Made by a program: the position numbers and the translations under genes | Shown: piece after piece, positions 1 to 64,000 of the stretch | How the letters are laid out: the number at the start of each line of letters is the position of its first letter | Position numbering within the stretch: position 1 is the first letter of the stretch | IMG/VR virus record: IMGVR_UViG_3300025085_000010 | Coordinates: 1-64,000 of that record | Reading direction: 5' to 3' (one strand) | DNA length: 64,000 bases | Source: a virus | The notes under the pieces: model-generated | Seen by the model: the letters and a program-made list of their open reading frames with translations, nothing else | Database searches by the model: none | What the model was told of the DNA's origin: nothing

Positions 1-195
1 CATAATGATCTGAACGAAGAAGATTATATCACTACATTACTTCATGAGTTGGTCCATGTAGTACAGAATGAGCAAGGAATTACGTCGGATAAAGTAAGAG
101 AAGATCAAGCATATCACATGGAGAAGGTGTTATATAAGAACTATTGTGCCAGTGAGAGAACTGTCCCAAACCCGCTTGATTATTCCCCCGTTTAG
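1..195 (+). CDS. C-terminal part of an HExxH zinc-metalloprotease-like protein (5' truncated by window edge)
   Basis: Frame 1 is open from base 1 to TAG at 193-195: HNDLNEEDYITTLLHELVHVVQ...REDQAYHME. HELVH matches HExxH with a downstream Glu. Not in the ORF track (no start in window). Confidence 0.65.
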   Translation, partial: HNDLNEEDYITTLLHELVHVVQNEQGITSDKVREDQAYHMEKVLYKNYCASERTVPNPLDYSPV

Positions 196-204
196 CCCTA
201 TATT
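146..204 (+). promoter_or_regulatory. Early-type sigma70 promoter with upstream conserved box
   Basis: GTGCCAGT-N5-AACTGTCCC (146-167), then TTGATT (176-181), 17 bp, TATATT (199-204). A similar box recurs at 56799 and 59141. Confidence 0.7.
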
Positions 205-268
205 GGCCACATGGGAGGGAAGGCAACCAACCCGACCCGCTTAACTCACCTCACTTCAACTCATCTCC

Positions 269-607
269 ATGCGTAAGATCGAAACCCAAATGAATGCTGC
301 CATTTCTAACAATCAGAACTGGTCATCTGCAAACACAACGGTTCATTTTAACGAAGAAGAAAACCTCTCTATTGTTCGTCTTTATGGCAACAAAATTGCT
401 GAGGTAGGTGATACTTTCATTCGTCTCTTTGATGGCGGTCATCAGTCTAATACAACTAAATCACGTCTGAATGCTATTCTCTCTGAGCACGGTGATTGTG
501 GTGACAAAGTATTCGCAAAAAACTTTGATTGGTTTATTTCGATGAACACTGCCGAAGGAATTACCACCGTTCCTTTCTTCTCTTCTATGCGTCTTGCTAA
601 CTACTGA
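269..607 (+). CDS. Hypothetical early-region cyanophage protein (112 aa)
   Basis: ORF track. Lies downstream of an early-type promoter with a C/A-rich leader and phage-like codon usage. Confidence 0.8.
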   Translation: MRKIETQMNAAISNNQNWSSANTTVHFNEEENLSIVRLYGNKIAEVGDTFIRLFDGGHQSNTTKSRLNAILSEHGDCGDKVFAKNFDWFISMNTAEGITTVPFFSSMRLANY

Positions 608-617
608 TTAACATTTA

Positions 618-729
618 ATCTGGGCACGTTAGCTTGCATCGGTAAGTCCCAGATCAATAACTAGGCAGCACAGTACTCAGCATAAGACCTAGTATTAAAA
701 CAGTCCTGGTGATGACTTAAAACTCACTA
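618..729 (+). ncRNA. Candidate structured intergenic RNA (two similar stem-loops plus an H-type pseudoknot)
   Basis: Stems ATCTGGG/CCCAGAT (618-624/648-654) and ACTAGG/CCTAGT (660-665/688-693). AGTC/GACT (702-705/714-717) is crossed by TGGTGA/TCACTA (707-712/724-729). Confidence 0.45.
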
Positions 730-755
730 ATTACAAACTCTATCTAACACTTTTC

Positions 756-848
756 ATGTCTAAGTCTGATCTCTTCTCTGCTCTTGAATCTGCACAGAAT
801 GGTAATGATATTCTTCTCATCCTGGAGGCAATTGAAGCACTCTATTGA
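756..848 (+). CDS. Small acidic peptide (30 aa, MSKSDLFSALESAQNGNDILLILEAIEALY)
   Basis: Read manually: ATG 756 to TGA 848. Amphipathic helical pattern, phage-like codons, followed by a terminator. Confidence 0.55.
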   Translation: MSKSDLFSALESAQNGNDILLILEAIEALY

Positions 849-878
849 TTAGATAGTAAGAACAACTGAATCACACTA

Positions 879-905
879 AGGGGGTACAAAAACCCCCTCT
901 TTTTA
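879..905 (+). terminator. Rho-independent terminator
   Basis: AGGGGGT-acaaaa-ACCCCCT followed by CTTTTT. Confidence 0.75.
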
Positions 906-992
906 TACCCATATATAAGGATTATGCCTTAAAAAGTATTAAAAAAGGCTTTTTAAATGGCTTTCCTTTGTTTATATCGTTCTTAACAAGTC

Positions 993-1043
993 TGTGGAAA
1001 AGGTATCATTTACCTGTGGATAAAGGTATATTTCTGTGGATAA
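993..1043 (-). repeat. Three tandem DnaA-box sequences
   Basis: TGTGGAAAA (993-1001), TGTGGATAA (1015-1023) and TGTGGATAA (1035-1043), which read TTTTCCACA/TTATCCACA on the minus strand. Spacing 22 and 20 bp, AT-rich flanks. Confidence 0.7.
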
Positions 1044-1191
1044 GTGTGTTTCTATGTGTTAATTAATGATGATTTAAATGTGTCATAGAGTAGTGATCTT
1101 TGCCCGCAGGCTATCACGAACACACAGAAATGTCAAGGGGGCGCTGATAAGTTTTTCTGAGGATTGACATCGCAAATTTATCAGTCTTTCT

Positions 1192-1199
1192 TATAAATA
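1192..1199 (+). promoter_or_regulatory. T4-type late promoter motif
   Basis: Exact TATAAATA in non-coding DNA upstream of ORF 1270. Confidence 0.45.
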
Positions 1200-1211
1200 C
1201 TGATTGGAAGA

Positions 1212-1240
1212 TTGACAATATCCCTCAGGCAGTCTATACT
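1212..1240 (+). promoter_or_regulatory. sigma70-type promoter
   Basis: TTGACA (1212-1217), 17 bp, TATACT (1235-1240), 30 bp upstream of ATG 1270. Confidence 0.85.
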
Positions 1241-1269
1241 AGTAAAGTCACACCACCAGGACACCACTT

Positions 1270-1446
1270 ATGTCAGTCGCTATCAGTCAGGCACAAAAGC
1301 AACGTTACAGAATCACCCTGGATTTAGAGGTGATGGAAGACTTCAACCCACACAATATTGATTGGGAGAATCTATTTGAACTGGAAGGAAATGAGCAGCT
1401 GATTGATAGTTACGTAGAGGACCTGAGTAATCCTGTCAGGTGGTGA
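1270..1446 (+). CDS. Small hypothetical protein (58 aa, MSVAISQAQKQRYRITLDLEVMEDFNPHNIDWENLFELEG...NPVRW)
   Basis: Read manually (below the track cutoff). It has its own consensus promoter and resembles small conserved cyanophage proteins. Confidence 0.75.
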   Translation: MSVAISQAQKQRYRITLDLEVMEDFNPHNIDWENLFELEGNEQLIDSYVEDLSNPVRW

Positions 1447-1453
1447 TTGATGG

Positions 1454-1532
1454 CAGTTACTGACAGTTAGTCTCAGAACAGTTAGTAACACTTAGCAGTC
1501 TTATAACACGGGGGTTGACATCAGTTAGTCTC
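1454..1532 (+). repeat. CAGTTAG-type direct repeats (iteron/operator-like)
   Basis: CAGTTAC 1454, CAGTTAG 1464, CAGTTAG 1479, CACTTAG 1489, CAGTTAG 1522. CAGTTAGTCTC is exact at 1464 and 1522. Confidence 0.6.
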
Positions 1533-1543
1533 CGTGCTATTAT
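1515..1543 (+). promoter_or_regulatory. Strong sigma70-type promoter (extended -10)
   Basis: TTGACA (1515-1520), 17 bp, TATTAT (1538-1543) preceded by TGn. Confidence 0.85.
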
Positions 1544-1712
1544 ACAGTGAATCGACAGTGTTTATGGGCGGCGTTGTTGTGGCGTTGCGCCGCGTGCCCG
1601 TATATAAAAACGACCTACTACCCTAACCTACAGAGGTGACAGATCGCGAGAGATATATAAAGCGACTTACGAATACAAAAAGGAAAAAAAAATTCCGCGC
1701 AAAAAAATTCTT

Positions 1713-1931
1713 ATGGAAAAGGTTTATCACATCTATGCGAAACAAGAGTGTTTATACAATAGTTTAAATGAAGAACAATTTATTAATACATGGGAAACCC
1801 TCAAGGGGATGGTTGGTTTAATGCAAACTGATTATCAACTTGAGGATTTAACATATGAGGAGATTGTTTGCGCCCATGGAGGCTCTGGGGTAGGTAATCT
1901 ACATGAACCACCTGGGAGCGATTCATATTAG
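1713..1931 (+). CDS. Hypothetical cyanophage protein (72 aa)
   Basis: ORF track, same strand as its neighbours, plausible composition. Confidence 0.75.
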   Translation: MEKVYHIYAKQECLYNSLNEEQFINTWETLKGMVGLMQTDYQLEDLTYEEIVCAHGGSGVGNLHEPPGSDSY

Positions 1932-1954
1932 AGAACCGCATTAGGTTTCTGATA

Positions 1955-1983
1955 TTGACAACCTACATATAAACTGTTAGAAT
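1955..1983 (+). promoter_or_regulatory. sigma70-type promoter (extended -10)
   Basis: TTGACA (1955-1960), 17 bp, TAGAAT (1978-1983) preceded by TGn, 22 bp before ATG 2006. Confidence 0.85.
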
Positions 1984-2005
1984 TGAACTGAAGTTTCTAA
2001 GACTT

Positions 2006-2776
2006 ATGGCAAAAGGATTTACTGTTAAGGCGAATGCCCCCAAACCCAAGAAGACAGAGGAGTGGGACATCGCGGCAATCAAGCAACGTATGCGGGGTAA
2101 GACCATCGTATTCTGTTTACCAGGCCGTGGTTGTTCATTTACGTTTCTGAAGAACTTTGTACAACTGTGCTTTGATATGGTACAGAATGGAATGAGTATT
2201 CAGATCAGTCAAGATTATTCATCGATGGTTAACTTTGCACGTTGTAAGTGCTTAGGTGCGAATGTATTACGTGGTCCCAAGCAAGTTCCCTGGGATGGCA
2301 AATTAGAATATGACTATCAACTATGGATCGACTCAGATATTGTTTTTGATACAAACAAGTTCTGGCAGTTGTGTGACTTAAGTGTTCCGGCAGAAGGTGA
2401 AGAGCGTGGTATTACTGGAGGTTGGTATGCTACAGAAGATGGTGTCACAACATCAGTCGCACACTGGTTAGAAGAGGATGATTTCCGTAAGAATGGTGGA
2501 GTGATGAATCACGAAACTGTCGAATCTATTTCCAAACGACGCAAACCATTCACTGTTGATTATACAGGATTTGGATGGGTTATGATTAAGAAGGGAGTAT
2601 TTGAGGAAATGGAATACCCCTGGTTTGCCCCTAAGATGCAAGTCTTTGAGAGTGGGAATGTCCAGGACATGTGTGGTGAGGATGTCTCATTCTGTTTAGA
2701 TGCTAAAGAGATGGGATATGAGATCTGGTGCGATCCTCGTATCAGAGTTGGTCACGAAAAAACTCGCGTTATTTGA
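2006..2776 (+). CDS. GT-A fold glycosyltransferase-like protein
   Basis: YDYQLWIDSDIVF (DxD motif), ARCKC, YTGFGWVMIKKGVFE, GEDVSFC and C-terminal VGHEK, typical of phage GT2-like proteins. Confidence 0.75.
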   Translation: MAKGFTVKANAPKPKKTEEWDIAAIKQRMRGKTIVFCLPGRGCSFTFLKNFVQLCFDMVQNGMSIQISQDYSSMVNFARCKCLGANVLRGPKQVPWDGKLEYDYQLWIDSDIVFDTNKFWQLCDLSVPAEGEERGITGGWYATEDGVTTSVAHWLEEDDFRKNGGVMNHETVESISKRRKPFTVDYTGFGWVMIKKGVFEEMEYPWFAPKMQVFESGNVQDMCGEDVSFCLDAKEMGYEIWCDPRIRVGHEKTRVI

Positions 2777-2787
2777 GGTACTGAATT

Positions 2788-2922
2788 ATGATGATGAAAG
2801 GCGGCACTTATGTTAAGAGTAAGCCGAAAAAAACTCGCCAAGGAAACTCGCAGTATACGTTGAGATCCGCGACTTCTCGTAATAAAGCGAAAAAGAAGTA
2901 TCGGGGACAAGGAAGAGGTTAA
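2788..2922 (+). CDS. Small very basic peptide (44 aa, ...KKTRQG...KKKYRGQGRG)
   Basis: Read manually: ATG 2788 with GAGG upstream, TAA 2922. About 30% K/R with no acidic residues. The KxYRGQG ending is seen in many phage peptides. Confidence 0.75.
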   Translation: MMMKGGTYVKSKPKKTRQGNSQYTLRSATSRNKAKKKYRGQGRG

Positions 2923-2947
2923 ATAGAAGCAGTTATATTAGTTTATA

Positions 2948-3658
2948 ATGGCTGCGTTAATTTGTAACCTCCCCTCGGTTGAAGTATGGGTAAGAAAAGA
3001 ATATCTTACTGATCATCAATCTGGTCATGGTGAATTTGTTAAAGGCGTCTGGGTATCGTGTAAGTCGATACCTGGGCGCACTTTTTATTTTGAGACATAC
3101 TTACCAGAGTATGCTGCTATGTACGATAAACTGCCTATCAGTGCGTTTGTAAGCGCCCCTGAGACGCCTAGTCCTGATATGGACCTACCTAACCTACAAT
3201 TCTGGAATTGCATGGATTACGGCGTTGTGGCTATCACTAAGCAGTTTATTGGTTCGATGGACTATGAACTGTATACAAGAGACCATGGTATACAGAAAGG
3301 CACCTACATTTGTACAATTGACAACTATCATCAGGATCCAGAGGTAGTTGATTATGCAACAAGTGAAAATCCAGCTGAGCACAAGTCTCATAACTTGATT
3401 GAACTTGAAAATGGACAGTATGCACTGTATCCTAATAATAGAATGCGTATCTATGACAACAGTTTGACACCTGTTGAACCTAAAATACCTGATTTTAAGG
3501 TTTCGACTCAATATTATCAAGTTGAAAATGGTTTTGAACGTCTTGGAATGGGTCGTGAAGACGAATATTTCTGGAAAACGTCAAAAGAACGTGAAATTGA
3601 AGAAGAAAAAAATGAAGATATGTACAAATCACAAGAAAATCGCCCTGTAGACCCCTAG
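2948..3658 (+). CDS. Conserved T4-like cyanophage hypothetical protein (236 aa)
   Basis: ORF track, with TAAATA late motif at 2920-2925 upstream. Usual position before gp25. Confidence 0.8.
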   Translation: MAALICNLPSVEVWVRKEYLTDHQSGHGEFVKGVWVSCKSIPGRTFYFETYLPEYAAMYDKLPISAFVSAPETPSPDMDLPNLQFWNCMDYGVVAITKQFIGSMDYELYTRDHGIQKGTYICTIDNYHQDPEVVDYATSENPAEHKSHNLIELENGQYALYPNNRMRIYDNSLTPVEPKIPDFKVSTQYYQVENGFERLGMGREDEYFWKTSKEREIEEEKNEDMYKSQENRPVDP

Positions 3659-3669
3659 GAAAGAAAAAA

Positions 3670-3831
3670 ATGACTCCAAATCACGATTTTTTAGACAACT
3701 TAGCTAATGATAGTCATCAAAAAATGCTTCGTGAAATCGCAAATGATGATTTAACACCCAAAAAGCGGGATTCTATAGAAGAAACTGAATTTTTTGAAAA
3801 TCAGTTAACTCCAGAACCACTTTATGAGTAA
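3670..3831 (+). CDS. Small hypothetical protein (53 aa, MTPNHDFLDNLANDSHQKMLREIANDDLTPKK...)
   Basis: Read manually: ATG 3670, TAA 3831, AGGA upstream. Fills the gap between 3658 and the gp25 promoter. Confidence 0.7.
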   Translation: MTPNHDFLDNLANDSHQKMLREIANDDLTPKKRDSIEETEFFENQLTPEPLYE

Positions 3832-3848
3832 AATCCTGATTATGCCTT

Positions 3849-3856
3849 AATAAATA
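3849..3856 (+). promoter_or_regulatory. Late promoter for baseplate operon
   Basis: AATAAATA 22 bp upstream of the gp25 start. Confidence 0.75.
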
Positions 3857-3877
3857 AGATATAATCGCTGGATTTTT

Positions 3878-4279
3878 GTGCCTTTAGAACGGGTAAGTCA
3901 AGGTTTTAGAGATGTTAGTATGACATTTCAGAGACATCCTCTGAATGATGATATTATTGCGCTCAAAAATGAGCAAGCCATCGCCCGTTCAGTAAAAAAT
4001 ATCGTATTTACAACTCCTGGAGAGAAGTTTTTTGATCAAGATTTTGGATCTAAGATAAGTGCTTCTCTTTTTGAAAATCTTGATGACATTTCTGCAAGTA
4101 TTATTGAACAAGAAATTAGATCATCTATTGGTATATACGAACCAAGAGTTAAATTGGTTTCTGTAAAGTTGAATCCAGACTATGATAGTAATGCATTTAA
4201 TGCAACTATCATCTATAAAATTATTGGTGCGGATGTGCCTCCTCAAGAATTACAATTCGTCTTGCAACAAACTAGGTAA
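3878..4279 (+). CDS. gp25: Baseplate wedge subunit gp25
   Basis: AIARSVKNIVFTTPGEKFF..DFGS...YEPRV (gp25/GPW signature), immediately before gp6. Confidence 0.93.
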   Translation: MPLERVSQGFRDVSMTFQRHPLNDDIIALKNEQAIARSVKNIVFTTPGEKFFDQDFGSKISASLFENLDDISASIIEQEIRSSIGIYEPRVKLVSVKLNPDYDSNAFNATIIYKIIGADVPPQELQFVLQQTR

Positions 4280-4282
4280 AAA

Positions 4283-6385
4283 ATGCCATTAGCTAATTTC
4301 ACTAACCTAGATTTTAATCAGGTTAAAACAACACTCCGAGAATATCTTAAAGAGAATTCTAATTTTACAGATTATGATTTTGAGGGGTCGAATTTATCGA
4401 CTATTCTCGATGTCTTGGCATATAATACCTACATCACCTCTTATAACGCGAATATGGTCGCGAATGAGGTATTCATCGATAGTGCGACATTAAGAGAAAA
4501 TGTCGTCTCTTTAGCAAGAAATATTGGATATTTACCAAAATCAAGAAAAGCAGCAAGAGGTGTTGTTACATTTCAGGTCAATACTGCCAATATAACTCCC
4601 GTCCCATCAACAATAACTCTTAAAAAAGGTCCAACAGTCACTTCTTCTGGATCTTTTGGCAATCAATCATATGTTTTTTGCATTTTAGAGGATATCACAG
4701 TTCCTGTAGTTAATAATATTGCAACTTTTTCTAATATTTCGGTTTATGAGGGAACATTACTAACGTCTAACTTTACTCAAAACTATAGAAATCCAAATCA
4801 AAAGTTTATTTTAGACAATAATGGTATTGATACCGATTTAATAACGGTTACAGTAAGACCAAATGAGTCATCATCTAGAAGTGTTAAGTATTCGCGTCAA
4901 GATAGTTTATTTGATGTAAAGTCCGATTCAAAAGTTTATTATCTTCAAGAAGTTGATGATGAAAGATATCAAGTAATCTTCGGTGATGGTATTTTTGGAA
5001 ATAGACTCGAAGACAATAATTATATCAGTGTAGACTATATTTCATCTAGTGGTGATGCCGCAAATGGGGTAAGTTCATTTGCTTTTGCTGGAAGATTGGT
5101 CTATAACCGAAATGCACAAGAATATAAGGTAACTTCTGGCATATCCCTCGTATCAACCGGTCTTGGAGCTGGTGGTGGTGAACCAATTGAAAGTGTTGAG
5201 TCAATCAAAAAGTTTGCACCAAGGATTTATGCTTCTCAGAACAGAGCACTGACTGCAAATGACTATGAAACACTGATTCCTGCTAGAATTTACCCAGAAA
5301 CTGAGTCTATTTCTGTTTTTGGTGGCGAAGAGTTGGTTCCACCTCAGTATGGTAAAGTTTTTATAAGCATCAAACCAAGATTTGGGGATTTTCTTCCAAA
5401 TTTGATCAAAGAAAATATCAAACTCAAATTAAAGAAATTTGCAGTTGCTGGAATTGTTCCTGAAATTCTAGATCTCAAATATTTGTATCTTGAGGTTAAT
5501 TCAAAAATTTATTACAACTCAAATCTTGCGCCATCTGCAGCTGCTGTTTCTACAATTGTTCAAAACAACGTCACTAAGTATTCTGAGTCCAGTGAATTAA
5601 ATAAGTACGGAGCAAGATTAAAATATAGTAAATTCTTGAAAGTTGTTGATGACAGTCACGAATCCGTGATGTCAAACATCACAACTATAAGTATGAGAAG
5701 GGATTTGAGAGTTCTCATCAACCAATTTGCAGAATATCAAATTGGTTTTGGTAATGAAATTTATATTAAGAGAATGGATGGGTATAATATTAAATCATCT
5801 GCAATTTTGGTGGCAGGTATTAATCAACCAGTTTATGTTTCGGATGTTCCAGACACAAATAGAGTTACAGGAAGTCTTTTCTTCTTTACGGTTCCAAGTA
5901 TTGGTTCACAAACTCCAACAGTAGTAAGAAGAAACGTTGGTACGATTAATTACGCAACAGGAGTCATTACATTAAATCCAGTTAATATTACTGGCGCAAA
6001 AATCAAAGATGGAGTTCAAACATTAGAAATTTCTGCAAGCCCAACCTCAAATGATGTTGTTGGATTACAGGATCTTTATTTGCAACTAGATATTAGTAAC
6101 AGTAATTTTGAAACTGTTGTTGATGAGATTTCTTCGGGACTTGACCCATCTGCATCCAACTATGTTGTATCGTCAAGTTATGCTAATGGAAATCTGGTTC
6201 GCTCCGGTGGACCAACCACAACCACATCCACGGTTAATAGATCAACTGCAACTACATCCACAACGGCTACAACGGCATCTAGTGGCACATCAGTATCATC
6301 TAGTGGAGCATCAGGAGGTACTTCTTACTCAGGAACTACCACATCTTCATCAGGTACATCAACTTCAGGTTCAACCTCATACTAA
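4283..6385 (+). CDS. gp6: Baseplate wedge subunit gp6 with Ser/Thr/Gly-rich tail
   Basis: FTDYDFEGSNLSTILDVLAYNTY, FGDGIFG and QNRALTANDY (T4 gp6 motifs). Confidence 0.95.
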   Translation: MPLANFTNLDFNQVKTTLREYLKENSNFTDYDFEGSNLSTILDVLAYNTYITSYNANMVANEVFIDSATLRENVVSLARNIGYLPKSRKAARGVVTFQVNTANITPVPSTITLKKGPTVTSSGSFGNQSYVFCILEDITVPVVNNIATFSNISVYEGTLLTSNFTQNYRNPNQKFILDNNGIDTDLITVTVRPNESSSRSVKYSRQDSLFDVKSDSKVYYLQEVDDERYQVIFGDGIFGNRLEDNNYISVDYISSSGDAANGVSSFAFAGRLVYNRNAQEYKVTSGISLVSTGLGAGGGEPIESVESIKKFAPRIYASQNRALTANDYETLIPARIYPETESISVFGGEELVPPQYGKVFISIKPRFGDFLPNLIKENIKLKLKKFAVAGIVPEILDLKYLYLEVNSKIYYNSNLAPSAAAVSTIVQNNVTKYSESSELNKYGARLKYSKFLKVVDDSHESVMSNITTISMRRDLRVLINQFAEYQIGFGNEIYIKRMDGYNIKSSAILVAGINQPVYVSDVPDTNRVTGSLFFFTVPSIGSQTPTVVRRNVGTINYATGVITLNPVNITGAKIKDGVQTLEISASPTSNDVVGLQDLYLQLDISNSNFETVVDEISSGLDPSASNYVVSSSYANGNLVRSGGPTTTTSTVNRSTATTSTTATTASSGTSVSSSGASGGTSYSGTTTSSSGTSTSGSTSY

Positions 6386-6402
6386 GACGATAAATTCATA
6401 AA

Positions 6403-9400
6403 ATGTCAGAAAATAGAGTTCAATTTAATACTATCGTTGCAAGTCAACTTCCTACTTATGTAAGGGAAGATTTTCCACTTGTAGAGAGTTTTTTAAAGTC
6501 ATATTACCTGGGACAAGAATATCAGGGTGGACCTATTGATTTAATTGAAAATATTGACCGATATATTAAGTTAGACGAAACAACAAATCTTACAGAATCT
6601 GCCGTATTATCTGGAGATATTGTTTTCTATGGAAAAACTATCAACGTTGATCCAGGAAAGTCTCCTGCAGGAACAAAAGGATTTCCAGATTCATATGGAC
6701 TACTAAAAATTGATGATGAAATAATTTCATACACTGGAAAAACAGATTTTTCTTTTACTGGTTGCATTAGAGGATTTGTCGGCATAACTTCTTATAGAAG
6801 TAAAATTAATAAAGAAGAAGTTGTTTTTGAAGAAACTGCATCCGATGATCATAAAGATGGTGCTACCATCACTAACTTAAGTTGCTTATTTTTAAAAGAA
6901 TTTTTAACAAAAGCAAAACACCAGTTAGCTCCTGGATTTGAAAATAGAACATTAACTCCTGAACTTAATCAGAACATTTTCGTAAAACAAGCAAAAGATT
7001 TTTATATTAGTAAAGGAACAAATAAATCTTTTGAAATACTGTTTAAGGCACTTTATAATAAAGATGTAGAGTTAATCACTCCAAGAGATTTCCTTTTTAC
7101 TCCATCAAATGCTGGATATAGAATTGTAAATCAACTTGTTGTTGAGGCAATTGAAGGTGATCCTGAAAATTTAGAAAATGCAACTCTTTATCAGGATGCA
7201 TATAAGTTTGATGATAATTTAAATGCTGCGTATGCTCCCATCACCAGTATTGAAAAGATAGAAGTTGGATATGGAAAGTCTTTTTACAAACTATCATATG
7301 ATGGCGGATTTAACAGAACTAGTGGATCTGCAGGTGGATTGACTTATGGCAATTTTAACATCGAACCATCTACAAAAGTTATAGGTCAAGTTGCTGCAGG
7401 CACGACAGTTCTTGATGTTGACTCTACAGTTGGATTTGGATCTACGGGTGAATTATATGTTTCATATTCAAATGCAACCACTGGAATTGCAAGTTACACC
7501 TCAAAATCATTAACCCAGTTTTTTGGCGTAACTGGTATCAGTACAATTATACTTGATTCGACAACGGTTGGTGTCAATACGTTTACATATGGAAGATCTA
7601 AAATAGATCAAAGTGAAATAATCAAAGTCAGAGTAAATTCTGTCTTAAATTCTCTAAATGCACCAGAGGACACTAAAGGACTTTTAAAAGAAGGAACTGT
7701 AAATATACAAACTCTTGGATGTGCCGATAATACCTTTAAAGCGAATAAGTGGATATATAACGTTTCATCCGTTTATAAAGTTGCAAAAGTAGAACTTACC
7801 GATTCTTCTGACAATACTTATAAACTTACTTTAAATGAGGCAAATTATTTTAAACCTGGCAATTCAGCATCTTTAATTGTTTCTGATGGAACGACAAAAA
7901 AAACAAATATTATTGATGTTACAGGAGAAAAACAATTAACAATAAAAGGTCAAGGACTGTTAGATCTAAACTTAACATATAAAGTTCAAAGAAATAGAAG
8001 AAAGGCTACTTCTAATACTTTTACGAATTTGAGCGAGTATTCTACTGATGTAGAAAATGTCTATAAGAGTTCTGTAGATAATAGTTATTTGGTGTCCTCA
8101 CCCTCTTTACCATATTATAACGCACAACCAATTAATGTATCACCTAAAGAATTTAAATTTAGTGGATCTTTTGTTGGAACTGAATTTGAAATTTCTCCTG
8201 GAGTTGAGCATGGGTTTTACACTGGAGATGCTGTCTATTATTCAGCCGCTCTTGTTGATGAGACTTTTATTGATGACTCTGGAAACAGTGCCACTAGAAA
8301 AGTTAGAGGAGATGCATTATTTGATGATGGACTTTACTTTGTAAAGAGAGTAAACTCATCTACAGTAAAATTTGCAAAAAGCAGAAATGACATTCTTAAT
8401 TCAAAGTTTGTATCTGTCGATTCTGCAGTAACCGTATCCGAAAGTTTAATTAAACCATATAGGTTTAATTCAAAAACTTTAGAACCGCAAAAAATTCTTA
8501 GAAAGGTATCTACACCAAAAACTTCTGAAATAACTGAGACAACCAAACCAGGAACAACTGGTATATTGATTAATGGTGTTGAAATTTTAAATTACAAGTC
8601 AAGGGATGTAATTAGATATGGCAAGATTAATGATATTGAAGTTTTAGCACCTGGAGAAAATATTGATATAATCAATCCACCAAATTTAATTGTTAATGAT
8701 TCGGTAGGAGCAGGAGCTACTGGATTCTTAGCAATTTCTGGATCTTTAAAAGAAGTTAGAATTAAAGATCCCGGATTTGATTACTTGAGAACACCCACCT
8801 TAAAAATTGATGGTGGTAACGGTCAAGGTGCAACTGGATTTGTCAACATGAAGTTGATTGATCACAATCCAGAATTTTTTGCAGATTTGGCCTCGGCAAA
8901 AGTAGTAATTGGAACAGCGTCAACTCAATCTAGAATTGGATTCTCAACATATCACAAGTTTAGAAATGCTGAACAAGTAATATATCGCACATCTGATCAA
9001 AGTGGTATTACTGGTATTGTTACAAATTCCACTTATTTTGTATCGAGTATTGATAACGTCACTGTTAGACTCCACCCAACACAATCCGACGCTATATCTG
9101 GAATTAACACCGTTTATCTCACTGAACATGGTGTAGGAAAGCATTCCCTCCAGTCAGTCAATAAAAAATCAGTAGTAGAATCAATTAATGTTGTTACAGG
9201 TGGTTCTGGGTATCAAACCAAGAAAAGGACCGCTCCTGCCGCTTCTGGAGTTAGTACAGCAAGTGATTCTATCACTATCGCTAACCATGACTACAACTCT
9301 GGAGAAAAAGTAAAGTATACTTGTAACGGAACTATTGCATTTGGACTTACTGCAGATACTGAATATTATGTAACTGTAGTTGATAAGGATTCTTTCAAAC

Positions 9401-12400
9401 TTTCCTCAGTTGGATTATCCTCTGATAGAGAATTTAATTATAGAACTAAGCAATACGTTGATATAACTTCTGTTGGTGTTGGTACTCATATTTTTAATTA
9501 TCCGGCGATAACAGCTACTCTTGTTGGTGAAGTTGGAATAAATTCTATCGGCAATCAAACATTCAAATCAGATATAGAACCAATCTTTAGAGGGCAGGTA
9601 ACATCAGTTCATTTAGAAAATGGTGGTGTTGGATATGGATCATCTGAAATCATTAATTTAGATTTTCAACCTCAGGTTACTATTGAATCTGGTATTGACG
9701 CACAAGTAACTCCAATTGTTAATAATGGTAGAATTGTAAACGTTATTGTTCAAAACTCAGGATCAAGATATATTTCCGTTCCAGACTTAAATGTAAATGG
9801 GGATGGTGTAGGTGCTGTTTTAGTTCCTGTTATTGAAAATGGATCAATAACATCAGTGACTGTTGTAGAATCAGGTGGTGGATATAATCAATCCTCAACT
9901 ACAATTGATGTTATAAATGCAGGATCAACCTTTAACGTACCTGTGTTTAGAGCAAATCTTCAAAATTGGAGAGTTAATCTTTTTGAAAAAAATCTACCAT
10001 ATTTTTCTGCAGATGATGGATCAATTGTTGATTCTGATAATCAAGAAAATTTACAATATGTGCATTTATATGCACCTAGAAAACTTAGAGAAAATACATT
10101 TGCAATCAACCAATCTGGTGCCACAGCATTTGGAGAATCTGATTTAAAACGAACTAATGGTGCGGAGTCTCCGTCATCAAAACACTCACCAATTCTGGGA
10201 TTTGCATACGACGGGAATCCAATTTATGGTCCATATGCATATAGAACTAAGAGTGGTGGAGTTGTAACTCAGATGAAATCTGGGTACACTTTAGATCTTA
10301 AAGCAAATAGACCATCAACGTCAACTTTCCCTGAAGGATTTTTTGTAGAAGATTACATCCACACTAATTCAACTGATGAAAGTTTTCTTGATGAAAACAA
10401 CGGTAGATTCTGCATAACTCCAGATTATCCAGAAGGAACTTATGCATATTTCATGACTATTGATGAAAAGGATGTATCTACCTCAGGAATATTCAAAAAC
10501 TATAAAGCTCCAAAATTTCCATATATTATCGGAGACAATTATCACTCTATTCCAGATGATTTTAATTTCTCTTTAAGTTCATCTGCAGATTCTTTTGAAA
10601 ACTTGCAGAATGAGTATAGAAGAAACACCCATCCGTATAACTTGATTGAAGATGATTCCGAATATCCATATATTTACATTCCAAATAAGTTATCTCAAAC
10701 ATCTGAGGTAACCGCTTCTTCTAGGGGAACTATTTCATCTATTGGAATTGTTACTGGTGGAACTGAGTATCGAATGAATGAAACCCTGGTATTTAATAAT
10801 ACTGGGACTGGTGGCGACGGTGTTTTTGCAAAAGTTTCAAGACTTCAAGGTAAATCTGTTACTAGCGTAAGTGTTGCTACTAGTTCAATAGAAAACTTAG
10901 AAATTTATCCTGGAGAATCTAAGGGACAATATATCTTATATGCGAATAATCCACACAATTTTAAAAACCTTGATGTTGTAACTATATCTGGACTTTCTAC
11001 AACTTCATCTAAAATTGAAGGATCTTATTCTGTTGGAATTCAATCGAATAGACTTGCATTTGCTGGGATCGGAACTACTGGTGTTGCCATAGGGGCCACA
11101 TCCGTAACTGGCATAGTTACCTTCTTCAAAGTCACCGGAGACTTATCTCCTTTCAAGATTAGAGAAAATGACATCTTGATGACTGGCGATGAAAAACTAA
11201 AAGTACTGAATGTAGACAAAATTAACTCTAGAATAAGAGTTCTTAGAGAAGCTGAGGGAACAACTGGTTCATCTCACACTATTGGTAAATTTATTTTTGA
11301 AGTCCCTAGAAAGTTTACGATTAATAGTGGATTTAAAACAGATTATACTTATAGACAAAACGAACAGATTTACTTTAATCCAGTAAATGTCGTTGGACTT
11401 GGAACTACTGCTGGAGTTGGAATTGGAACTACAATCACATTTGCAAATCCTGGTGTTGGAGTCACTCAAAAGTTTATTCAGACAAAAGCACTTTATATTA
11501 GAAATCATAATTTCCAGACTGGTGATCAGGTAACATATTCTCCTGGAACTAGTGGAAGTGGTATTATCGTACAGGATGAAACAAATGTTGGAGTAGGAAC
11601 TACTCTTGCAGATGGACAATCACTGTTTGTTGCTAAAATTAATGACGACTTGATTGGAATTGCAACAATAAGAGTTGGTCTTGGATCTACTGGAACTTTT
11701 GTAGGTCTTGCAAACACAATATCTACTACTCTGTTCTTTAGAAGTGTTGGAACTGGAGACACTCATAGTTTCACCACTAATCACACAGTTCTGATTGGTA
11801 ATGTTGATAGAAACTTAGTTACCGTGGCTACTGCATCAACACATGGATTAAGTGAACCTCACAATATTGCATTAAATGTAAATCCAAAAAATACAAAATC
11901 AATTGCATTTAAGTATGATGACTACAACAGAAGAGTCCTGGTCGATCCTATCGATTTCACGGGTTCTGAAGTTAGCACAACAAATAGTGAAATAACTTTA
12001 ACATCTCATGGATTGAAGAGTGGTGATAAAGTCTTACATACTGCAACGGTTCCTTCTGTAGGATTATCCAGTGACAAACTCTATTATGTAAATCGTGTTG
12101 ATCAAAATACAATCAAACTTTCAGACACTTATTTTGATTCAACTCAGGAAAAACCAGTCGTAGTTGATATTACCAGTGCTTCCTCTGGAACAATATCTCC
12201 AATCAATCCTCCAATTAAACTCTATAAGGATTCTACAGTAACATTTGATTTGTCGGATTCTTCTCTTGGATTTATTGTGCAAGGCAAATCTTATCCTGCC
12301 TTTGAACTGAATTTCTATAGAGATAAAGATTTTAAGATAATTTGGGAAAAATCAGACAATAGCAAAGTTTTTGAGATTGTTAGATCTGGTTCAGTTGGAT

Positions 12401-15400
12401 CTTCTGGTGCAAAAGTTACTCTTGAAGTTAATGACAGTACACCAGAGTTTTTATATTACAAACTTGATTTAATTGATGCAAATCCTGATGTAGATACCCC
12501 TGAGGTAAAGAAACAAATAATTGTAGATACTGAGATTGTAAACTCAAGTCAACTGGAAATATCAGAAAGTAATTATCAAGGAACTTATAAGATTGCTACA
12601 CCTTCAACAACATCATTTACTTATACTATAAAAGATGTTCCAGAAGCGTCTTCATATACTACTGCAGCCGGTGCTTTAATTGACTATACGACTGATTGTA
12701 CCCATACATATGGTCCAATAGCAAAAATTGATATTACTGGTGTTGGTAGAAACTATGAAACTCTTCCTGGGATTACAACTGTTAATAGTGTTTCTGGAAG
12801 AGGTGCTATTTTAGAGGCAAAGAGTTCTAATATTGGAAAAGCACTTAGCACTAAAATTAAAGATATTGGATATACTTATCCATCTGATCCAACTTTATCA
12901 CCATCTTTATTATATCCACAAATAGTAAAAATAGAACCTTTAGCCGTTTTTAATTCTATTGGTATAACATCTTTTGGAAAAGGATTTGCTATTCCACCAA
13001 AACTAGTTGTTCTTGATGGCAAAACCGAAAAACTAGTTTCTGATGTTGACCTAAAAGTAACACCTGGATCTCCAACTGTGGAAATCTTGAAGAATACAAA
13101 AGGAATTAATAATGTAGAACCAACAATTATTCCAACCCAAAGTGGTGCTGGTGTTGGAATTGGAACTATTTCATACGACTCTTCTACCAAAAATGTAACA
13201 GTTCAACTTGCTGTCGGATTTAGTACGGTAAATTCATTCCCATTTACAGTTGGTGATAAAGTTCTGATCGAAAATGTCAGTGTTGGTGTTGGATCAACCG
13301 GAAAAGGATTTAACTCAGAAAATTATGATTACAAATTATTTGAACTGACTGCGGTTAATGAGAGACTGGGTGGTATTGGTATCGTTACTTATAGTATGTC
13401 TGGACTTCTGAAATCTAATGAAATAGTTGGAGTGTTTGATGATGTAAATTCTTCGGCAAGAATCGTCGCAAAGAAGAGTTTCCCATTATTTGAACCACTA
13501 TTAACCACAAGAGAATATTTTAAAGGAGAAGTTGTAACTTCGGATTCTGCTACAGGAATAGTTGATTCTTGGAATTCAAGTTCGGATACATTAATAATTT
13601 CTTCTAATGTTAATTTTGTCGTTGGCGAAAAAATCATAGGCGAATCATCAGATTCTCATGGATTGGCCTCGTCAATTACATCTTATAATAATTATTACAA
13701 TTTAGACTCATCCTCTAAAGTAATAAAAGGATGGGATAATGATTCTGGAGAACTTAACTTTGAACTTCAGAGAATGCCTGATAATTTCTATTACCAGAAT
13801 TTCTCATATTCACTGAAATCGTCCGTACCATTTGAGACTTGGAATGAACCTGTTTCTTCCCTTAATCATACTTTAGGATTTAAAAAGTTCTCTGACTATC
13901 AGTTAGAGACGACAAATTCTAATAGTATGTCTGTTGGACTATCTACTGCTCTGACAAGTTTCTCCGTTGTTAATGATCTACAGGGATTTGCTAGCATTAA
14001 TTGCTTCTATGATTTTGATCTTGTAACCGAAAACAATTTGAATCTTAATTCAAAAGTTGTTTCTGATGAAATAGTATTCTCAAATAGAATTTTGACTGAC
14101 TATTTTGAATCAGTTGGAAACAGAGTTCTGTCGATTGACGATATTAGTGGTCAATTTAATAGTAATCCAAGACCTACGGCTTTCAGTGTCGTCGATACAT
14201 TTACTCTTGCTTCTACTAGATTTCAAAAATACATCACTTATGTAAGAGATAGGAGATTTACTGCACAAAGGCAACTTATGTTAGTTGATGTTATGCATGA
14301 TAATGCTCGCGGATATATCAATCAATATGCAAGAGTTGAAACACAATATGATCAAGGATCATTTGATTTTAGTATTTCTGGATCTGATGGACAACTTTTA
14401 TTCTACCCAACACGTTCGTCTATAAATGATTATAACATTATTACCATGTCATACGACATCGATGATGAGGTCTTAGGAACAGGAAATACAAGTTTTGGTG
14501 GAGTTGTTACTGTAAACACTGATAGCGTTGAAGTCGAGTCTGGAGTAACGAAAACTATCGTCTCTATCGCTGCTACACATTCTAGTTTAAAAGTTCTTGT
14601 TAATATCAATCCAGATATTGGATCAAATACAGAATTTGAGGCGGTTGAACTTAATATTACTAATAATGGCAGTGATGTTGCGATCACAGAATACGGAAGA
14701 CTTACTACAAATATTGATGGTGTTTCTGCTATAGGTCTTGGAACCTATCATGCATATGTTGATGGGGCAAATCTTAAAGTTGACTTTATTCCAACTGCAA
14801 CTGGTATCGGAACTACTGGTGCAATTAATACTGTACAAGTTGGTCTTGCCACCAATTCAGTTACTGGAATAGGAACTCTTGATCTGAGACATGCTCAACT
14901 TGAGGGAAGAACAACAAGTATTTCTGCATCTGGTTCTCCAGGAATTACAACTGTTGCAGAATATACTGATGTATATGATGGAGCATACTTCTTAGTCCAG
15001 GTTGCAGACACAACTAATGAAGAGATACAACTTTCTGAACTCGTCATCGTTGATGACTATGTTGATGGAACAGGAAGTTATGATGTTGATATGACTGAAT
15101 ATGGAAACGTTGAAACTTCTTCTGGACTAGGAACATTTGGAGCAAGAGTCTCTGCTGCAGGAACTGTATCGTTGGTATTCACTCCAAATGTAAGTATAGA
15201 CGCAGTAGTTAACGTGTTTAAAAACGCGCTGAGTATTAATGATGATGCAACTTTACCATCAACAGTGGCATTTACTAACTCTTCAATTACAACAAAACTA
15301 GGAGAATATACAGGAACCGATAGCGACATTAAGAGAGAGTTCATGCTTGAGCATGAAAATAAACAAATCTTTGAAAGATATTTTGAAGGTGACAGTAGCT

Positions 15401-18400
15401 CTGTCGTTGATATTAGTGCAAACACTATCAAGATTCCAGACCATTTCTTCGTAAGTGGAGAAAAACTGAGGTATGTTCATGTTGGAACTGCATCATCTGC
15501 AGTTGGAATTGCTACAACCAGTTTCGTTGGTGTGGCAGATACTACTTTCCTCCCAGGAGAAAATCTCTTTGCAGTCAAGGTTGATGACAATCTCATCAAG
15601 ATTGCATCTAGTGCAGAGAATGCACTGAAGTCAATTCCACAAGTTGTTCAGTTGGAAAGTGTTGGTATTGGCACATCTCATAGATTTATTTCTACGAATC
15701 AAAATGCCAAAGCGATTGTTGCTATCGATAATGTAATTCAGTCCCCAGTTGTTTCTACTGCTGTTACATCGCATCTAGCAAATCAGATGTCGGATACCGA
15801 TAATCTATTGACGTTTAGCGGAATAACCTCATTCTTTGGATCTGACTTAATTCAGATTAGTGATGAGATTATGAAGATCGAAGGTATTGGTATTGGAAGC
15901 ACAAACGTTATACGAGTTCGTAGAGAGTGGTTAGGAACTAAGATTGGAACTGCAGGAACTGGAGAACTAATTACAAAAGTTGCTGGCAATTATAATATTG
16001 TTGATAATCATCTCAACTTCGTTGAGGCTCCTTTTGGAAATACTCCAATTGGATCTACTACTAATCCTCCTGATGAAAGAGACTGGACTGGTATTACAAC
16101 GTCTTCTAGTTTCCAAGGAAGAACCTTCATAAGGTCTGGTATTGAAAACACATCAAATGAGTCCTATCATAAAAATTACATCTTTGATAATATTTCAAGT
16201 CAATTTAATGCAACTGAAAATGAATTCACTCTGAAGCAAAATGCCTCAGATGTTCCTGGTATTTCTACTGAAAATGCAATCATTCTTGTTAATGATGTAT
16301 TCCAAACTCCAGGACTTCTGAATCAGTATACTTTAGATGAAGCAGCTGGAATTACTACTATTACATTCCAAGGAACAGAAACAACTCCTCTGGGTTCTGA
16401 TGTTGGAATCTCTAGTTATCCAAAGGGTGGAATTATTGTTTCCGTTGCTTCTGTTGAAGGTCTTGGATATCAATCTCTTATTTCTGCTGGTGGAACCGCA
16501 GTTGTATCTGGAGCAGGAACTGTTTCTTCGGTTAGTATTGCCAATACTGGAACTGGATATAGAGGAAGAAACCAATATGAAATTTTAACTGACACATCCA
16601 GCCCTGTTGGAGTTGGATCTACTGAAATTTATTTGGAAGATTCAAATAGTGTTTATGATATTATTAGTTTGTTGAATACCGGCGATAACGTTACTATTGG
16701 TGTTGGAACATTCTTAAAATCAAATGTAACGGTTGTTTCTACTGCATCTACTTTCGTTAGAATTGGAGTTGGTTCTACAAGTGCTCTTGAAATTCCAACT
16801 GGAACTCAAGTTAGCATCGGTGTTACAAATCCAACTCTTGGATATGTTAACGTAAGTGTTGCCAATAGCGATATTGGTGCAACTACTTCAATATTCCATG
16901 TTGGTTTTGCAACCATTATGACTGGAACTGGCAACATCTCCACAGAGGTGACTGTCACAAATGATGGGGCAGAATTTAATTCGTCATCTTATGTTGTTGT
17001 AGATGATCCAGATTCTTATTCAAACCTCGACCTTACTTATTCCGCTTCTTCATCTGGAGTTGGAACTCATGCAACAATTGATGTTGTTGTTGGTCAAGGA
17101 TCTAGTGTAATTGATTTTGAACTCAAAAATAACGGATATGGTTATGGTAACGGAGATATTTTAACTGTTCCTATTGGAGGATTGACAGGAATTCCAACAA
17201 CATCATCTTTCAGTGAATTTACTTTAACTGTTGACAAAACTATTTTTGATAAATTCTCTGGATGGTCTCTTGGAACTCTCCAAGTTCTTGATGATGTTGG
17301 GAGATTTATCGATGGTGCAAGAAAAGATTTCCCACTTTCTCTTGCAGGCGGCACAGTTTCTATTGTTGCTGCAAAAGGATCGAATATCAACGTTCAGGAC
17401 GTGCTTCTTATTTTTGTTAATAATACACTTCAAGTTCCAGGAGAAGGATACACATTTGCTGGCGGAAGCACATTAAACTTTACAGAGGCACCTAAACTTG
17501 GAGATATAATCGAAATTGTGTTCTATAAAGGAAGTGGTGACACAGACGTTATTTTCAGAAACATTATCGAAACTGTGAAAAAAGGTGACTCTTTACAAAT
17601 TAAAAATGATTCTTCCAGAAATCAAGCATCTTCACTTATTGAAGATGAAAGAATTGTTGATAATATTAAATCTACAAGCACTGTTTCCACAAATCCATAC
17701 TTTGGACCAGGAAATACAAATGATATCACTTTAGATAGACCCGTTGTTTGGTGCAAACAAACTGAAGATGTCTTTGTCGATGAAATTGCTATTGGTAAAG
17801 ATCGTGAACTTTATGAACCAGTCATTAACCCTAGTGCTTATATTATTAAGTCTGTTGGTGTTGGATCAACTGCAATTTACGTGGACAACCTGAGACCCAT
17901 GTTTAATCCACAGAATGAAAATGATACTGATCTAACCTTCCAGAAGAAAGTTAAATTCGTCGCTCAGGAGTCCAAAACGGCAGCTGCAGCAACTGCAATT
18001 GTCTCTGGTCTTGGAACCATTTCTTCGATATCAATTTCTGACGGTGGTTCTGGATATGCATCAGCACCAGTCGTAACGATTGGAAGCACGGTTCAGGCAG
18101 TTGGTGTTGGAACCACTGCTCTTGCAACAGCATCCATTACCGCTGGGGTGGTAACAAACATTACTATTTCTAATGCTGGAACTGCCTATACAAACGTAAG
18201 TCCACCACCAGTTCTCATCGCACCTCCAACATATTCTGAAGAAGAGATTGCTGTCGATTCATATCAGGGTGATAATGGTATCATCGTTGGATTTGGAACT
18301 ACGGCTGTTGGAGTTGGAACCACTCAGTTAGTTCTTGACCTACATATTCCATACGACTCTTTCCTCAGAGAGTCTGCTATCGCAGGAACTGCTATTACAG

Positions 18401-18825
18401 TAAGTTCTCTTGCAGCGAATGATTATTTTGTTGTAAGAAATTCAAATGGTGGTGTTGGATCTACCTCAGTCACTTCTCTGGATACATCTGGAAACACTGT
18501 TGGTGTTGGAACATCCTTCATAGATAATGTCTACTACGTCTCCAGTGCTGAATTTATCTCAACCAGTGTGTCTGGAATAGACACTACTGTTAAGAGAGTC
18601 TTTGTCAAGGTTGACGATTACGCAAGTGGATACTCTGGTATTAATACATCAGACTTCTTTGGATCATTTAGTTGGGGAAGAATTGATGTCACTGGAAGAA
18701 CAGAGACAAACTCTTATTCCGCATATACCGAATCTGGAATCGGTGCAACTGATGGAACTGGCATTTCAACATCAACCATGGTTGTCAGATCTAACTTCTT
18801 GAAATTCAAAAACTATATCGTCTAA
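6403..18825 (+). CDS. gp7: Giant baseplate wedge initiator gp7-like structural protein (4140 aa)
   Basis: Lies between gp6 and gp8. N-terminal QLPTYVREDFP...FYISKGT..SFEILFKALY and internal DNFYYQNFSYSLKS...LNHTLGFKKF are gp7-type segments. Many repeated beta domains. Confidence 0.85.
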   Translation: MSENRVQFNTIVASQLPTYVREDFPLVESFLKSYYLGQEYQGGPIDLIENIDRYIKLDETTNLTESAVLSGDIVFYGKTINVDPGKSPAGTKGFPDSYGLLKIDDEIISYTGKTDFSFTGCIRGFVGITSYRSKINKEEVVFEETASDDHKDGATITNLSCLFLKEFLTKAKHQLAPGFENRTLTPELNQNIFVKQAKDFYISKGTNKSFEILFKALYNKDVELITPRDFLFTPSNAGYRIVNQLVVEAIEGDPENLENATLYQDAYKFDDNLNAAYAPITSIEKIEVGYGKSFYKLSYDGGFNRTSGSAGGLTYGNFNIEPSTKVIGQVAAGTTVLDVDSTVGFGSTGELYVSYSNATTGIASYTSKSLTQFFGVTGISTIILDSTTVGVNTFTYGRSKIDQSEIIKVRVNSVLNSLNAPEDTKGLLKEGTVNIQTLGCADNTFKANKWIYNVSSVYKVAKVELTDSSDNTYKLTLNEANYFKPGNSASLIVSDGTTKKTNIIDVTGEKQLTIKGQGLLDLNLTYKVQRNRRKATSNTFTNLSEYSTDVENVYKSSVDNSYLVSSPSLPYYNAQPINVSPKEFKFSGSFVGTEFEISPGVEHGFYTGDAVYYSAALVDETFIDDSGNSATRKVRGDALFDDGLYFVKRVNSSTVKFAKSRNDILNSKFVSVDSAVTVSESLIKPYRFNSKTLEPQKILRKVSTPKTSEITETTKPGTTGILINGVEILNYKSRDVIRYGKINDIEVLAPGENIDIINPPNLIVNDSVGAGATGFLAISGSLKEVRIKDPGFDYLRTPTLKIDGGNGQGATGFVNMKLIDHNPEFFADLASAKVVIGTASTQSRIGFSTYHKFRNAEQVIYRTSDQSGITGIVTNSTYFVSSIDNVTVRLHPTQSDAISGINTVYLTEHGVGKHSLQSVNKKSVVESINVVTGGSGYQTKKRTAPAASGVSTASDSITIANHDYNSGEKVKYTCNGTIAFGLTADTEYYVTVVDKDSFKLSSVGLSSDREFNYRTKQYVDITSVGVGTHIFNYPAITATLVGEVGINSIGNQTFKSDIEPIFRGQVTSVHLENGGVGYGSSEIINLDFQPQVTIESGIDAQVTPIVNNGRIVNVIVQNSGSRYISVPDLNVNGDGVGAVLVPVIENGSITSVTVVESGGGYNQSSTTIDVINAGSTFNVPVFRANLQNWRVNLFEKNLPYFSADDGSIVDSDNQENLQYVHLYAPRKLRENTFAINQSGATAFGESDLKRTNGAESPSSKHSPILGFAYDGNPIYGPYAYRTKSGGVVTQMKSGYTLDLKANRPSTSTFPEGFFVEDYIHTNSTDESFLDENNGRFCITPDYPEGTYAYFMTIDEKDVSTSGIFKNYKAPKFPYIIGDNYHSIPDDFNFSLSSSADSFENLQNEYRRNTHPYNLIEDDSEYPYIYIPNKLSQTSEVTASSRGTISSIGIVTGGTEYRMNETLVFNNTGTGGDGVFAKVSRLQGKSVTSVSVATSSIENLEIYPGESKGQYILYANNPHNFKNLDVVTISGLSTTSSKIEGSYSVGIQSNRLAFAGIGTTGVAIGATSVTGIVTFFKVTGDLSPFKIRENDILMTGDEKLKVLNVDKINSRIRVLREAEGTTGSSHTIGKFIFEVPRKFTINSGFKTDYTYRQNEQIYFNPVNVVGLGTTAGVGIGTTITFANPGVGVTQKFIQTKALYIRNHNFQTGDQVTYSPGTSGSGIIVQDETNVGVGTTLADGQSLFVAKINDDLIGIATIRVGLGSTGTFVGLANTISTTLFFRSVGTGDTHSFTTNHTVLIGNVDRNLVTVATASTHGLSEPHNIALNVNPKNTKSIAFKYDDYNRRVLVDPIDFTGSEVSTTNSEITLTSHGLKSGDKVLHTATVPSVGLSSDKLYYVNRVDQNTIKLSDTYFDSTQEKPVVVDITSASSGTISPINPPIKLYKDSTVTFDLSDSSLGFIVQGKSYPAFELNFYRDKDFKIIWEKSDNSKVFEIVRSGSVGSSGAKVTLEVNDSTPEFLYYKLDLIDANPDVDTPEVKKQIIVDTEIVNSSQLEISESNYQGTYKIATPSTTSFTYTIKDVPEASSYTTAAGALIDYTTDCTHTYGPIAKIDITGVGRNYETLPGITTVNSVSGRGAILEAKSSNIGKALSTKIKDIGYTYPSDPTLSPSLLYPQIVKIEPLAVFNSIGITSFGKGFAIPPKLVVLDGKTEKLVSDVDLKVTPGSPTVEILKNTKGINNVEPTIIPTQSGAGVGIGTISYDSSTKNVTVQLAVGFSTVNSFPFTVGDKVLIENVSVGVGSTGKGFNSENYDYKLFELTAVNERLGGIGIVTYSMSGLLKSNEIVGVFDDVNSSARIVAKKSFPLFEPLLTTREYFKGEVVTSDSATGIVDSWNSSSDTLIISSNVNFVVGEKIIGESSDSHGLASSITSYNNYYNLDSSSKVIKGWDNDSGELNFELQRMPDNFYYQNFSYSLKSSVPFETWNEPVSSLNHTLGFKKFSDYQLETTNSNSMSVGLSTALTSFSVVNDLQGFASINCFYDFDLVTENNLNLNSKVVSDEIVFSNRILTDYFESVGNRVLSIDDISGQFNSNPRPTAFSVVDTFTLASTRFQKYITYVRDRRFTAQRQLMLVDVMHDNARGYINQYARVETQYDQGSFDFSISGSDGQLLFYPTRSSINDYNIITMSYDIDDEVLGTGNTSFGGVVTVNTDSVEVESGVTKTIVSIAATHSSLKVLVNINPDIGSNTEFEAVELNITNNGSDVAITEYGRLTTNIDGVSAIGLGTYHAYVDGANLKVDFIPTATGIGTTGAINTVQVGLATNSVTGIGTLDLRHAQLEGRTTSISASGSPGITTVAEYTDVYDGAYFLVQVADTTNEEIQLSELVIVDDYVDGTGSYDVDMTEYGNVETSSGLGTFGARVSAAGTVSLVFTPNVSIDAVVNVFKNALSINDDATLPSTVAFTNSSITTKLGEYTGTDSDIKREFMLEHENKQIFERYFEGDSSSVVDISANTIKIPDHFFVSGEKLRYVHVGTASSAVGIATTSFVGVADTTFLPGENLFAVKVDDNLIKIASSAENALKSIPQVVQLESVGIGTSHRFISTNQNAKAIVAIDNVIQSPVVSTAVTSHLANQMSDTDNLLTFSGITSFFGSDLIQISDEIMKIEGIGIGSTNVIRVRREWLGTKIGTAGTGELITKVAGNYNIVDNHLNFVEAPFGNTPIGSTTNPPDERDWTGITTSSSFQGRTFIRSGIENTSNESYHKNYIFDNISSQFNATENEFTLKQNASDVPGISTENAIILVNDVFQTPGLLNQYTLDEAAGITTITFQGTETTPLGSDVGISSYPKGGIIVSVASVEGLGYQSLISAGGTAVVSGAGTVSSVSIANTGTGYRGRNQYEILTDTSSPVGVGSTEIYLEDSNSVYDIISLLNTGDNVTIGVGTFLKSNVTVVSTASTFVRIGVGSTSALEIPTGTQVSIGVTNPTLGYVNVSVANSDIGATTSIFHVGFATIMTGTGNISTEVTVTNDGAEFNSSSYVVVDDPDSYSNLDLTYSASSSGVGTHATIDVVVGQGSSVIDFELKNNGYGYGNGDILTVPIGGLTGIPTTSSFSEFTLTVDKTIFDKFSGWSLGTLQVLDDVGRFIDGARKDFPLSLAGGTVSIVAAKGSNINVQDVLLIFVNNTLQVPGEGYTFAGGSTLNFTEAPKLGDIIEIVFYKGSGDTDVIFRNIIETVKKGDSLQIKNDSSRNQASSLIEDERIVDNIKSTSTVSTNPYFGPGNTNDITLDRPVVWCKQTEDVFVDEIAIGKDRELYEPVINPSAYIIKSVGVGSTAIYVDNLRPMFNPQNENDTDLTFQKKVKFVAQESKTAAAATAIVSGLGTISSISISDGGSGYASAPVVTIGSTVQAVGVGTTALATASITAGVVTNITISNAGTAYTNVSPPPVLIAPPTYSEEEIAVDSYQGDNGIIVGFGTTAVGVGTTQLVLDLHIPYDSFLRESAIAGTAITVSSLAANDYFVVRNSNGGVGSTSVTSLDTSGNTVGVGTSFIDNVYYVSSAEFISTSVSGIDTTVKRVFVKVDDYASGYSGINTSDFFGSFSWGRIDVTGRTETNSYSAYTESGIGATDGTGISTSTMVVRSNFLKFKNYIV

Positions 18826-18830
18826 TCACT

Positions 18831-18838
18831 AATAAATA
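18831..18838 (+). promoter_or_regulatory. Late promoter
   Basis: AATAAATA in the gp7-gp8 intergenic gap. Confidence 0.7.
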
Positions 18839-18856
18839 AAGAAAAACTCTGTTAAA

Positions 18857-20410
18857 ATGGCCGCAATAATTACGGATCAGATTAGAATATTGAATGCAAA
18901 GAATTTTGTTGCGGGGGTAAACAATTCCTCTAATGCATATTATTCTTTTGTTGGTTTGCCAAACCCAGCAGATTATCAATCTACTTGGGATTCTGATCCC
19001 CCTTCACCAAAAGATAATTTTACCGAAGAGGATGATTATTGGGATACCATGATCGCTTTGAAGAAAATTAATTCTGCAGATGCAAAGCAGGTTGTTCCCA
19101 AGAGAACTTGGTCCTCAGGAACGACCTATGACATGTATCGTCATGATTACAGCAGATCAAATACCGCTGTAATTTCTGGATCTACGTCACTGTATCTTGC
19201 AAACTATTTTGTATTAAATAGCGACTTCAGAGTTTATCTTTGTTTGCAAAATGGTATTGATCCCGATAATCCATCGGGAAGACCATCCTTGGACGAACCA
19301 ACTTTTACTGATTTAGAACCTAAGGCGGCTGGCACTAGTGGTGATGGTTATATCTGGAAGTATCTTTACACTATTGCTCCAAGCGATGTAACAAAATTTG
19401 AATCGACTGATTATATGCCAGTTCCTGCAGACTGGTCAACTGCAACTGATAATGCTGCAGTAAGAGATAATGCCGTTGATGGATCTATTAAGATTGTCAC
19501 GATTACTAATAAAGGTGTTGGTCTTGGCACTGCAAACTCGACTTATACTTCCGTTCCAATTAGAGGAGACGGCACAGGAGCAGAGTGTACCATAGTAATT
19601 GATGCTGATTCTAAAGTTAGTTCTGTAACAGTTTCTGCTCAAGGTTCAGGTTACACCTATGGAAATGTTGATTTAGTTGCTGGTGGAGTTCCAACAGGAA
19701 CCACTAGACCAGCATTTGATGTAATTATTCCACCACAGGGTGGTCATGGTGCTGACATCTACAGAGAATTGGGTGCATATAATGTTCTCCTTTATTCAAG
19801 AATTGAAAATGATAATGAAAACCCAGACTTCATTACAGGTAACCAAATTGCCAGAGTCGGTGTTATAGAAAATCCACAACAGTTTGGATCTACAACTTTT
19901 CTTTCAGCAGATAAAGCAAGTGCTCTTGGGGCATTAAAATTAGTTGGGACAGGATATAGTACAGCAACATTTACTGCTGATGCATATTTCATTCAAACAG
20001 TTTCCACAGGAACAACTGCTGTAGGAAGAGTTATTAACTATGATCAGAATACTGGAGTATTGAAATTCTGGCAAGATAGATCTCTTGCTGGATTTAACAC
20101 CGTTGGAACTGCACAAACTCAACCAACATATGGGTTTGATTTGACAGAGTTTACATCATCTCCTGGGACTGGTGGAGCACTGACTATCGTACCATCAACT
20201 GGACAAGATTTGACTATTGATAGTGACTTTACGGGTATATCTACAGTAATAAATAATCGTACATACTATCTTGGTCAAACTTTTACGAGTGGTATTTCTA
20301 ATCCTGAGGTCAAAGCGCATTCGGGAAACATCATTTACGTTGACAACCGACCAGCCATAACTCGATCAGCGAGTCAAAAGGAAGACATAAAAGTTATTTT
20401 GCAGTTCTAA
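18857..20410 (+). CDS. gp8: Baseplate wedge subunit gp8
   Basis: YRHDYS, RVYLCL.N, DGYIWKYLYTI, and C-terminal SGNIIYVDNRPAITRSASQKEDIKVILQF. Confidence 0.93.
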   Translation: MAAIITDQIRILNAKNFVAGVNNSSNAYYSFVGLPNPADYQSTWDSDPPSPKDNFTEEDDYWDTMIALKKINSADAKQVVPKRTWSSGTTYDMYRHDYSRSNTAVISGSTSLYLANYFVLNSDFRVYLCLQNGIDPDNPSGRPSLDEPTFTDLEPKAAGTSGDGYIWKYLYTIAPSDVTKFESTDYMPVPADWSTATDNAAVRDNAVDGSIKIVTITNKGVGLGTANSTYTSVPIRGDGTGAECTIVIDADSKVSSVTVSAQGSGYTYGNVDLVAGGVPTGTTRPAFDVIIPPQGGHGADIYRELGAYNVLLYSRIENDNENPDFITGNQIARVGVIENPQQFGSTTFLSADKASALGALKLVGTGYSTATFTADAYFIQTVSTGTTAVGRVINYDQNTGVLKFWQDRSLAGFNTVGTAQTQPTYGFDLTEFTSSPGTGGALTIVPSTGQDLTIDSDFTGISTVINNRTYYLGQTFTSGISNPEVKAHSGNIIYVDNRPAITRSASQKEDIKVILQF

Positions 20411-20416
20411 AGAATT

Positions 20417-23400
20417 ATGCCCCAACAAACGAACCTCAACGTAGCTCCATACTTTGATGATTTTGATGCAGCTAATGATTACCATAAGGTATTATTTAAA
20501 CCAGGATATCCTGTTCAGGCAAGAGAGTTAACAACTCTGCAGTCTATACTGCAAAATCAGATTGAAAAGTTTGGGCAGCACTTTTTTAAAGAAGGTGCAA
20601 AAGTAATACCAGGAAATATTGGGTATAGTCAATTATATTACTGCGTACAGTTAGAAAATACATATCAGGGTGTTCCAGTATCGGCGTATGCTGATCAGTT
20701 GGTTGGAACAAAAATTACTGGGCAGACTTCTGGGGTAACTGCTTTTGTTGATAATGTTCTGTTGCCTGAGGACTCTGAAAGAGGTAATTTAACACTTTAT
20801 ATTAATTATCTTACATCAAGCACGGGAAATAATTCTACACAAACTTTTTTTGATGGAGAATTGCTGACATGTAATGAAGTAGTAACTTCTGGATTACTTG
20901 GAAATACTACAATTGCTGCAGGATCACCTCTTGCATCTACTTTAACTAATGCTGCGACTGCGACTGGATCCTCTTTCCAAATTGAAAATGGTGTTTATTT
21001 TATTCGTGGAAATTTTATAAACGTTGATAGAGAAAATCTCCTTCTTGATCAATATGGAACAACTCCAAGTTATAGAATTGGTCTGTTTATTAATGAAGAG
21101 ATTGTTAATGCAGATTTAGACGAAACTCTTAATGATAACTCTCAGGGATTTAACAACTATGCAGCACCAGGTGCTGATAGACTTAGAATTTCTACAAGTC
21201 TTTTCAAGAAACCTCTTGACGATTTTAACGATGATAACTTTATTTTACTCGCCACAGTAATCAACGGAGTTCTCCAATCTCAGCAGAAGAAGAAAAAGAA
21301 CTATGGTGGAGTATTTTACGATGATTTAACTGATGTTCTTGCAAGAAGAACTTTTGATGAGTCTGGACATTATTTTGTAAAAGCATTTAATATTAGTGCA
21401 GTCAACTCTTTAAACGACGGACTTGGGAATGATGGTATTTTTGAAACAGGACAGTTTACTCCTAGTGGAACAACTCCAACAGATGATTTAGCTCTTTATA
21501 AGATTGGTCCTGGAAAAGCATACGTAAAGGGATATGAGATTGAAACTTTGAGTGCAAAGTATCTTGATGTAGATAAACCAAGAACAACCAAAACTATTGA
21601 AAATCAAAATATTGCCTATAATACTGGTCCAACATTAAAGATAAACAGAGTATTCAGATCACCAACAGTCGGATTTGGAACTTATGTTGTAAGTCTTAGA
21701 GATCAAAGAGTTGGATCTAATCAACAAACAACTCCTGGAAATGAAATTGGAGTTGCTAGAGTATATGACTTTAAATTAGAGTCTGGGTCATATGATGCTG
21801 CAAATGGAAATGTTAATGAATGGAATCTTGCACTATATGATGTCCAAACTAATGTAGAGATTGCTGTAAACCAGTCAACAACACTTTCTGTTCCTACATT
21901 TGTAAAAGGTGCAAATAGTGGTGCAACTGGATTCTTAAGACATGCAGTTTCTGCGGGAACTGCAGTTACTGTTTATGAAACTGAAGGATCTTTTGTTCCT
22001 TTTGAGAAACTTATCTTTAATGGTATTGAAGGTGGTAGAGTTGCTATTGCCATCACGGAACATGGTATTGCTGACGTTAAATCTGTCTATGGAATGGATG
22101 GATATGATGGAACTTCTACAACCGTTGGCATCAATACATTTAGTGCCGACGTAATTCAATCCACTAAGTTTAGTGCAGGTATTGCCACTGTTAGTGCTCT
22201 GTCTGGTGGAATTAGCACTATTACTGCTAAAAAGACTGCTTTCCCTGGAACTCTTGTAAAAGAGAATGATTTGATTGAATATACTGATACTACAGCAGGA
22301 CTGAGAAATGATCCTATTGTTGCAAGAGTTGTAGGTGTCGCAACAACAACTATCACTGTAGCTGCAGTAGAAGATGTTGTTGGTGTTGCTAGTGCATTTT
22401 TACCAGCAGCAACTTTAGACGTAACAGATTTAAAAGTTCTTAAGACAGACCTTGCATCTATTTCTGATTCGTCTTTATACACACCTTTAGCAAAAAGAAA
22501 TGTTTCTAATGTTGATATTTCAGAAGCGACATTAGTAATCAGAAAAACTTTTAGCGTTGATATTGCTAATAATCAACTATCTTCGCAAGTAGTAGCAGGA
22601 ACTAACGAAACATTCTTGCAATTTGATGAGGAAAGATATTTGTTAACAAGATCAGATGGATCTACAGAAGTTCTTACTGCAGATAAGTTTGATGTTGGTG
22701 CTGACGGCAAAACCTTACAAATCCGCAATTTAAGCACAGATGATACCGGTGCGACTTTAGTTGCTACTCTGAATAAAACCAGTCCAAAAGCAAAAGTTAA
22801 GATCAAGAATAGAGTTAACTCTATTATCGTTGACAAATCTAAATTGGCAGGATCTGGTATTGGATCCACGACTTTAAATAATGGACTTACTTCTGGAAAC
22901 TATCCATTTGGAACCAGAGTTGAAGACGAAATTGTTTCCTTAAACTTCCCAGATATTATTGAAATTCATGGAATCTATGAATCTGCAGACACTTCTGCAG
23001 CTTCTGCTCCAAACATGACTCTACAGTCAATTAATAGTGCATCAACAACCACGACGGAACTATTGATTGGTGAGCAAATCGTTGGTCAAACTAGCGGTGC
23101 AAGAGCAATTGTATCCGAAAAACTTAATGACTCTACAATTACCTTTATTAGAAAAACAGAAACTGTTTTTGTTGAGGGAGAAACTATAGAGGCACAAGAG
23201 TCAAATATTGGCGCAATAATCTCCAGTATTGGAACTCCAAGTTTTAACATTTCTGCAAATTATAAATTTAAAACCGGTCAGGAAGAAACCTTCTATGATC
23301 ATGGTCGCCTTAAAAGAAAAAAAGGAAAATCATCTCCTGCAAAACAATTAAAAATATATTTCTCTAGTGCATTTTTTGATTCTACTGATACTGGAGATGT

Positions 23401-26400
23401 AGTAACAGTAAATTCGTATAATAATTTTGATTATGCTGATGAAATTAGATCTGTAGAAACCTATAGAACCTCAGACATTATTGATATTAGACCTAGAGTT
23501 GCTGAATATACAGTAGATGCTGATGTGAGATCTCCGCTTGAATTCTTTGGAAGATCTTTTAACACATCTGGCCAGACTGCTGCAAATACTTTGGCATCTG
23601 ATGAATCTATTATTCTGGACTATTCATATTATCAAGGAAGAATTGATAGAGTGTATTTGTCTAAGGATGGTAGATTCCAAATCATTTATGGAACTCCATC
23701 AGATGATCCACAAAGACCAGAACCAATTGATGATGCAATTGAACTTTGTACAGTAAGTTTACCACCATATCTCTATGCTCCATCCGATGCAAAACTTGCA
23801 TTCTTGGATTATAAGAGATATCAAATGAAAGATATCAAGAAACTTGAGGATAGGATTAAGAGTCTTGAATACTACACTACATTATCACTTTTAGAAAAAG
23901 AAACTGCAAACTTCTTTGTTCCTGATGCAGAAGGACTGAATAGATTCAAGTCGGGATTCTTTGTAGATAATTTTAATGATTTCTCTGCACAAGAAGATAG
24001 AATCGATATTAATAATGCTATTGATAGAAAGTATAATGAATTAAGACCAAGACATTATACTAACGCCGTAGATATGATTTTTGGACCAGTGGTTGACACT
24101 GATGCATCAGATGATGTCAACTTTGCTGCTATTGAAGGTAATAATGTAAGAAAGGAGAATGATGTTTTAACTCTTGATTATTCGGAAGTTGAATACATAT
24201 CTCAAACTTTTGCAACTAGAACTGAAAGCGTTACTCCTTTCTTAATCAGTTTCTGGAATGGAACTCTTGAACTTACTCCAGCATCCGATAACTGGGTTGA
24301 TACCGCAAGACTTCAAGCTAAAATTATTGATGTTGAAGGTGATTATGCATCTACATTTAATAGACTTGCAGATAATGGGACTATTGATCCACAAACAGGA
24401 TTTGGTCCTATGGTTTGGGATTCTTGGGAAACCAACTGGACAGGTGTTGAAGTTGTGGATGCAACTAGAACAAGAGTTATTAATAATGGACCTGATGTTA
24501 TTCATCAAGGTGAAAGCTGGAGACCAGGAAGAAGCACATCAACTAGAACGGTTACTGACCAAGTAATTGAAGAACAACTCAGAACAACTAGAGAGTTTGG
24601 CACTGTTTCTAGAAATGGTGTTAGAACTATCGTAACAGAACAGTTTGATCAGGAGTCTGTTGGAGATAGAACTGTTAGCAGAGATCTTATTCCATTCATG
24701 AGATCTAGAAACGTTGAGTTTGTTGCTAAGAAAGTTAAACCACTTACTAGACTTTATGCTTTCTTTGATGGTGTTGATATTTCTAAGTATTGCGTACCAA
24801 AACTGTTAGAAATTACTATGTCCTCTGGAACTTTCCAGGTTGGAGAAACAGTTAGTGGTACTAGTGGAGTAATTGCTGGACTTATTGATCAATTCCGTCC
24901 AGACGCACAACCAGCTATAAAATTTAGAGTTGCACAATCTAATCATAGAGAAGGTCCATATGATTCCCCAACTAAAACATATCCACAAAATCCATATTCT
25001 AATATTGACCTAGCATCGACATATTCTTCTACTGCCACGATTTTGAATGTTGATACAGCATCACTTTCGTCAGAAGTAAGAGGAGACTTCTTTGGATATA
25101 CTGCAGCAGGAATGACTCTTGTAGGAGAAACAAGTGGAGCATTCGCACAAGTAACTAATGTAAGACTTGTTTCAGATCTTTCCTCGACCTTGATTGGAAG
25201 TTATTTTGTTCCAAACGGCAACAACATAAATCATCCAAGATTTGAGTGCGGAACTAAAACATTTACTCTTGTAAATGATATTGATAACAATCAGGATGAT
25301 GCAACAACGATTGCTGAAGAATCATTCAGTGCTGAAGGAACTCTAGAAACGGTTCAAGAAAATATTGTCTCTGTTAGAAATGCAAGAGTTGAACTTAAAA
25401 ATGAGTTCCAGAGCAGGAACGTTAGTAGAGATCTTGGAACTGAAGTTGTAAGTTCTGAAGTTATTGGATCTAGAACCAGAACACAAACAATCATTTCTTA
25501 CTATGACCCACTTGCACAGTCTTTCTTAGTTGAGGATGAGACTGGAGTATTTCTCACTAGTTGTGATGTTTTCTTCAGATCTAAGGATGACATGGACATT
25601 CCTGTCGTCTTCCAACTTAGATCTATGAAGAATGGACTCCCAACTTCAAAAGTTCTTCCATTCTCAGAGATTGTTCTTGATCCTGGTGATGTTATTACCT
25701 CTGCAGATGGATCAATTGCAACAAATGTTCAATTTAAAGCTCCTGTTTATTTGGAAGGTGGAACTGAATATGCAATTTGTTTAGCATCTAACTCAACCAA
25801 ATATAGTGTCTATATTTCTAGAATTGGTGAGAATGATCTCTTAACAGATACGTTCATTTCTAACCAACCCTATCTTGGATCTCTGTTTAAATCGCAAAAT
25901 GCTTCTACATGGGAACCAAGTCAGTGGGAAGATCTTAAGTTTACTCTGTATAGAGCAGACTTTATTGAGAATGGATCTGTTGAATTCTACAGTCCTGAAC
26001 TAACGGAAGGTAACAGACAGATTCCTAATCTTCTTCCTGATTCAATTAATCTCAATTCCAGACAAATTAGAGTTGGTCTTGGAACCACAGTGGCTGACTC
26101 TGGATATGAAATTGGCAATACCTTCTATCAACTGGGTACAAACGCCACAGGAGACCTTGTAGGCACCGCTGGATCCGCTACAGGCAACCTTTCGATCACT
26201 AATGCTGGTCTTGGACTTACACCTGCTGATGGAAGTTTCACCTTTGCTGGTGTAAATCTTGTAACTATTACAGGCAACGGTAGAGGAGCAACGGCAGAGG
26301 TTAGTGTCAATAATGGAGCTATTGTTGCAAGTGGAGCAACAATAGCAACAGGTGGATCTGGGTATCAAATCGGAGACGTTCTTGGTATTACCACTATCGG

Positions 26401-27958
26401 TATTGCATCGATGGGTAGAAACGTCAGGTTGACTGTTGCTGGAATTGGAATCACTAACGAAATTATTCTTAATAATGTTCAAGGCGAATTTGTTGTTGGT
26501 GCTGCTAAGACTCTTGGATACTTTACAAGTGCTGGTGCAGCTACAACGTTGAATAATGATCTTCCAGGAGCACCTGGAGGAGATGTTCAGATTTCCTCAA
26601 TAAATGTTGATAATGATGGAATGCACTTTACCGTGGACCACAAAAACCATGGAATGTATTTCTCCGATAACCAGGTGAAGATTTCTGGCGTTCGTGGTGA
26701 TGTTAAGCCAACTAAACTTACAGTTGAACTTCCTTTAGGATCTACAGATGGTGTTACTGTTTCTTCAGCATCCTCATTCACAACATTTGAAAATGTTGGA
26801 GTTGGAACAACCAACGTAGGTTATCTACAGATTGGCGATGAAATCATTACCTATACTCAAGTTGCCGGAAACACACTTAGTGGAACCATTACAAGAGGGG
26901 CAAATCCCAGAACGTATCCTGTCGGTACTCCAATTTACAAATATGAACTTGGTGGCGTTAACTTACAGAGAATTAATAGAACTCATGATTTGAGTGATGT
27001 TACGCAAACAGATCCATTTACGTTCGACTCTTATAAAGTCAAACTGGATATGAGCAGCACTACTGGGACTGAAAGAAGCACTGATGTTGGATATCCTAAA
27101 CTATACATGGGAGCTACAAGATCTGCTGGTGGATATGGTATCAAGGCTACACAAAATATGCCTTTTGAAATTATCACTCCAAACGTTCAAAATCTCACTG
27201 TTTCTGGCACATCTATTTCTGCTGAAGTTAGAACTGTTTCAAGTAAGAGTTTCAGTGGAAATGAAATCCCTTACGTTGATAAGGGATTTGAAGACATTAC
27301 CATCAATAAAAAGAATTACTTTGATTCTCCAAGAATGATTGCATCTAAGGTTAACGAAGATGCTAATCTCACAACGATTGAAGGTAATAAGTCTATGAAC
27401 ATGAGACTGTTCCTCACGTCAACTGATACTCGTATTAGTCCTGTTATCGACTCTCAAAGAGTCAGTGCAATTCTAACATCAAACAGAGTTAATAATATTA
27501 TCACTGATTATGCAACCGATTCTAGAGTTGATACAGTTGACGAAGATCCAACTGGATGTCAGTATATCTCTAAAGAGATTGTTTTGGAAAATCCAGCATC
27601 TTCCCTCAAGATTATTCTTGCAGGACATTTTACTGACGTGAATGATATTAGATCATTCTACTGTGTCAGTAACAAACCAGGTCTTGAGCCTATCTTTACT
27701 CCGTTTCCTGGATACACTAATCTTAACTCTAGAGGTCAGATTATTGCTCCAGAAAATAGTAATGGTGAACCAGATGTATTTGTTCTCAAATCAAATACAT
27801 ATGGATATGACAGCAGAGATCTAGATTATAGAGAGTATACGTTCACTATTGATCAATTACCATCATTTAGAACGTATAGAGTGAAATTGAATCTGACTTC
27901 TACAAGTCAGTGCTTTGTCCCAAGAGTCAAAGAACTTAGAGTTATCGCCTTAGCATAA
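20417..27958 (+). CDS. Large virion structural protein (VrlC/DUF4815-like, 2513 aa)
   Basis: N-terminal NLNVAPYFDDFD...VLFKPGYPVQARELTTLQSILQNQ, APGADRL, GFFVDNF and DPLAQSF. Follows gp8 as in cyanomyoviruses. Confidence 0.85.
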   Translation: MPQQTNLNVAPYFDDFDAANDYHKVLFKPGYPVQARELTTLQSILQNQIEKFGQHFFKEGAKVIPGNIGYSQLYYCVQLENTYQGVPVSAYADQLVGTKITGQTSGVTAFVDNVLLPEDSERGNLTLYINYLTSSTGNNSTQTFFDGELLTCNEVVTSGLLGNTTIAAGSPLASTLTNAATATGSSFQIENGVYFIRGNFINVDRENLLLDQYGTTPSYRIGLFINEEIVNADLDETLNDNSQGFNNYAAPGADRLRISTSLFKKPLDDFNDDNFILLATVINGVLQSQQKKKKNYGGVFYDDLTDVLARRTFDESGHYFVKAFNISAVNSLNDGLGNDGIFETGQFTPSGTTPTDDLALYKIGPGKAYVKGYEIETLSAKYLDVDKPRTTKTIENQNIAYNTGPTLKINRVFRSPTVGFGTYVVSLRDQRVGSNQQTTPGNEIGVARVYDFKLESGSYDAANGNVNEWNLALYDVQTNVEIAVNQSTTLSVPTFVKGANSGATGFLRHAVSAGTAVTVYETEGSFVPFEKLIFNGIEGGRVAIAITEHGIADVKSVYGMDGYDGTSTTVGINTFSADVIQSTKFSAGIATVSALSGGISTITAKKTAFPGTLVKENDLIEYTDTTAGLRNDPIVARVVGVATTTITVAAVEDVVGVASAFLPAATLDVTDLKVLKTDLASISDSSLYTPLAKRNVSNVDISEATLVIRKTFSVDIANNQLSSQVVAGTNETFLQFDEERYLLTRSDGSTEVLTADKFDVGADGKTLQIRNLSTDDTGATLVATLNKTSPKAKVKIKNRVNSIIVDKSKLAGSGIGSTTLNNGLTSGNYPFGTRVEDEIVSLNFPDIIEIHGIYESADTSAASAPNMTLQSINSASTTTTELLIGEQIVGQTSGARAIVSEKLNDSTITFIRKTETVFVEGETIEAQESNIGAIISSIGTPSFNISANYKFKTGQEETFYDHGRLKRKKGKSSPAKQLKIYFSSAFFDSTDTGDVVTVNSYNNFDYADEIRSVETYRTSDIIDIRPRVAEYTVDADVRSPLEFFGRSFNTSGQTAANTLASDESIILDYSYYQGRIDRVYLSKDGRFQIIYGTPSDDPQRPEPIDDAIELCTVSLPPYLYAPSDAKLAFLDYKRYQMKDIKKLEDRIKSLEYYTTLSLLEKETANFFVPDAEGLNRFKSGFFVDNFNDFSAQEDRIDINNAIDRKYNELRPRHYTNAVDMIFGPVVDTDASDDVNFAAIEGNNVRKENDVLTLDYSEVEYISQTFATRTESVTPFLISFWNGTLELTPASDNWVDTARLQAKIIDVEGDYASTFNRLADNGTIDPQTGFGPMVWDSWETNWTGVEVVDATRTRVINNGPDVIHQGESWRPGRSTSTRTVTDQVIEEQLRTTREFGTVSRNGVRTIVTEQFDQESVGDRTVSRDLIPFMRSRNVEFVAKKVKPLTRLYAFFDGVDISKYCVPKLLEITMSSGTFQVGETVSGTSGVIAGLIDQFRPDAQPAIKFRVAQSNHREGPYDSPTKTYPQNPYSNIDLASTYSSTATILNVDTASLSSEVRGDFFGYTAAGMTLVGETSGAFAQVTNVRLVSDLSSTLIGSYFVPNGNNINHPRFECGTKTFTLVNDIDNNQDDATTIAEESFSAEGTLETVQENIVSVRNARVELKNEFQSRNVSRDLGTEVVSSEVIGSRTRTQTIISYYDPLAQSFLVEDETGVFLTSCDVFFRSKDDMDIPVVFQLRSMKNGLPTSKVLPFSEIVLDPGDVITSADGSIATNVQFKAPVYLEGGTEYAICLASNSTKYSVYISRIGENDLLTDTFISNQPYLGSLFKSQNASTWEPSQWEDLKFTLYRADFIENGSVEFYSPELTEGNRQIPNLLPDSINLNSRQIRVGLGTTVADSGYEIGNTFYQLGTNATGDLVGTAGSATGNLSITNAGLGLTPADGSFTFAGVNLVTITGNGRGATAEVSVNNGAIVASGATIATGGSGYQIGDVLGITTIGIASMGRNVRLTVAGIGITNEIILNNVQGEFVVGAAKTLGYFTSAGAATTLNNDLPGAPGGDVQISSINVDNDGMHFTVDHKNHGMYFSDNQVKISGVRGDVKPTKLTVELPLGSTDGVTVSSASSFTTFENVGVGTTNVGYLQIGDEIITYTQVAGNTLSGTITRGANPRTYPVGTPIYKYELGGVNLQRINRTHDLSDVTQTDPFTFDSYKVKLDMSSTTGTERSTDVGYPKLYMGATRSAGGYGIKATQNMPFEIITPNVQNLTVSGTSISAEVRTVSSKSFSGNEIPYVDKGFEDITINKKNYFDSPRMIASKVNEDANLTTIEGNKSMNMRLFLTSTDTRISPVIDSQRVSAILTSNRVNNIITDYATDSRVDTVDEDPTGCQYISKEIVLENPASSLKIILAGHFTDVNDIRSFYCVSNKPGLEPIFTPFPGYTNLNSRGQIIAPENSNGEPDVFVLKSNTYGYDSRDLDYREYTFTIDQLPSFRTYRVKLNLTSTSQCFVPRVKELRVIALA

Positions 27959-27959
27959 T

Positions 27960-28187
27960 ATGGATTTTTATGGATTAGAGGGTCATAAGGATCTCGCAAG
28001 AGATCCTGATACAAATGCAGTTGTTAATGTTAATACCTTAGAGTATCAACAGTATCTTTCAAGACGTAATGTGAAAACTGAAAAGAATTATAAGGTACAG
28101 AACATGGAGCAAGAACTTGCTAACATGAAGGGCGATATTGATGAAATTAAGTTTTTACTAAAGGAGTTATTACATGGACCCAAATGA
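27960..28187 (+). CDS. Small coiled-coil hypothetical protein
   Basis: EGHKDLARDPDTNAVVN followed by a C-terminal heptad pattern. Directly follows the VrlC-like gene. Confidence 0.8.
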   Translation: MDFYGLEGHKDLARDPDTNAVVNVNTLEYQQYLSRRNVKTEKNYKVQNMEQELANMKGDIDEIKFLLKELLHGPK

Positions 28188-28356
28188 TATAGAACTTTCA
28201 AATCTATCAAAAAGTTTTGCTTATCAAAAACTTGCTGCTGAAATAGATAATTGTGAGGATCGTGATGAACTTAGAAATATTGCAAAATCTTTCATTAAAC
28301 TATATTATAAACAACAAGAAACTATGGCAGTAATAGGTATTCCAAATGGCATCTAA
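28174..28356 (+). CDS. Small helical protein, NblA-like (tentative)
   Basis: 60 aa, two predicted helices. The IELSxLxxxF...D..R......KLY..QQET pattern resembles NblA. Overlaps both neighbours; GGAG upstream. Confidence 0.5.
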   Translation: MDPNDIELSNLSKSFAYQKLAAEIDNCEDRDELRNIAKSFIKLYYKQQETMAVIGIPNGI

Positions 28357-28744
28357 AACAATTACCTTTGATAAAAGTTCTGGAGTTGCATACGGACTCA
28401 ACTTGACGATGTATGGTGGATCTGATTTTGAGGTTACTTTGAATGTAAAAACTACATCAAGCGGTGCATTTGATTTAACTAATTACAGCGGGGCGGGAGC
28501 TATGTCTAAGAGTGTTGCCGTTGGAGCAACACTTGGAATAACTTCTGCATTTACTGTGGGATTTACAAGTGCATTTGATGGTGTAATGAAATTGTCTTTG
28601 GCTGCGGTTAATACTAGAGCAACTACAGAGGGTAGATACGTTTACGATGTATTAGTAAAAGAGTCTGTTGGTGGAGGAGCAACCACATATCCTCTGGTTA
28701 GCGGCAACGTGACAGTAATTAATCCAGTATCGTCAGCACCCTAA
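28346..28744 (+). CDS. Ig-like virion structural protein
   Basis: Beta-rich DF...FDLTNYS....SK....G.M.LSL....T.....GRYVYDV....G.V.V.P pattern, common in cyanophage structural accessory proteins. Confidence 0.7.
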   Translation: MASKTITFDKSSGVAYGLNLTMYGGSDFEVTLNVKTTSSGAFDLTNYSGAGAMSKSVAVGATLGITSAFTVGFTSAFDGVMKLSLAAVNTRATTEGRYVYDVLVKESVGGGATTYPLVSGNVTVINPVSSAP

Positions 28745-28770
28745 ATACACTTAGGAAACTTGTGAAATAA

Positions 28771-29619
28771 ATGGCAAAACCAGCAAGTAGGACAGATCTA
28801 GTAAATTATTGCAAAAGGCAACTAGGGGCTCCTGTCCTAGAAATTAATATTGCTGATGAACAAGTAGATGATTTAGTGGATGATGCTCTGCAGATATTTC
28901 ATGAACGTGATTATGATGGAGTAACGCAAGCATTTTTAAAATATAAAATAACTCAGGATGATATTGATAGAGGAAGAGCTAGAGGCGGAACCAATAATGC
29001 TGCTGGAATAACAACCACTACAAATACTTCTACAATTGATGGTGCTACTGTAACTTTTTCTTTTGAAGAAAATAGTAACTATCTTAAGGTTCCCCCTGAA
29101 GTTCTTGGCGTAAATAAAATATTTAAATTTGATGGATCAAACACTGTAACAAATAACATGTTTAGTGTTAAGTACCAGTTATTCCTCAACGATATCTATT
29201 ATTGGGGATCGACTGAAATTTTGACTTATAATATGACAAAACGATATCTTGAGGATATTGATTTTGCTTTAAGTACTGAAAAGATGATTCGATTTAATCA
29301 AAGATCGGATAGACTTTATTTGGATATTGATTGGGGATCTGTAAACGTTGATGATTATATTATAATTGATTGCTATCGTTTGTTAGATCCAGATACTCAT
29401 ACAAGAGTTTGGAATGATTCATTCTTAAAACGATACTTAACTGCTTTGATGAAGAGACAGTGGGGTCAAAATCTTATTAAATTCCAAGGAGTAAAACTAC
29501 CAGGTGGAATCGAACTAAATGGTCGTCAAATTTATGACGATGCTGAAAAAGAATTACAAATAATAAGAGAGCAGATGTCAAATACTTATGAACTCCCCCC
29601 ATACGATATGATAGGTTGA
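28771..29619 (+). CDS. gp13: Neck protein gp13
   Basis: YCKRQLGAPVLEIN and KRQWGQNLIKFQGVKLPGGIELNG. TAAATA at 28742-28747. Confidence 0.95.
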   Translation: MAKPASRTDLVNYCKRQLGAPVLEINIADEQVDDLVDDALQIFHERDYDGVTQAFLKYKITQDDIDRGRARGGTNNAAGITTTTNTSTIDGATVTFSFEENSNYLKVPPEVLGVNKIFKFDGSNTVTNNMFSVKYQLFLNDIYYWGSTEILTYNMTKRYLEDIDFALSTEKMIRFNQRSDRLYLDIDWGSVNVDDYIIIDCYRLLDPDTHTRVWNDSFLKRYLTALMKRQWGQNLIKFQGVKLPGGIELNGRQIYDDAEKELQIIREQMSNTYELPPYDMIG

Positions 29620-29623
29620 TATC

Positions 29624-31078
29624 ATGGTATTAAATCCTTTCTTTACACAAGGCACATCCTCTGAACAAAACCTTGTTCAGGATTTGATAAATGAGCAGCT
29701 CAGGACTTATGGTATAGATATCTTTTATCTACCCAGAAAATTTATGACAGAAAATACTGTCATAAGAGAAGTTGTGCAGTCAAAGTTTGATATGGCACTT
29801 CCTCTTGAGGCATATGTCGACAACTATGATCAGTATTCTGGTGCAGGAAATATTCTTTCAAAGTTTGGAATTGAGTCAAAAGATGAAGTAAGACTTATTA
29901 TCTCAAGGGATAGGTTTGAAAACTATATTACCCCTTTGATTGAAGATCAGGCAAATGTAAAACTATCAACCAGACCAAAGAGTGGAGACCTTATTTGGTT
30001 CCCTCTTGACGATAGGATCTATGAGATCAAAGATATTGAATATGCAAAACCATATTATCAGTTACAAAATCTCTATGTTTATGAATTATATTGCGAACTC
30101 TTCCGTCTTGAGGATGAGGTTATTGCAACTGGTATTGATGATATCGATAACAACCTTATCGGTGAAGAATATGATGGTCTTACTGATGATGGTATCAACA
30201 CCATTCAAGGTCCAACACAAACACTTACTCTAGTTGGTGCTGGCGTAACGGCAACTGCGACTGCTGCTATCTTTGATGGTGGTATTAGATCGTTTACTGT
30301 AACAAATAGAGGCGGTGGATATAGTGTTGTTCCAACAGTGGGCGTTACATCAGCTCCCGCTGGAGGAATCACTGGTGTTGGTATCGCCACTATGATTGGT
30401 GGTATAAATGTATGTAATCAAAATACAAATGCAAAATTACAATCAGTCCAAGCAGTAAATGTAGTAAAATCTGGTGCTGGTTACACAGTTGCTCCTGGCG
30501 TAAGATTTGGTGTTCCATCAAATCAAACAGGAAGCGGTGCTACTGCAACGGCAACGATTGGTGATGGTGTTGTTGGTATTATCACCGTCACATCTGGTGG
30601 TGGAGGATATATAGATGCACCAACAATCACGTTCACTAATCAAATATTTGATGTGGGTGTAACCACTGCAGTTGCTGTCGCATATCCAATTGTAAGTGCT
30701 GCTGGAACCATTTCAGCAATTCACCTTTCAAATACTGGTGTTGGATATTCTATTGCACCTACTATTGTTGTGAGTGATCCAGAAAGTTCTGGGTCAGGAA
30801 CCTTTACATTTAATGAAATCGTGACCGGATCTTCTAGTGGAACAACAGGAAGAGTTCGAGTTTGGAACTCTGAGACAAGCACTCTTGAAGTTGGAACAGT
30901 CACTGGAGAATTTACCGTTGGAGAAAATATTGTTGGATCTACATCTGGAGCATCTTATGCTTTACGTGTTGCAGATACTAATCCAGCAGATGATGGATTT
31001 GCAGATAATATCAATATTGAAACCGAAGCTGATTCAATTCTCGACTTTAGTGAAAGGAACCCCTTTGGTATTCCCTAA
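29624..31078 (+). CDS. gp14: Neck protein gp14 with beta-repeat insertion
   Basis: EQNLVQDLINE..YG.DIFYLPR, LSKFG, RPKSGDLIWFP and C-terminal LDFSERNPFG. Confidence 0.95.
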   Translation: MVLNPFFTQGTSSEQNLVQDLINEQLRTYGIDIFYLPRKFMTENTVIREVVQSKFDMALPLEAYVDNYDQYSGAGNILSKFGIESKDEVRLIISRDRFENYITPLIEDQANVKLSTRPKSGDLIWFPLDDRIYEIKDIEYAKPYYQLQNLYVYELYCELFRLEDEVIATGIDDIDNNLIGEEYDGLTDDGINTIQGPTQTLTLVGAGVTATATAAIFDGGIRSFTVTNRGGGYSVVPTVGVTSAPAGGITGVGIATMIGGINVCNQNTNAKLQSVQAVNVVKSGAGYTVAPGVRFGVPSNQTGSGATATATIGDGVVGIITVTSGGGGYIDAPTITFTNQIFDVGVTTAVAVAYPIVSAAGTISAIHLSNTGVGYSIAPTIVVSDPESSGSGTFTFNEIVTGSSSGTTGRVRVWNSETSTLEVGTVTGEFTVGENIVGSTSGASYALRVADTNPADDGFADNINIETEADSILDFSERNPFGIP

Positions 31079-31118
31079 ATAAAAATATCTTAATATAAAG
31101 ATATTGTAGGACTTAAAA

Positions 31119-32117
31119 ATGTTTGAGTATTTTTACAACGAAGTTTTGAGGAGGACCATTATATCTTTTGGTACTCTATTTAACAACATTTCGATTAAGC
31201 ACGAAGATTCTTCGGATAACGTTGTTAGCGTTGTAAAAATTCCTCTGGCATATGGTCCTACTCAGAAATTTCTGGCAAGAATAAACCAGTCGCCAGATCT
31301 CAACAAGCCATTTGCCATCACTTTGCCAAGGATGTCATTTGAGTTTACTGGATTGACTTATGATCCTTCACGTAAGGTTTCTACAGTTCAAAACTTTACT
31401 ATAAAAGATCCTAATGATGGATCTATTGTAAAAAAACAGTATATGCCTGTTCCTTACAATATGCAATTTGAGTTGGCAATCATGTCAAAATTAAATGATG
31501 ATGCTCTTCAAATTATTGAACAAATCTTACCATACTTTCAACCAGCATATAATCTTACGGTTGAATTAGTAGAGTCAATTCAAGAGAAAAAAGATATTCC
31601 TGTGATATTAGAAAATATCACCATGCAAGATGATTATGAGGGAGATTTCACTTCTAGAAGAGTTCTTCTTTATACCCTAAGATTTACGGCAAAAACATAT
31701 CTGTTTGGTCCAGCAACTACTGCAACCAAGGATATCATCAAGAGGGCTTCTATCAGTTACCTCACTGGAACCGACACCTCCAACACCACCAGAGAGGTTA
31801 CTTACACAGCAACACCAAGAGCAACTCAAAATTATACTGGAGATGCTGCTACTACTCTCACAGCAGACATTACCAAGATAGCAAAAACCTTTGAAGTTGC
31901 TGATGGTAGCACACTGACTGCTGAAACTTATATTAATATTGAGGGTGAGCAGATGTTCTTGAAATCTATCAGTGGAAATAATATCACTGTTAGACGTGGA
32001 GAAGATAAAACAACGGCTACAATTCACCTCGGTGGAACAGAAATTCACGAAATCACTGCTGCTGATAATGCACTTATTGAATCAGGCGATAATTTTGGAT
32101 TTGATGGTTCGTTCTGA
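31119..32117 (+). CDS. gp15: Tail sheath stabilizer / completion protein gp15
   Basis: FGTLFNNI, PLAYGPTQKFLAR, LPRMSFE and QIIEQILPYFQP. TAAATA at 31076-31081. Confidence 0.95.
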   Translation: MFEYFYNEVLRRTIISFGTLFNNISIKHEDSSDNVVSVVKIPLAYGPTQKFLARINQSPDLNKPFAITLPRMSFEFTGLTYDPSRKVSTVQNFTIKDPNDGSIVKKQYMPVPYNMQFELAIMSKLNDDALQIIEQILPYFQPAYNLTVELVESIQEKKDIPVILENITMQDDYEGDFTSRRVLLYTLRFTAKTYLFGPATTATKDIIKRASISYLTGTDTSNTTREVTYTATPRATQNYTGDAATTLTADITKIAKTFEVADGSTLTAETYINIEGEQMFLKSISGNNITVRRGEDKTTATIHLGGTEIHEITAADNALIESGDNFGFDGSF

Positions 32118-32545
32118 TGAAAATGACAAAAAACTTTGACGATCTAAATGACACATTCAATACCTCTGGTGACGTTATCAAACCAGAAGTTGTTGAAAGT
32201 AAAATTGAAAGAGTAAAAGAAGGTGTAGATGATATAAAAAAAGATTACGAATATACTAGAGGCAACTTATATTCGATTATAGAAAAAGGACAAGAAGCTC
32301 TTAATGGTGTTCTTGAACTTGCTCAAGAGAGTGAGATGCCTAGAGCGTATGAAGTCGCAGGTCAGTTGATCAAAAACGTTGCTGATGCAACTGATAAATT
32401 ATTAGATCTTCAAAAGAAACTGAAAGACGTTGAAGCAGAAGAAAAGATTAAAGGACCATCTACAGTCAATAATGCTTTGTTTGTTGGATCGACTGCAGAT
32501 CTTGCAAAGATGTTAAAGGATGGACTGAAAGAAGATCCTAAATAA
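32117..32545 (+). CDS. gp16: Terminase small subunit gp16
   Basis: DYEYTRGNL, PRAYEVAGQLIK and NNALFVGSTADL. Confidence 0.93.
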   Translation: MKMTKNFDDLNDTFNTSGDVIKPEVVESKIERVKEGVDDIKKDYEYTRGNLYSIIEKGQEALNGVLELAQESEMPRAYEVAGQLIKNVADATDKLLDLQKKLKDVEAEEKIKGPSTVNNALFVGSTADLAKMLKDGLKEDPK

Positions 32546-32586
32546 TATCGGGAGAGAAATCCCGAAGTATTTAAGTTACTAATAAA

Positions 32587-35025
32587 ATGTCGAAAGAAGA
32601 CTTGCCTTCTATTGATGATTTGGTCAATAACGATCTACCATCAATTGAAGATTTTATAACAGAAGAGAACGCAGAGGAACTCCCTTCTGTTGAAGACTAT
32701 ATTGAGTTAGAAGAAAGCACTCAAACCATAGAAGATGCAGACGGAAATACATTTGCAGAAATACAAGATATAATACCACCTTGGCCAGAACTGGTCAGAA
32801 TGATTAATGATGTTAGATCAGATATTCCTGACATTCCAGAAGTAAAATATTATGATAAAGAACTTGAGGAACTTGCAGAACAGATTAGTAATCTTCCTGA
32901 AGTCAGATACTATGATAGAGAAGTAGAAGCAATATGTGATCAGGTAGATCTTGTAAGGGAACAGATCAAAGTTCTACCTGAGGTCAAGTATTATGATGAG
33001 CAAGTTGATGCTATTGAAGATAGAATTGACACTCTTCAAACTGAGGTAACAAACTTACCAGAGGTCAAATATTATGATGCTGAGATCGCAGCAATTTGTG
33101 AGGCTATTGATACGGTAAAAGCATCTATTCCACAGTTTCCTAAGTGGGTTAATGAAATAAATGAAGTTCCAGACTTCTCATGGATTGGTAAAACTTTTAG
33201 TGTTATTGATGATGACTTTGTAAAGGTTAACGATACTATTGAAGGACTAAGAGGAAAGGTTGAATTTGATCTTGAACAACTTTCTGAAGATGTTGAAACA
33301 AAGCATTTTAATAGCACGATCAAGATTGAGAATGACATCTCCAATCTGAGTGAAAAAGTAGATACTCGTATTGATGAAGAGAAAGATAAGATCTGGAAAG
33401 AACTCAGATCATCATCTCTCAAGATGTGGGAGTACCATAAAGAGTTTAAAGACGATGATCGCAAACTCAAGAAACAAATTCTTGGGGAATATAATACTCT
33501 CAAGCAAAACATTAATAAAGAACTTAAGGAGATTAATTACACCAGCACCAAGACTGATGAGTTACTTCTAAAGTATTTTACTGAGCTAAGAGAAGAGATC
33601 TCAGGACTTCCAGAAGTTAAGTATTATGATAAAGATATTGACTATGTAAAATCTGATATCAAAGGACTCTATAAAATTATAGAGGAAATTAAATCATCTC
33701 AAAAACAACTGAAAGAAGAGCAAGAACTCCTAGCAGAGACAAATGTTCCTCTTGGGATGGACTCCCCAGATACAAATAATCCAGACCCTCTTACGCCACT
33801 TGATCAGAACTTTGTTACTCTGGATCAGTTGCAGACACACTACAAGAGATTTGTAGAGAGGGTACAGTATCAACTCGGATCTATCGGTGGCGGTGGTGCA
33901 GGATTTATTAGAGATCTTGATGATGTAACCTTTGATGCTACAGATGGTCAGTTACTGATCTATAACTCATCTACATCAAAATGGGTTGGTATTGCCAGCA
34001 CTGCAGTTGGTGGTGGAGATGCATCTACATTAGCAGAAAATACAACAGGAACGAACCTTGTACTTTCAGGAAATTTAACAGTTGCAGGTATTGCAACATA
34101 TGAAGATGTAAGAAATATAGATTCTATCGGTATTGTTACTGCAAGAAGTGGAATTAAAGTTCTAGATGGTGGCATCAACGTAGTTGGTGTTTCCACGATT
34201 AGCACTGGTGTTGGTACAATTCATGTTGGTGTTGGATCGACAGCACTTTTGGTTGAAGGTGATGCAAGAGTAACTGGTATCCTTACAATTGGACAAGGAT
34301 CAATTACTTTAGATCCAAACACAAAACAAGTCACTGGTATTGATGAAATCGTTGTTGGATCTGGAGCATCTTTATCATTAGCACCTCTATTCGCCAGTTC
34401 AGCCAAGTTTGTTATTGATTATTCTTCATTAACTTTACAAGGATATAACTCAAATAATGAAGGAACTTATGAAAGGCAAAGCACTTCTTTTGTACTAAGC
34501 ACTGCACCAACTACATCTGGTAGTGCTAGATTCCAAGAGACAAGTGGATTTTATTACTTCTTACATGAAAGTGATAATTCAAAAATAATTATTTTCAATA
34601 TAGTTACTGGAAACTGGGACGCAGTTCATAGTTTTGGATCTGATTTTTCTTCTCCAAGTAGTGGGACACTAGTAAATCCAGTATCAAATTATTCTTTTGT
34701 TACTCCAGTTAGAGCTAATTTTGATGACACTGGCAGAGCATATCCAGGATCTGGTTTTGGAGTTGTATATAAAACGACAGTTAGTGAGCAAACACAATCT
34801 ATTGGTATTGCAACTGCAAGTTCTTTAGTTGTATCTGGTATTGCAACTGTTTCAACGGCATTCTATATGCCACAATACACAACATCGGCAAGAGATGCAG
34901 CTACCTTTGCTGAAGGTGCGATGATATACAATACAACAACTAAGAAAATGGAGTTCTATAATGGATCATCCTGGCAGTCGTTGCCTGGAATGTCGCTTGG
35001 TCTTACTGTGGCACTTGATGGATGA
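32587..35025 (+). CDS. Segmented coiled-coil fibre-like virion protein with PEVKYYD repeats (812 aa)
   Basis: Five (L/I)PEV(K/R)YYD repeats punctuate heptads. Also a GGGGAG linker, a DLDDV...LIYNS...KWV fibre motif and C-terminal GAMIYNTTTKKMEFYNG..W. TAAATA at 32539-32544. Confidence 0.7.
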   Translation: MSKEDLPSIDDLVNNDLPSIEDFITEENAEELPSVEDYIELEESTQTIEDADGNTFAEIQDIIPPWPELVRMINDVRSDIPDIPEVKYYDKELEELAEQISNLPEVRYYDREVEAICDQVDLVREQIKVLPEVKYYDEQVDAIEDRIDTLQTEVTNLPEVKYYDAEIAAICEAIDTVKASIPQFPKWVNEINEVPDFSWIGKTFSVIDDDFVKVNDTIEGLRGKVEFDLEQLSEDVETKHFNSTIKIENDISNLSEKVDTRIDEEKDKIWKELRSSSLKMWEYHKEFKDDDRKLKKQILGEYNTLKQNINKELKEINYTSTKTDELLLKYFTELREEISGLPEVKYYDKDIDYVKSDIKGLYKIIEEIKSSQKQLKEEQELLAETNVPLGMDSPDTNNPDPLTPLDQNFVTLDQLQTHYKRFVERVQYQLGSIGGGGAGFIRDLDDVTFDATDGQLLIYNSSTSKWVGIASTAVGGGDASTLAENTTGTNLVLSGNLTVAGIATYEDVRNIDSIGIVTARSGIKVLDGGINVVGVSTISTGVGTIHVGVGSTALLVEGDARVTGILTIGQGSITLDPNTKQVTGIDEIVVGSGASLSLAPLFASSAKFVIDYSSLTLQGYNSNNEGTYERQSTSFVLSTAPTTSGSARFQETSGFYYFLHESDNSKIIIFNIVTGNWDAVHSFGSDFSSPSSGTLVNPVSNYSFVTPVRANFDDTGRAYPGSGFGVVYKTTVSEQTQSIGIATASSLVVSGIATVSTAFYMPQYTTSARDAATFAEGAMIYNTTTKKMEFYNGSSWQSLPGMSLGLTVALDG

Positions 35026-35050
35026 TAAATAATAAGGAGTAATCACTCTT

Positions 35051-36829
35051 TTGATGGCTAAGAACGGACGCTGCCCTGCAGGACAATACTACTGTTATAC
35101 TGATAAAGTATGCAAACCAATTCCTAAGGGATTTAGGGTTGTAGGACCTTCTGGAATGCTTCGTAAAGAAAATGGTCATTCTGTGGATGACAATACCGAA
35201 ACCAAAAAGAATGGTAACGGTAATGGAAATGGTAATGGTAATGGTGGAGGAGTAAGTGAATCGAAAAGTGGTGATTCTTCTCTGCGTGACTGGTTTGGCA
35301 AGAGTAAGTCTAGTGATGGCAAGCCTGGTTGGGTTCAACTGGGTGGGAAATACTCTGGAAAACCTTGTGCCAAGCAACCAGGACAAACCACAAAGCCAAA
35401 GTGCGGTTCTTCAAAAATGAAACGCAATCTCTCTAAAGATGAGGAACAAGCAGCGTTTCGTAGAAAGAATAAAAAAGATCCAAATCCAAATAGATCAGGG
35501 AAGGCAATTAACGTGAATACTGAAGAATTTACAACACTACCTTTACAGATAGAAATCCCAGATAATATTAGAGATTTCAATCTTGGACTTATGTTCCGTG
35601 AAAGTTTGGATATAAACAGTGGTATGCTCTTTATTTTTAATGAAGTGGCAGACCAGTCATTTCATATGACTGAAACAAAAATTCCTCTTGATATTGCTTT
35701 TATTAGAGAGGATGGCATAATCGAAAGTATTAAACAATTAGAACCATATGACGAGAACCCAGTTGCCTCAGATGGAGAGGTTCTGTGTGCATTAGAAGTA
35801 AATCGTGGATGGTTCGCGGAAAATAATGTAGAAGTGGGTGACGTGATTGATATTGAGGAAGGCGAGAAAGATGCTTGCTACCATAAAGTCAAATCACGTT
35901 ATAAAGTTTGGCCAAGTGCATATGCGTCAGGAGCACTAGTCAAATGTCGTAAGAAAGGTGCTGCTAATTGGGGTAATAGCACAAAGAAGGAAGAAACTGA
36001 AATTAAAGAGAGTCACAAGAATCCTGAAAGTGTGAAAGGTATTGCCAAGGAACTTGATAAGGCTGTCGAGATGCACAAGAGTCAGGCAAAAAGACTCAGA
36101 AAATCTGGTGTATCTGAAGCATGTTGGAAAGGTTATGAAAAGAAAGGTATGAAGACCATGTTTGGAAAGAGATATCCAAACTGTGTTAAGAAAACCAAGA
36201 AAGAAGAAGTTGAACTTATTGATGAAAAGAAAGGATGCAACCACACTCATGAAGGTAAAGACTGTCCTGTTCATGGAATGTCTCCATGTGATGGACCTCA
36301 AGGTGGAAATGGAGGAAAACCAGGTCCAGATAAAAATTATGTAAAACCTATGGGCGAATCCATAGATGAGGCAGTTAGAGTTCCAGCAAAGACTGGAAAC
36401 ATCATCGATACTTATTTCAACTATAGAGGTAAGTATTATGCTTTAAAGATGTTCTTCCCTCAAATCTCAGTACCCAAAAAATCTGATGTTCAAGATCAGG
36501 TTTCTAAAGTATATCCTGGCGCGAAACTATTAACTTTTAACGTTTCAAGCTATGTACCAGGGCAACCACTCCTTCACGTCGAAGGAGCAGCATGGACGAA
36601 AAAATCAGGAAAAAATAAAGAAGGTGGACTCAACGAAAAAGGACGAAAGTCTTATGAAGCGCAAAATCCAGGATCTGACCTTAAAGCACCAAGCAAGAAG
36701 GTTGGAAATCCCAGGAGGGCATCCTTCTGCGCTAGAATGAAGGGAATGAAAAAGAAACTGACTTCATCGAAAACTGCAAACGATCCAGATAGCAGAATCA
36801 ATAAGTCACTTAGAAAGTGGAATTGCTGA
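35051..36829 (+). CDS. Modular basic, Cys-rich protein containing a DUF192-like domain (592 aa)
   Basis: GLMFRESL....GMLFIF.......FHM.ETKIPLDIAFI...ALEVNRGW......VGD is DUF192-like. Flanked by short K/C-rich modules. GATAAATA at 35024-35031 and AAGGAG upstream. Confidence 0.75.
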   Translation: MMAKNGRCPAGQYYCYTDKVCKPIPKGFRVVGPSGMLRKENGHSVDDNTETKKNGNGNGNGNGNGGGVSESKSGDSSLRDWFGKSKSSDGKPGWVQLGGKYSGKPCAKQPGQTTKPKCGSSKMKRNLSKDEEQAAFRRKNKKDPNPNRSGKAINVNTEEFTTLPLQIEIPDNIRDFNLGLMFRESLDINSGMLFIFNEVADQSFHMTETKIPLDIAFIREDGIIESIKQLEPYDENPVASDGEVLCALEVNRGWFAENNVEVGDVIDIEEGEKDACYHKVKSRYKVWPSAYASGALVKCRKKGAANWGNSTKKEETEIKESHKNPESVKGIAKELDKAVEMHKSQAKRLRKSGVSEACWKGYEKKGMKTMFGKRYPNCVKKTKKEEVELIDEKKGCNHTHEGKDCPVHGMSPCDGPQGGNGGKPGPDKNYVKPMGESIDEAVRVPAKTGNIIDTYFNYRGKYYALKMFFPQISVPKKSDVQDQVSKVYPGAKLLTFNVSSYVPGQPLLHVEGAAWTKKSGKNKEGGLNEKGRKSYEAQNPGSDLKAPSKKVGNPRRASFCARMKGMKKKLTSSKTANDPDSRINKSLRKWNC

Positions 36830-36836
36830 GTAATTT

Positions 36837-38486
36837 ATGTCTGATAATGTATACCTTGGCAATCCCAATCTAAAAAAAGCAAATACTGCAATTGAATTTA
36901 CTCAAGATCAAATCTATGAGTTTATGAGATGCAAAGAGAATCCTGTTTATTTTGCTAATAACTATGTTAAGATTATTTCTCTTGATGAGGGTCTGACTCA
37001 ATTTCACCCATATCACTTTCAAGAGAAGTTAATCAATAACTTCCACAATAACAGATTCAATATCTGTAAGATGCCACGTCAGACTGGTAAGTCTACTACT
37101 GTGGTATCGTATCTTTTGCACTATGCAGTATTCAACGATAGTGTTAATATTGGTATCCTTGCAAACAAAGCAGCAACTGCTAGAGAACTTCTAGGAAGGT
37201 TACAGACTGCATATGAGAACTTGCCCAAATGGATGCAGCAGGGTATTATTGCATGGAACAAAGGATCTCTGGAGTTAGAAAATGGCAGTAAGATATTGGC
37301 AGCTTCTACGTCTGCAAGTGCTGTCCGAGGCATGTCGTTTAACATTCTCTTCCTCGACGAATTCGCATTCGTTCCAAACCATGTTGCAGACTCGTTCTTT
37401 GCATCTGTTTATCCTACTATTACTTCTGGTAAAAACACCAAAGTAATTATCGTATCCACCCCACATGGTATGAATCACTTCTACCGTTTGTGGCATGATG
37501 CAGAAAAGAGTAAAAATGATTACATTCCCACAGATGTCCACTGGTCAGAAGTTCCAGGTAGGGATGAAAAGTGGAAAAAGACCACTATTAAAAACACTTC
37601 AGAAGCACAGTTTAAAGTTGAGTTTGAATGTGAGTTCCTAGGATCAGTTGATACACTGATTGCACCAAGTAAATTGAGGACTCTTATCTATGATAATCCA
37701 ATCAAAAAGAATGCTGGATTAGATGTATATGAACCATCTCAAGAGAAGCATGATTATGTGATGACAGTTGACGTTGCAAGAGGAGTTGGAGAAGACTACT
37801 CTGCATTTGTTGTTGTTGATATCACAGAGTTTCCTCATAGAGTCGTAGCAAAATATAGAAATAATGATATTAAACCGATGTTATTTCCCAATATCATCTA
37901 TGAAGTAGCAAAGAGTTATAATAGTGCCTTTATCTTATGTGAGGTAAATGATATTGGAGATCAAGTTGCAAGTATTCTTCAATATGATTTGGAATATCAG
38001 AACCTATTGATGTGTTCTATGAGAGGTAGAGCAGGTCAGATTGTTGGACAGGGATTCTCCGGTAAGAAAACACAACTTGGCGTCAAAATGTCCAAGACTG
38101 TAAAAAAAGTTGGATCACTTAATCTCAAGACTCTTATTGAAGAAAATAAACTTATCTTTAATGACTATGAGATTATTTCCGAGTTAACAACATTCATCTC
38201 AAAGCATAATTCATTTGAAGCAGAAGAAGGTTGTAATGATGACTTAGCGATGTGTCTTGTCATTTATGCATGGTTAGTCCAGATGGACTACTTCAAAGAA
38301 CTGACAGACCAAGATGTTCGTAAAAGATTATATGAAGAACAAAAGAATCAAATTGAACAGGACATGGCTCCATTTGGATTTATAGATGATGGTTTAGACG
38401 ATGAGAGTTTCTCTGATGGTAATGATAGATGGTTTAAAGCAGATGAATATGGAGATAGATCATTTATGTGGGAATACCTTTCTTAA
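36837..38486 (+). CDS. gp17: Terminase large subunit gp17
   Basis: YLGNPNLK, Walker A PRQTGKSTT, Walker B ILFLDEFAF, STPHG, and nuclease DVARG...DYS...DDL. Confidence 0.97.
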   Translation: MSDNVYLGNPNLKKANTAIEFTQDQIYEFMRCKENPVYFANNYVKIISLDEGLTQFHPYHFQEKLINNFHNNRFNICKMPRQTGKSTTVVSYLLHYAVFNDSVNIGILANKAATARELLGRLQTAYENLPKWMQQGIIAWNKGSLELENGSKILAASTSASAVRGMSFNILFLDEFAFVPNHVADSFFASVYPTITSGKNTKVIIVSTPHGMNHFYRLWHDAEKSKNDYIPTDVHWSEVPGRDEKWKKTTIKNTSEAQFKVEFECEFLGSVDTLIAPSKLRTLIYDNPIKKNAGLDVYEPSQEKHDYVMTVDVARGVGEDYSAFVVVDITEFPHRVVAKYRNNDIKPMLFPNIIYEVAKSYNSAFILCEVNDIGDQVASILQYDLEYQNLLMCSMRGRAGQIVGQGFSGKKTQLGVKMSKTVKKVGSLNLKTLIEENKLIFNDYEIISELTTFISKHNSFEAEEGCNDDLAMCLVIYAWLVQMDYFKELTDQDVRKRLYEEQKNQIEQDMAPFGFIDDGLDDESFSDGNDRWFKADEYGDRSFMWEYLS

Positions 38487-38707
38487 TGGATTTAGATGGT
38501 CAGATAAAACTTGGACATCTTCTTTTGCAAGATAGAAAATGTAGATCGTGTGGTGAGATAAAAAATTTAGTAGAAGATTTTTATAGAACAAGAAAGGATA
38601 GAGGACCAGTTGCCTCATCATATTCTTATGAATGTAAAGACTGTACAATAAAAAGAATCATGGCAAACAAAAGATCAGACAATCGATGGGAATACCCAGA
38701 TTGGTAG
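38486..38707 (+). CDS. Small zinc-finger protein (CxxC...CxxC)
   Basis: RKCRSCGEIKNL..DFY......YECKDC. The ATG at 38486 overlaps the gp17 TAA (track start 38468). Confidence 0.75.
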   Translation: MDLDGQIKLGHLLLQDRKCRSCGEIKNLVEDFYRTRKDRGPVASSYSYECKDCTIKRIMANKRSDNRWEYPDW

Positions 38708-38743
38708 TTCACGTCACGTTTCCCCTGTGAAAACACTCTTTTT

Positions 38744-38751
38744 AATAAATA
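38744..38751 (+). promoter_or_regulatory. Late promoter for gp18
   Basis: AATAAATA upstream of the GGAGAG SD and ATG 38785. Confidence 0.75.
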
Positions 38752-38784
38752 TTTTGAGATACACTGAGATCCACGGAGAGAAAC

Positions 38785-41004
38785 ATGGCGACTCCTCAAT
38801 TATCTCCTGGCGTACTAGTCAGGGAAGTTGACCTTACAGTAGGGAGAGCTGATAATGTCTTAGATAACATAGGTGCAATTGCTGGACCATTCAGAATTGG
38901 ACCTGTTGATGAACCAATTGATATTACTACTGAGCAAGAACTGATTGCAACCTTCGGTAAGCCTCTTTCAACTGACACTCAATATGAGTATTGGATGAGT
39001 GCTGCCAATTACCTCTCTTATGGGGGAATTCTAAAGGTAGTAAGAACAGGAAATACGAGCGACACCTTAATGGTGAACGCAAACGCAGGTGTTGGTATTG
39101 CATCAACTACCACACTTAAAATTAACAACTACGATGATTATCAGGAAAATCATAAGGAATCTGATACATCGTTCACATATGCAGCAAAGAACCCTGGAAC
39201 CTGGGGTAACGGACTGAAGGTTTGCTACATCGATGACTTTGCAGATCAGACTGTTGGTATCGCAACCACAAGTCTTGCAAACATCGGCGCAACTATCGGA
39301 TTCGGTGTTACTGCATCTCTTGATAATCAGGTTATTCCTGGTGCTGGTACAACTTCTGGATTCACTGGATTCCTGAAAGGTATCGTTGTTGGTCTTACCA
39401 CAGATGCAACAGGGGGAGACAGTAAGGTAGATGTCAAAATTGTTTCTCGCGTAGAAACAGTCGGTGGTGGTTCAACTGAAACAAAGATCGAATATCAAGA
39501 AGGTTTTGGTGGTGCATCATTTGGAACATCTGTTGCACTGAACTTCGTTGCTAATACTGGTGTTAATAGCACGGGCCCTGGCGCTGGCGCTATGACTCCT
39601 GGAACCTCAGTTGACTGGTATGATCAACAAACTCTTAATCTTACCAACGCAACGATTTCTTGGAAGTCAATTGCTCCAAGACCTACAACTAATATCTATG
39701 TTTCCGATAGAAACGGATATAATGATGGTATTCACATCGTTGTAGTTGACGATAAGGGATCAATCACAGGAATCAAGGGTAACTTGATTGAGAAGCACGT
39801 CAACCTTTCTAAGGCTGGAGATGCAATCTCTAACGTCAACGCTCCTCAGAGAATCTACTACAAGGATTACCTTCAAGACTTCTCTGATAACATTTATGCG
39901 GGTGCTAACCCATCTGAAGCATTTGATGCATACTACTTAACCAATCCAAGAGCAACCGGATTCTCAACTGACTTCACTGCAGTTACGACAGCAGACGGTC
40001 TGTTCGGTCTCGATGCACAGAACACAACGTATTCCGCACTTGGAAATGTTTCTTACACCTTCGGTGGAGGAAAAGATTATTCCGCAACTGGTGGAATGAG
40101 TGCATCTCTCGCAAGTTTGATCACTTCCTACAACCTCTTCGAGAACAAAGATGAGATCGAAGTTGATTATCTGATCATGGGTCCTGGATGTTCTACTAAG
40201 GAACAGTCTCAAGCAAAAGCAAACAAACTGATTGCACTTGCTACTGGCAGAAAGGACTGCATGGCTCTCATCGGACCACACAGAGGAGATCTGGTTGGTG
40301 TTACTAACACAAACACTCAAACCGATAATCTGATTGATTACTTTACAACCCTCACGTCTTCCTCCTACGCGGCATTTGACTCAGGTTATAAGTATCAATA
40401 TGATAGATTCAACAATCAGTTCCGCTATGTCCCTGCTAACGGAGACGTTGCTGGAATGATTTGTAGAACTGGAATCACAGCATTCCCATGGTTCTCGCCC
40501 GCAGGTCAGCAACGCGGCGTTATCAATAACGCTGTTAAACTGGCATACAATCCAACCAAGGCACAAAGAGATCGTCTCTATCCACAGAGAATTAACTCTT
40601 TCGTCACAACACCCGGTGTCGGAACGATCCTCTTCGGAGATAAGACCGCACTTGGTTACGCATCCGCCTTTGACAGAATCAACGTTCGTCGCTTGTTCCT
40701 CACTGTTGAGCAAGCCCTGGAGAGAGCAGCACAAGCACAACTCTTTGAACTGAATGATGATATCACAAGAGCAAACTTCAGAAACATCGTCGAACCATAT
40801 CTCCGCGATATCCAAGCGAAGAGAGGTCTCTACGGATTCCTGGTTGTTTGTGATACCACCAACAACACTCCAGATGTTATTGACAATAATGAATTCAGAG
40901 CAGACATCTTCCTGAAGCCTGCTAAGTCCATCAACTACGTCACCCTCACATTTGTCGCCACTAGAACTGGCGTCAGTTTTGAGGAAGTAGTTGGTAGAGT
41001 TTGA
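38785..41004 (+). CDS. gp18: Tail sheath protein gp18
   Basis: LSPGVLVREVDLT, PWFSPAG..RG, FGDKT, AFDRINVRRLF and KPAKSINYVTLTFVA. Confidence 0.97.
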   Translation: MATPQLSPGVLVREVDLTVGRADNVLDNIGAIAGPFRIGPVDEPIDITTEQELIATFGKPLSTDTQYEYWMSAANYLSYGGILKVVRTGNTSDTLMVNANAGVGIASTTTLKINNYDDYQENHKESDTSFTYAAKNPGTWGNGLKVCYIDDFADQTVGIATTSLANIGATIGFGVTASLDNQVIPGAGTTSGFTGFLKGIVVGLTTDATGGDSKVDVKIVSRVETVGGGSTETKIEYQEGFGGASFGTSVALNFVANTGVNSTGPGAGAMTPGTSVDWYDQQTLNLTNATISWKSIAPRPTTNIYVSDRNGYNDGIHIVVVDDKGSITGIKGNLIEKHVNLSKAGDAISNVNAPQRIYYKDYLQDFSDNIYAGANPSEAFDAYYLTNPRATGFSTDFTAVTTADGLFGLDAQNTTYSALGNVSYTFGGGKDYSATGGMSASLASLITSYNLFENKDEIEVDYLIMGPGCSTKEQSQAKANKLIALATGRKDCMALIGPHRGDLVGVTNTNTQTDNLIDYFTTLTSSSYAAFDSGYKYQYDRFNNQFRYVPANGDVAGMICRTGITAFPWFSPAGQQRGVINNAVKLAYNPTKAQRDRLYPQRINSFVTTPGVGTILFGDKTALGYASAFDRINVRRLFLTVEQALERAAQAQLFELNDDITRANFRNIVEPYLRDIQAKRGLYGFLVVCDTTNNTPDVIDNNEFRADIFLKPAKSINYVTLTFVATRTGVSFEEVVGRV

Positions 41005-41039
41005 TCACGATATCTAAATAACAAAAGGAGGATCAAAAA

Positions 41040-41648
41040 ATGGCCCAGTACAACACAATCGCTGATATCAGGAAGTCTCTTAATGGGGGCGGCGCACGCC
41101 CCAATCTATTTGAGGTTGACATTCCTGAGAACAGTCTCTTCAAATATATTGGAAGTGACTCCCAGTTAGATTCAAGAGTTCTTGTAAAAGCAGCTCAACT
41201 TCCTGCATCGAACGTTGCTTCAATCGACGTTCCTTTCAGAGGAAGAATCATGAAGGTTGCAGGTGATCGTACATTCGACACCTGGACAGTTACAGTTATT
41301 AACGACACTGACTTCAACCTTAGAACTGCATTCCAAAACTGGATGCAGGCTATTGCACAATATGCTGACGCATCTGGTGAAGCAGATCCACAGGCATATA
41401 AGTCAACCGCAACTGTTACCCAGTTGAAGAGAAAGTCTTCTAACTTAGGTCAGACATCTGACTCTGGTCTGGAAGCAGCATACACCTATGACTTCTTCGG
41501 TATTTTCCCAACTAATATCAGTGCTATCGACCTTTCATACGATACTGCTGATACGATTGAAGAATTCACTGTTGAATTCCAAGTCGATTATTGGGCACCT
41601 AAGGGTGTTAATGATACAATTGACGGAGCTCCTGGCGCAGGTGGTTGA
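41040..41648 (+). CDS. gp19: Tail tube protein gp19
   Basis: GARPNLFEV, VPFRGR..KVAGDRTFDTWTVTVIND and IEEFTVEFQ. TAAATA at 41015-41020 and SD AAGGAGG. Confidence 0.97.
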   Translation: MAQYNTIADIRKSLNGGGARPNLFEVDIPENSLFKYIGSDSQLDSRVLVKAAQLPASNVASIDVPFRGRIMKVAGDRTFDTWTVTVINDTDFNLRTAFQNWMQAIAQYADASGEADPQAYKSTATVTQLKRKSSNLGQTSDSGLEAAYTYDFFGIFPTNISAIDLSYDTADTIEEFTVEFQVDYWAPKGVNDTIDGAPGAGG

Positions 41649-41690
41649 TAATTTTGTCCCTAAATAGTAGGGCCAAATAAATTTGTAATA

Positions 41691-43358
41691 ATGTCGGGTA
41701 AGTTATTTGGGTTCTCGATAGAGGACACAGAACCACTATCTCCATCAGCGGTCAGTCCCGTTCCTCCTAATAATGAGGATGGGTCTGACCACTACATGAG
41801 TAGTGGTTTTTTTGGTTCTTATGTAGACATCGAAGGTGTATATCGCACTGAATTTGATCTCATCAAAAGATATCGTGAAATGGCACTTCATCCAGAGACG
41901 GATAGTGCTATTGAAGATATTGTTAACGAAGCTGTTGTTTCAGACTCCAACGATAGTCCAGTAGAGATTGAACTTTCAAATCTTAATGCTAGTGATGGTA
42001 TTAAGAGCAAGATTCGTAAAGAGTTTAAGTACATTCTTGATCTTTTAGATTTTGATAAAAAAGCGCACGAAATTTATAGAAACTGGTATATTGACGGGCG
42101 TATTTACTATCATAAAATTATCGACTTAAAGAAACCCGAAGACGGTATTCAAGAGTTGCGTTATATTGACGCTATGAAGATGCGTTATGTAAGGCAGCAA
42201 AAGAAGAAACCAAACGATGGAAAAAATAATCAATTAGTAAATCTTAGAAGTAATGATCCTATGGATTATGACTTTCCTGAGATCGAAGAATATTTCATCT
42301 ATAATCCAAAATCTCAATATCCAACTGGCAACCCATCAGCAACCGGTGCAAGTCAAGGAATTAAAATTGCAAGAGATGCAATCACGTATTGTACATCTGG
42401 TCTTGTAGATCGTAACAAAGGATCAACGCTTTCGTATCTTCATAAAGCCATTAAATCCATCAATCAACTTAGAATGATTGAGGATTCACTGGTCATCTAT
42501 AGATTGTCCCGTGCTCCAGAGCGTAGAATCTTTTACATCGATGTTGGTAATCTGCCTAAGATGAAGGCAGAGCAATATCTACGTGATGTGATGATGCGTT
42601 ATCGCAACAAACTAGTATACGATGCAAACACAGGAGAAATCCGTGATGACAAAAAATCCATGGCGATGCTTGAAGACTTCTGGCTTCCCAGGCGTGAGGG
42701 TGGAAGAGGAACTGAAATCACCACTCTCCCTGGCGGACAAAACCTGGGCGAAATCACTGATATTGAGTATTTTAAAAAGAAACTCTACCGTTCACTTAAC
42801 GTCCCTCCATCTAGAATGGATGGAGAAGGTGGGTTTAACTTGGGGAGATCTTCTGAGATCTTAAGAGATGAACTTAAGTTCACCAAGTTTGTTTCTCGTT
42901 TAAGAAAGAGATTCTCCAACATGTTTAATGACATGCTGAAGACCCAATTGATCCTAAAGAATGTAATTACTCCTGAAGATTGGGAGGTTATGAGTGAGCA
43001 TATTCAGTATGATTTCCTTTATGATAATCACTTCTCTGAACTGAAAGAAGCAGAGTTGATGAATGAAAGATTGACTCTAGCTGCAACTGCAGAACCATAT
43101 ATTGGTAAGTATTACTCACAAGATTATGTTCGCCGTAAGATTCTGCGTCAAACTGATGTGGAAATTATTGAACAGGATAAATTGATTGAGGATGAAATCA
43201 AAAAAGGTATCATTCCTGATCCAAGTATACCTGTAGATCCTGAAACTGGGCAACCTTTGGATGCAGCAACTATGGATTTAGGAAAACCTCAAATGGAACC
43301 TGATATTGATGGATCTTCGACTGAAGCACCAGAGATGCCCAAGGGTGGTGAAATATAA
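41691..43358 (+). CDS. gp20: Portal vertex protein gp20
   Basis: YRLSRAPERRIFYIDVGNLPK.KAEQY and EDFWLPRREGGRGTEITTLPGG. TAAATA at 41661-41666. Confidence 0.98.
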   Translation: MSGKLFGFSIEDTEPLSPSAVSPVPPNNEDGSDHYMSSGFFGSYVDIEGVYRTEFDLIKRYREMALHPETDSAIEDIVNEAVVSDSNDSPVEIELSNLNASDGIKSKIRKEFKYILDLLDFDKKAHEIYRNWYIDGRIYYHKIIDLKKPEDGIQELRYIDAMKMRYVRQQKKKPNDGKNNQLVNLRSNDPMDYDFPEIEEYFIYNPKSQYPTGNPSATGASQGIKIARDAITYCTSGLVDRNKGSTLSYLHKAIKSINQLRMIEDSLVIYRLSRAPERRIFYIDVGNLPKMKAEQYLRDVMMRYRNKLVYDANTGEIRDDKKSMAMLEDFWLPRREGGRGTEITTLPGGQNLGEITDIEYFKKKLYRSLNVPPSRMDGEGGFNLGRSSEILRDELKFTKFVSRLRKRFSNMFNDMLKTQLILKNVITPEDWEVMSEHIQYDFLYDNHFSELKEAELMNERLTLAATAEPYIGKYYSQDYVRRKILRQTDVEIIEQDKLIEDEIKKGIIPDPSIPVDPETGQPLDAATMDLGKPQMEPDIDGSSTEAPEMPKGGEI

Positions 43359-43387
43359 ATATATCTAGTTGTTTACTATACAATTAA

Positions 43388-43597
43388 ATGGATGACCTTT
43401 TAGATATGATTATTGCGGATGAGTCACCATCTCAAATCAGTGATGCACTTAAAGATGTTCTTTATGCAAAATCAGCTGAGAGAGTTGATGCATTTCGCCC
43501 TATGGTAGCTAATGCTTCTTTTGGTGGAGAAGATATTGAAGTCGAAACCGAGATCGAAGTTGATGATGAATCTATTGAAACCACAGATGGTGTCTGA
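43388..43597 (+). CDS. Small acidic prohead-core-like protein
   Basis: Highly acidic 69-aa ORF between gp20 and gp21 (position of T4 gp67/68). TATAAATA at 43354-43361. Confidence 0.65.
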   Translation: MDDLLDMIIADESPSQISDALKDVLYAKSAERVDAFRPMVANASFGGEDIEVETEIEVDDESIETTDGV

Positions 43598-43634
43598 TAA
43601 TTATAAATAACTCATATTAGGAATTTATAAGAAA

Positions 43635-43904
43635 ATGGCTACCAGAGCATTAGTACTTGGTAATGAGATTGCAGTTCCAACTGTAGCGGGATCAGCAACT
43701 TCTTTTACACAGGCAACTGTGATCAGAGTTGTTAATGTTTCTGGGAGCAGTGGAACCATCGGAGTATGTACCGTTGTTGGTGCTGCCACTACTAACTTTA
43801 TAACTGTTCCAGATGGAACTGTTGAATATGTTGAAAAAAAATCAACCGATGTTTGTTATGGTACAGGAACTTTAAGAGCTGCAAAAGTAGGATTCACAGG
43901 TTAA
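43635..43904 (+). CDS. Small beta-rich virion-associated hypothetical protein
   Basis: 89 aa, T/G/V-rich. Own late promoter TATAAATA at 43602-43609. Confidence 0.7.
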   Translation: MATRALVLGNEIAVPTVAGSATSFTQATVIRVVNVSGSSGTIGVCTVVGAATTNFITVPDGTVEYVEKKSTDVCYGTGTLRAAKVGFTG

Positions 43905-43908
43905 TCAA

Positions 43909-44559
43909 ATGAAACTTATCAGGGAAGAAATAGAATCAGTAGAGTTTCTTGTCGAACAAAAGAACGGCAAGAAATCTATGTATATTGAGGGAGTTTTCCT
44001 TCAGGGTAACATCAAGAACCGTAATGGTCGTATGTATCCTATGGAAACTCTACGCCGTGAGGTTGGTCGTTATAATGAGTCGAATGTTCAGTCTGGTAGA
44101 GCACTCGGTGAACTTGGTCATCCTGATGGTCCTACCGTTAATCTCGATAGAGTCTCCCATAAAATCGTATCTCTGAAAGAGAGTGGATCCAACTTTGTTG
44201 GAAAAGCAAAGATTTTAAATACACCTATGGGTAAAATTGCATCTGCTTTGATAGAAGATGGCGTAAAACTCGGTGTTTCATCTCGTGGTATTGGTTCATT
44301 AAAGCAGACCCGTGAGGGTGTTAACATAGTCGGTGACGATTTTATGTTAGCAACTGCTGCTGATATCGTTGCTGATCCTTCTGCACCTGATGCTTTCGTT
44401 GAAGGCATTATGGAAGGTAAGGATTGGGTATGGGATGGAGGCATTCTTCGTGAGAAGTATGTAGAAAAAACTTACAGAGAAATCAACACTCTTGTAACTC
44501 AGAAACAACTTGACGAGAAAAAGTTAAATTTATTTAATGATTTCCTTGCGAATCTTTAG
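43909..44559 (+). CDS. gp21: Prohead protease gp21
   Basis: MKLIRE, YIEGVFLQ..IKNRNGRMYP, ALGELGHP, GVSSRGIGS and DIVADPSAPDAFV. Confidence 0.97.
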   Translation: MKLIREEIESVEFLVEQKNGKKSMYIEGVFLQGNIKNRNGRMYPMETLRREVGRYNESNVQSGRALGELGHPDGPTVNLDRVSHKIVSLKESGSNFVGKAKILNTPMGKIASALIEDGVKLGVSSRGIGSLKQTREGVNIVGDDFMLATAADIVADPSAPDAFVEGIMEGKDWVWDGGILREKYVEKTYREINTLVTQKQLDEKKLNLFNDFLANL

Positions 44560-44562
44560 TTT

Positions 44563-44574
44563 TATAAATAAATA
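44563..44574 (+). promoter_or_regulatory. Overlapping double late promoter for gp22-gp23
   Basis: TATAAATAAATA upstream of the GGAGAG SD. Confidence 0.75.
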
Positions 44575-44607
44575 TAGTTTTAATACGGAAACAAACGGAG
44601 AGTTAAA

Positions 44608-45714
44608 ATGTCTCGTGGCAAAAAATTACAAGAAATGGAAGTAAAGACACAGCAATCCCGCACCGCTGTTAATGCTGGGGCAAAACCTGCCGATCCCATG
44701 CCTAAAATGGGAGATCCAGGTACTCAGTTAGCAGGTGTGGAGGATCTTGGTGGTCCTACCCCAGAAAACTACAAACCCGATGATGATTCAGCTAAGCTGA
44801 AGACTCCAGGAGGAACCCTTAAGCAAGTTAAGGATGTAGTAACTAAAGGAGCAAAAGCTGCAGACCCCATGAAAGGTATGAAGGAAGAAGAAGAACTCTC
44901 CACCGAAGAGACCATCGAAGAGGAAGAAGTTTCCACTGAAGATGTTGTCGCTGAGGAAGAATCCGTAGAAAAAACTGCAGAATACGACATCGAAGAGGAC
45001 GTTAACGCTCTCCTCGGTGGCGAAGATCTCTCTGAAGAGTTCAAAAACAAAGCAAAAACCATCTTTGAAGCAGCAATTAATGCAAAGGTTGCTGAAGTCA
45101 AAGAAGGACTAGAAGCACAATACCAAGATAAGCTCGCTGAGGAAATCGAAGCAGCAAAAGAGTCACTCGCTGAACGTGTTGATTCTTATCTTGAGTATGT
45201 TGCTGACGAGTGGTTTGAAGAAAACGCACTCGCAGTAGAAGCCGGTCTCAAGACTGAGATGACCGAATCATTCCTTGAAGGAATGAAGGGTCTTTTTGAA
45301 GAACATTATGTATCAATTCCTGAAGATAAGTATGATGTGCTTGAGAGCATGGTAGAAAAATTAGATGATATGGAGACAAAACTCAACGAGCAAATTGAGA
45401 AGAATATCTCCCTCAACGGTCGTCTCTCAGAGGCAACTGCTGATGGAATCCTGGATCAAGTCTCTGAAGGTCTAGCGCAGACTCAGAAAGAGAAGCTCGC
45501 CTCACTTTCCGAAAGTGTAGAGTTTGAAAGTGAAGCACAATATCGTGAAAAGCTGGAAACACTCAAGGAGTCGTATTTCAACTCCAGGAAAGAGTCTTCC
45601 GCTGCTAAGACCGAAACCCTCTCTGAGGGTGTAGATCACTCTGGATCAGAGTCTCACTCTGATACCATGGCTGCATACCTGAGAACTCTCGGTTCTTTTA
45701 GCAAGAACAACTGA
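44608..45714 (+). CDS. gp22: Prohead core scaffold protein gp22
   Basis: Glu-rich coiled coil with LSEEFK.KAKTIFEAA and VDSYLEYVADEW..EN.LA. Lies between gp21 and gp23. Confidence 0.95.
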   Translation: MSRGKKLQEMEVKTQQSRTAVNAGAKPADPMPKMGDPGTQLAGVEDLGGPTPENYKPDDDSAKLKTPGGTLKQVKDVVTKGAKAADPMKGMKEEEELSTEETIEEEEVSTEDVVAEEESVEKTAEYDIEEDVNALLGGEDLSEEFKNKAKTIFEAAINAKVAEVKEGLEAQYQDKLAEEIEAAKESLAERVDSYLEYVADEWFEENALAVEAGLKTEMTESFLEGMKGLFEEHYVSIPEDKYDVLESMVEKLDDMETKLNEQIEKNISLNGRLSEATADGILDQVSEGLAQTQKEKLASLSESVEFESEAQYREKLETLKESYFNSRKESSAAKTETLSEGVDHSGSESHSDTMAAYLRTLGSFSKNN

Positions 45715-45756
45715 ATTTAACATTAAATCAAACGTAAACATTACCCTTTAAAGCAA

Positions 45757-47151
45757 ATGTTCCAATCTGAACATCTGCAGGAAAAGTGGGCACCTCTCCT
45801 CAATCATGAGGGTCTTGATTCAATCAAAGACAATCACAAGAGAGCAGTGACCGCAGTCCTGTTAGAAAACCAAGAAAAATTCCTCCGTGAGCAATCCTCC
45901 TTCGAGCAAGGTGGAATGCTTACTGAGCAACCAACCAACCAAGTAGGAAACGGTGGATTCACCGGTTCCGCAACCGCAACAGGACCTGTTGCTGGTTTCG
46001 ACCCCGTACTGATCTCCTTGATCAGACGCTCCATGCCTAACTTGGTCGCATATGACCTGGCTGGCGTCCAACCTATGAGTGGACCTACTGGACTCATCTT
46101 CGCGATGCGTTCCCGCTACACCAACCAGTCTGGCACCGAAGCATTCTTCGATGAAGCAGATACCGCATTCTCTGGACAACCTAAGGGTCTTGATGATGCT
46201 AATGGTTTCAGTGGTGCTGCTGCTGGTTTAGGTACTACTTCACAGACAGGTACTAACCCTTCAGTCCTTAACCCAACCGGTAGTGCAGATAAGACTGCAT
46301 ACAACGTCGGTCAGGGTATGCGTACCGACTCCGCCGAATCACTCGACGGAACAGGTGCTAACGCATTCAACCAGATGGCATTCTCGATCGAGAAAGTCAC
46401 TGTAACCGCTAAGTCCAGAGCACTCAAAGCAGAGTACTCCTTGGAACTGGCACAAGACCTTAAGGCAATCCACGGTCTGAACGCTGAAGCAGAACTTGCT
46501 AACATCCTCTCTACTGAAATCCTTGCGGAAATCAACAGAGAAGTCATCAGAACCATCTATAAGGTTGCTGAACCAGGTGCTGCTGCTAACACCGCTACTG
46601 CTGGTGAGTTTGACCTGGACATCGACTCCAACGGACGTTGGTCTGTTGAGAAGTTCAAGGGTCTTCTTTTCCAAATCGAGAGAGATGCGAACGCAATCGC
46701 ACAAAGAACTCGTCGCGGGAAGGGCAACATCATCATGTGTTCTGCTGACGTAGCGTCTGCACTGACCATGGCTGGTGTGCTCGATTACACCCCTGCACTC
46801 AACGCTAACCTGAACGTTGATGACACCGGTAACACCTTCGCTGGTGTTCTCCAAGGTAAGTATCGTGTATACATCGATCCTTATTCGGCAAACGTCGCTG
46901 CTAACCAATACTACGTTGTTGGTTACAAAGGTTCTTCACCTTACGACGCAGGTATGTTCTACTGCCCATACGTTCCCCTTCAGATGGTTCGTGCCGTTGG
47001 CGAGAACAGCTTCCAACCAAAAATTGGATTCAAGACCCGCTACGGTATCATCGCAAACCCATTTGCACAGGGTACTTCCCAGGGATCTGGTGCTCTTACG
47101 AGCAACAGCAACCGCTACTACCGTCGCGTTACTGTCAAGAACCTTATGTGA
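45757..47151 (+). CDS. gp23: Major capsid protein gp23
   Basis: KWAPLL, LLENQE, DPVLISLIRR, GVQPMSGPTGLIFAMR, KSRALKAEYSLELAQDLKAIHGL and FQPKIGFKTRYG. Confidence 0.99.
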   Translation: MFQSEHLQEKWAPLLNHEGLDSIKDNHKRAVTAVLLENQEKFLREQSSFEQGGMLTEQPTNQVGNGGFTGSATATGPVAGFDPVLISLIRRSMPNLVAYDLAGVQPMSGPTGLIFAMRSRYTNQSGTEAFFDEADTAFSGQPKGLDDANGFSGAAAGLGTTSQTGTNPSVLNPTGSADKTAYNVGQGMRTDSAESLDGTGANAFNQMAFSIEKVTVTAKSRALKAEYSLELAQDLKAIHGLNAEAELANILSTEILAEINREVIRTIYKVAEPGAAANTATAGEFDLDIDSNGRWSVEKFKGLLFQIERDANAIAQRTRRGKGNIIMCSADVASALTMAGVLDYTPALNANLNVDDTGNTFAGVLQGKYRVYIDPYSANVAANQYYVVGYKGSSPYDAGMFYCPYVPLQMVRAVGENSFQPKIGFKTRYGIIANPFAQGTSQGSGALTSNSNRYYRRVTVKNLM

Positions 47152-47174
47152 TCCATTTTCACAAGGTTATACTG

Positions 47175-47199
47175 GAGGGTCTTCGGACCCTCTTTTTTT
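47175..47199 (+). terminator. Rho-independent terminator after gp23
   Basis: GAGGGTC-TTCG-GACCCTC (cUUCGg tetraloop) followed by T7. Confidence 0.95.
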
Positions 47200-47230
47200 G
47201 TCTAAATAAGCATGTAGAGAACTAAGTAAG

Positions 47231-47443
47231 ATGCCTTTTCATATTAAAACCTCAAGCGTTTTGAATCCAACTATTGGTGATGTATATTATAAGGGTGGTA
47301 ATGCTTGGACCGATCTGTACGATGACAGAAAAGTCTATGTAAACGAAGCAGATGCTAATGCGGATAAAGCAACCACTGTTACCAAGAATGGTGTAACTTA
47401 CACTCCGAAGCATTTTGCCAACGCCACTATTGTTAGTGAATAA
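47231..47443 (+). CDS. Small hypothetical late protein
   Basis: 70-aa ORF with TAAATA at 47203-47208, directly after the gp23 terminator. Confidence 0.75.
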   Translation: MPFHIKTSSVLNPTIGDVYYKGGNAWTDLYDDRKVYVNEADANADKATTVTKNGVTYTPKHFANATIVSE

Positions 47444-47445
47444 TT

Positions 47446-48030
47446 ATGGCTGCTAGAGACGGTATATCTGACACTAGATTTGGAACTCCTATTTTAAATA
47501 GGAACTTTCTATCACCCACTGGATTTAAATTTGCTCTTAAGAGAAGTCCAGGGGTTGCTTTCTTCTGTAATCAGGCAAACATACCATCTCTGGATCTTGG
47601 TATTGCAGTTCAACCATCTTACCTCAAGGACGTTGATGTCCCTGGAGATAAGATTCAGTTTGGAGATTTAACACTAAGATTCTTGGTTGATGAGGATCTT
47701 ACAAACTATATGGAACTGCAAAAGTGGATCCGTGGACTTGGTTATCCAGAATCAGAAAAAGATATTAGAGATTTTCAAAGACTTGGAAGGGGTGATGTTG
47801 GTGGAGCATACACCAGAGAAGGATTAAACATCTATTCAGATGCTACACTACAAATCCTCAGCAATAACCTTGTTCCTAAATTTCAAGTTACTTTTAAAGA
47901 TGTATTTCCATATACACTATCAACTGTTACTTTTGATGCAACTGATACAGATATCGAGTACTTTACAGCAGACGTAAGTTTCAAGTATACTATCTATGAT
48001 ATAATAGATATGAGTGGCAATCCTTTATGA
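47446..48030 (+). CDS. gp3: Tail completion / tube terminator gp3
   Basis: NFLSPTGFKF, FFCNQANIP, PGDKIQFGDL.LRFLVDEDL.NY.E..KW and SDATL.IL. Confidence 0.92.
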   Translation: MAARDGISDTRFGTPILNRNFLSPTGFKFALKRSPGVAFFCNQANIPSLDLGIAVQPSYLKDVDVPGDKIQFGDLTLRFLVDEDLTNYMELQKWIRGLGYPESEKDIRDFQRLGRGDVGGAYTREGLNIYSDATLQILSNNLVPKFQVTFKDVFPYTLSTVTFDATDTDIEYFTADVSFKYTIYDIIDMSGNPL

Positions 48031-48461
48031 TCGACCTTGATGCACTTCAAGGAATGTGGGAAAAAGATTCTAAGATTGATATGGATAACCTCCATACAGA
48101 GTCCACAAATGTTCCCACCCTCCATGCGAAGTACTTTGAATTATATAATACCATCTTTCTTATGAGAAAGAAAGCAGAGCAACAAAGAAAGAATATCAGA
48201 CACGAACGATATGAATACTTCAGTGGTAAAGCTGACCCTGATGTGTACATAGATAATCCTTTTCCCAAAAAAATTCGTGACAAAGATACGATGCAAAAGT
48301 ATCTTGACGCTGACGAAAAATTGTCTACAGTATGTTTGAAAATAGACTACTATGATACGATGTTAGTATACATCGAAAGTATTCTAAAACAAATTACTAA
48401 TCGCACATATCAAATCAAAAACGCAATAGAGTTTATGAGATTTAATTCAGGATTGGGATGA
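48027..48461 (+). CDS. uvsY: Recombination mediator UvsY
   Basis: W.KDS.ID, LHAKY, YFSGKA, YLDAD..L and R.YQIKNAIEF..F..G. Confidence 0.92.
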   Translation: MIDLDALQGMWEKDSKIDMDNLHTESTNVPTLHAKYFELYNTIFLMRKKAEQQRKNIRHERYEYFSGKADPDVYIDNPFPKKIRDKDTMQKYLDADEKLSTVCLKIDYYDTMLVYIESILKQITNRTYQIKNAIEFMRFNSGLG

Positions 48462-49564
48462 AAAAATTATCCATCATAGGTGCAGGATCTGCTGGTTTAC
48501 TCTCCGCAGTTCAAGGATATTATGCATTTGTTAATAGACCTGATTGGGAAGTAGAACTTATTCATGATCCTAATGTACCGCCAGAGAAGGTGGGGCAAGG
48601 AACTGTTCCTGGAATAATGAATTTATTATCTACAGTCTTTGATGTTGATTGGGCAGACAATCCATTTGAAGCCACGATAAAGCATGGAATTATGTATAAA
48701 AACTGGGGAAAGAAGAAAGACAAATTCTTTCATCCTTTTGGTATGGGTTATTCTGCAGCGCACTATGATGTAAATAAGTTTAGAGAGTTTATTCTTTCGT
48801 CAAACAAATTTAAAGTAATAGAAAAAAATATAAAAGATTATAATGATGTAGATTCGGATTACATTATTGATTGTTCTGGTAAACCAACATCTTTCGATAA
48901 CTATACCACGCTAACTAATCCGATTAACTCTGTATTGCTGGGTAGATCTGAAAAAGAAGATAACCTTCACTGGACAGATTGTGTTGCTACTCCAGATGGA
49001 TGGTGTTTCAGAATTCCAAATATAGATTCTGTTTCTCATGGATATCTCTTCAATAAAGATATAACAACAGTAGAGCAAGCAAGAGAAAACTTTAGAGATA
49101 TATTTGGAATTGATTCTACTGATAATTTAAATTTTTCAAATTACATATCCAATCAATTTATAATTGACGATAGAATTTTTTTAAATGGTAATAAATTAAT
49201 GTTTATAGAACCTTTAGAAGCAAACTCAAATCCAGCATATGTACAGGCAACTAACAGATATTTGAGTTATATGTTAGGAGGAATGTCTAAGAAGCAAACG
49301 TATGATGAAATATTTTCGTACATAATTAAAATCCAAAATTATTTACTATGGTTGTATCAGTCTGGATCTAAATATAACACCCCTTTTTGGGACTATGCAA
49401 CCTCATTAGAGTTTGATGATACTTTATTTGATGCATTAGTCAACGTGTGTAGCAATAGATCTATGGAATCTGTATGGTCTTTGATAGATAATGAATCTGT
49501 TCCTGAAAAATATGGTCAGTGGGATTTATCAAGTTTCAAAACATGGATACAAAACACTAAATAA
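48458..49564 (+). CDS. Flavin-dependent (tryptophan-halogenase/PrnA-like) halogenase
   Basis: IIGAGSAG (FAD), VGQGT.P, ATIKHGI.Y.NWG (catalytic Lys context), IDCSG, GWCFRIP, GYLF and FIEPLEA. Confidence 0.85.
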   Translation: MKKLSIIGAGSAGLLSAVQGYYAFVNRPDWEVELIHDPNVPPEKVGQGTVPGIMNLLSTVFDVDWADNPFEATIKHGIMYKNWGKKKDKFFHPFGMGYSAAHYDVNKFREFILSSNKFKVIEKNIKDYNDVDSDYIIDCSGKPTSFDNYTTLTNPINSVLLGRSEKEDNLHWTDCVATPDGWCFRIPNIDSVSHGYLFNKDITTVEQARENFRDIFGIDSTDNLNFSNYISNQFIIDDRIFLNGNKLMFIEPLEANSNPAYVQATNRYLSYMLGGMSKKQTYDEIFSYIIKIQNYLLWLYQSGSKYNTPFWDYATSLEFDDTLFDALVNVCSNRSMESVWSLIDNESVPEKYGQWDLSSFKTWIQNTK

Positions 49565-49568
49565 TCAG

Positions 49569-49754
49569 ATGGAAAACGAAGAGCAGTATTATCAATTAGA
49601 ACTGCCAATTCAAGCAGTTCGTATTATCCATACTGGGTTATCGCAGGCCTGTCAAAAATGGTCCGGTGGTCCTCCACATGAGCAAGAAGATTTATTTGCT
49701 ATGCGTGATCACTTCTATAGAATCATGCTAGAACATAGGTTTAGCAATATGTAA
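49569..49754 (+). CDS. Small hypothetical protein (61 aa)
   Basis: The likely start is ATG 49569 (MENEEQYYQLELP...), after TAAATA at 49558-49563. The track start at 49491 overlaps the halogenase. Confidence 0.7.
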   Translation: MENEEQYYQLELPIQAVRIIHTGLSQACQKWSGGPPHEQEDLFAMRDHFYRIMLEHRFSNM

Positions 49755-49781
49755 TAAATATTCGTAGATGAATGGATCTAC

Positions 49782-51257
49782 GTGATTGACACTAGTGTAA
49801 ATCTTGTTATATCAAAATCCAACGAAGTATTTCTTAAAATTAATACTGAACCTCATATAGAATATGAACTTAGAGATCACTTTAAGTTTGAGGTTCCTAA
49901 TGCAAAATTTATGCCACAGTATCGTGGTAGAAACTGGAACGGAGAGATACATCTCTTTGATATGCGTTCCAAGCAAATCTATGTCGGTCTGTTAGATAAG
50001 ATTGTATCTTTCTGTGAGAACTACGGATACAGTTACAAGTTTGAAGATAATAAATTCTACGGAACTCCTTATGAGGAGAATGAATTTATTTCTTTTGAGG
50101 GAGTAAAGGATTATATAAAATCTATTTCGGTCCACGAGCCACGACAATACCAAGTCGAGGGAGTATTCGATGCTCTAAAACACAACCGAAGACTATTGAT
50201 ATCTCCCACTGCGTCAGGCAAATCTCTGATGATTTATTCATTAGCAAGATATTACGCTGAGCATGGGAAAAATATTCTGGTAGTTGTTCCCACGACCAGT
50301 CTGGTAGAGCAGATGTATAAGGACTTTGAGGAATATGGCTGGGACGTTGAGACCCACTGCCATAAAATCTATAGTGGTCGTGAGAAGAATGATACTCGTC
50401 CAATTGTCATAACAACATGGCAATCTATCTATAAGTTAGAAAGAAGTTGGTTTGAAAGATTTGAAGTTGTGATCGGTGATGAAGCACATTTATTCAAGTC
50501 TAAGTCACTAATACAGATCATGACCAAGTTGCATCATGCAAAGTATAGATTTGGATTTACTGGAACTTTAGATGGCACACAGACGCACAAGTGGGTGTTA
50601 GAGGGACTGTTTGGACCATCATATAAAGTAACAAGAACTGATGAGTTGATGAGACAGGGACATTTATCTCAGTTAGATATTCAGTGCCTTGTTCTTAAAC
50701 ATGCGCCACAGACGTTTGAAACATACAACGATGAGATTGAATATCTTATCTCTCACGAACAACGTAATAGGTTTATTAAAAATCTTGCATTAGATCTAAA
50801 AGGCAATTCACTTATCCTTTATGCAAGAGTTGAAGCTCATGGACAGGTACTCTACGATCAGATAAATAAAGACAAGCGAGATGACCGTAAGGTATTTTTT
50901 GTACATGGTGGCATAGATGCAGAAGAGAGGGAATTAGTAAGAGAGATTACAGAACGAGAAAACAACGCTATCATCGTTGCCTCCTATGGAACTTTTAGTA
51001 CAGGTATCAATATTAAAAAACTCCATAATGTTATCTTTGCCTCTCCAAGTAAGTCCAGAATCCGCAATCTTCAAAGTATTGGACGAGTTCTTAGAAAAGG
51101 AAAAGATAAAGTAAAAGCAACTCTGTATGATATATCAGATGATTGCTCTACAAAAAACAGAAGAAACTACACACTCAATCATTTTATAGAAAGAATTAAA
51201 ACATATAATGAAGAAAACTTTAACTATGAAATAATCACTATTCAATTAAAGATATGA
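49782..51257 (+). CDS. uvsW: UvsW SF2 RNA-DNA/DNA helicase
   Basis: SPTASGKS, GDEAH, GFTGT and QSIGRVLR. AATAAATA at 49753-49760. Confidence 0.96.
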   Translation: MIDTSVNLVISKSNEVFLKINTEPHIEYELRDHFKFEVPNAKFMPQYRGRNWNGEIHLFDMRSKQIYVGLLDKIVSFCENYGYSYKFEDNKFYGTPYEENEFISFEGVKDYIKSISVHEPRQYQVEGVFDALKHNRRLLISPTASGKSLMIYSLARYYAEHGKNILVVVPTTSLVEQMYKDFEEYGWDVETHCHKIYSGREKNDTRPIVITTWQSIYKLERSWFERFEVVIGDEAHLFKSKSLIQIMTKLHHAKYRFGFTGTLDGTQTHKWVLEGLFGPSYKVTRTDELMRQGHLSQLDIQCLVLKHAPQTFETYNDEIEYLISHEQRNRFIKNLALDLKGNSLILYARVEAHGQVLYDQINKDKRDDRKVFFVHGGIDAEERELVREITERENNAIIVASYGTFSTGINIKKLHNVIFASPSKSRIRNLQSIGRVLRKGKDKVKATLYDISDDCSTKNRRNYTLNHFIERIKTYNEENFNYEIITIQLKI

Positions 51258-51658
51258 TAGAAGACGATTTTTACTGCACAGTTAAATTAAAATCAGGTGA
51301 AGAAATCTTTGCCAAAATAGCTGCTTCCGAAGAGGAGGATAGAACCATGCTTTTGGTTTCTCATCCTATCATCGTAAATGAAATTAAAGGAAGAATGGGA
51401 GTAGTAGGATACAAAATTGAACCATGGTTAAAGACAACCACTGATGATATGTTTATTGTTAATCTATCTGACGTACTTACTCTATCAGAATCATCTGATA
51501 TTGATATGATTATGATGTACCAAGATTACATTCGATCATCTGAATCTAATAAAAACTCAACAAATCAATCAATCATCGATCGTAAGATGGGTCGTCTAGG
51601 AAATGTAAATGATGTAAAAGAAATCCTAGAGAAGATCTATAACAAAACTCAAGAGTAA
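51254..51658 (+). CDS. Sm-like fold hypothetical protein
   Basis: VKLKSGEEIFAKI...P...PW pattern. Conserved position between uvsW and gp55. Confidence 0.7.
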   Translation: MIEDDFYCTVKLKSGEEIFAKIAASEEEDRTMLLVSHPIIVNEIKGRMGVVGYKIEPWLKTTTDDMFIVNLSDVLTLSESSDIDMIMMYQDYIRSSESNKNSTNQSIIDRKMGRLGNVNDVKEILEKIYNKTQE

Positions 51659-51688
51659 TATAGCCTCCTTATCAAACCCCACAAAGGT

Positions 51689-51716
51689 ATTCTATCTGGT
51701 ATTTGAAATGTGTCAA
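51689..51716 (-). promoter_or_regulatory. Antisense sigma70-type promoter
   Basis: On the minus strand: TTGACA (51716-51711), 16 bp, TAGAAT (51694-51689). Confidence 0.55.
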
Positions 51717-51722
51717 GTCCTC

Positions 51723-51751
51723 TTGTCACTTTGGCACTAAGGTGATATAAT
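51723..51751 (+). promoter_or_regulatory. sigma70-type promoter of gp55 operon
   Basis: TTGTCA (51723-51728), 17 bp, TATAAT (51746-51751) preceded by TGn. Confidence 0.85.
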
Positions 51752-51775
51752 CTATACATATTATGAGATAAACTT

Positions 51776-52309
51776 ATGATACCAAATATGACCAAACGAA
51801 AAAGGTCTGAACACTACGTTAACAATAAGGAATTTCTCGCCGCACTGATTGAATATCGTAATGATGTTGAAAATGCATTCATTAAGAAGTATGGTAGAAT
51901 TCCTGAGAAAGCTGATCGTGCTACAAGATGGGATACAAAACCACCAATTCCACGCTATATTGGTGAGTGTTTCTTGAAGATTGCAAATCATCTATCATTC
52001 AAACCAAACTTCGTCAACTACATGTTCAAAGAGGACATGATCTCTGACGGAATTGAGAACTGTGTTCAGTACATACATAACTTTAACCCAGAGAAATCCC
52101 AGAATCCCTTTGCGTATTTCACTCAGATTATTCATTACGCTTTTCTGCGTCGTATTCAGCGAGAGAAAAGACAGTTAGAAATCAAGAATAAGATTATTGA
52201 AAAGTCTGGGTACAGTGAGGTGTTTGATGATAACAATACCCTTGACGGATCAAACTATTCCGACTACAATCAAATCAAAGATAACGTTCATTCCAAACTG
52301 CGTGGTTAA
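51776..52309 (+). CDS. gp55: Late-transcription sigma factor gp55
   Basis: HYVNNKEFL, YIGECFLKIA.HLS.KPNF.NY, MISDGIENC and NPFAYFTQI..YAFLRRI. Confidence 0.97.
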   Translation: MIPNMTKRKRSEHYVNNKEFLAALIEYRNDVENAFIKKYGRIPEKADRATRWDTKPPIPRYIGECFLKIANHLSFKPNFVNYMFKEDMISDGIENCVQYIHNFNPEKSQNPFAYFTQIIHYAFLRRIQREKRQLEIKNKIIEKSGYSEVFDDNNTLDGSNYSDYNQIKDNVHSKLRG

Positions 52310-52851
52310 TGAAAGTAAGGTCTTACTGCGACGTTGTAGTTGGTAATTACCCTGATGCAAAAAGTTTTGCTGAAGAATTAAAACCAATACTAGAAAACGA
52401 AACAATCACAGTAGGACATACTAATGTCAAAGCTACGATTCATACCGTTTGGAATTATCTACCAGATCACCCTGAGGTGATAAATTTTAAAAAATTTATT
52501 ACTAAAGAAGTTGATAAACATTTTAATCCTCTAGGAATAGAAGGAGAGAAAGCAAATGTTGTTCAAAATGAATTTTGGGGAAATGTATACACTAAAGGTG
52601 ATTATGCACAATCCCATCATCACATTCCAAATTCAATTTCTTTAGTATATTTTTTAAAGGCAAAATGGTACGATTCTCCACTCGTCTTTTCTGATTTCAA
52701 CGAAAAGGTAGAACCAGAAGAAGGTAAATATGTTTTGTTTCCTTCTCACATTCATCATCATGTTCCAATACATAAGTTTGAACACAAAAGAATAACGTTG
52801 TCCTCAAACTTTGTAATTTGTATGCCTCACCTTTCTCATCTTTACGAATGA
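52309..52851 (+). CDS. 2OG-Fe(II) oxygenase superfamily protein (HxH type)
   Basis: WGNVY..GDY...HHH....SLVYFL, P.EG..VLFPS...HHV and RITLS.N. Confidence 0.85.
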   Translation: MKVRSYCDVVVGNYPDAKSFAEELKPILENETITVGHTNVKATIHTVWNYLPDHPEVINFKKFITKEVDKHFNPLGIEGEKANVVQNEFWGNVYTKGDYAQSHHHIPNSISLVYFLKAKWYDSPLVFSDFNEKVEPEEGKYVLFPSHIHHHVPIHKFEHKRITLSSNFVICMPHLSHLYE

Positions 52852-53885
52852 AAATTGCAATCATCACCGATCAACACTTTGGGGCTCGTAAGAATTCAAA
52901 GTTGTTTCATGATTACTTTCTAAAGTTTTATAATGATGTCTTTTTTCCATATCTAGAAGAGAATGGCATCACTACCATCGTTGATATGGGTGATACTTTT
53001 GACAGTCGTAAAGGTATTGATTTTTCTGCTCTAGCATGGGCAAAAGATAATTATTATGATCGCCTTAAAAGTATGGGCATTAAAATCCATACTATTGTAG
53101 GTAATCATACAGCATATTACAAAAATACTAATGAAGTAAATGCAGTTGATCTTCTGCTTCGTGAATATAGTAATGTAATTGTTTACTCTGAAACTGTTGA
53201 AGTTAAACTGGATAAACTGAAGGTATTGTTTATTCCGTGGATCAATAAAGAAAATGAAGAAAGCACTTTTAAACTCATTAAAGGTTCAACTTGCAAGTGT
53301 GCGATGGGGCACCTTGAGCTCAACGGATTTAGAGCTCATAGAGGGTGCGTCATGGATCATGGTCATGCAAGCGAACTATATTCAGAGTTCGAGAAGGTCT
53401 TCTCCGGTCACTATCACACTCGATCGGATGATGGACGAATCTATTACTTGGGCAATCCCTATGAGATGTTCTGGAACGATGTCGATGATCGGAGAGGATT
53501 CTCCATCTTTGATACAGAAACTCTTGAACATTTTCACGTAGATAATCCTTATCGCATCTTCTACAATATCTACTACGAAGATACTCCACATCAACTCTTT
53601 GATGCGAGTGAGTATGAAAATAAAATTGTAAAGGTTATTGTTCGCAAAAAAACTAATACAAAGAACTTTGAGAAGTTTGTTGATAAAATTACTGATGTAG
53701 CTGCAGATATTAAAATTGTAGAAAACTTTGATTTAAACGATCCTGAAGAGTTTGAAGTTTTTGAATCTGAAGATACTATCTCTATTTTGAATAGGTACAT
53801 CGAGGAGGCAGAAATTGAACTTGATAAGTCTAGAGTACAAAATATTATGAGACAAACTTATCAAGAGGCATGTGAGTTGATTTGA
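52848..53885 (+). CDS. gp47: Recombination endonuclease subunit gp47 (Mre11/SbcD-like)
   Basis: MKIAIITDQHFG, GDTFD.R, VGNH, GHLE and SGHYH. ATG 52848 overlaps the upstream TGA. Confidence 0.96.
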   Translation: MKIAIITDQHFGARKNSKLFHDYFLKFYNDVFFPYLEENGITTIVDMGDTFDSRKGIDFSALAWAKDNYYDRLKSMGIKIHTIVGNHTAYYKNTNEVNAVDLLLREYSNVIVYSETVEVKLDKLKVLFIPWINKENEESTFKLIKGSTCKCAMGHLELNGFRAHRGCVMDHGHASELYSEFEKVFSGHYHTRSDDGRIYYLGNPYEMFWNDVDDRRGFSIFDTETLEHFHVDNPYRIFYNIYYEDTPHQLFDASEYENKIVKVIVRKKTNTKNFEKFVDKITDVAADIKIVENFDLNDPEEFEVFESEDTISILNRYIEEAEIELDKSRVQNIMRQTYQEACELI

Positions 53886-53886
53886 G

Positions 53887-54159
53887 ATGTATATTTTAAC
53901 AATTTATGGAAAAGAAACGGATGGCGCATATTCGGTAACTGATGAGGAAGGTGATCAAATTTTATATTTGTTCAAAGGCGAAGACGATGCGATGAGGTAT
54001 GCTATGATGTTGGAGGACGGTGGAAGTCCAGAAATGCATGTCATAGAAATTGAAGATGATATAATGATTAAAACTTGCGAGTTGCATGACTATAAGTATG
54101 CAATCATAACTGAAAACGATCTTGTAATTCCTCCCGAAACTACACATGATTTTATTTGA
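53887..54159 (+). CDS. DUF3110-like hypothetical protein
   Basis: YILT......GAYSV.......LYLF..EDDA.RYA.ML pattern resembles a cyanobacterial family. Confidence 0.6.
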   Translation: MYILTIYGKETDGAYSVTDEEGDQILYLFKGEDDAMRYAMMLEDGGSPEMHVIEIEDDIMIKTCELHDYKYAIITENDLVIPPETTHDFI

Positions 54160-55855
54160 GAAAATTCGTTGGAAAAATTTTCTATCCACTGGTAATCAGT
54201 ATACTGAGATAGGATTTACACAACACCCAACAAATCTGATTATTGGAACTAATGGAGCTGGCAAGAGCACTTTACTTGATGCTCTCACCTTTTCTCTGTT
54301 TGGGAAACCATTTCGTAAAATCAACAAACCTCAACTAGTCAATTCAGTCAACGAGAAGGACTGTATTGTTGAGGTAGAGTTTTCTATTGGGAATACTAAT
54401 TGGAAAGTTGTTCGTGGTATCAAACCAAATGTTTTTGAGGTGCATCGTGATGGCACTCTTCTAGATCAGTCTGCAGCTGCACTTGATCAGCAGAAGTGGT
54501 TTGAGCAAAACGTCATCAAGATGAACTATAAATCTTTTACTCAAATTGTAATTCTTGGTAGTAGCACGTTTGTTCCTTTTATGCAACTGACTGCTACAAA
54601 TCGTAGAGATGTGATTGAGGATCTTCTTGATATTCGTATCTTCTCCTCTATGAATAATCTGATGAAGGATAAGATTCGTCAGGTCAAAGAGGATATTAAA
54701 GTTTTAGATCTTAAGAAAGAATCTTTGAGCGATAAAGTTAAGATGCAAACTAACTTTATTGAAGAGATTGAGAATAAGAGTCAGGAAGATATTGCCATCA
54801 AAGAAAAGAATATTGGTTATATCTTGAATGAAGAGAACAATTTGATGAATCATGGCGAGAGACTGAATGAGGAACTCATTTCTCTTGAAAAGAAACTTGA
54901 AAAGTATTCTGGAGCTACAGAGAAACTCCGTACACTGGGTAATCTGAAAGGTAAGATCTCTAATAAGGTAGCGACGATTACGAAGGAGCATAAATTCTTC
55001 ACACAAAATACGGTTTGTCCTACCTGTGATCAAGCGATTGAAGAGACCTTCAGAATAAATAGAATTACCGACGCTCAAAATAAAGCAAAAGAGTTGCAAT
55101 CCGGTTATAAAGAACTGGAACAGGCGATTAATAAGGAAGAAGAGCGAGAGCGTCAATTCACCACTCTATCGAAGGAGATTACTACCCTAACACATGGCAT
55201 TTCTCAAAACAATATTAAGATCGCTGGATGTCAACGACAGGTCAGAGATCTGGAATCGGAAATTCAAAGAGTTACCGATAACCTTGCAAATAGAACTACT
55301 GAGAATGACAAGTTAGCAACCTTCAAGGATAATCTAAAAACTACATACGACGAACTCGTTCAACGTAAGGACACGATCAACTATTACGATTTTTCGTATA
55401 GTTTACTTAAAGACGGTGGAGTCAAATCTAAAATCATCAAGAAGTATTTGCCGCTGATAAATCAGCAAGTCAATAAGTACTTGCAACTTATGGACTTCTA
55501 TATTAACTTCTCTCTTGATGAGGAATTTAACGAAACCGTCCAGTCCCCAATTCACGACAATTTTTCTTATTCTTCTTTCAGCGAGGGAGAGAAGATGAGA
55601 ATCGACCTGGCCCTACTCTTCACTTGGCGTGAAGTGGCACGGATGAAGAATTCTGTAAATACAAATCTACTTATTATGGATGAAGTGTTTGACAGTTCTC
55701 TTGACGGATTTGGAACAGAAGAATTTTTAAAGATCATTCGGTTCGTTATCAAGGATGCGAATATCTTTGTTATCTCTCATAAGGAATCTTTGCACGATAA
55801 GTTTGCAGATGTGATTCGATTTGATAAGGTGAAAGGATTTAGTAGGATGGTTTGA
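54146..55855 (+). CDS. gp46: Recombination ATPase subunit gp46 (Rad50/SbcC-like)
   Basis: KNFLSTGN, GTNGAGKST, zinc hook CPTC, signature FSEGEK and Walker B LIMDEVFD. Confidence 0.97.
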   Translation: MILFEKIRWKNFLSTGNQYTEIGFTQHPTNLIIGTNGAGKSTLLDALTFSLFGKPFRKINKPQLVNSVNEKDCIVEVEFSIGNTNWKVVRGIKPNVFEVHRDGTLLDQSAAALDQQKWFEQNVIKMNYKSFTQIVILGSSTFVPFMQLTATNRRDVIEDLLDIRIFSSMNNLMKDKIRQVKEDIKVLDLKKESLSDKVKMQTNFIEEIENKSQEDIAIKEKNIGYILNEENNLMNHGERLNEELISLEKKLEKYSGATEKLRTLGNLKGKISNKVATITKEHKFFTQNTVCPTCDQAIEETFRINRITDAQNKAKELQSGYKELEQAINKEEERERQFTTLSKEITTLTHGISQNNIKIAGCQRQVRDLESEIQRVTDNLANRTTENDKLATFKDNLKTTYDELVQRKDTINYYDFSYSLLKDGGVKSKIIKKYLPLINQQVNKYLQLMDFYINFSLDEEFNETVQSPIHDNFSYSSFSEGEKMRIDLALLFTWREVARMKNSVNTNLLIMDEVFDSSLDGFGTEEFLKIIRFVIKDANIFVISHKESLHDKFADVIRFDKVKGFSRMV

Positions 55856-56481
55856 TGCCGACATTTGTACATAAGGAAACGGGAAAGAAAATATTCTTCG
55901 CGCATATTCCTAGAACAGCAGGAAGATTTGTAGAAGCTAATCTGTTAGAAAATGGGTTTGATTGGGGTGATAGTCACCTTGATACTGGGTTAGGCGTGAT
56001 GTCTGTTGTGAATAATATTGAGATAGCACACTATCATCGCAAGTATTATCAAAAGTATTTGAATGTAGAAGAAGATACCCCTCAGTTCTCTATTGTTAGA
56101 AATCCTCTCACTCGATTTATTTCTGGCTCAATTTATCTAAAGAGAACATACGGTAACGATATACAATCGCAGATGGAAGATCCTATGTTGTTTGGGTCGA
56201 TGATACAAAATCTTCCTTTTGAAGGATCATGGAATTGGTATCGACCACAAGTAGATTTCTTGAGCAATCAAACTCACATTTGGAAATTTGAAAATAAGAT
56301 TGGAGATGAGTTTGCTGTTTGGTTAAGTGATATCATCGGCATTAATTTAAAGTTTGATGATAAGGTAGAGTATCCAAAATCTCATGATGAAGGAAATAAA
56401 TTAAAGATGTCTCCTGCTTTGGAGGTAAATATTAGAGGTGCCTATAATAAAGACTTTGAAGTATTGTATCAAAATAGATAA
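55855..56481 (+). CDS. Sulfotransferase-family protein (Sulfotransfer_2-like)
   Basis: FFAHIPRTAGR (5'-PSB-like), FSIVRNPLTRFISG (3'-PB-like), RPQVDFL and Y.KDFE.L. Confidence 0.75.
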   Translation: MPTFVHKETGKKIFFAHIPRTAGRFVEANLLENGFDWGDSHLDTGLGVMSVVNNIEIAHYHRKYYQKYLNVEEDTPQFSIVRNPLTRFISGSIYLKRTYGNDIQSQMEDPMLFGSMIQNLPFEGSWNWYRPQVDFLSNQTHIWKFENKIGDEFAVWLSDIIGINLKFDDKVEYPKSHDEGNKLKMSPALEVNIRGAYNKDFEVLYQNR

Positions 56482-56608
56482 AACATATTAAATATAACGC
56501 TAACTTCATTAAGTTAGCATACGCTGACTATATAATATAGAATTGAGAGAGAATCTTATGTAACGAAAGTCTCGTTGTTATTTCTCGATTGTATTATTAG
56601 GAGACATT

Positions 56609-56791
56609 ATGCACAATCTCATTTCACACAATCAATTAGCGGGTTGGAAACTAAGCGTTGAACGGTTGAATCATACATTAGACAAAGCGATGGATGAATC
56701 AGATGTTTTAAACGATTACTATAACTGTTTAATTGAGTGTGATGATGATCAGTCTACCTGTAAACGAGTTTGTAGGAGCATTCTTTCATAA
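56609..56791 (+). CDS. Small twin-CX3C Cys-rich protein (60 aa)
   Basis: SD AGGAG. C-terminal YYNCLIECDDDQSTCKRVC. Confidence 0.8.
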   Translation: MHNLISHNQLAGWKLSVERLNHTLDKAMDESDVLNDYYNCLIECDDDQSTCKRVCRSILS

Positions 56792-56798
56792 CCAACCA

Positions 56799-56857
56799 TA
56801 GACACTTAAGAAACTGTCACTGAGGGCCCTCACCGAAAGGTGGGGGTTTAGTATTAT
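56799..56857 (+). promoter_or_regulatory. Early-type promoter with upstream box and nested hairpin
   Basis: TAGACACT-N5-AACTGTCAC (56799-56820), and TATTAT (56852-56857) 31 bp later, the same spacing as at 146-204. Confidence 0.65.
56827..56850 (+). terminator. Terminator-like GNRA hairpin
   Basis: CCCTCACC-GAAA-GGTGGGGG followed by TTTA, 35 bp after the stop at 56791. Confidence 0.65.
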
Positions 56858-56880
56858 GGGTACATACAAGAGAAACCACC

Positions 56881-59016
56881 ATGGCAGTCAAGCACGAAAT
56901 CAAATCCCAACTTGCTAAACTGCTTGCTACTGAAGACTTGATCGTGGAGCACAAGCAAGTGCAGACCGCTTGCTTCAACGTCCACACCCGTGTCCTGACC
57001 CTTCCTATGTGGGAGAAGGCAAGCAACACCGTCTATGACCTGCTGGTGGGACATGAGGTTGGCCATGCACTCTTTACTCCTGATGAGAACTGGTTAGAGA
57101 AGGTTGCAGTTCCTCCCCAGTTTGTGAACGTGGTTGAGGATGCGCGAATTGAGAAACTGATGAAGCGCAAATATGCCGGACTAGCAAAAACTTTCTACCA
57201 TGGGTACAAGGAATTACAAGCAGAAGACTTTTTCTCTATATCTGACAGCAGTATTGCTGATCTTAATCTTGCTGATCGTGCAAATCTATACTTTAAGGTC
57301 GGTAATTTTGTAGATATTTCTTTTGATTCTGAAGAGAAAGTATTGATTCAGAAAATCGCAGATGTAGAAACATTTGATGATGCGTTAAGAGTTGCTGAAG
57401 AATTATATCTTTATTGTAAGAAAGAAAAAGAAGAGAAAGTAACTGATATGCCTATGCCACCTAATGAGATGGGTGGTGAATCTGAACAACCTGCAAATGA
57501 ACCAGTACAGGAGCAGCAGGAATCTGCTGGAGAGGGTGCTGGTGACTTTATGACTCATGAGGAGATGCTTGAGGAAGCAGCACGTAGAGAGACTGGTGCT
57601 CCTCTTAAAGATGAACCAGAGGTGCAGACTGCTGATGCTCTAGAATCAAATCTGCAAGATCTTGTAGACACTGATAGTCGTGAGAATGTATACGTGGAGA
57701 TCCCTAAAGTTGATCTGAAGTATATTATTGCCAAGAACGATGATATCCATAAAGATATTGATGCTTGGTTTAATCATCAGAAGAATAACTGTTCTCTAGG
57801 TATTTTTGAGATAGCTGATGAAGAGTTTGTTAAGTTCAAACGTAATGCACAGAAAGAAGTTAACTATCTGGTGAAAGAGTTTGAGTGTCGCAAGGCAGCA
57901 GATTCCTATGCCCGTGCTACCACTGCTCGTACAGGCATTCTTGATACTTCTAAACTGCATACCTACAAGTACAACGAAGATCTATTCAGGAAAGTCTCTG
58001 TGATTCCTGATGGTAAGAACCATGGACTGATCTTTGTTCTTGACTGGAGTGGTTCTATGAGCCGTGTGATGCTTGACACAATCAAGCAACTCTATAATCT
58101 GATCTGGTTCTGTAAGAAAGTCTCCATTCCTTTTGAGGTGTATGCTTTCACGAATGAGTGGAAGAAACCTGAAATCAATTATGAAACTAATGAACTTGTG
58201 AAATCTGCAGACTGGACTTCTTCTTATGTGAAGAAAGAAAATCTCCTTGCTGTTCATGAGCAGTTCTCTATGATGAATCTTCTGACCAGCAAAACAAATG
58301 GTAAGCAACTAGAACATCAGTTGATTAACATCTGGCGTATTGCAAAATCCTTCAGTAATTTCTACGGATCTCCTTATTCTGTTCCTACTCGTTTGGGTCT
58401 GTCTGGCACTCCTCTAAATGAAGCATTTGTGTGTCTTCACCAGATCCTTCCTCAGTTCCAGAAGCAGAACAAACTGCAGAAGGTTCAGTGTATTGCCTTG
58501 ACCGATGGTGAAGCAAATCATCTTTGTCGCCATGTTGAAGTACAGCGTCGTTGGGAAGATGAACCTTACATGGGAACTCGTCAGTTGTCTGGTGGTGTTA
58601 CTTTCCTTCGGGATCGTAAGACTGGCAATACCTACCAGGTTCCCTATGGTTATCACGGATTCTCTGACTTGATGCTACAGAATCTACGTGATAACTTTCC
58701 GTCTGTAAATTTTGTGGGTATTCGTGTTCTTGAGGGTCGCGATGCAAACCATTTCATGAAATTGTATTATGATCAGAATTCTAATGAGTTCCGTAAGATT
58801 CAAAGTGAATGGAAAAAGCAGAGGAGTTGTATTATTAAGACCTCTGGTTATCATGCATACTTTGCGATATCTGCTGCTTCTCTATCTCAAGATGCAGACT
58901 TTGAAGTTGATGATGGTGCAACCAAAGCAAAGATTAAGTCTGCATTCATCAAGTCTCTTAAGACTAAGAAACTAAATAAGAAGGTTCTTGGTGAATTTAT
59001 TTCTCTAGTAGCATGA
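56881..59016 (+). CDS. CobT-like protein: N-terminal HExxH domain plus C-terminal vWA (MIDAS) domain
   Basis: HEVGH...NVVEDARIE, LIFVLDWSGSM, GTPL and LTDGE. Partner of the downstream MoxR ATPase. Confidence 0.85.
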   Translation: MAVKHEIKSQLAKLLATEDLIVEHKQVQTACFNVHTRVLTLPMWEKASNTVYDLLVGHEVGHALFTPDENWLEKVAVPPQFVNVVEDARIEKLMKRKYAGLAKTFYHGYKELQAEDFFSISDSSIADLNLADRANLYFKVGNFVDISFDSEEKVLIQKIADVETFDDALRVAEELYLYCKKEKEEKVTDMPMPPNEMGGESEQPANEPVQEQQESAGEGAGDFMTHEEMLEEAARRETGAPLKDEPEVQTADALESNLQDLVDTDSRENVYVEIPKVDLKYIIAKNDDIHKDIDAWFNHQKNNCSLGIFEIADEEFVKFKRNAQKEVNYLVKEFECRKAADSYARATTARTGILDTSKLHTYKYNEDLFRKVSVIPDGKNHGLIFVLDWSGSMSRVMLDTIKQLYNLIWFCKKVSIPFEVYAFTNEWKKPEINYETNELVKSADWTSSYVKKENLLAVHEQFSMMNLLTSKTNGKQLEHQLINIWRIAKSFSNFYGSPYSVPTRLGLSGTPLNEAFVCLHQILPQFQKQNKLQKVQCIALTDGEANHLCRHVEVQRRWEDEPYMGTRQLSGGVTFLRDRKTGNTYQVPYGYHGFSDLMLQNLRDNFPSVNFVGIRVLEGRDANHFMKLYYDQNSNEFRKIQSEWKKQRSCIIKTSGYHAYFAISAASLSQDADFEVDDGATKAKIKSAFIKSLKTKKLNKKVLGEFISLVA

Positions 59017-59159
59017 CAAAAGAAAATTGGAGAGAAATTGCAAAGGCATCTGAAAAGGACCCTAAGGTGATTAAAATCCTTGAGGATGGTCCTAGATCTC
59101 TTGGTCAGGCATATCTACTCCAAGCCATGCGATACAAGTATGGACAGTCTGGAAAGTGA
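59013..59159 (+). CDS. Small hypothetical protein (48 aa, MTKENWREIAKASEKDPKVIKILEDGPRSL...)
   Basis: Read manually: ATGA overlap with the upstream stop, TGA at 59157-59159. Confidence 0.7.
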   Translation: MTKENWREIAKASEKDPKVIKILEDGPRSLGQAYLLQAMRYKYGQSGK

Positions 59160-59198
59160 CACGCGGGGGGTTTGAGACCTCCCTTTTTCGTTTATAAT
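59141..59198 (+). promoter_or_regulatory. Early-type promoter with upstream box and nested terminator-like hairpin
   Basis: TGGACAGT-N5-AAGTGACAC (59141-59162), hairpin GGGGGG-tttgaga-CCTCCC followed by TTTTT, and TATAAT (59193-59198). Confidence 0.7.
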
Positions 59199-59220
59199 AA
59201 CTTCAGTTCAAACAAACCAC

Positions 59221-60285
59221 ATGTCCCTCTCACCTGAGTTCATTCGCACTTCCCTTCAGGGATTGTATGGTGAGTCTGTTGCTGCTGCTGATATTCGTGC
59301 CTGGTGTGCTATGAATGGTGCGAACTATCAAACTGTCACCAACAAACTTACTGATTACAAAACTAGTCGTGGAAAGTGGAACTTGACCGTACAAGAAAAA
59401 CTAGAGCAAACCTATCAGGCACCAACTGCTATGCCTGCCGTTGAACAAAACCTTATTCCTGCAAAAGATGATACCTTCGTCAGCTTTGGTAACTTCGCTG
59501 ATGTTAAAAAGATTATTAAGTCCAATCTATTTTATCCTACGTTCATTACGGGTCTTTCAGGTAATGGTAAGACGTTCTCTGTGGAGCAAGCATGTGCTCA
59601 ATTGGGTAGAGAACTTATCCGAGTCAACATTACAGTAGAAACCGATGAAGATGATCTTATTGGCGGTTTCCGTCTTGTTGGTGGAGAAACCGTTTGGCAC
59701 AACGGACCAGTTATCGAAGCACTGCAACGGGGTGCTGTGCTGCTCCTTGATGAGATCGACCTTGCCTCAAACAAAATTCTCTGTCTTCAATCTATTCTCG
59801 AAGGAAAAGGAGTTTTCCTCAAGAAGATTGGCAAATGGGTTACTCCCGCAGAAGGTTTCCAAGTATTCGCAACCGCAAATACCAAAGGTAAAGGTTCCGA
59901 CGATGGAAGATTCATCGGAACTAACGTGCTCAACGAAGCATTCCTTGAGCGATTCCCTGTGACCTTTGAGCAAGAGTATCCTGCTGCTGTCACAGAACAG
60001 AAGATCCTTGGTAAGATTTGTGAGGATGCAGATTTCTGTAAGCGTCTCTCTGACTGGGCTGACATCATCCGCAAGACCTTCTATGATGGTGGTATTGAGG
60101 AGATCATCAGCACCCGTCGTTTGGTCCATATCGTGAAGGCATACAGTATTTTTGGAGACAAGGCAAAGGCAATTCAAGTTTGTGTAAATCGTTTTGATGA
60201 TGAGACAAAACAAGCATTCCTTGAATTGTATGATAAAGTTGACGCAGACTTCGTGATGCCCGTTGACGAAACCCCTACAATTTGA
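59221..60285 (+). CDS. cobS: CobS-like / MoxR-family AAA+ ATPase
   Basis: GLSGNGKT, TDEDDLIGG, LLLDEID, ATANTKGKG, LNEAFLERF and ISTRRL. Confidence 0.9.
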   Translation: MSLSPEFIRTSLQGLYGESVAAADIRAWCAMNGANYQTVTNKLTDYKTSRGKWNLTVQEKLEQTYQAPTAMPAVEQNLIPAKDDTFVSFGNFADVKKIIKSNLFYPTFITGLSGNGKTFSVEQACAQLGRELIRVNITVETDEDDLIGGFRLVGGETVWHNGPVIEALQRGAVLLLDEIDLASNKILCLQSILEGKGVFLKKIGKWVTPAEGFQVFATANTKGKGSDDGRFIGTNVLNEAFLERFPVTFEQEYPAAVTEQKILGKICEDADFCKRLSDWADIIRKTFYDGGIEEIISTRRLVHIVKAYSIFGDKAKAIQVCVNRFDDETKQAFLELYDKVDADFVMPVDETPTI

Positions 60286-60291
60286 TATAAT
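60263..60291 (+). promoter_or_regulatory. sigma70-type promoter for clamp/clamp-loader operon
   Basis: TTGACG (60263-60268), 17 bp, TATAAT (60286-60291) preceded by TGn. Confidence 0.8.
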
Positions 60292-60292
60292 T

Positions 60293-60883
60293 ATGACGAA
60301 CTCTTGGAGTCTACTTTACGATACGATGACTGAACATTCAAAGTATTATTATGATTATGATCGTAATGATCCAAACAGAGAAAACCCATTTGTAGAAGAT
60401 CAAAGTTTTTGGGAAGAGGATGGATTTAGTTTGACTGGTAATCCGATGGCAGCTCAAGATACCATTTGTATGGGATCAGGATCTGATACGATTACCTTTG
60501 GTGCTGCTCAATCAGTTCCTATGGATTATCTCTCCCTTGGTGGCGAAGACCACATTACCTTTGATCTAACTATGGATAAAAAATCCGAATCTAATAATAG
60601 ACAGAAGTATAGTGAAGATGTAATTATTAAAGAACTGAAAGACTATATCACTAGAACATATGACCAGCACTATTCTGCTGGAGATGATAAGATTCAAACC
60701 TTGGATCTTATTGAAGCTTGTGGTGATGGTGAGGCATTCTGTCGCAGCAACATCCTCAAGTATGCCTCTCGTTACGATAAGAAAGGCACTGCACGTCGTG
60801 ACATTATGAAGATTCTGCATTATGCTGTGCTTCTGATGCATTTCAACGATAAGAATGCACAACGTGAAACCTACCCCCAGTGA
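60293..60883 (+). CDS. DUF3310-like (T7 gp1.7-type nucleotide kinase-like) protein
   Basis: C-terminal YI..TY.QHY.....IQTLDLI......AFCRSNILKYASRY.KKG...DI.K..HY. Start uncertain (60293 or 60326); the track's TTG 60263 coincides with the -35 box. Confidence 0.7.
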   Translation: MTNSWSLLYDTMTEHSKYYYDYDRNDPNRENPFVEDQSFWEEDGFSLTGNPMAAQDTICMGSGSDTITFGAAQSVPMDYLSLGGEDHITFDLTMDKKSESNNRQKYSEDVIIKELKDYITRTYDQHYSAGDDKIQTLDLIEACGDGEAFCRSNILKYASRYDKKGTARRDIMKILHYAVLLMHFNDKNAQRETYPQ

Positions 60884-61569
60884 AACTGAGACCTTCTAAT
60901 ACTATGAAACTGTCCGATAAAACTATCTCTGTCCTGAAGAACTTTTCTTCGATCAACCAATCGATTCTCTTTAAGGAGGGTAGTAAACTTCGCACTATTA
61001 GTGTGATGAAAAACATCCTTGCAGAGGCAACTGTTACTGAAGAGTTCATGAAGGATTTTGGTATCTATGATCTTAACCAATTCCTTAATGGTTTGAGTCT
61101 GCACTCTAGTCCTGAACTTGACTTCCAAAATGATGGATATGTGATGATCCGTGAAGGTAAATCACGTTCTAAGTATTTCTTTGCAGATCCTAACGTGATT
61201 GTTACTCCTCCTGAGAAAGACATTACTCTCCCTTCTGAAGATGTTTGCTTTGAAGTGAGCACCGATCAATTGGAGAAATTGCTTAAGGCATCGGCTGTGT
61301 ACCAATTGCCAGATCTTTCTGCTGTTGGTGATAATGGTGTTGTTAAACTTGTTGTTCGCGACAAGAAGAATGATACCTCTAATGACTATGCTGTAGTCGT
61401 TGGTGAGACTGAAGCAACATTCTCTTTCAACTTCAAAGTTGAGAACATCAAAGTCCTTCCTGGAACTTATGAAGTGGTCGTGTCACAAAAACTTTTGTCA
61501 CGATTTACCTCTAAGAACCATGATCTGACTTATTATATTGCTCTAGAGCCTGATTCTACTTTCGGATGA
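60880..61569 (+). CDS. gp45: Sliding clamp gp45
   Basis: MKLSDKT..VLKNFSSINQSI, FGIYDLNQFL and YYIALEPDS. Confidence 0.96.
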   Translation: MKLRPSNTMKLSDKTISVLKNFSSINQSILFKEGSKLRTISVMKNILAEATVTEEFMKDFGIYDLNQFLNGLSLHSSPELDFQNDGYVMIREGKSRSKYFFADPNVIVTPPEKDITLPSEDVCFEVSTDQLEKLLKASAVYQLPDLSAVGDNGVVKLVVRDKKNDTSNDYAVVVGETEATFSFNFKVENIKVLPGTYEVVVSQKLLSRFTSKNHDLTYYIALEPDSTFG

Positions 61570-62093
61570 ACATCTTTGTGACCTCTCCCAGTCCTTGGGA
61601 GTCTGCCAGGGTTCTCCCTGACAAGCACATCGTCAAGATGCCCCTAGAGACCTGTCAGATGCTTGCTATTGTATGCTCTGACAAGTGGGGTCATAACTTC
61701 GGCACTCTTCCTAGAGCAGATGGTACTCCCTATGCTACTGAGAAGGGTGCTTTTCGTAATCACCCTTGCACTATCTGGGCAAATGAGTTTGTGATTAACT
61801 GGCAGTGGCTTCTTGCTCATGGACTTGCTATGTGTGATGAGTATACTGCTCGTTATGGTAAGGTTCACACTTGCCAGAAGACGCTTCTAGCAGCAAAGGA
61901 GATACTTCCTACCGCAGACCCTCAAGGTCGCAGTGGAAAGGATACAACACCCTTTGTCTTTGCAGGACCTGATGAGTTCAAGTTAGATACTTCAATATCC
62001 ATCTTTGAAAAATATAAGATGTATATTGCATCTAAACCATGGGTATGTGATAATTATCTTCGTATCCCAGATCGTAAACCTGAGTGGGTGTAA
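61566..62093 (+). CDS. Pyrimidine-dimer DNA glycosylase (DenV-like family) homologue
   Basis: MNIFV....P..SA..LPDKHIVKMPLE.CQML, HPCT.W and EY..RYGK.H.C. Confidence 0.7.
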   Translation: MNIFVTSPSPWESARVLPDKHIVKMPLETCQMLAIVCSDKWGHNFGTLPRADGTPYATEKGAFRNHPCTIWANEFVINWQWLLAHGLAMCDEYTARYGKVHTCQKTLLAAKEILPTADPQGRSGKDTTPFVFAGPDEFKLDTSISIFEKYKMYIASKPWVCDNYLRIPDRKPEWV

Positions 62094-62428
62094 TGAAACA
62101 TATTCTTTTTACCTTGAAAGGATGTCCATTTGATTTACTTGATGATAAAGAGTTTATACGAATGGTTTTGTTCAGAGCATCAAAAGAATGCAAATCAACA
62201 CTGCTTGATTTGACAGTACATAAGTTTGAACCACAAGGTGTAACTGGAATTGCTATGCTTGCTGAGAGTCATCTCAGCATCCATACTTGGCCAGAGAATG
62301 GCATGGCAGTTTGTGATGTCTTTACTTGTGGGGATACTGCTATACCTGAAAATGGTGTAGAATATATGAAAGAACAATTGAAGGCAACTGATATTGTGTC
62401 TCATGAATTTGTTCGACCTTTGGAATGA
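62093..62428 (+). CDS. speD: Pyruvoyl-dependent S-adenosylmethionine decarboxylase proenzyme family
   Basis: HKFEPQGVT...LAESHLSIHTWPE...A.CDVFTCG, including the E|S self-cleavage site. TAATG coupling with the upstream gene. Confidence 0.92.
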   Translation: MKHILFTLKGCPFDLLDDKEFIRMVLFRASKECKSTLLDLTVHKFEPQGVTGIAMLAESHLSIHTWPENGMAVCDVFTCGDTAIPENGVEYMKEQLKATDIVSHEFVRPLE

Positions 62429-63375
62429 TTATGCGTAATGAATTTTTGTGGGTAGAAAAATATCGCCCCAAAACTATTGAAGATTGTATTTTACCAACAA
62501 ATATTAAGAAGACTTTCCTAGACTTCCTAGATAAAGGTGAGATACCTAACATGCTGCTCGCAGGTCCTGCAGGGTGTGGTAAAACAACTGTCGCTAAAGC
62601 ACTCTGTAACCAACTAGGGGTAGATGTATATGTCATCAACGGATCCGATGAGGGACGCTTTCTTGATACGGTCAGAAATACTGCAAAGAATTTCGCTTCG
62701 ACCGTCTCACTTCAAGCAACTGGCAAACACAAAGTCATCATCATCGATGAGGCTGATAACACAACAAACGACGTACAACTCTTACTTAGGGCGTTTACAG
62801 AGGAGTTTTCTGGAAACTGCAGATTCATCTTTACCTGCAATTTCAAAAACAAAATTATCGAACCTCTCCACAGCAGATGCGCCTGTATTGATTTTTCAAC
62901 CAACTCCAAAAGCAAACCTCAACTTGCCGCCCTCTTCTTCAAAAGACTCCAAGAAATCTTGGCTACAGAATCTATTGAATATGATAACAAGGTCCTGGTA
63001 GAATTAATCAACAAACACTTCCCTGATTGGCGACGTGTTCTGAATGAATGCCAACGCTACTCTGTCAGTGGTAAAATTGACTCTGGTATTCTTGCAACCT
63101 TTAGTGATGTAAAAGTAAATGACCTGGTTAAGAAACTTAAGGAGAAAGATTTTCCCGAAGTACGTAAATGGGTTGTCAATAACCTGGACAACGATACTTC
63201 TGTCCTACTGCGTCGTATTTACGATGCTTGTTATGATTCCATGGTTCCGAATAGTATTCCTGCTGCTGTGCTTACTCTTGCTAAGTATCAGTATCAAATG
63301 GCGTTTGTGGCGGATCAAGAAATAAATATGCTTGCTTGTCTAACTGAAATTATGGTGGAGTGTGAATTCAAATGA
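62425..63375 (+). CDS. gp44: Clamp loader large subunit gp44
   Basis: LWVEKYRP, GPAGCGKTT, IIIDEAD, PLHSRC and FPDWRR. Confidence 0.97.
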   Translation: MIMRNEFLWVEKYRPKTIEDCILPTNIKKTFLDFLDKGEIPNMLLAGPAGCGKTTVAKALCNQLGVDVYVINGSDEGRFLDTVRNTAKNFASTVSLQATGKHKVIIIDEADNTTNDVQLLLRAFTEEFSGNCRFIFTCNFKNKIIEPLHSRCACIDFSTNSKSKPQLAALFFKRLQEILATESIEYDNKVLVELINKHFPDWRRVLNECQRYSVSGKIDSGILATFSDVKVNDLVKKLKEKDFPEVRKWVVNNLDNDTSVLLRRIYDACYDSMVPNSIPAAVLTLAKYQYQMAFVADQEINMLACLTEIMVECEFK

Positions 63376-63665
63376 TTAATGTAAAACTGTTTCGTATTAC
63401 TACTGGTGAAGAAGTGGTTGCAGAACTTGTTTCTGAAACTGATGATACTATAACCGTTCAGAATGGTTTAGTTGTTCTTCCTACAAATACTGGTGTGGGA
63501 TTTGCACCATGGGCCACTGTGATTGATCAGGAAAATCCAGAGATTACAGTGTCTAAACACCATGTCGTTTATATTGCTCCTGTGCAAGAAGATGTGGCCA
63601 AACGCTATAATGAAATGTTTGGTAGCAAGTTAATTACACCTGATAAGAAAAAACTGATTGTCTGA
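63372..63665 (+). CDS. Sm-like fold hypothetical protein
   Basis: VKLFRITTGEEVVAE....GFAPW....Y..MFGS.LI.P pattern. Confidence 0.75.
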   Translation: MINVKLFRITTGEEVVAELVSETDDTITVQNGLVVLPTNTGVGFAPWATVIDQENPEITVSKHHVVYIAPVQEDVAKRYNEMFGSKLITPDKKKLIV

Positions 63666-63667
63666 TT

Positions 63668-63871
63668 ATGAAAAACCAAAAAGTAAAAGCACAAGTTAAA
63701 TCTAAGTGGTACTACATTTTCTGGGGTACTGCCACTGTGTCAGTTGTTTTAGGTCAACTATATGTTGGCACTGGATATCGTTACATGTATAGTGGTATGC
63801 AAGAACTACTTAATAAAGTTGATGGAGTTCTTCTTCATACAACCCCTGATAATGAATCTAAATTTTATTGA
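63668..63871 (+). CDS. Small single-pass membrane hypothetical protein
   Basis: Basic N-terminus followed by hydrophobic WYYIFWGTATVSVVLGQLYVG. Confidence 0.7.
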   Translation: MKNQKVKAQVKSKWYYIFWGTATVSVVLGQLYVGTGYRYMYSGMQELLNKVDGVLLHTTPDNESKFY

Positions 63872-64000
63872 TGATCATATCTAATGATGATGCCGTTTGG
63901 GCCGCAGATGAATTCATCAAGTATTTCTCTCAGATGGGAAATATTGAGGACTATCTGCGTTTTGTGAAAAAAGAAGTAATCAAGTCTACAAGTTCTCTTG
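63871..64000 (+). CDS. N-terminus of a hypothetical protein (3' truncated)
   Basis: ATG 63871 overlaps the upstream TGA. Open to the window end: MIISNDDAVWAADEFIKYFSQMGNIEDYLRFVKKEVI... Confidence 0.7.
   Translation, partial: MIISNDDAVWAADEFIKYFSQMGNIEDYLRFVKKEVIKSTSSL

Follow-up and report, generated by a model that had tools for sequence, protein, structure and literature searches.

A conserved array of DnaA boxes in a gene-free and possibly origin-like module of T4-like cyanophages

Bacteriophage T4 is the textbook case of replication that is initiated without a cellular initiator, and its relatives, the T4-like cyanophages, are among the most abundant marine viruses. T4-like phages supply a replisome and a helicase loader of their own, and we know of no need that they have for DnaA; to our knowledge, the replication origins of T4-like cyanophages have not been mapped. 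Host DnaA boxes are known, however, in the control regions of other phages and plasmids, including lambda, P1, F and pSC101. Lambda is the precedent for a phage that exploits host DnaA, its boxes acting on a promoter that activates lambda's own O/P-dependent origin, while in the iteron replicons P1 oriR, F, pSC101 and RK2 the host DnaA boxes are accessory to the origin. The datA and DARS loci of Escherichia coli act through DnaA occupancy. Among the T4 origins, oriF and oriG each combine a promoter with an AT-rich unwinding element that lies downstream of it (PMC3016281), and in cyanobacteria the consensus box of oriC is TTTTCCACA (PMC4674748). No paper in a literature search connected cyanophages with DnaA boxes or with a mapped origin; on that search, DnaA-box arrays in T4-like phages appear to be unreported.

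The window, i.e. the whole stretch of DNA analysed here, covers the opening 64 kb of an IMG/VR record (79 kb) from a T4-like cyanomyovirus, whose nearest isolates are the Synechococcus phages S-SM2 and Bellamy (family Kyanoviridae). The record is a 37%-complete fragment. Within the window, a run of small ORFs stops at a terminator-like hairpin (879-898) with a T run behind it; the next approximately 365 bp have no conserved ORF, up to a 58-aa ORF (1270-1446) that is conserved, beyond which lie further small ORFs and two baseplate genes, gp25 and gp6. The features of this interval are as follows.

879 to 905, plus strand: intrinsic terminator-like hairpin and T run; a 7-pair stem with 5 G-C pairs, then CTTTTTATAC
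906 to 990, no strand: AT-rich block, candidate unwinding element; 27% G+C, with A-tract/T-tract junctions
980 to 988, plus strand: decayed inverted box R1, TTCTTAACA; faces R2, 4 bp away
993 to 1001, minus strand: DnaA box R2, TTTTCCACA, the cyanobacterial consensus; invariant at 8 of 9 columns across 16 distinct close relatives
1015 to 1023, minus strand: DnaA box R3, TTATCCACA; the least constrained, with 5 of 9 columns invariant and TGTGTATTA, TGTGGAGAA and others in relatives
1035 to 1043, minus strand: DnaA box R4, TTATCCACA; 8 of 9 columns invariant, W alone varying (7 T to 9 A)
1075 to 1117, no strand: right-arm element, TAAATGTG and then GTGATC...TATCAC, from the alignment of relatives
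1108 to 1136, minus strand: putative leftward sigma-70-like promoter P_L; TTGACA (reverse complement of 1131-1136), 17 nt, TAGCCT
1192 to 1199, plus strand: TATAAATA, a late-promoter-like word kept in close relatives
1212 to 1240, plus strand: early sigma-70-type promoter P2; TTGACA, 17 nt, TATACT, 11 of 12 matches
1270 to 1446, plus strand: conserved 58-aa early ORF, phrog_12516, the anchor for relatives

Read directly, the plus strand carries TGTGGAAAA at 993-1001 and TGTGGATAA at both 1015-1023 and 1035-1043; the minus strand of the same three sites is TTTTCCACA, TTATCCACA and TTATCCACA, all in one orientation and with start-to-start spacings of 22 and 20 bp. TTWTCCACA occurs nowhere else in the 64-kb window, for which 2.1 matches are expected, nor elsewhere in the 79-kb record. 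Three randomly placed sites would fall within <=51 bp with a probability of ~2e-6, or ~5e-7 if they also had to share one strand. The initial annotation of this DNA had reported three same-orientation 9-mers, spaced 22 and 20 bp apart, in non-coding DNA after a terminator, and that description is borne out by the direct reading, by the hairpin at 879-898 with its T run, and by the lack of conservation of the only overlapping frame. Its AT-rich flanks are likewise real (27% G+C at 906-990 vs 38% for the window), the box word that it called typical of cyanobacterial oriC matches the consensus TTTTCCACA in PMC4674748, and the genome-wide count of TTWTCCACA that it proposed places all three matches of the 79-kb record in one cluster. 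The repeat unit that it drew, CTGTGGAWAA(A)GGTAT, fits copies one and two but not the third, which continues GTGTG. The overlapping frame, a 32-codon TTG-start ORF (968-1066), is not regarded as a gene, nor is the annotation SSM2_086 over the S-SM2 boxes accepted as one, because relatives differ there by 1-nt indels and by swaps of the whole cassette.

With the 58-aa ORF as anchor, 80 related viral loci (L003-L082) were fetched; ten isolate records and, from a pattern scan, more distant loci were compared along with them. Of the 70 distinct related intergenic sequences, 37 carry two or more exact boxes at the homologous position, so that the check for conservation in other cyanomyoviruses came out in favour of the boxes; the isolates that bear them include S-SM2, S-PM2, Syn9 and ACG-2014d. 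Nearly all of the relatives' boxes share one orientation, with a spacing of approximately 21 bp, or of 42 bp where the middle box has decayed, and the TTTTCCACA form accounts for 67 of 83 box instances. At the position of R1, many relatives, as well as S-SM2 and S-PM2, have an intact TTCTCCACA or TTTTCCACA. In the 16 distinct close relatives that have the three boxes in the same register, a column-by-column count gave 16 of 18 invariant columns in R2 and R4 together vs 17 of 42 in the spacers, and the sole variable column of R2, and likewise of R4, is the A/T (W) position of the DnaA consensus. Amid unrelated flanks, TGTGGAAAA persists in ACG-2014d and in a series of viral loci (L085, L116, L121, L133, L149, L115 and L139), and S-PM2 and Syn9 also retain it despite unrelated flanks. 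The S-PM2 arrangement is TTTTCCACA-ACGT-TGTGGAAAA-AGC-TGTGGAAAA, adjoining the conserved right-arm element, and in Syn9 an opposed pair of boxes adjoins that element approximately 1.7 kb upstream of a baseplate wedge gene. The complete S-SM2 genome record (190,789 bp) has one box cluster; isolated S-SM2 boxes (47093 and 101562) fall within coding sequence, and we count them as background.

Many cyanomyoviruses keep the 9-mers at the same site, and the W position alone varies; both observations support selection on the 9-mers as DnaA-box words. It is probable that DnaA binds the array. That the boxes might instead have no function, being a chance cluster or the decaying relic of captured DNA, could be read from the decay of R1 in the window and of R3 in relatives; with a clustering probability of ~5e-7 and a core conserved across genera while its flanks drift, such an explanation is very improbable.

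Some isolates show further arrangements of repeats in this region. In ACG-2014d (NC_026923), two opposite-orientation TTTTCCACA pairs (36773-36803 and 37690-37709) bracket a 0.9-kb segment of small ORFs. The RefSeq entry of S-PM2 (NC_006820, 18400-20200) has annotated tRNA features, two of them over boxes; ARAGORN finds no tRNA in that 1.8 kb, and the feature coordinates of NC_006820 look shifted. To the right of the S-PM2 box module, at 19440-19620, is an AT-rich repeat field that has AAGATTTCTTAAGATTT three times in tandem as well as opposed AAATCTCA/TGAGATTT words, and that resembles an iteron field.

An alignment of the relatives reveals a constant framework flanking a variable middle. The order of the module is terminator, AT-rich block, variable cassette, an approximately 45-bp element with a leftward promoter-like site, and early promoter. 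In about half of the relatives, some of them very close, other motifs occupy the box slot: Bellamy has no box array there, and exact boxes form no cluster in P-HM2, S-RSM4 or P-SSM2. One alternative cassette is a GAGAA-nn-TTCTC palindrome that opens a block of approximately 75 bp ending in ATTCTCAA; further alternatives are GATAGT...ACTATC and, in MITS9220M01 (L198), GGTGATATT repeats. The block that GAGAA-nn-TTCTC opens contains GTATCT/GGGTCT repeats, and non-box motifs lie at the position of window 975-1050 in Bellamy (L002, 2463-2480) and in L039, L059, L066 and others. From their sequences, these motifs look like alternative binding cassettes. On a tree of 60 loci built from adjacent conserved DNA, the box cassette has been gained, lost or swapped at least six times and is still clustered, the shuffled mean being 19.9 changes. 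Among the 80 loci, 29 end <450 bp upstream of the 58-aa ORF, 28 of these at a contig end, and the run-out peaks at approximately 170 bp, with eight loci at 150-199 bp, i.e. at the edge of the variable cassette. Assembly breakage at a cassette that is polymorphic in natural populations is the probable cause of the run-out; a physical genome end is not favoured. Since about half of the relatives lack the boxes, these are not essential to the module, and since the scaffold is kept in either case, whatever the scaffold does cannot have DnaA at its core.

This interchange bears on whether the 9-mers might be iterons for another protein, whether phage-encoded or another host factor, in which case their identity with DnaA boxes would be coincidental or convergent and the alternative cassettes would be iterons of other specificities. 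Besides the swapping of the cassette for other repeat or palindrome sets at the same position, such a reading could draw on the private 12-nt iterons of T4 oriE (PMC3016281) and on a weak extended preference around the boxes (C before TGTGG, G after AAAA). Against it stand dozens of lineages that match the host consensus at 9/9 positions, the predominance of TTTTCCACA and a tolerance of W changes only, just as DnaA tolerates them; no candidate binding protein was identified. We regard this explanation as unlikely, and binding by DnaA as the better account of the words themselves.

The search for the DnaA DNA-binding domain (domain IV, PF08299) found none in this partial record or in S-SM2 and Bellamy, the latter two being the results that cover complete genomes; a control search found the domain in ten bacteria. 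Since no DnaA domain was present in the phage records searched, any DnaA at the array would be the host's. Perfect boxes number 14-19 per genome in Synechococcus WH7803, RCC307 and MIT S9451, which is no more than a control word, and none of these three complete marine Synechococcus genomes has a cluster of three perfect boxes. In the thrC-dnaN gap, the expected place of oriC, WH7803 and RCC307 have only boxes with one mismatch. Given host genomes without a comparable cluster, the phage array would be the densest set of perfect boxes in the infected cell. A conserved convergent host pair, TTTTCCACA-N35-TGTGGAAAA, was seen in WH7803 (1819368/1819412) and MIT S9451 (207001/207045) (L297, L298), with TTCTCCACA 169 bp upstream, a DUF1818 gene adjoining and dnaN far off; it might be the true oriC or else a locus under DnaA regulation.

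The host counts are also what speaks for a datA-like sink, the second of the two roles offered by the initial annotation, in which multiplying phage arrays would titrate host DnaA and so stall initiation of the host chromosome. With three boxes per phage genome vs 14-19 per host genome, a few dozen phage copies would outnumber the host sites several-fold, and to that extent the numbers fit. No feature of the locus supports the idea, however: the array is optional and often lost, there is one small array per genome, and it is embedded in a scaffold of promoter and AT-rich block that a sink would not need. Stalling host initiation would, moreover, be of little obvious value in a lytic infection lasting hours. 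Like datA and DARS, the array is a DnaA-box cluster outside oriC, and datA itself works through IHF-dependent hydrolysis of DnaA-ATP. On balance, a sink is quite improbable.

The scaffold has its own record of conservation. A hairpin is present at the terminator position in relatives as well, and the AT-rich block is kept in relatives both with and without boxes; its stability falls in the lowest 1-2% of windows, without being the minimum of the 64 kb. A recognisable version of the right-arm element occurs in nine isolates from at least eight Kyanoviridae genera (alignment A1). This non-coding element, TAAATGTG and then GTGATCTTAGCGNGCA..CTATCAC, is kept more widely than the boxes, and it may be the real core of the module. 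In S-SRM01-like phages (L202, approximately 1180-1500; L128, L135, L147), at least eight copies of ATCTCGACGAG / ATCTAGACGAG fill the DNA from the right-arm element to the anchor ORF.

Overlapping the right-arm element is the putative promoter P_L, which is aimed through the boxes into the AT-rich block and has no ORF downstream. Its -10 in the window, TAGCCT, matches at 3/6 positions and fails a promoter scan; most relatives have TAGACT after TGn. Of 62 distinct relatives, 58 reach a -10 score of at least 4/6, and 59 have the -35 at a distance of 139-143 bp upstream of the ORF. This site and spacing are not kept in S-PM2, Syn9 or ACG-2014d. From the predicted leftward start, the boxes, co-oriented with P_L, lie approximately 57-107 nt downstream and the AT-rich block approximately 110-190 nt downstream. 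On the other side, the early promoter P2 precedes the 58-aa ORF and is conserved in all relatives. The depth of RNA-library contigs climbs from P2 onward, which is weak evidence. The RNA data are assembled contigs of metatranscriptome runs without strand or end information; in these contigs, the ORFs to the right of 1108 are covered and the box region is almost bare (one run, depth 7-8), so that they speak neither for nor against a leftward transcript. A further TTGACA at 1164-1169 ('P1') is not considered a sigma-70 promoter, because it lies 22 nt from TATAAA. A perfect 7-bp inverted repeat, ATGTCAA/TTGACAT (1130-1136 and 1164-1170, with 27 bp between the arms), is followed by the invariant TATAAATA, which is identical to the T4 late-promoter consensus; with the repeat and this late word in succession, the 58-aa ORF may have both an early and a late promoter. 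No Rfam family matched 600-2100. Beyond the anchor ORF, a promoter at 1515-1543 is followed by approximately 170 nt without an ORF (1544-1712), which start with a GC-rich hairpin, are largely conserved in Bellamy (L002, 2930-3090) and have no Rfam match.

DnaA is a known transcription factor that can block elongation in E. coli, and lambda pR is stimulated by DnaA; the layout just described can also be read as one of DnaA-dependent transcription control. The array would then be a roadblock or attenuator of a leftward non-coding transcript, or an insulator or activator of the early (1212-1240) and late-type (1192-1199) promoters, and what is tuned to the state of the host would be early-region expression rather than replication. 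Such a role would suit boxes placed approximately 57-107 nt past the predicted leftward start and co-oriented with it, a module set between a terminator and promoters, and a cassette that is swapped for operator-like palindromes (GAGAA-nn-TTCTC, GATAGT...ACTATC). It sits poorly with the 170-240 bp that separate the boxes from the early promoter downstream, with the lack of any overlap between a box and a promoter hexamer, and with the absence of the putative leftward promoter in S-PM2 and Syn9, which retain boxes. The separations are also not those of a DnaA-regulated promoter, as the boxes are at least 65 bp from the leftward -10 and at least 170 bp from the early -35. Transcriptional control is rather unlikely, and it comes next in likelihood after an origin-like role, ahead of another binding protein and, lastly, of a sink.

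Of the roles considered for the array, an origin-like one is the most likely, and the locus can be set against several kinds of origin. For origins of the oriC type, the basal unwinding system is defined by tandem DnaA boxes with <=2 mismatches to the host consensus (PMC8287927); the locus has three exact boxes in one orientation, with the AT-rich region adjacent at 906-990. For the DnaA-trio, (NAN) at least three times and 0-16 bp downstream of a box (PMC8287927), the search returned a run of 3 at offset 8, a length that 61% of shuffles reach, and runs of 2 to 5 in relatives. The module is thus like cyanobacterial oriC (PMC4674748) in its box word, its AT-rich neighbour and its number of boxes, three being similar to Cyanothece oriC; it is unlike it in having a trio run no better than shuffles and in lying beside neither dnaA nor dnaN, whereas the cyanobacterial boxes are next to dnaN (PMC4674748). 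Compared with the R-loop origins oriF (uvsY) and oriG (gene 34) of T4 (Kreuzer and Brister 2010, PMC3016281), it is found in the same type of virus, likewise without a phage initiator protein, and has, within a short non-coding stretch, a promoter-like site directed toward an AT-rich element, the AT-rich block lying downstream of the predicted leftward start. The T4 origins, however, use MotA-dependent middle promoters, with no host DnaA and no box cluster, whereas the cyanophage module has hexamers of the sigma-70 type in its putative P_L, no MotA-box layout, and DnaA boxes between that site and the AT-rich block. Direct repeats at 20-22 bp beside an AT-rich region also recall T4 oriE and the iteron plasmids; unlike those, the window has no identified Rep-type initiator and no private iterons, the repeats being the DnaA boxes themselves, and no replicon initiator gene was identified among the neighbouring ORFs. 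Lambda differs in that its boxes serve the promoter for an O/P-dependent origin. The cumulative GC skew of complete S-SM2 climbs steadily from approximately 4 kb through the rest of the genome and does not turn at the module; as the genome is transcribed in one direction, the skew is uninformative on an origin. The gp59 helicase loader is annotated in Syn9, P-HM2 and HTVC008M.

The initial annotation had offered either an origin opened by recruited host DnaA or a DnaA sink, and had thought either unusual for T4-like phages. Outside the cyanophages the last point stands, as T4, KVP40 and the pelagiphage HTVC008M have isolated boxes only and no cluster; within the cyanophages the array is common. 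Tandem TGTGGAAAA arrays, often CCTGTGGAAAACT x3 to x9, were also seen in many unrelated viral contigs (L083-L162) of 25-65% G+C, which indicates that DnaA-box arrays are widespread among phages generally. What survives of the interpretation is that the box words are conserved, that they match the host consensus and that no DnaA domain was found in the three phage records searched; the choice between origin and sink was too narrow, given boxes that are optional (missing from about half of the relatives, with at least six swaps) in a scaffold independent of them.

The reading that we prefer, at somewhat less than even odds, is that the array is a docking site for host DnaA that assists or times an origin-like module. 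It is an argument from architecture: a single-copy, conserved, gene-free module in which a promoter-like site is aimed at an AT-rich block as in T4 oriF/oriG, and in which the boxes lie two helical turns apart. DnaA binding, activity of the leftward promoter and any role in replication are all inferred. Early in infection, host DnaA would sit on the same face of the helix at two or three boxes spaced by 20-22 bp; bound beside an easily melted AT-rich block, it would help to open the duplex or to keep it open; a leftward transcript could contribute, as at the R-loop origins of T4; and the start of phage replication would thereby be tied to the state of the host initiator. An essential role of the boxes is disfavoured by their optional presence, by a trio search at the level of chance and by the carriage of a gp59-type loader.

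Should the array serve transcription alone, or have no measurable effect, it will be a modest footnote on the architecture of the cyanophage early region. Otherwise, a conserved single-copy array makes the start site of cyanophage replication directly testable in cultured isolates, of which S-SM2, S-PM2, Syn9 and ACG-2014d bear boxes, and it makes testable, too, whether these phages read the replication or energy state of the host; natural box-bearing and box-less sibling phages provide a ready-made comparison. A bolder and more doubtful proposal than docking at an origin-like module is that a single conserved origin scaffold in T4-like cyanophages takes interchangeable initiator-docking cassettes, the commonest of which recruits DnaA. 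In cyanobacteria, DnaA status follows light and growth. Were that proposal true, the first round of phage replication would be licensed by the DnaA status of the host, and a host-sensing origin would exist in a virus family thought to initiate without a cellular initiator.

Follow-up and report, generated by a model that had tools for sequence, protein, structure and literature searches.

A nine-module protein of a T4-like ocean cyanophage is probably a polyprotein cut in the capsid

Introduction

T4-like cyanophages are among the ocean's most abundant viruses, and T4-GC119 is a very widespread protein family. Why would a phage of this kind carry one gene for a string of unrelated short modules, joined to each other by linkers that end in Glu? 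We address this question for a single gene within the window, a 64,000-nucleotide stretch of viral DNA (positions 1 to 64,000 of IMG/VR record IMGVR_UViG_3300025085_000010), where a sequence-only reading had proposed a polyprotein that is loaded into the prohead and cut there by a gp21-type protease. No description of a head-cargo polyprotein of this kind was found in the literature searched.

A late gene encodes nine mostly basic modules

The gene is one of the late genes of this ocean cyanophage, which is T4-like (Table 1). Its putative promoter and ribosome-binding site occupy the 25-nt gap 3' of the upstream structural gene, and an in-frame TTG at 35051 offers an alternative start that would lengthen the protein to 592 aa. 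The neighbors are head and packaging genes, with the gene itself positioned between gp16 and gp17 and with fibre-like structural proteins encoded by the adjoining genes. The protein begins MAKNGRCPAG, is basic as a whole (net +32, pI 9.4) and matches profile phrog_727 with an E-value of 6.3e-158, while the T4-GC119 annotation is carried by its homologues SSM1_115, Syn19_101, SSSM7_236 and S-P4 gp060. A near-length homologue search scored at least 8000 candidates, every one significant; the cluster representatives with a match number 18,859.

Table 1. Coordinates of the gene, its modules and the processing-related features in the window
Feature	Coordinates	Strand	Basis or remark
Late-promoter-like ATAAATA (T4-type), then AAGGAG ribosome-binding site	35024..35039	+	Read from sequence; putative
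Candidate polyprotein gene, PHROG 727 / cyanophage cluster T4-GC119	35054..36829	+	591 aa from ATG
M1, three Cys, beta-hairpins, Asn-Gly repeat linker; ends VSE (residues 68-70)	35054..35260	+	
M2, SLRDWF...PC...PKC, net charge +12; ends non-canonical TEE	35261..35527	+	
M3, DUF192 domain, acidic, pI 4.05; ends IEE	35528..35860	+	Pfam PF02643
M4, two helices, Cys pair, weak DUF5872 likeness; ends IKE	35861..36010	+	
M5, single basic helix, variable among relatives; ends VSE at Glu356	36011..36118	+	
M6, CWKGY...NCV beta-hairpin; ends IDE	36119..36226	+	
M7, Cys/His-rich, predicted disordered; ends IDE at Glu440	36227..36370	+	
M8, compact beta-beta-alpha-beta domain; ends non-canonical HVE at Glu511	36371..36583	+	
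M9, DUF6321 domain, net charge +16, helical, ends ...WNC	36584..36826	+	Pfam PF19846
gp21-type prohead protease, presumed processing enzyme	43909..44559	+	Pfam Peptidase_S77 PF03420, E 4.3e-36
LTE, residues 55-57 of major capsid protein gp23	45919..45927	+	Aligned to T4 LTE65/A66

Inspection of the reading frame recovers every module string quoted in the sequence-only reading, and the eight junction Glu codons end where it had placed them (the last positions of M1 to M8 in Table 1), in low-confidence linkers. The DUF192-like domain that it had recognized by eye is confirmed by Pfam, where PF02643 covers residues 166-268 with 87.2 bits against a gathering cutoff of 27 (E 8.4e-25), and PF19846 (DUF6321) covers residues 520-590 with 77.1 bits against a cutoff of 28.5. 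Pfam searches with the whole protein and, at E-values up to 10, with single modules returned only these two domains and a sub-threshold DUF5872 in M4, with no peptidase or enzyme domain in the whole protein or in any module. None of the PHROG matches of the protein and its modules carries an annotated function.

The AF2 model of the whole chain (pTM 0.26) predicts a beads-on-a-string protein, in which low-confidence regions separate folded beads. For seven of the proposed sites pLDDT drops below 50 at the site itself or next to it; the eighth, site 511, lies within a stretch of ~57-61. M1 contributes strands at residues 12-39, followed by pLDDT below 50 at 42-93, and M5 a helix at 326-350. The region that contains M7 (383-443) is again below 50, and M7 is possibly metal-binding, while M8 reaches 83-89. 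M3 matches PDB entries 3m7a and 3pjy by sequence and fold (TM 0.68-0.71 on the target), and these two DUF192 structures were the only ones returned by Foldseek against the PDB. A BFVD search returned DUF6321 proteins only. M8 had no fold match above noise; the VIA fold search with an M8-M9 model gave Z of at most 5.0, with ties among T7 Gp2, phi29 p6 and ribosomal proteins, and we draw no inference from it since these scores are below the tool's stated noise level. The idea that M8 and M9 form a single unit was rejected because the two, modelled together, reach a pTM of 0.41 and are connected by a linker of low confidence. The fold searches thus gave a function for no module besides DUF192, itself functionally uncharacterised.

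Cleavage at all eight sites would release fragments of 4-12.6 kDa. The earlier description of most modules as strongly basic applies to seven of the nine predicted pieces (pI 9.2-10.5), the exceptions being M7, rich in Cys and His (pI 6.3), and the DUF192 piece. Seven pieces contain Cys (two residues in four pieces, three in two and one in the DUF192 piece), and residues 321-356 and 441-511 make up the two Cys-free pieces.

Modules are shuffled at a hydrophobic-x-Glu junction motif

The eight junctions had been described as gp21-type sites. Hydrophobic-x-Glu fits six (VSE, IEE, IKE, VSE, IDE and IDE), whereas TEE (159) and HVE (511) are without a hydrophobic P3, and the strict I/L-x-E rule fits only four of the eight. 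Conservation was counted over 121 close sequences. Site 356 has Glu in 121/121 and L/I/V at P3 in 121/121; E440-A441 is likewise invariant, with V/M/I/L at P3 in 118. Site 70 reads V/M/I-S-E in 100 sequences, the others having V-D-E one residue away; site 270 reads I-x-E in 101 and a shifted L-E-E in the remainder, and site 392 reads I/L-x-E in 95. The IKE of site 320 is canonical yet kept in only 6 of the 121; at site 159 the P3 residue is T, A, N or S, all non-hydrophobic, while Glu511 is invariant. Only five of the eight sites are therefore both canonical and conserved.

Comparison of homologues for module gain, loss and reordering had been proposed as a check, and all three were found at the Glu linkers, with which the breaks in homology coincide; the refuting outcome named in the sequence-only reading, boundaries away from these linkers, was not observed. 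Among 157 diverse representatives of the family we count 88 module orders; M6 precedes M4 in P-SSM2 gp114, and the M1 homologue is the C-terminal module in S-SSM7. BLAST break points bunch at sites 70, 159, 270, 320, 392 and 511 (the ends near the M2 terminus at 152-159), and 59% of HSP starts and 68% of HSP ends fall inside windows that make up 23% of the length.

The motif tracks the modules wherever they are placed. In 309 of the 449 unique upstream contexts an [ILVMF]-x-E ends no more than five residues before the module, against 90 +/- 8 expected from shuffling (maximum 114 in 1000 shuffles), although these statistics overstate independence because the sequences are related. Control motifs ending in D, K or Q were found in 24, 31 and 26 of the same contexts. 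The position of the motif peaks sharply at -1 (187 cases), and 37 of 42 junction types have it in at least half of their contexts. Upstream of M8, Glu at P1 accompanies V/L/I/F/M at P3 in 35/35 unique contexts, and M6 is preceded by hydrophobic-x-Glu in 104/111. For M4 the motif is that close in only 42/111 contexts; in the examples seen it lies ~10 residues upstream, ahead of a Lys/Gly extension. An invariant Glu right before a module could in part be a residue intrinsic to that module. At the level of sequence, the modular, shuffled architecture and its conserved junction motif are established well beyond chance.

That the joints mark a recombination signal in the DNA was also considered and was rejected: the P2 and P3 residues vary, and selection therefore acts on the peptide.

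Matches to the motif also occur inside modules. The IRE and IIE of the DUF192 domain lie within predicted beta-strands (AF2), and M9 contains a conserved internal LNE at residues 527-529. In the podophages Lederberg and P-SCSP1c, where M9 is a stand-alone protein, this LNE is replaced by LNA or LTA. M4 has a stand-alone homologue of 56 aa in Roseobacter phage CRP-902 (gp70), and the stand-alone podophage genes for M9 and M4 begin directly at the module, without a leader peptide.

The phage encodes a gp21-type protease, and some relatives carry T4-like tags

A gp21-type prohead protease is encoded in the window (Table 1). The LTE site attributed earlier to gp23 of this phage is present and, in a phmmer alignment with the T4 gp23 chain of 6uzc, coincides with the T4 cut; mature gp23 chains in 6uzc have 456 residues, that is, 521 - 65. 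In the T4 targeting tag, MKTYQEFIAE (PMC8442874), processing depends for its direction on residues 8 and 10 and is blocked when position 10 is Asp (PMC9026906), with which the 309 to 24 preference for Glu over Asp at the junctions agrees. No other protease of hydrophobic-x-Glu specificity is indicated.

Tags were sought in the ten N-terminal residues as an aromatic residue at 4 and 7, a hydrophobic residue at 8 and Glu at 10. No such capsid-targeting tag is present at the N-terminus of the polyprotein or of any of its 120 close homologues, all of which begin with M1, and no internal tag-like motif was matched in the polyprotein. More distant members do carry one: among the diverse representatives 8 of 147 open with a T4-like decapeptide, as do 21 of the 115 short forms, and MKTFADFINE, MKEFNQFVKE, MKKFNQFLEE and MKNFAQYIEE are examples. 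The named isolates nearest to these tag-bearing metagenomic members, Syn19 and S-SSM4, lack it. As a positive control, the 79-kb contig was scanned with two patterns, a match to either being counted, and the sole match among 692 ATG-start candidates was the cytidylyltransferase T4-GC190, which has been found in S-SM1 virions (Sullivan et al. 2010). Related NMNAT/cytidylyltransferase-like enzymes have been reported in other cyanophage virion proteomes.

The missing tag, together with the non-canonical junctions and the fibre-like proteins encoded next door, would suit an uncleaved modular virion protein, for example a DNA-condensing or surface-associated one, in which hydrophobic-x-Glu is a feature of linkers or module caps. 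Such a protein would need one N-terminal cap common to unrelated folds, however, and in the homologue comparison the linkers are constrained at P3 and P1 while P2 and P4-P6 vary. The discrimination against Asp is that of T4 gp21, relatives bear cleavable leaders of T4 type, and the podophage copies, as described above, begin at the module itself. We regard an uncleaved protein as unlikely.

Homologues are found in mature virions

The available data on virion presence come from homologues only, S-SM1 and S-SCSM1, and from published proteomes that were tryptic searches. Mass spectrometry of purified S-SM1 virions lists T4-GC119 as 'Structural protein, Y, 13 counts' (PMC3037559), and these peptide counts, from mature, CsCl-purified particles, compare with 119 for gp23. 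ORF29 of S-SCSM1, an M1-first homologue, is annotated as a virion protein by mass spectrometry.

These particles bear on whether the protein could instead be an accessory scaffold or core protein, cut by gp21 and mostly expelled as pieces before DNA packaging, and hence an assembly factor and not a source of cargo or effectors. T4 gp22, gp67 and gp68 are precedents for core pieces that are mostly expelled before packaging. The protease-site evidence applies equally to such a protein, and the gene lies among the head and packaging genes. The T4 core proteins also receive multiple gp21 cuts per polypeptide in the prohead, with some fragments staying behind (PMC9026906). Against a scaffold stand the homologue peptides in mature virions and the character of the modules, since gp22, gp67 and gp68 are an acidic conserved scaffold, whereas the polyprotein consists of basic folded mini-domains with Cys residues, which are also encoded as genes of their own. 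A conserved assembly role also sits poorly with modules that are so extremely shuffled and that occur singly in phages whose heads are of other types, and we consider a scaffold role improbable. Processing by a protease other than gp21 or outside the prohead, for instance by a host enzyme or once the protein has been delivered, has a parallel in polyvalent phage proteins proposed to be processed post-injection (PMC5512222) and would accommodate a polyprotein without a head-loading tag, but it seems very improbable for a chain that has no peptidase domain of its own and whose motif follows the T4 gp21 rule, in agreement with the phage's own gp23 site.

Proposed processing and comparison with known systems

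Since its modules are joined by the head-protease motif, the chain probably ends up within the capsid as a series of individual small proteins. We find it reasonably likely that this T4-GC119 member is a virion polyprotein of nine modules, cut by gp21 in the prohead into DNA-associated pieces. The polyprotein proposed by the sequence-only reading thus gains from the shuffling, the protease, the homologues in virions and the tag in some relatives, and loses from the absence of its own tag and from a set of sites of which five are solid.

In the proposed mechanism, nine autonomous mini-modules would be strung on flexible acidic linkers, each ending in the hydrophobic-x-Glu motif of T4-type prohead proteases. 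The precursor would be incorporated into the prohead core, and, because it has no N-terminal targeting tag, its entry would likely depend on the affinity of the basic modules, or of M1, for the acidic scaffold. Cleavage by gp21 after Glu at about five to eight junctions would then leave pieces of 4-13 kDa, mostly basic, that may remain with the packaged DNA in the manner of T4 internal proteins and, more speculatively, might be released from the head together with the DNA during infection.

The closest likeness is to T4 IPI, IPII, IPIII and Alt. The predicted end product, small basic proteins packaged in the head, is the same, as are the hydrophobic-x-Glu cleavage motif and the gp21-type protease, and near-identical ten-residue tags occur on some T4-GC119 members and on the cytidylyltransferase of this phage. 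In contrast, the T4 internal proteins are separate genes whose products are cut once or twice, whereas here one chain combines as many as nine unrelated modules and has a candidate site at every joint, module order is reshuffled among phages, and the polyprotein itself has no N-terminal tag.

The phiKZ cleavage motif is S/A/G-x-E. It is unlike the polyprotein's, and the inner-body and ejection proteins of the giant phages phiKZ and SPN3US are large and not chains of shuffled mini-modules. Like the cargo proposed here, they are head-internal and are cut by a gp21-related protease after Glu at short motifs, sometimes several (PMC9026906, PMC5694885, PMC7411985). Polyvalent proteins resemble the polyprotein in that a single chain unites numerous unrelated domains; such chains accompany the DNA and are proposed to be split into functional units (PMC5512222). 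They differ in having their own zincin-like MPTase and enzymatic anti-defence domains; none was found here, where cutting is predicted to occur in trans by gp21. The description of these proteins by Iyer, Burroughs, Anand, de Souza and Aravind (2017) makes no mention of cyanophages or DUF192 (PMC5512222).

If the polyprotein reading is true, the T4 tag-and-protease route of head loading would extend to a polyprotein format that is unusual in tailed phages, and 'non-structural' proteins such as the cytidylyltransferase would be accounted for inside cyanophage particles. Cyanobacteria would also receive, along with the phage DNA, small proteins from a large and shuffled repertoire. Taken further, and only tentatively, the gene might be a combinatorial cargo cassette in which tagged small genes were fused, the tag remnants now serve as protease joints and the resulting cocktail is ejected into the host. 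T4-GC119 would then be a nearly universal T4-like cyanophage family whose basic proteins, stabilised by Cys or metal and once individually tagged, could form a phage-specific, fast-evolving early arsenal, for instance against host defences. Across 492 phage records, each genome has a single copy of the C-terminal module M9 (DUF6321).

Modular architecture of the proposed polyprotein

The sequence-only reading described the protein as a string of nine short modules, here M1 to M9, joined by acidic linkers that end in Glu (VSE, TEE, IEE, IKE, VSE, IDE, IDE and HVE). These Glu are residues 70, 159, 270, 320, 356, 392, 440 and 511. All of its quoted module strings are found in the ORF, and the eight junction Glu codons end at the bases it gave. 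The protein matches PHROG 727 (E 6.3e-158). Its proposed DUF192-like domain (M3) was recovered by Pfam at residues 166-268, and DUF6321 (M9) lies at residues 520-590, both well over cutoff. No enzyme or peptidase domain was found in the protein, and no module except DUF192 gave a known-fold match above noise. Cuts at the eight Glu would yield pieces of 4.0-12.6 kDa with 0 to 3 Cys each (exactly two in four pieces). The modules had been called mostly basic, which holds for seven of the nine predicted pieces (pI 9.2-10.5) but not for the acidic DUF192 (pI 4.05). The Cys/His-rich M7 may require metal for folding; other CxxC...C modules replace it in relatives S-RSM4, S-SCSM1 and S-SM1. An Asn-Gly repeat differs in length among close homologues, forming an alignment indel hot spot.

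In an AlphaFold2 model built with 147 sequences (pTM 0.26), the chain forms discrete folded units. Hairpins (12-39) are followed by DUF192, helices (275-302, 326-350), a further hairpin (362-380), a compact domain (446-500, pLDDT 85-89) and more helices (529-589). Stretches with pLDDT <50 (42-93, 148-190, 267-272, 310-327, 344-355 and 383-443) coincide with or adjoin seven of the eight proposed junctions, and pLDDT around the eighth, site 511, is about 57-61. The hydrophobic-x-Glu triplets within DUF192, IRE and IIE, occupy beta-strand positions in the model. Residues 441-592 modelled alone gave a pTM of 0.41 and a weak linker at site 511, and M8 and M9 are therefore predicted to be separate units.

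Features of the proposed polyprotein, its locus and the tagged enzyme
Feature	Position	Residues	Strand	Remarks
812-aa ORF	32587-35025		+	5' of polyprotein gene
Polyprotein ORF	35051 (TTG) or 35054 (ATG)-36829			follows the 812-aa, probably fibre-like, gene and precedes the gene of the large terminase
Asn-Gly dipeptide repeat	35201-35251	51-67		C-terminal to M1
M7, C-x-H-x-H ... C-P-x-H ... C	36227-36370	393-440		Cys/His-rich; predicted disordered
LNE within DUF6321	36629-36637	527-529		invariant in 121 cyanomyovirus homologues
Small ORF, 69 aa	43388-43597		+	very acidic; between portal gene and gp21
Small ORF, 89 aa	43635-43904		+	between portal gene and gp21
gp21 ORF	43909-44559			Peptidase_S77
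Cytidylyltransferase T4-GC190, 407 aa	contig 77120-78343, outside window		+	begins MKSFFQFLNE, then Ala

Modules are shuffled at the Glu linkers

A near-length homologue search gave at least 8000 candidates, all with E 0.001 or better; the same cutoff admits 18,859 sequences of a representative library, including 751 at 1e-30. The 492 matching phage records are almost all from cyanophages, and in each the C-terminal module occurs just once. HMMs made for eight modules and mapped onto 157 diverse sequences revealed 88 distinct orders, in keeping with the reordering anticipated for homologues. P-SSM2 gp114, for example, has the inverted order M2-M6-M4-M9, and M1 is at the C-terminus of S-SSM7 protein 236. 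Module boundaries had also been expected at the Glu linkers, and BLAST break points do cluster at 67-75, 152-159, 257-273, 313-319, 381-398 and 511; positions no more than 8 residues from one of the eight sites make up 23% of the protein and account for 59% of HSP starts and 68% of HSP ends. Single modules also occur as whole genes. M9 makes up genes of 83 aa in the Pelagibacter podophage Lederberg and of 84 aa, immediately 3' of the capsid gene, in T7-like phage P-SCSP1c, and in Roseobacter phage CRP-902 a gene of 56 aa consists of M4 (two helices).

A short motif recurs at the junctions

Glu356, Glu440 and Glu511 do not vary among 121 close homologues. P3, two residues before the junction Glu (P1), is L/I/V in 121/121 at site 356 and V/M/I/L in 118/121 at site 440, with P2 and P4-P6 variable. 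In the window protein, P3 is not hydrophobic at sites 159 (TEE) and 511 (HVE), and site 320 is poorly conserved among the homologues.

Across the diverse set, 449 unique 12-residue contexts preceding module starts were collected. The motif [ILVMF]-x-E ends within 5 residues of the module in 309 of them, versus 90 +/- 8 (maximum 114 over 1000 trials) after shuffling within each 12-mer, where the contexts come from related sequences and the comparison is not a strict probability. Control motifs with Asp, Lys or Gln in place of Glu occur 24, 31 and 26 times. The motif Glu is at position -1 in 187 cases, and the motif precedes M8 in 35/35 contexts and M6 in 104/111. It is present in at least half of the contexts for 37 of 42 junction types (previous to next module), and its density per 100 residues is 3.05 in linkers versus 1.03 in modules. 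The variety among neighbours and flanking residues nevertheless speaks for a short linear motif being under selection.

The LNE within DUF6321 may mark a ninth cut site or may simply reflect a lineage difference: it becomes LNA in Lederberg and LTA in P-SCSP1c, and some tblastn matches start only C-terminal to it.

Head protease, virion homologues and locus

The window carries T4-like cyanomyovirus DNA with gp16, gp17, gp18, gp19, gp20, gp21, gp22 and gp23 in T4 order. The LTE site attributed to its gp23 is present, where M-L-T-E aligns onto T4 F-L-T-E65; E65 directly precedes the mature T4 gp23 start, and mature chains have 456 residues (521 - 65). The 25-nt gap 5' of the polyprotein ORF contains ATAAATA (T4 late promoter-like) and AAGGAG. 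The adjacent 812-aa product is probably a fibre-like structural protein. Its N-terminal half is acidic and coiled-coil-like with five copies of a PEVKYYD-containing repeat, its C-terminal half is Gly/Ser/Thr-rich, and a Pfam scan gave zero matches above cutoff. The two small ORFs before gp21, neither matched by Pfam, occupy the place that prohead core genes 67 and 68 have in T4.

Annotated members of the polyprotein's family, T4-GC119, are S-P4 gp060, SSM1_115, Syn19_101 and SSSM7_236. In Sullivan et al. 2010 (Supplementary Table 8; PMC3037559), the entry for cluster 119 reads 'Structural protein, Y, 13', meaning that it was detected in purified S-SM1 virions; the count given there for gp23 is 119. 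In the S-SM1 protein, hydrophobic-x-Glu (VLE, IQE, FQE) immediately precedes three of four mapped or visible modules; the triplet before M9 is QNE, with a non-hydrophobic P3. S-SCSM1 ORF29, in which M1 comes first as it does here, carries a virion protein annotation; the paper reports 45 proteins from mass spectrometry of CsCl-purified particles (PMC9602691).

A gp21-processed head polyprotein is the best explanation of the window protein, and we consider it fairly probable. The proposal of a late polyprotein loaded into the prohead and cut by gp21 into about nine proteins stands in part: shuffling at the linkers, virion homologues, gp21 and the gp23 LTE site favour it, whereas the absent tag (below), non-canonical sites 159 and 511 and poorly conserved site 320 do not. 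The proposed scheme resembles the tag and gp21 system of T4 internal proteins and Alt, and the several cuts per protein of T4 core proteins. Other parallels are the inner-body proteins that phiKZ-like phages process and the polyvalent proteins (Iyer et al. 2017), which carry their own peptidase. What sets it apart from all of these is that very small, shuffled modules form a chain lacking enzyme and peptidase domains, with a predicted site for a protease acting in trans at every joint. Our literature searches found no description of the T4-GC119 family, DUF6321 or a cyanophage targeting tag.

Capsid-targeting tags in the family and the phage

The ten-residue T4 tag is MKTYQEFIAE (PMC8442874), in which residues 4 and 7 are responsible for targeting and residues 8 and 10 for processing, which is blocked by an Asp at position 10 (PMC9026906). 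This block is consistent with the strong Glu-over-Asp preference at family junctions. Some T4-GC119 N-termini have the tag pattern (MKTFADFINE, MKEFNQFVKE, MKKFNQFLEE, MIKFSQFLDE, MKTFSQFLLE), and P-TIM40 protein 114 starts with MKNFAQYIEE, immediately followed by M9. The tag is absent from the window protein and from 120/120 close homologues, was not found on the S-SM1 protein, and podophage M9 copies begin at the module itself, without a leader. Tag-like cores (e.g. FKSFIDE, FSAFLEE, FAKFMAE) lie between modules in about 20 of the 157 diverse representatives, which suggests that polyproteins arose through fusion of tagged single genes.

With the tag absent, we can only infer how the window protein would be loaded. 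It might enter the head by charge attraction to the acidic scaffold or with the help of M1; ejection of the pieces into the host is a conjecture by analogy.

The 79-kb contig was scanned with the decapeptide pattern and a shorter seven-residue form, and of 692 ATG-start candidates a single one, the cytidylyltransferase T4-GC190, fitted either. Its N-terminus closely matches the capsid-targeting sequence of T4 and is kept in P-SSM4, S-RIM2, ACG-2014f and Syn10. T4-GC190 is reported from S-SM1 virions (Sullivan et al. 2010; PMC3037559), and related NMNAT/cytidylyltransferase-like enzymes have been reported from other cyanophage virion proteomes. For cyanophages, the enzyme thereby offers a helpful positive control of the tag, and its tag would account for its recurring presence in cyanophage virion proteomes.
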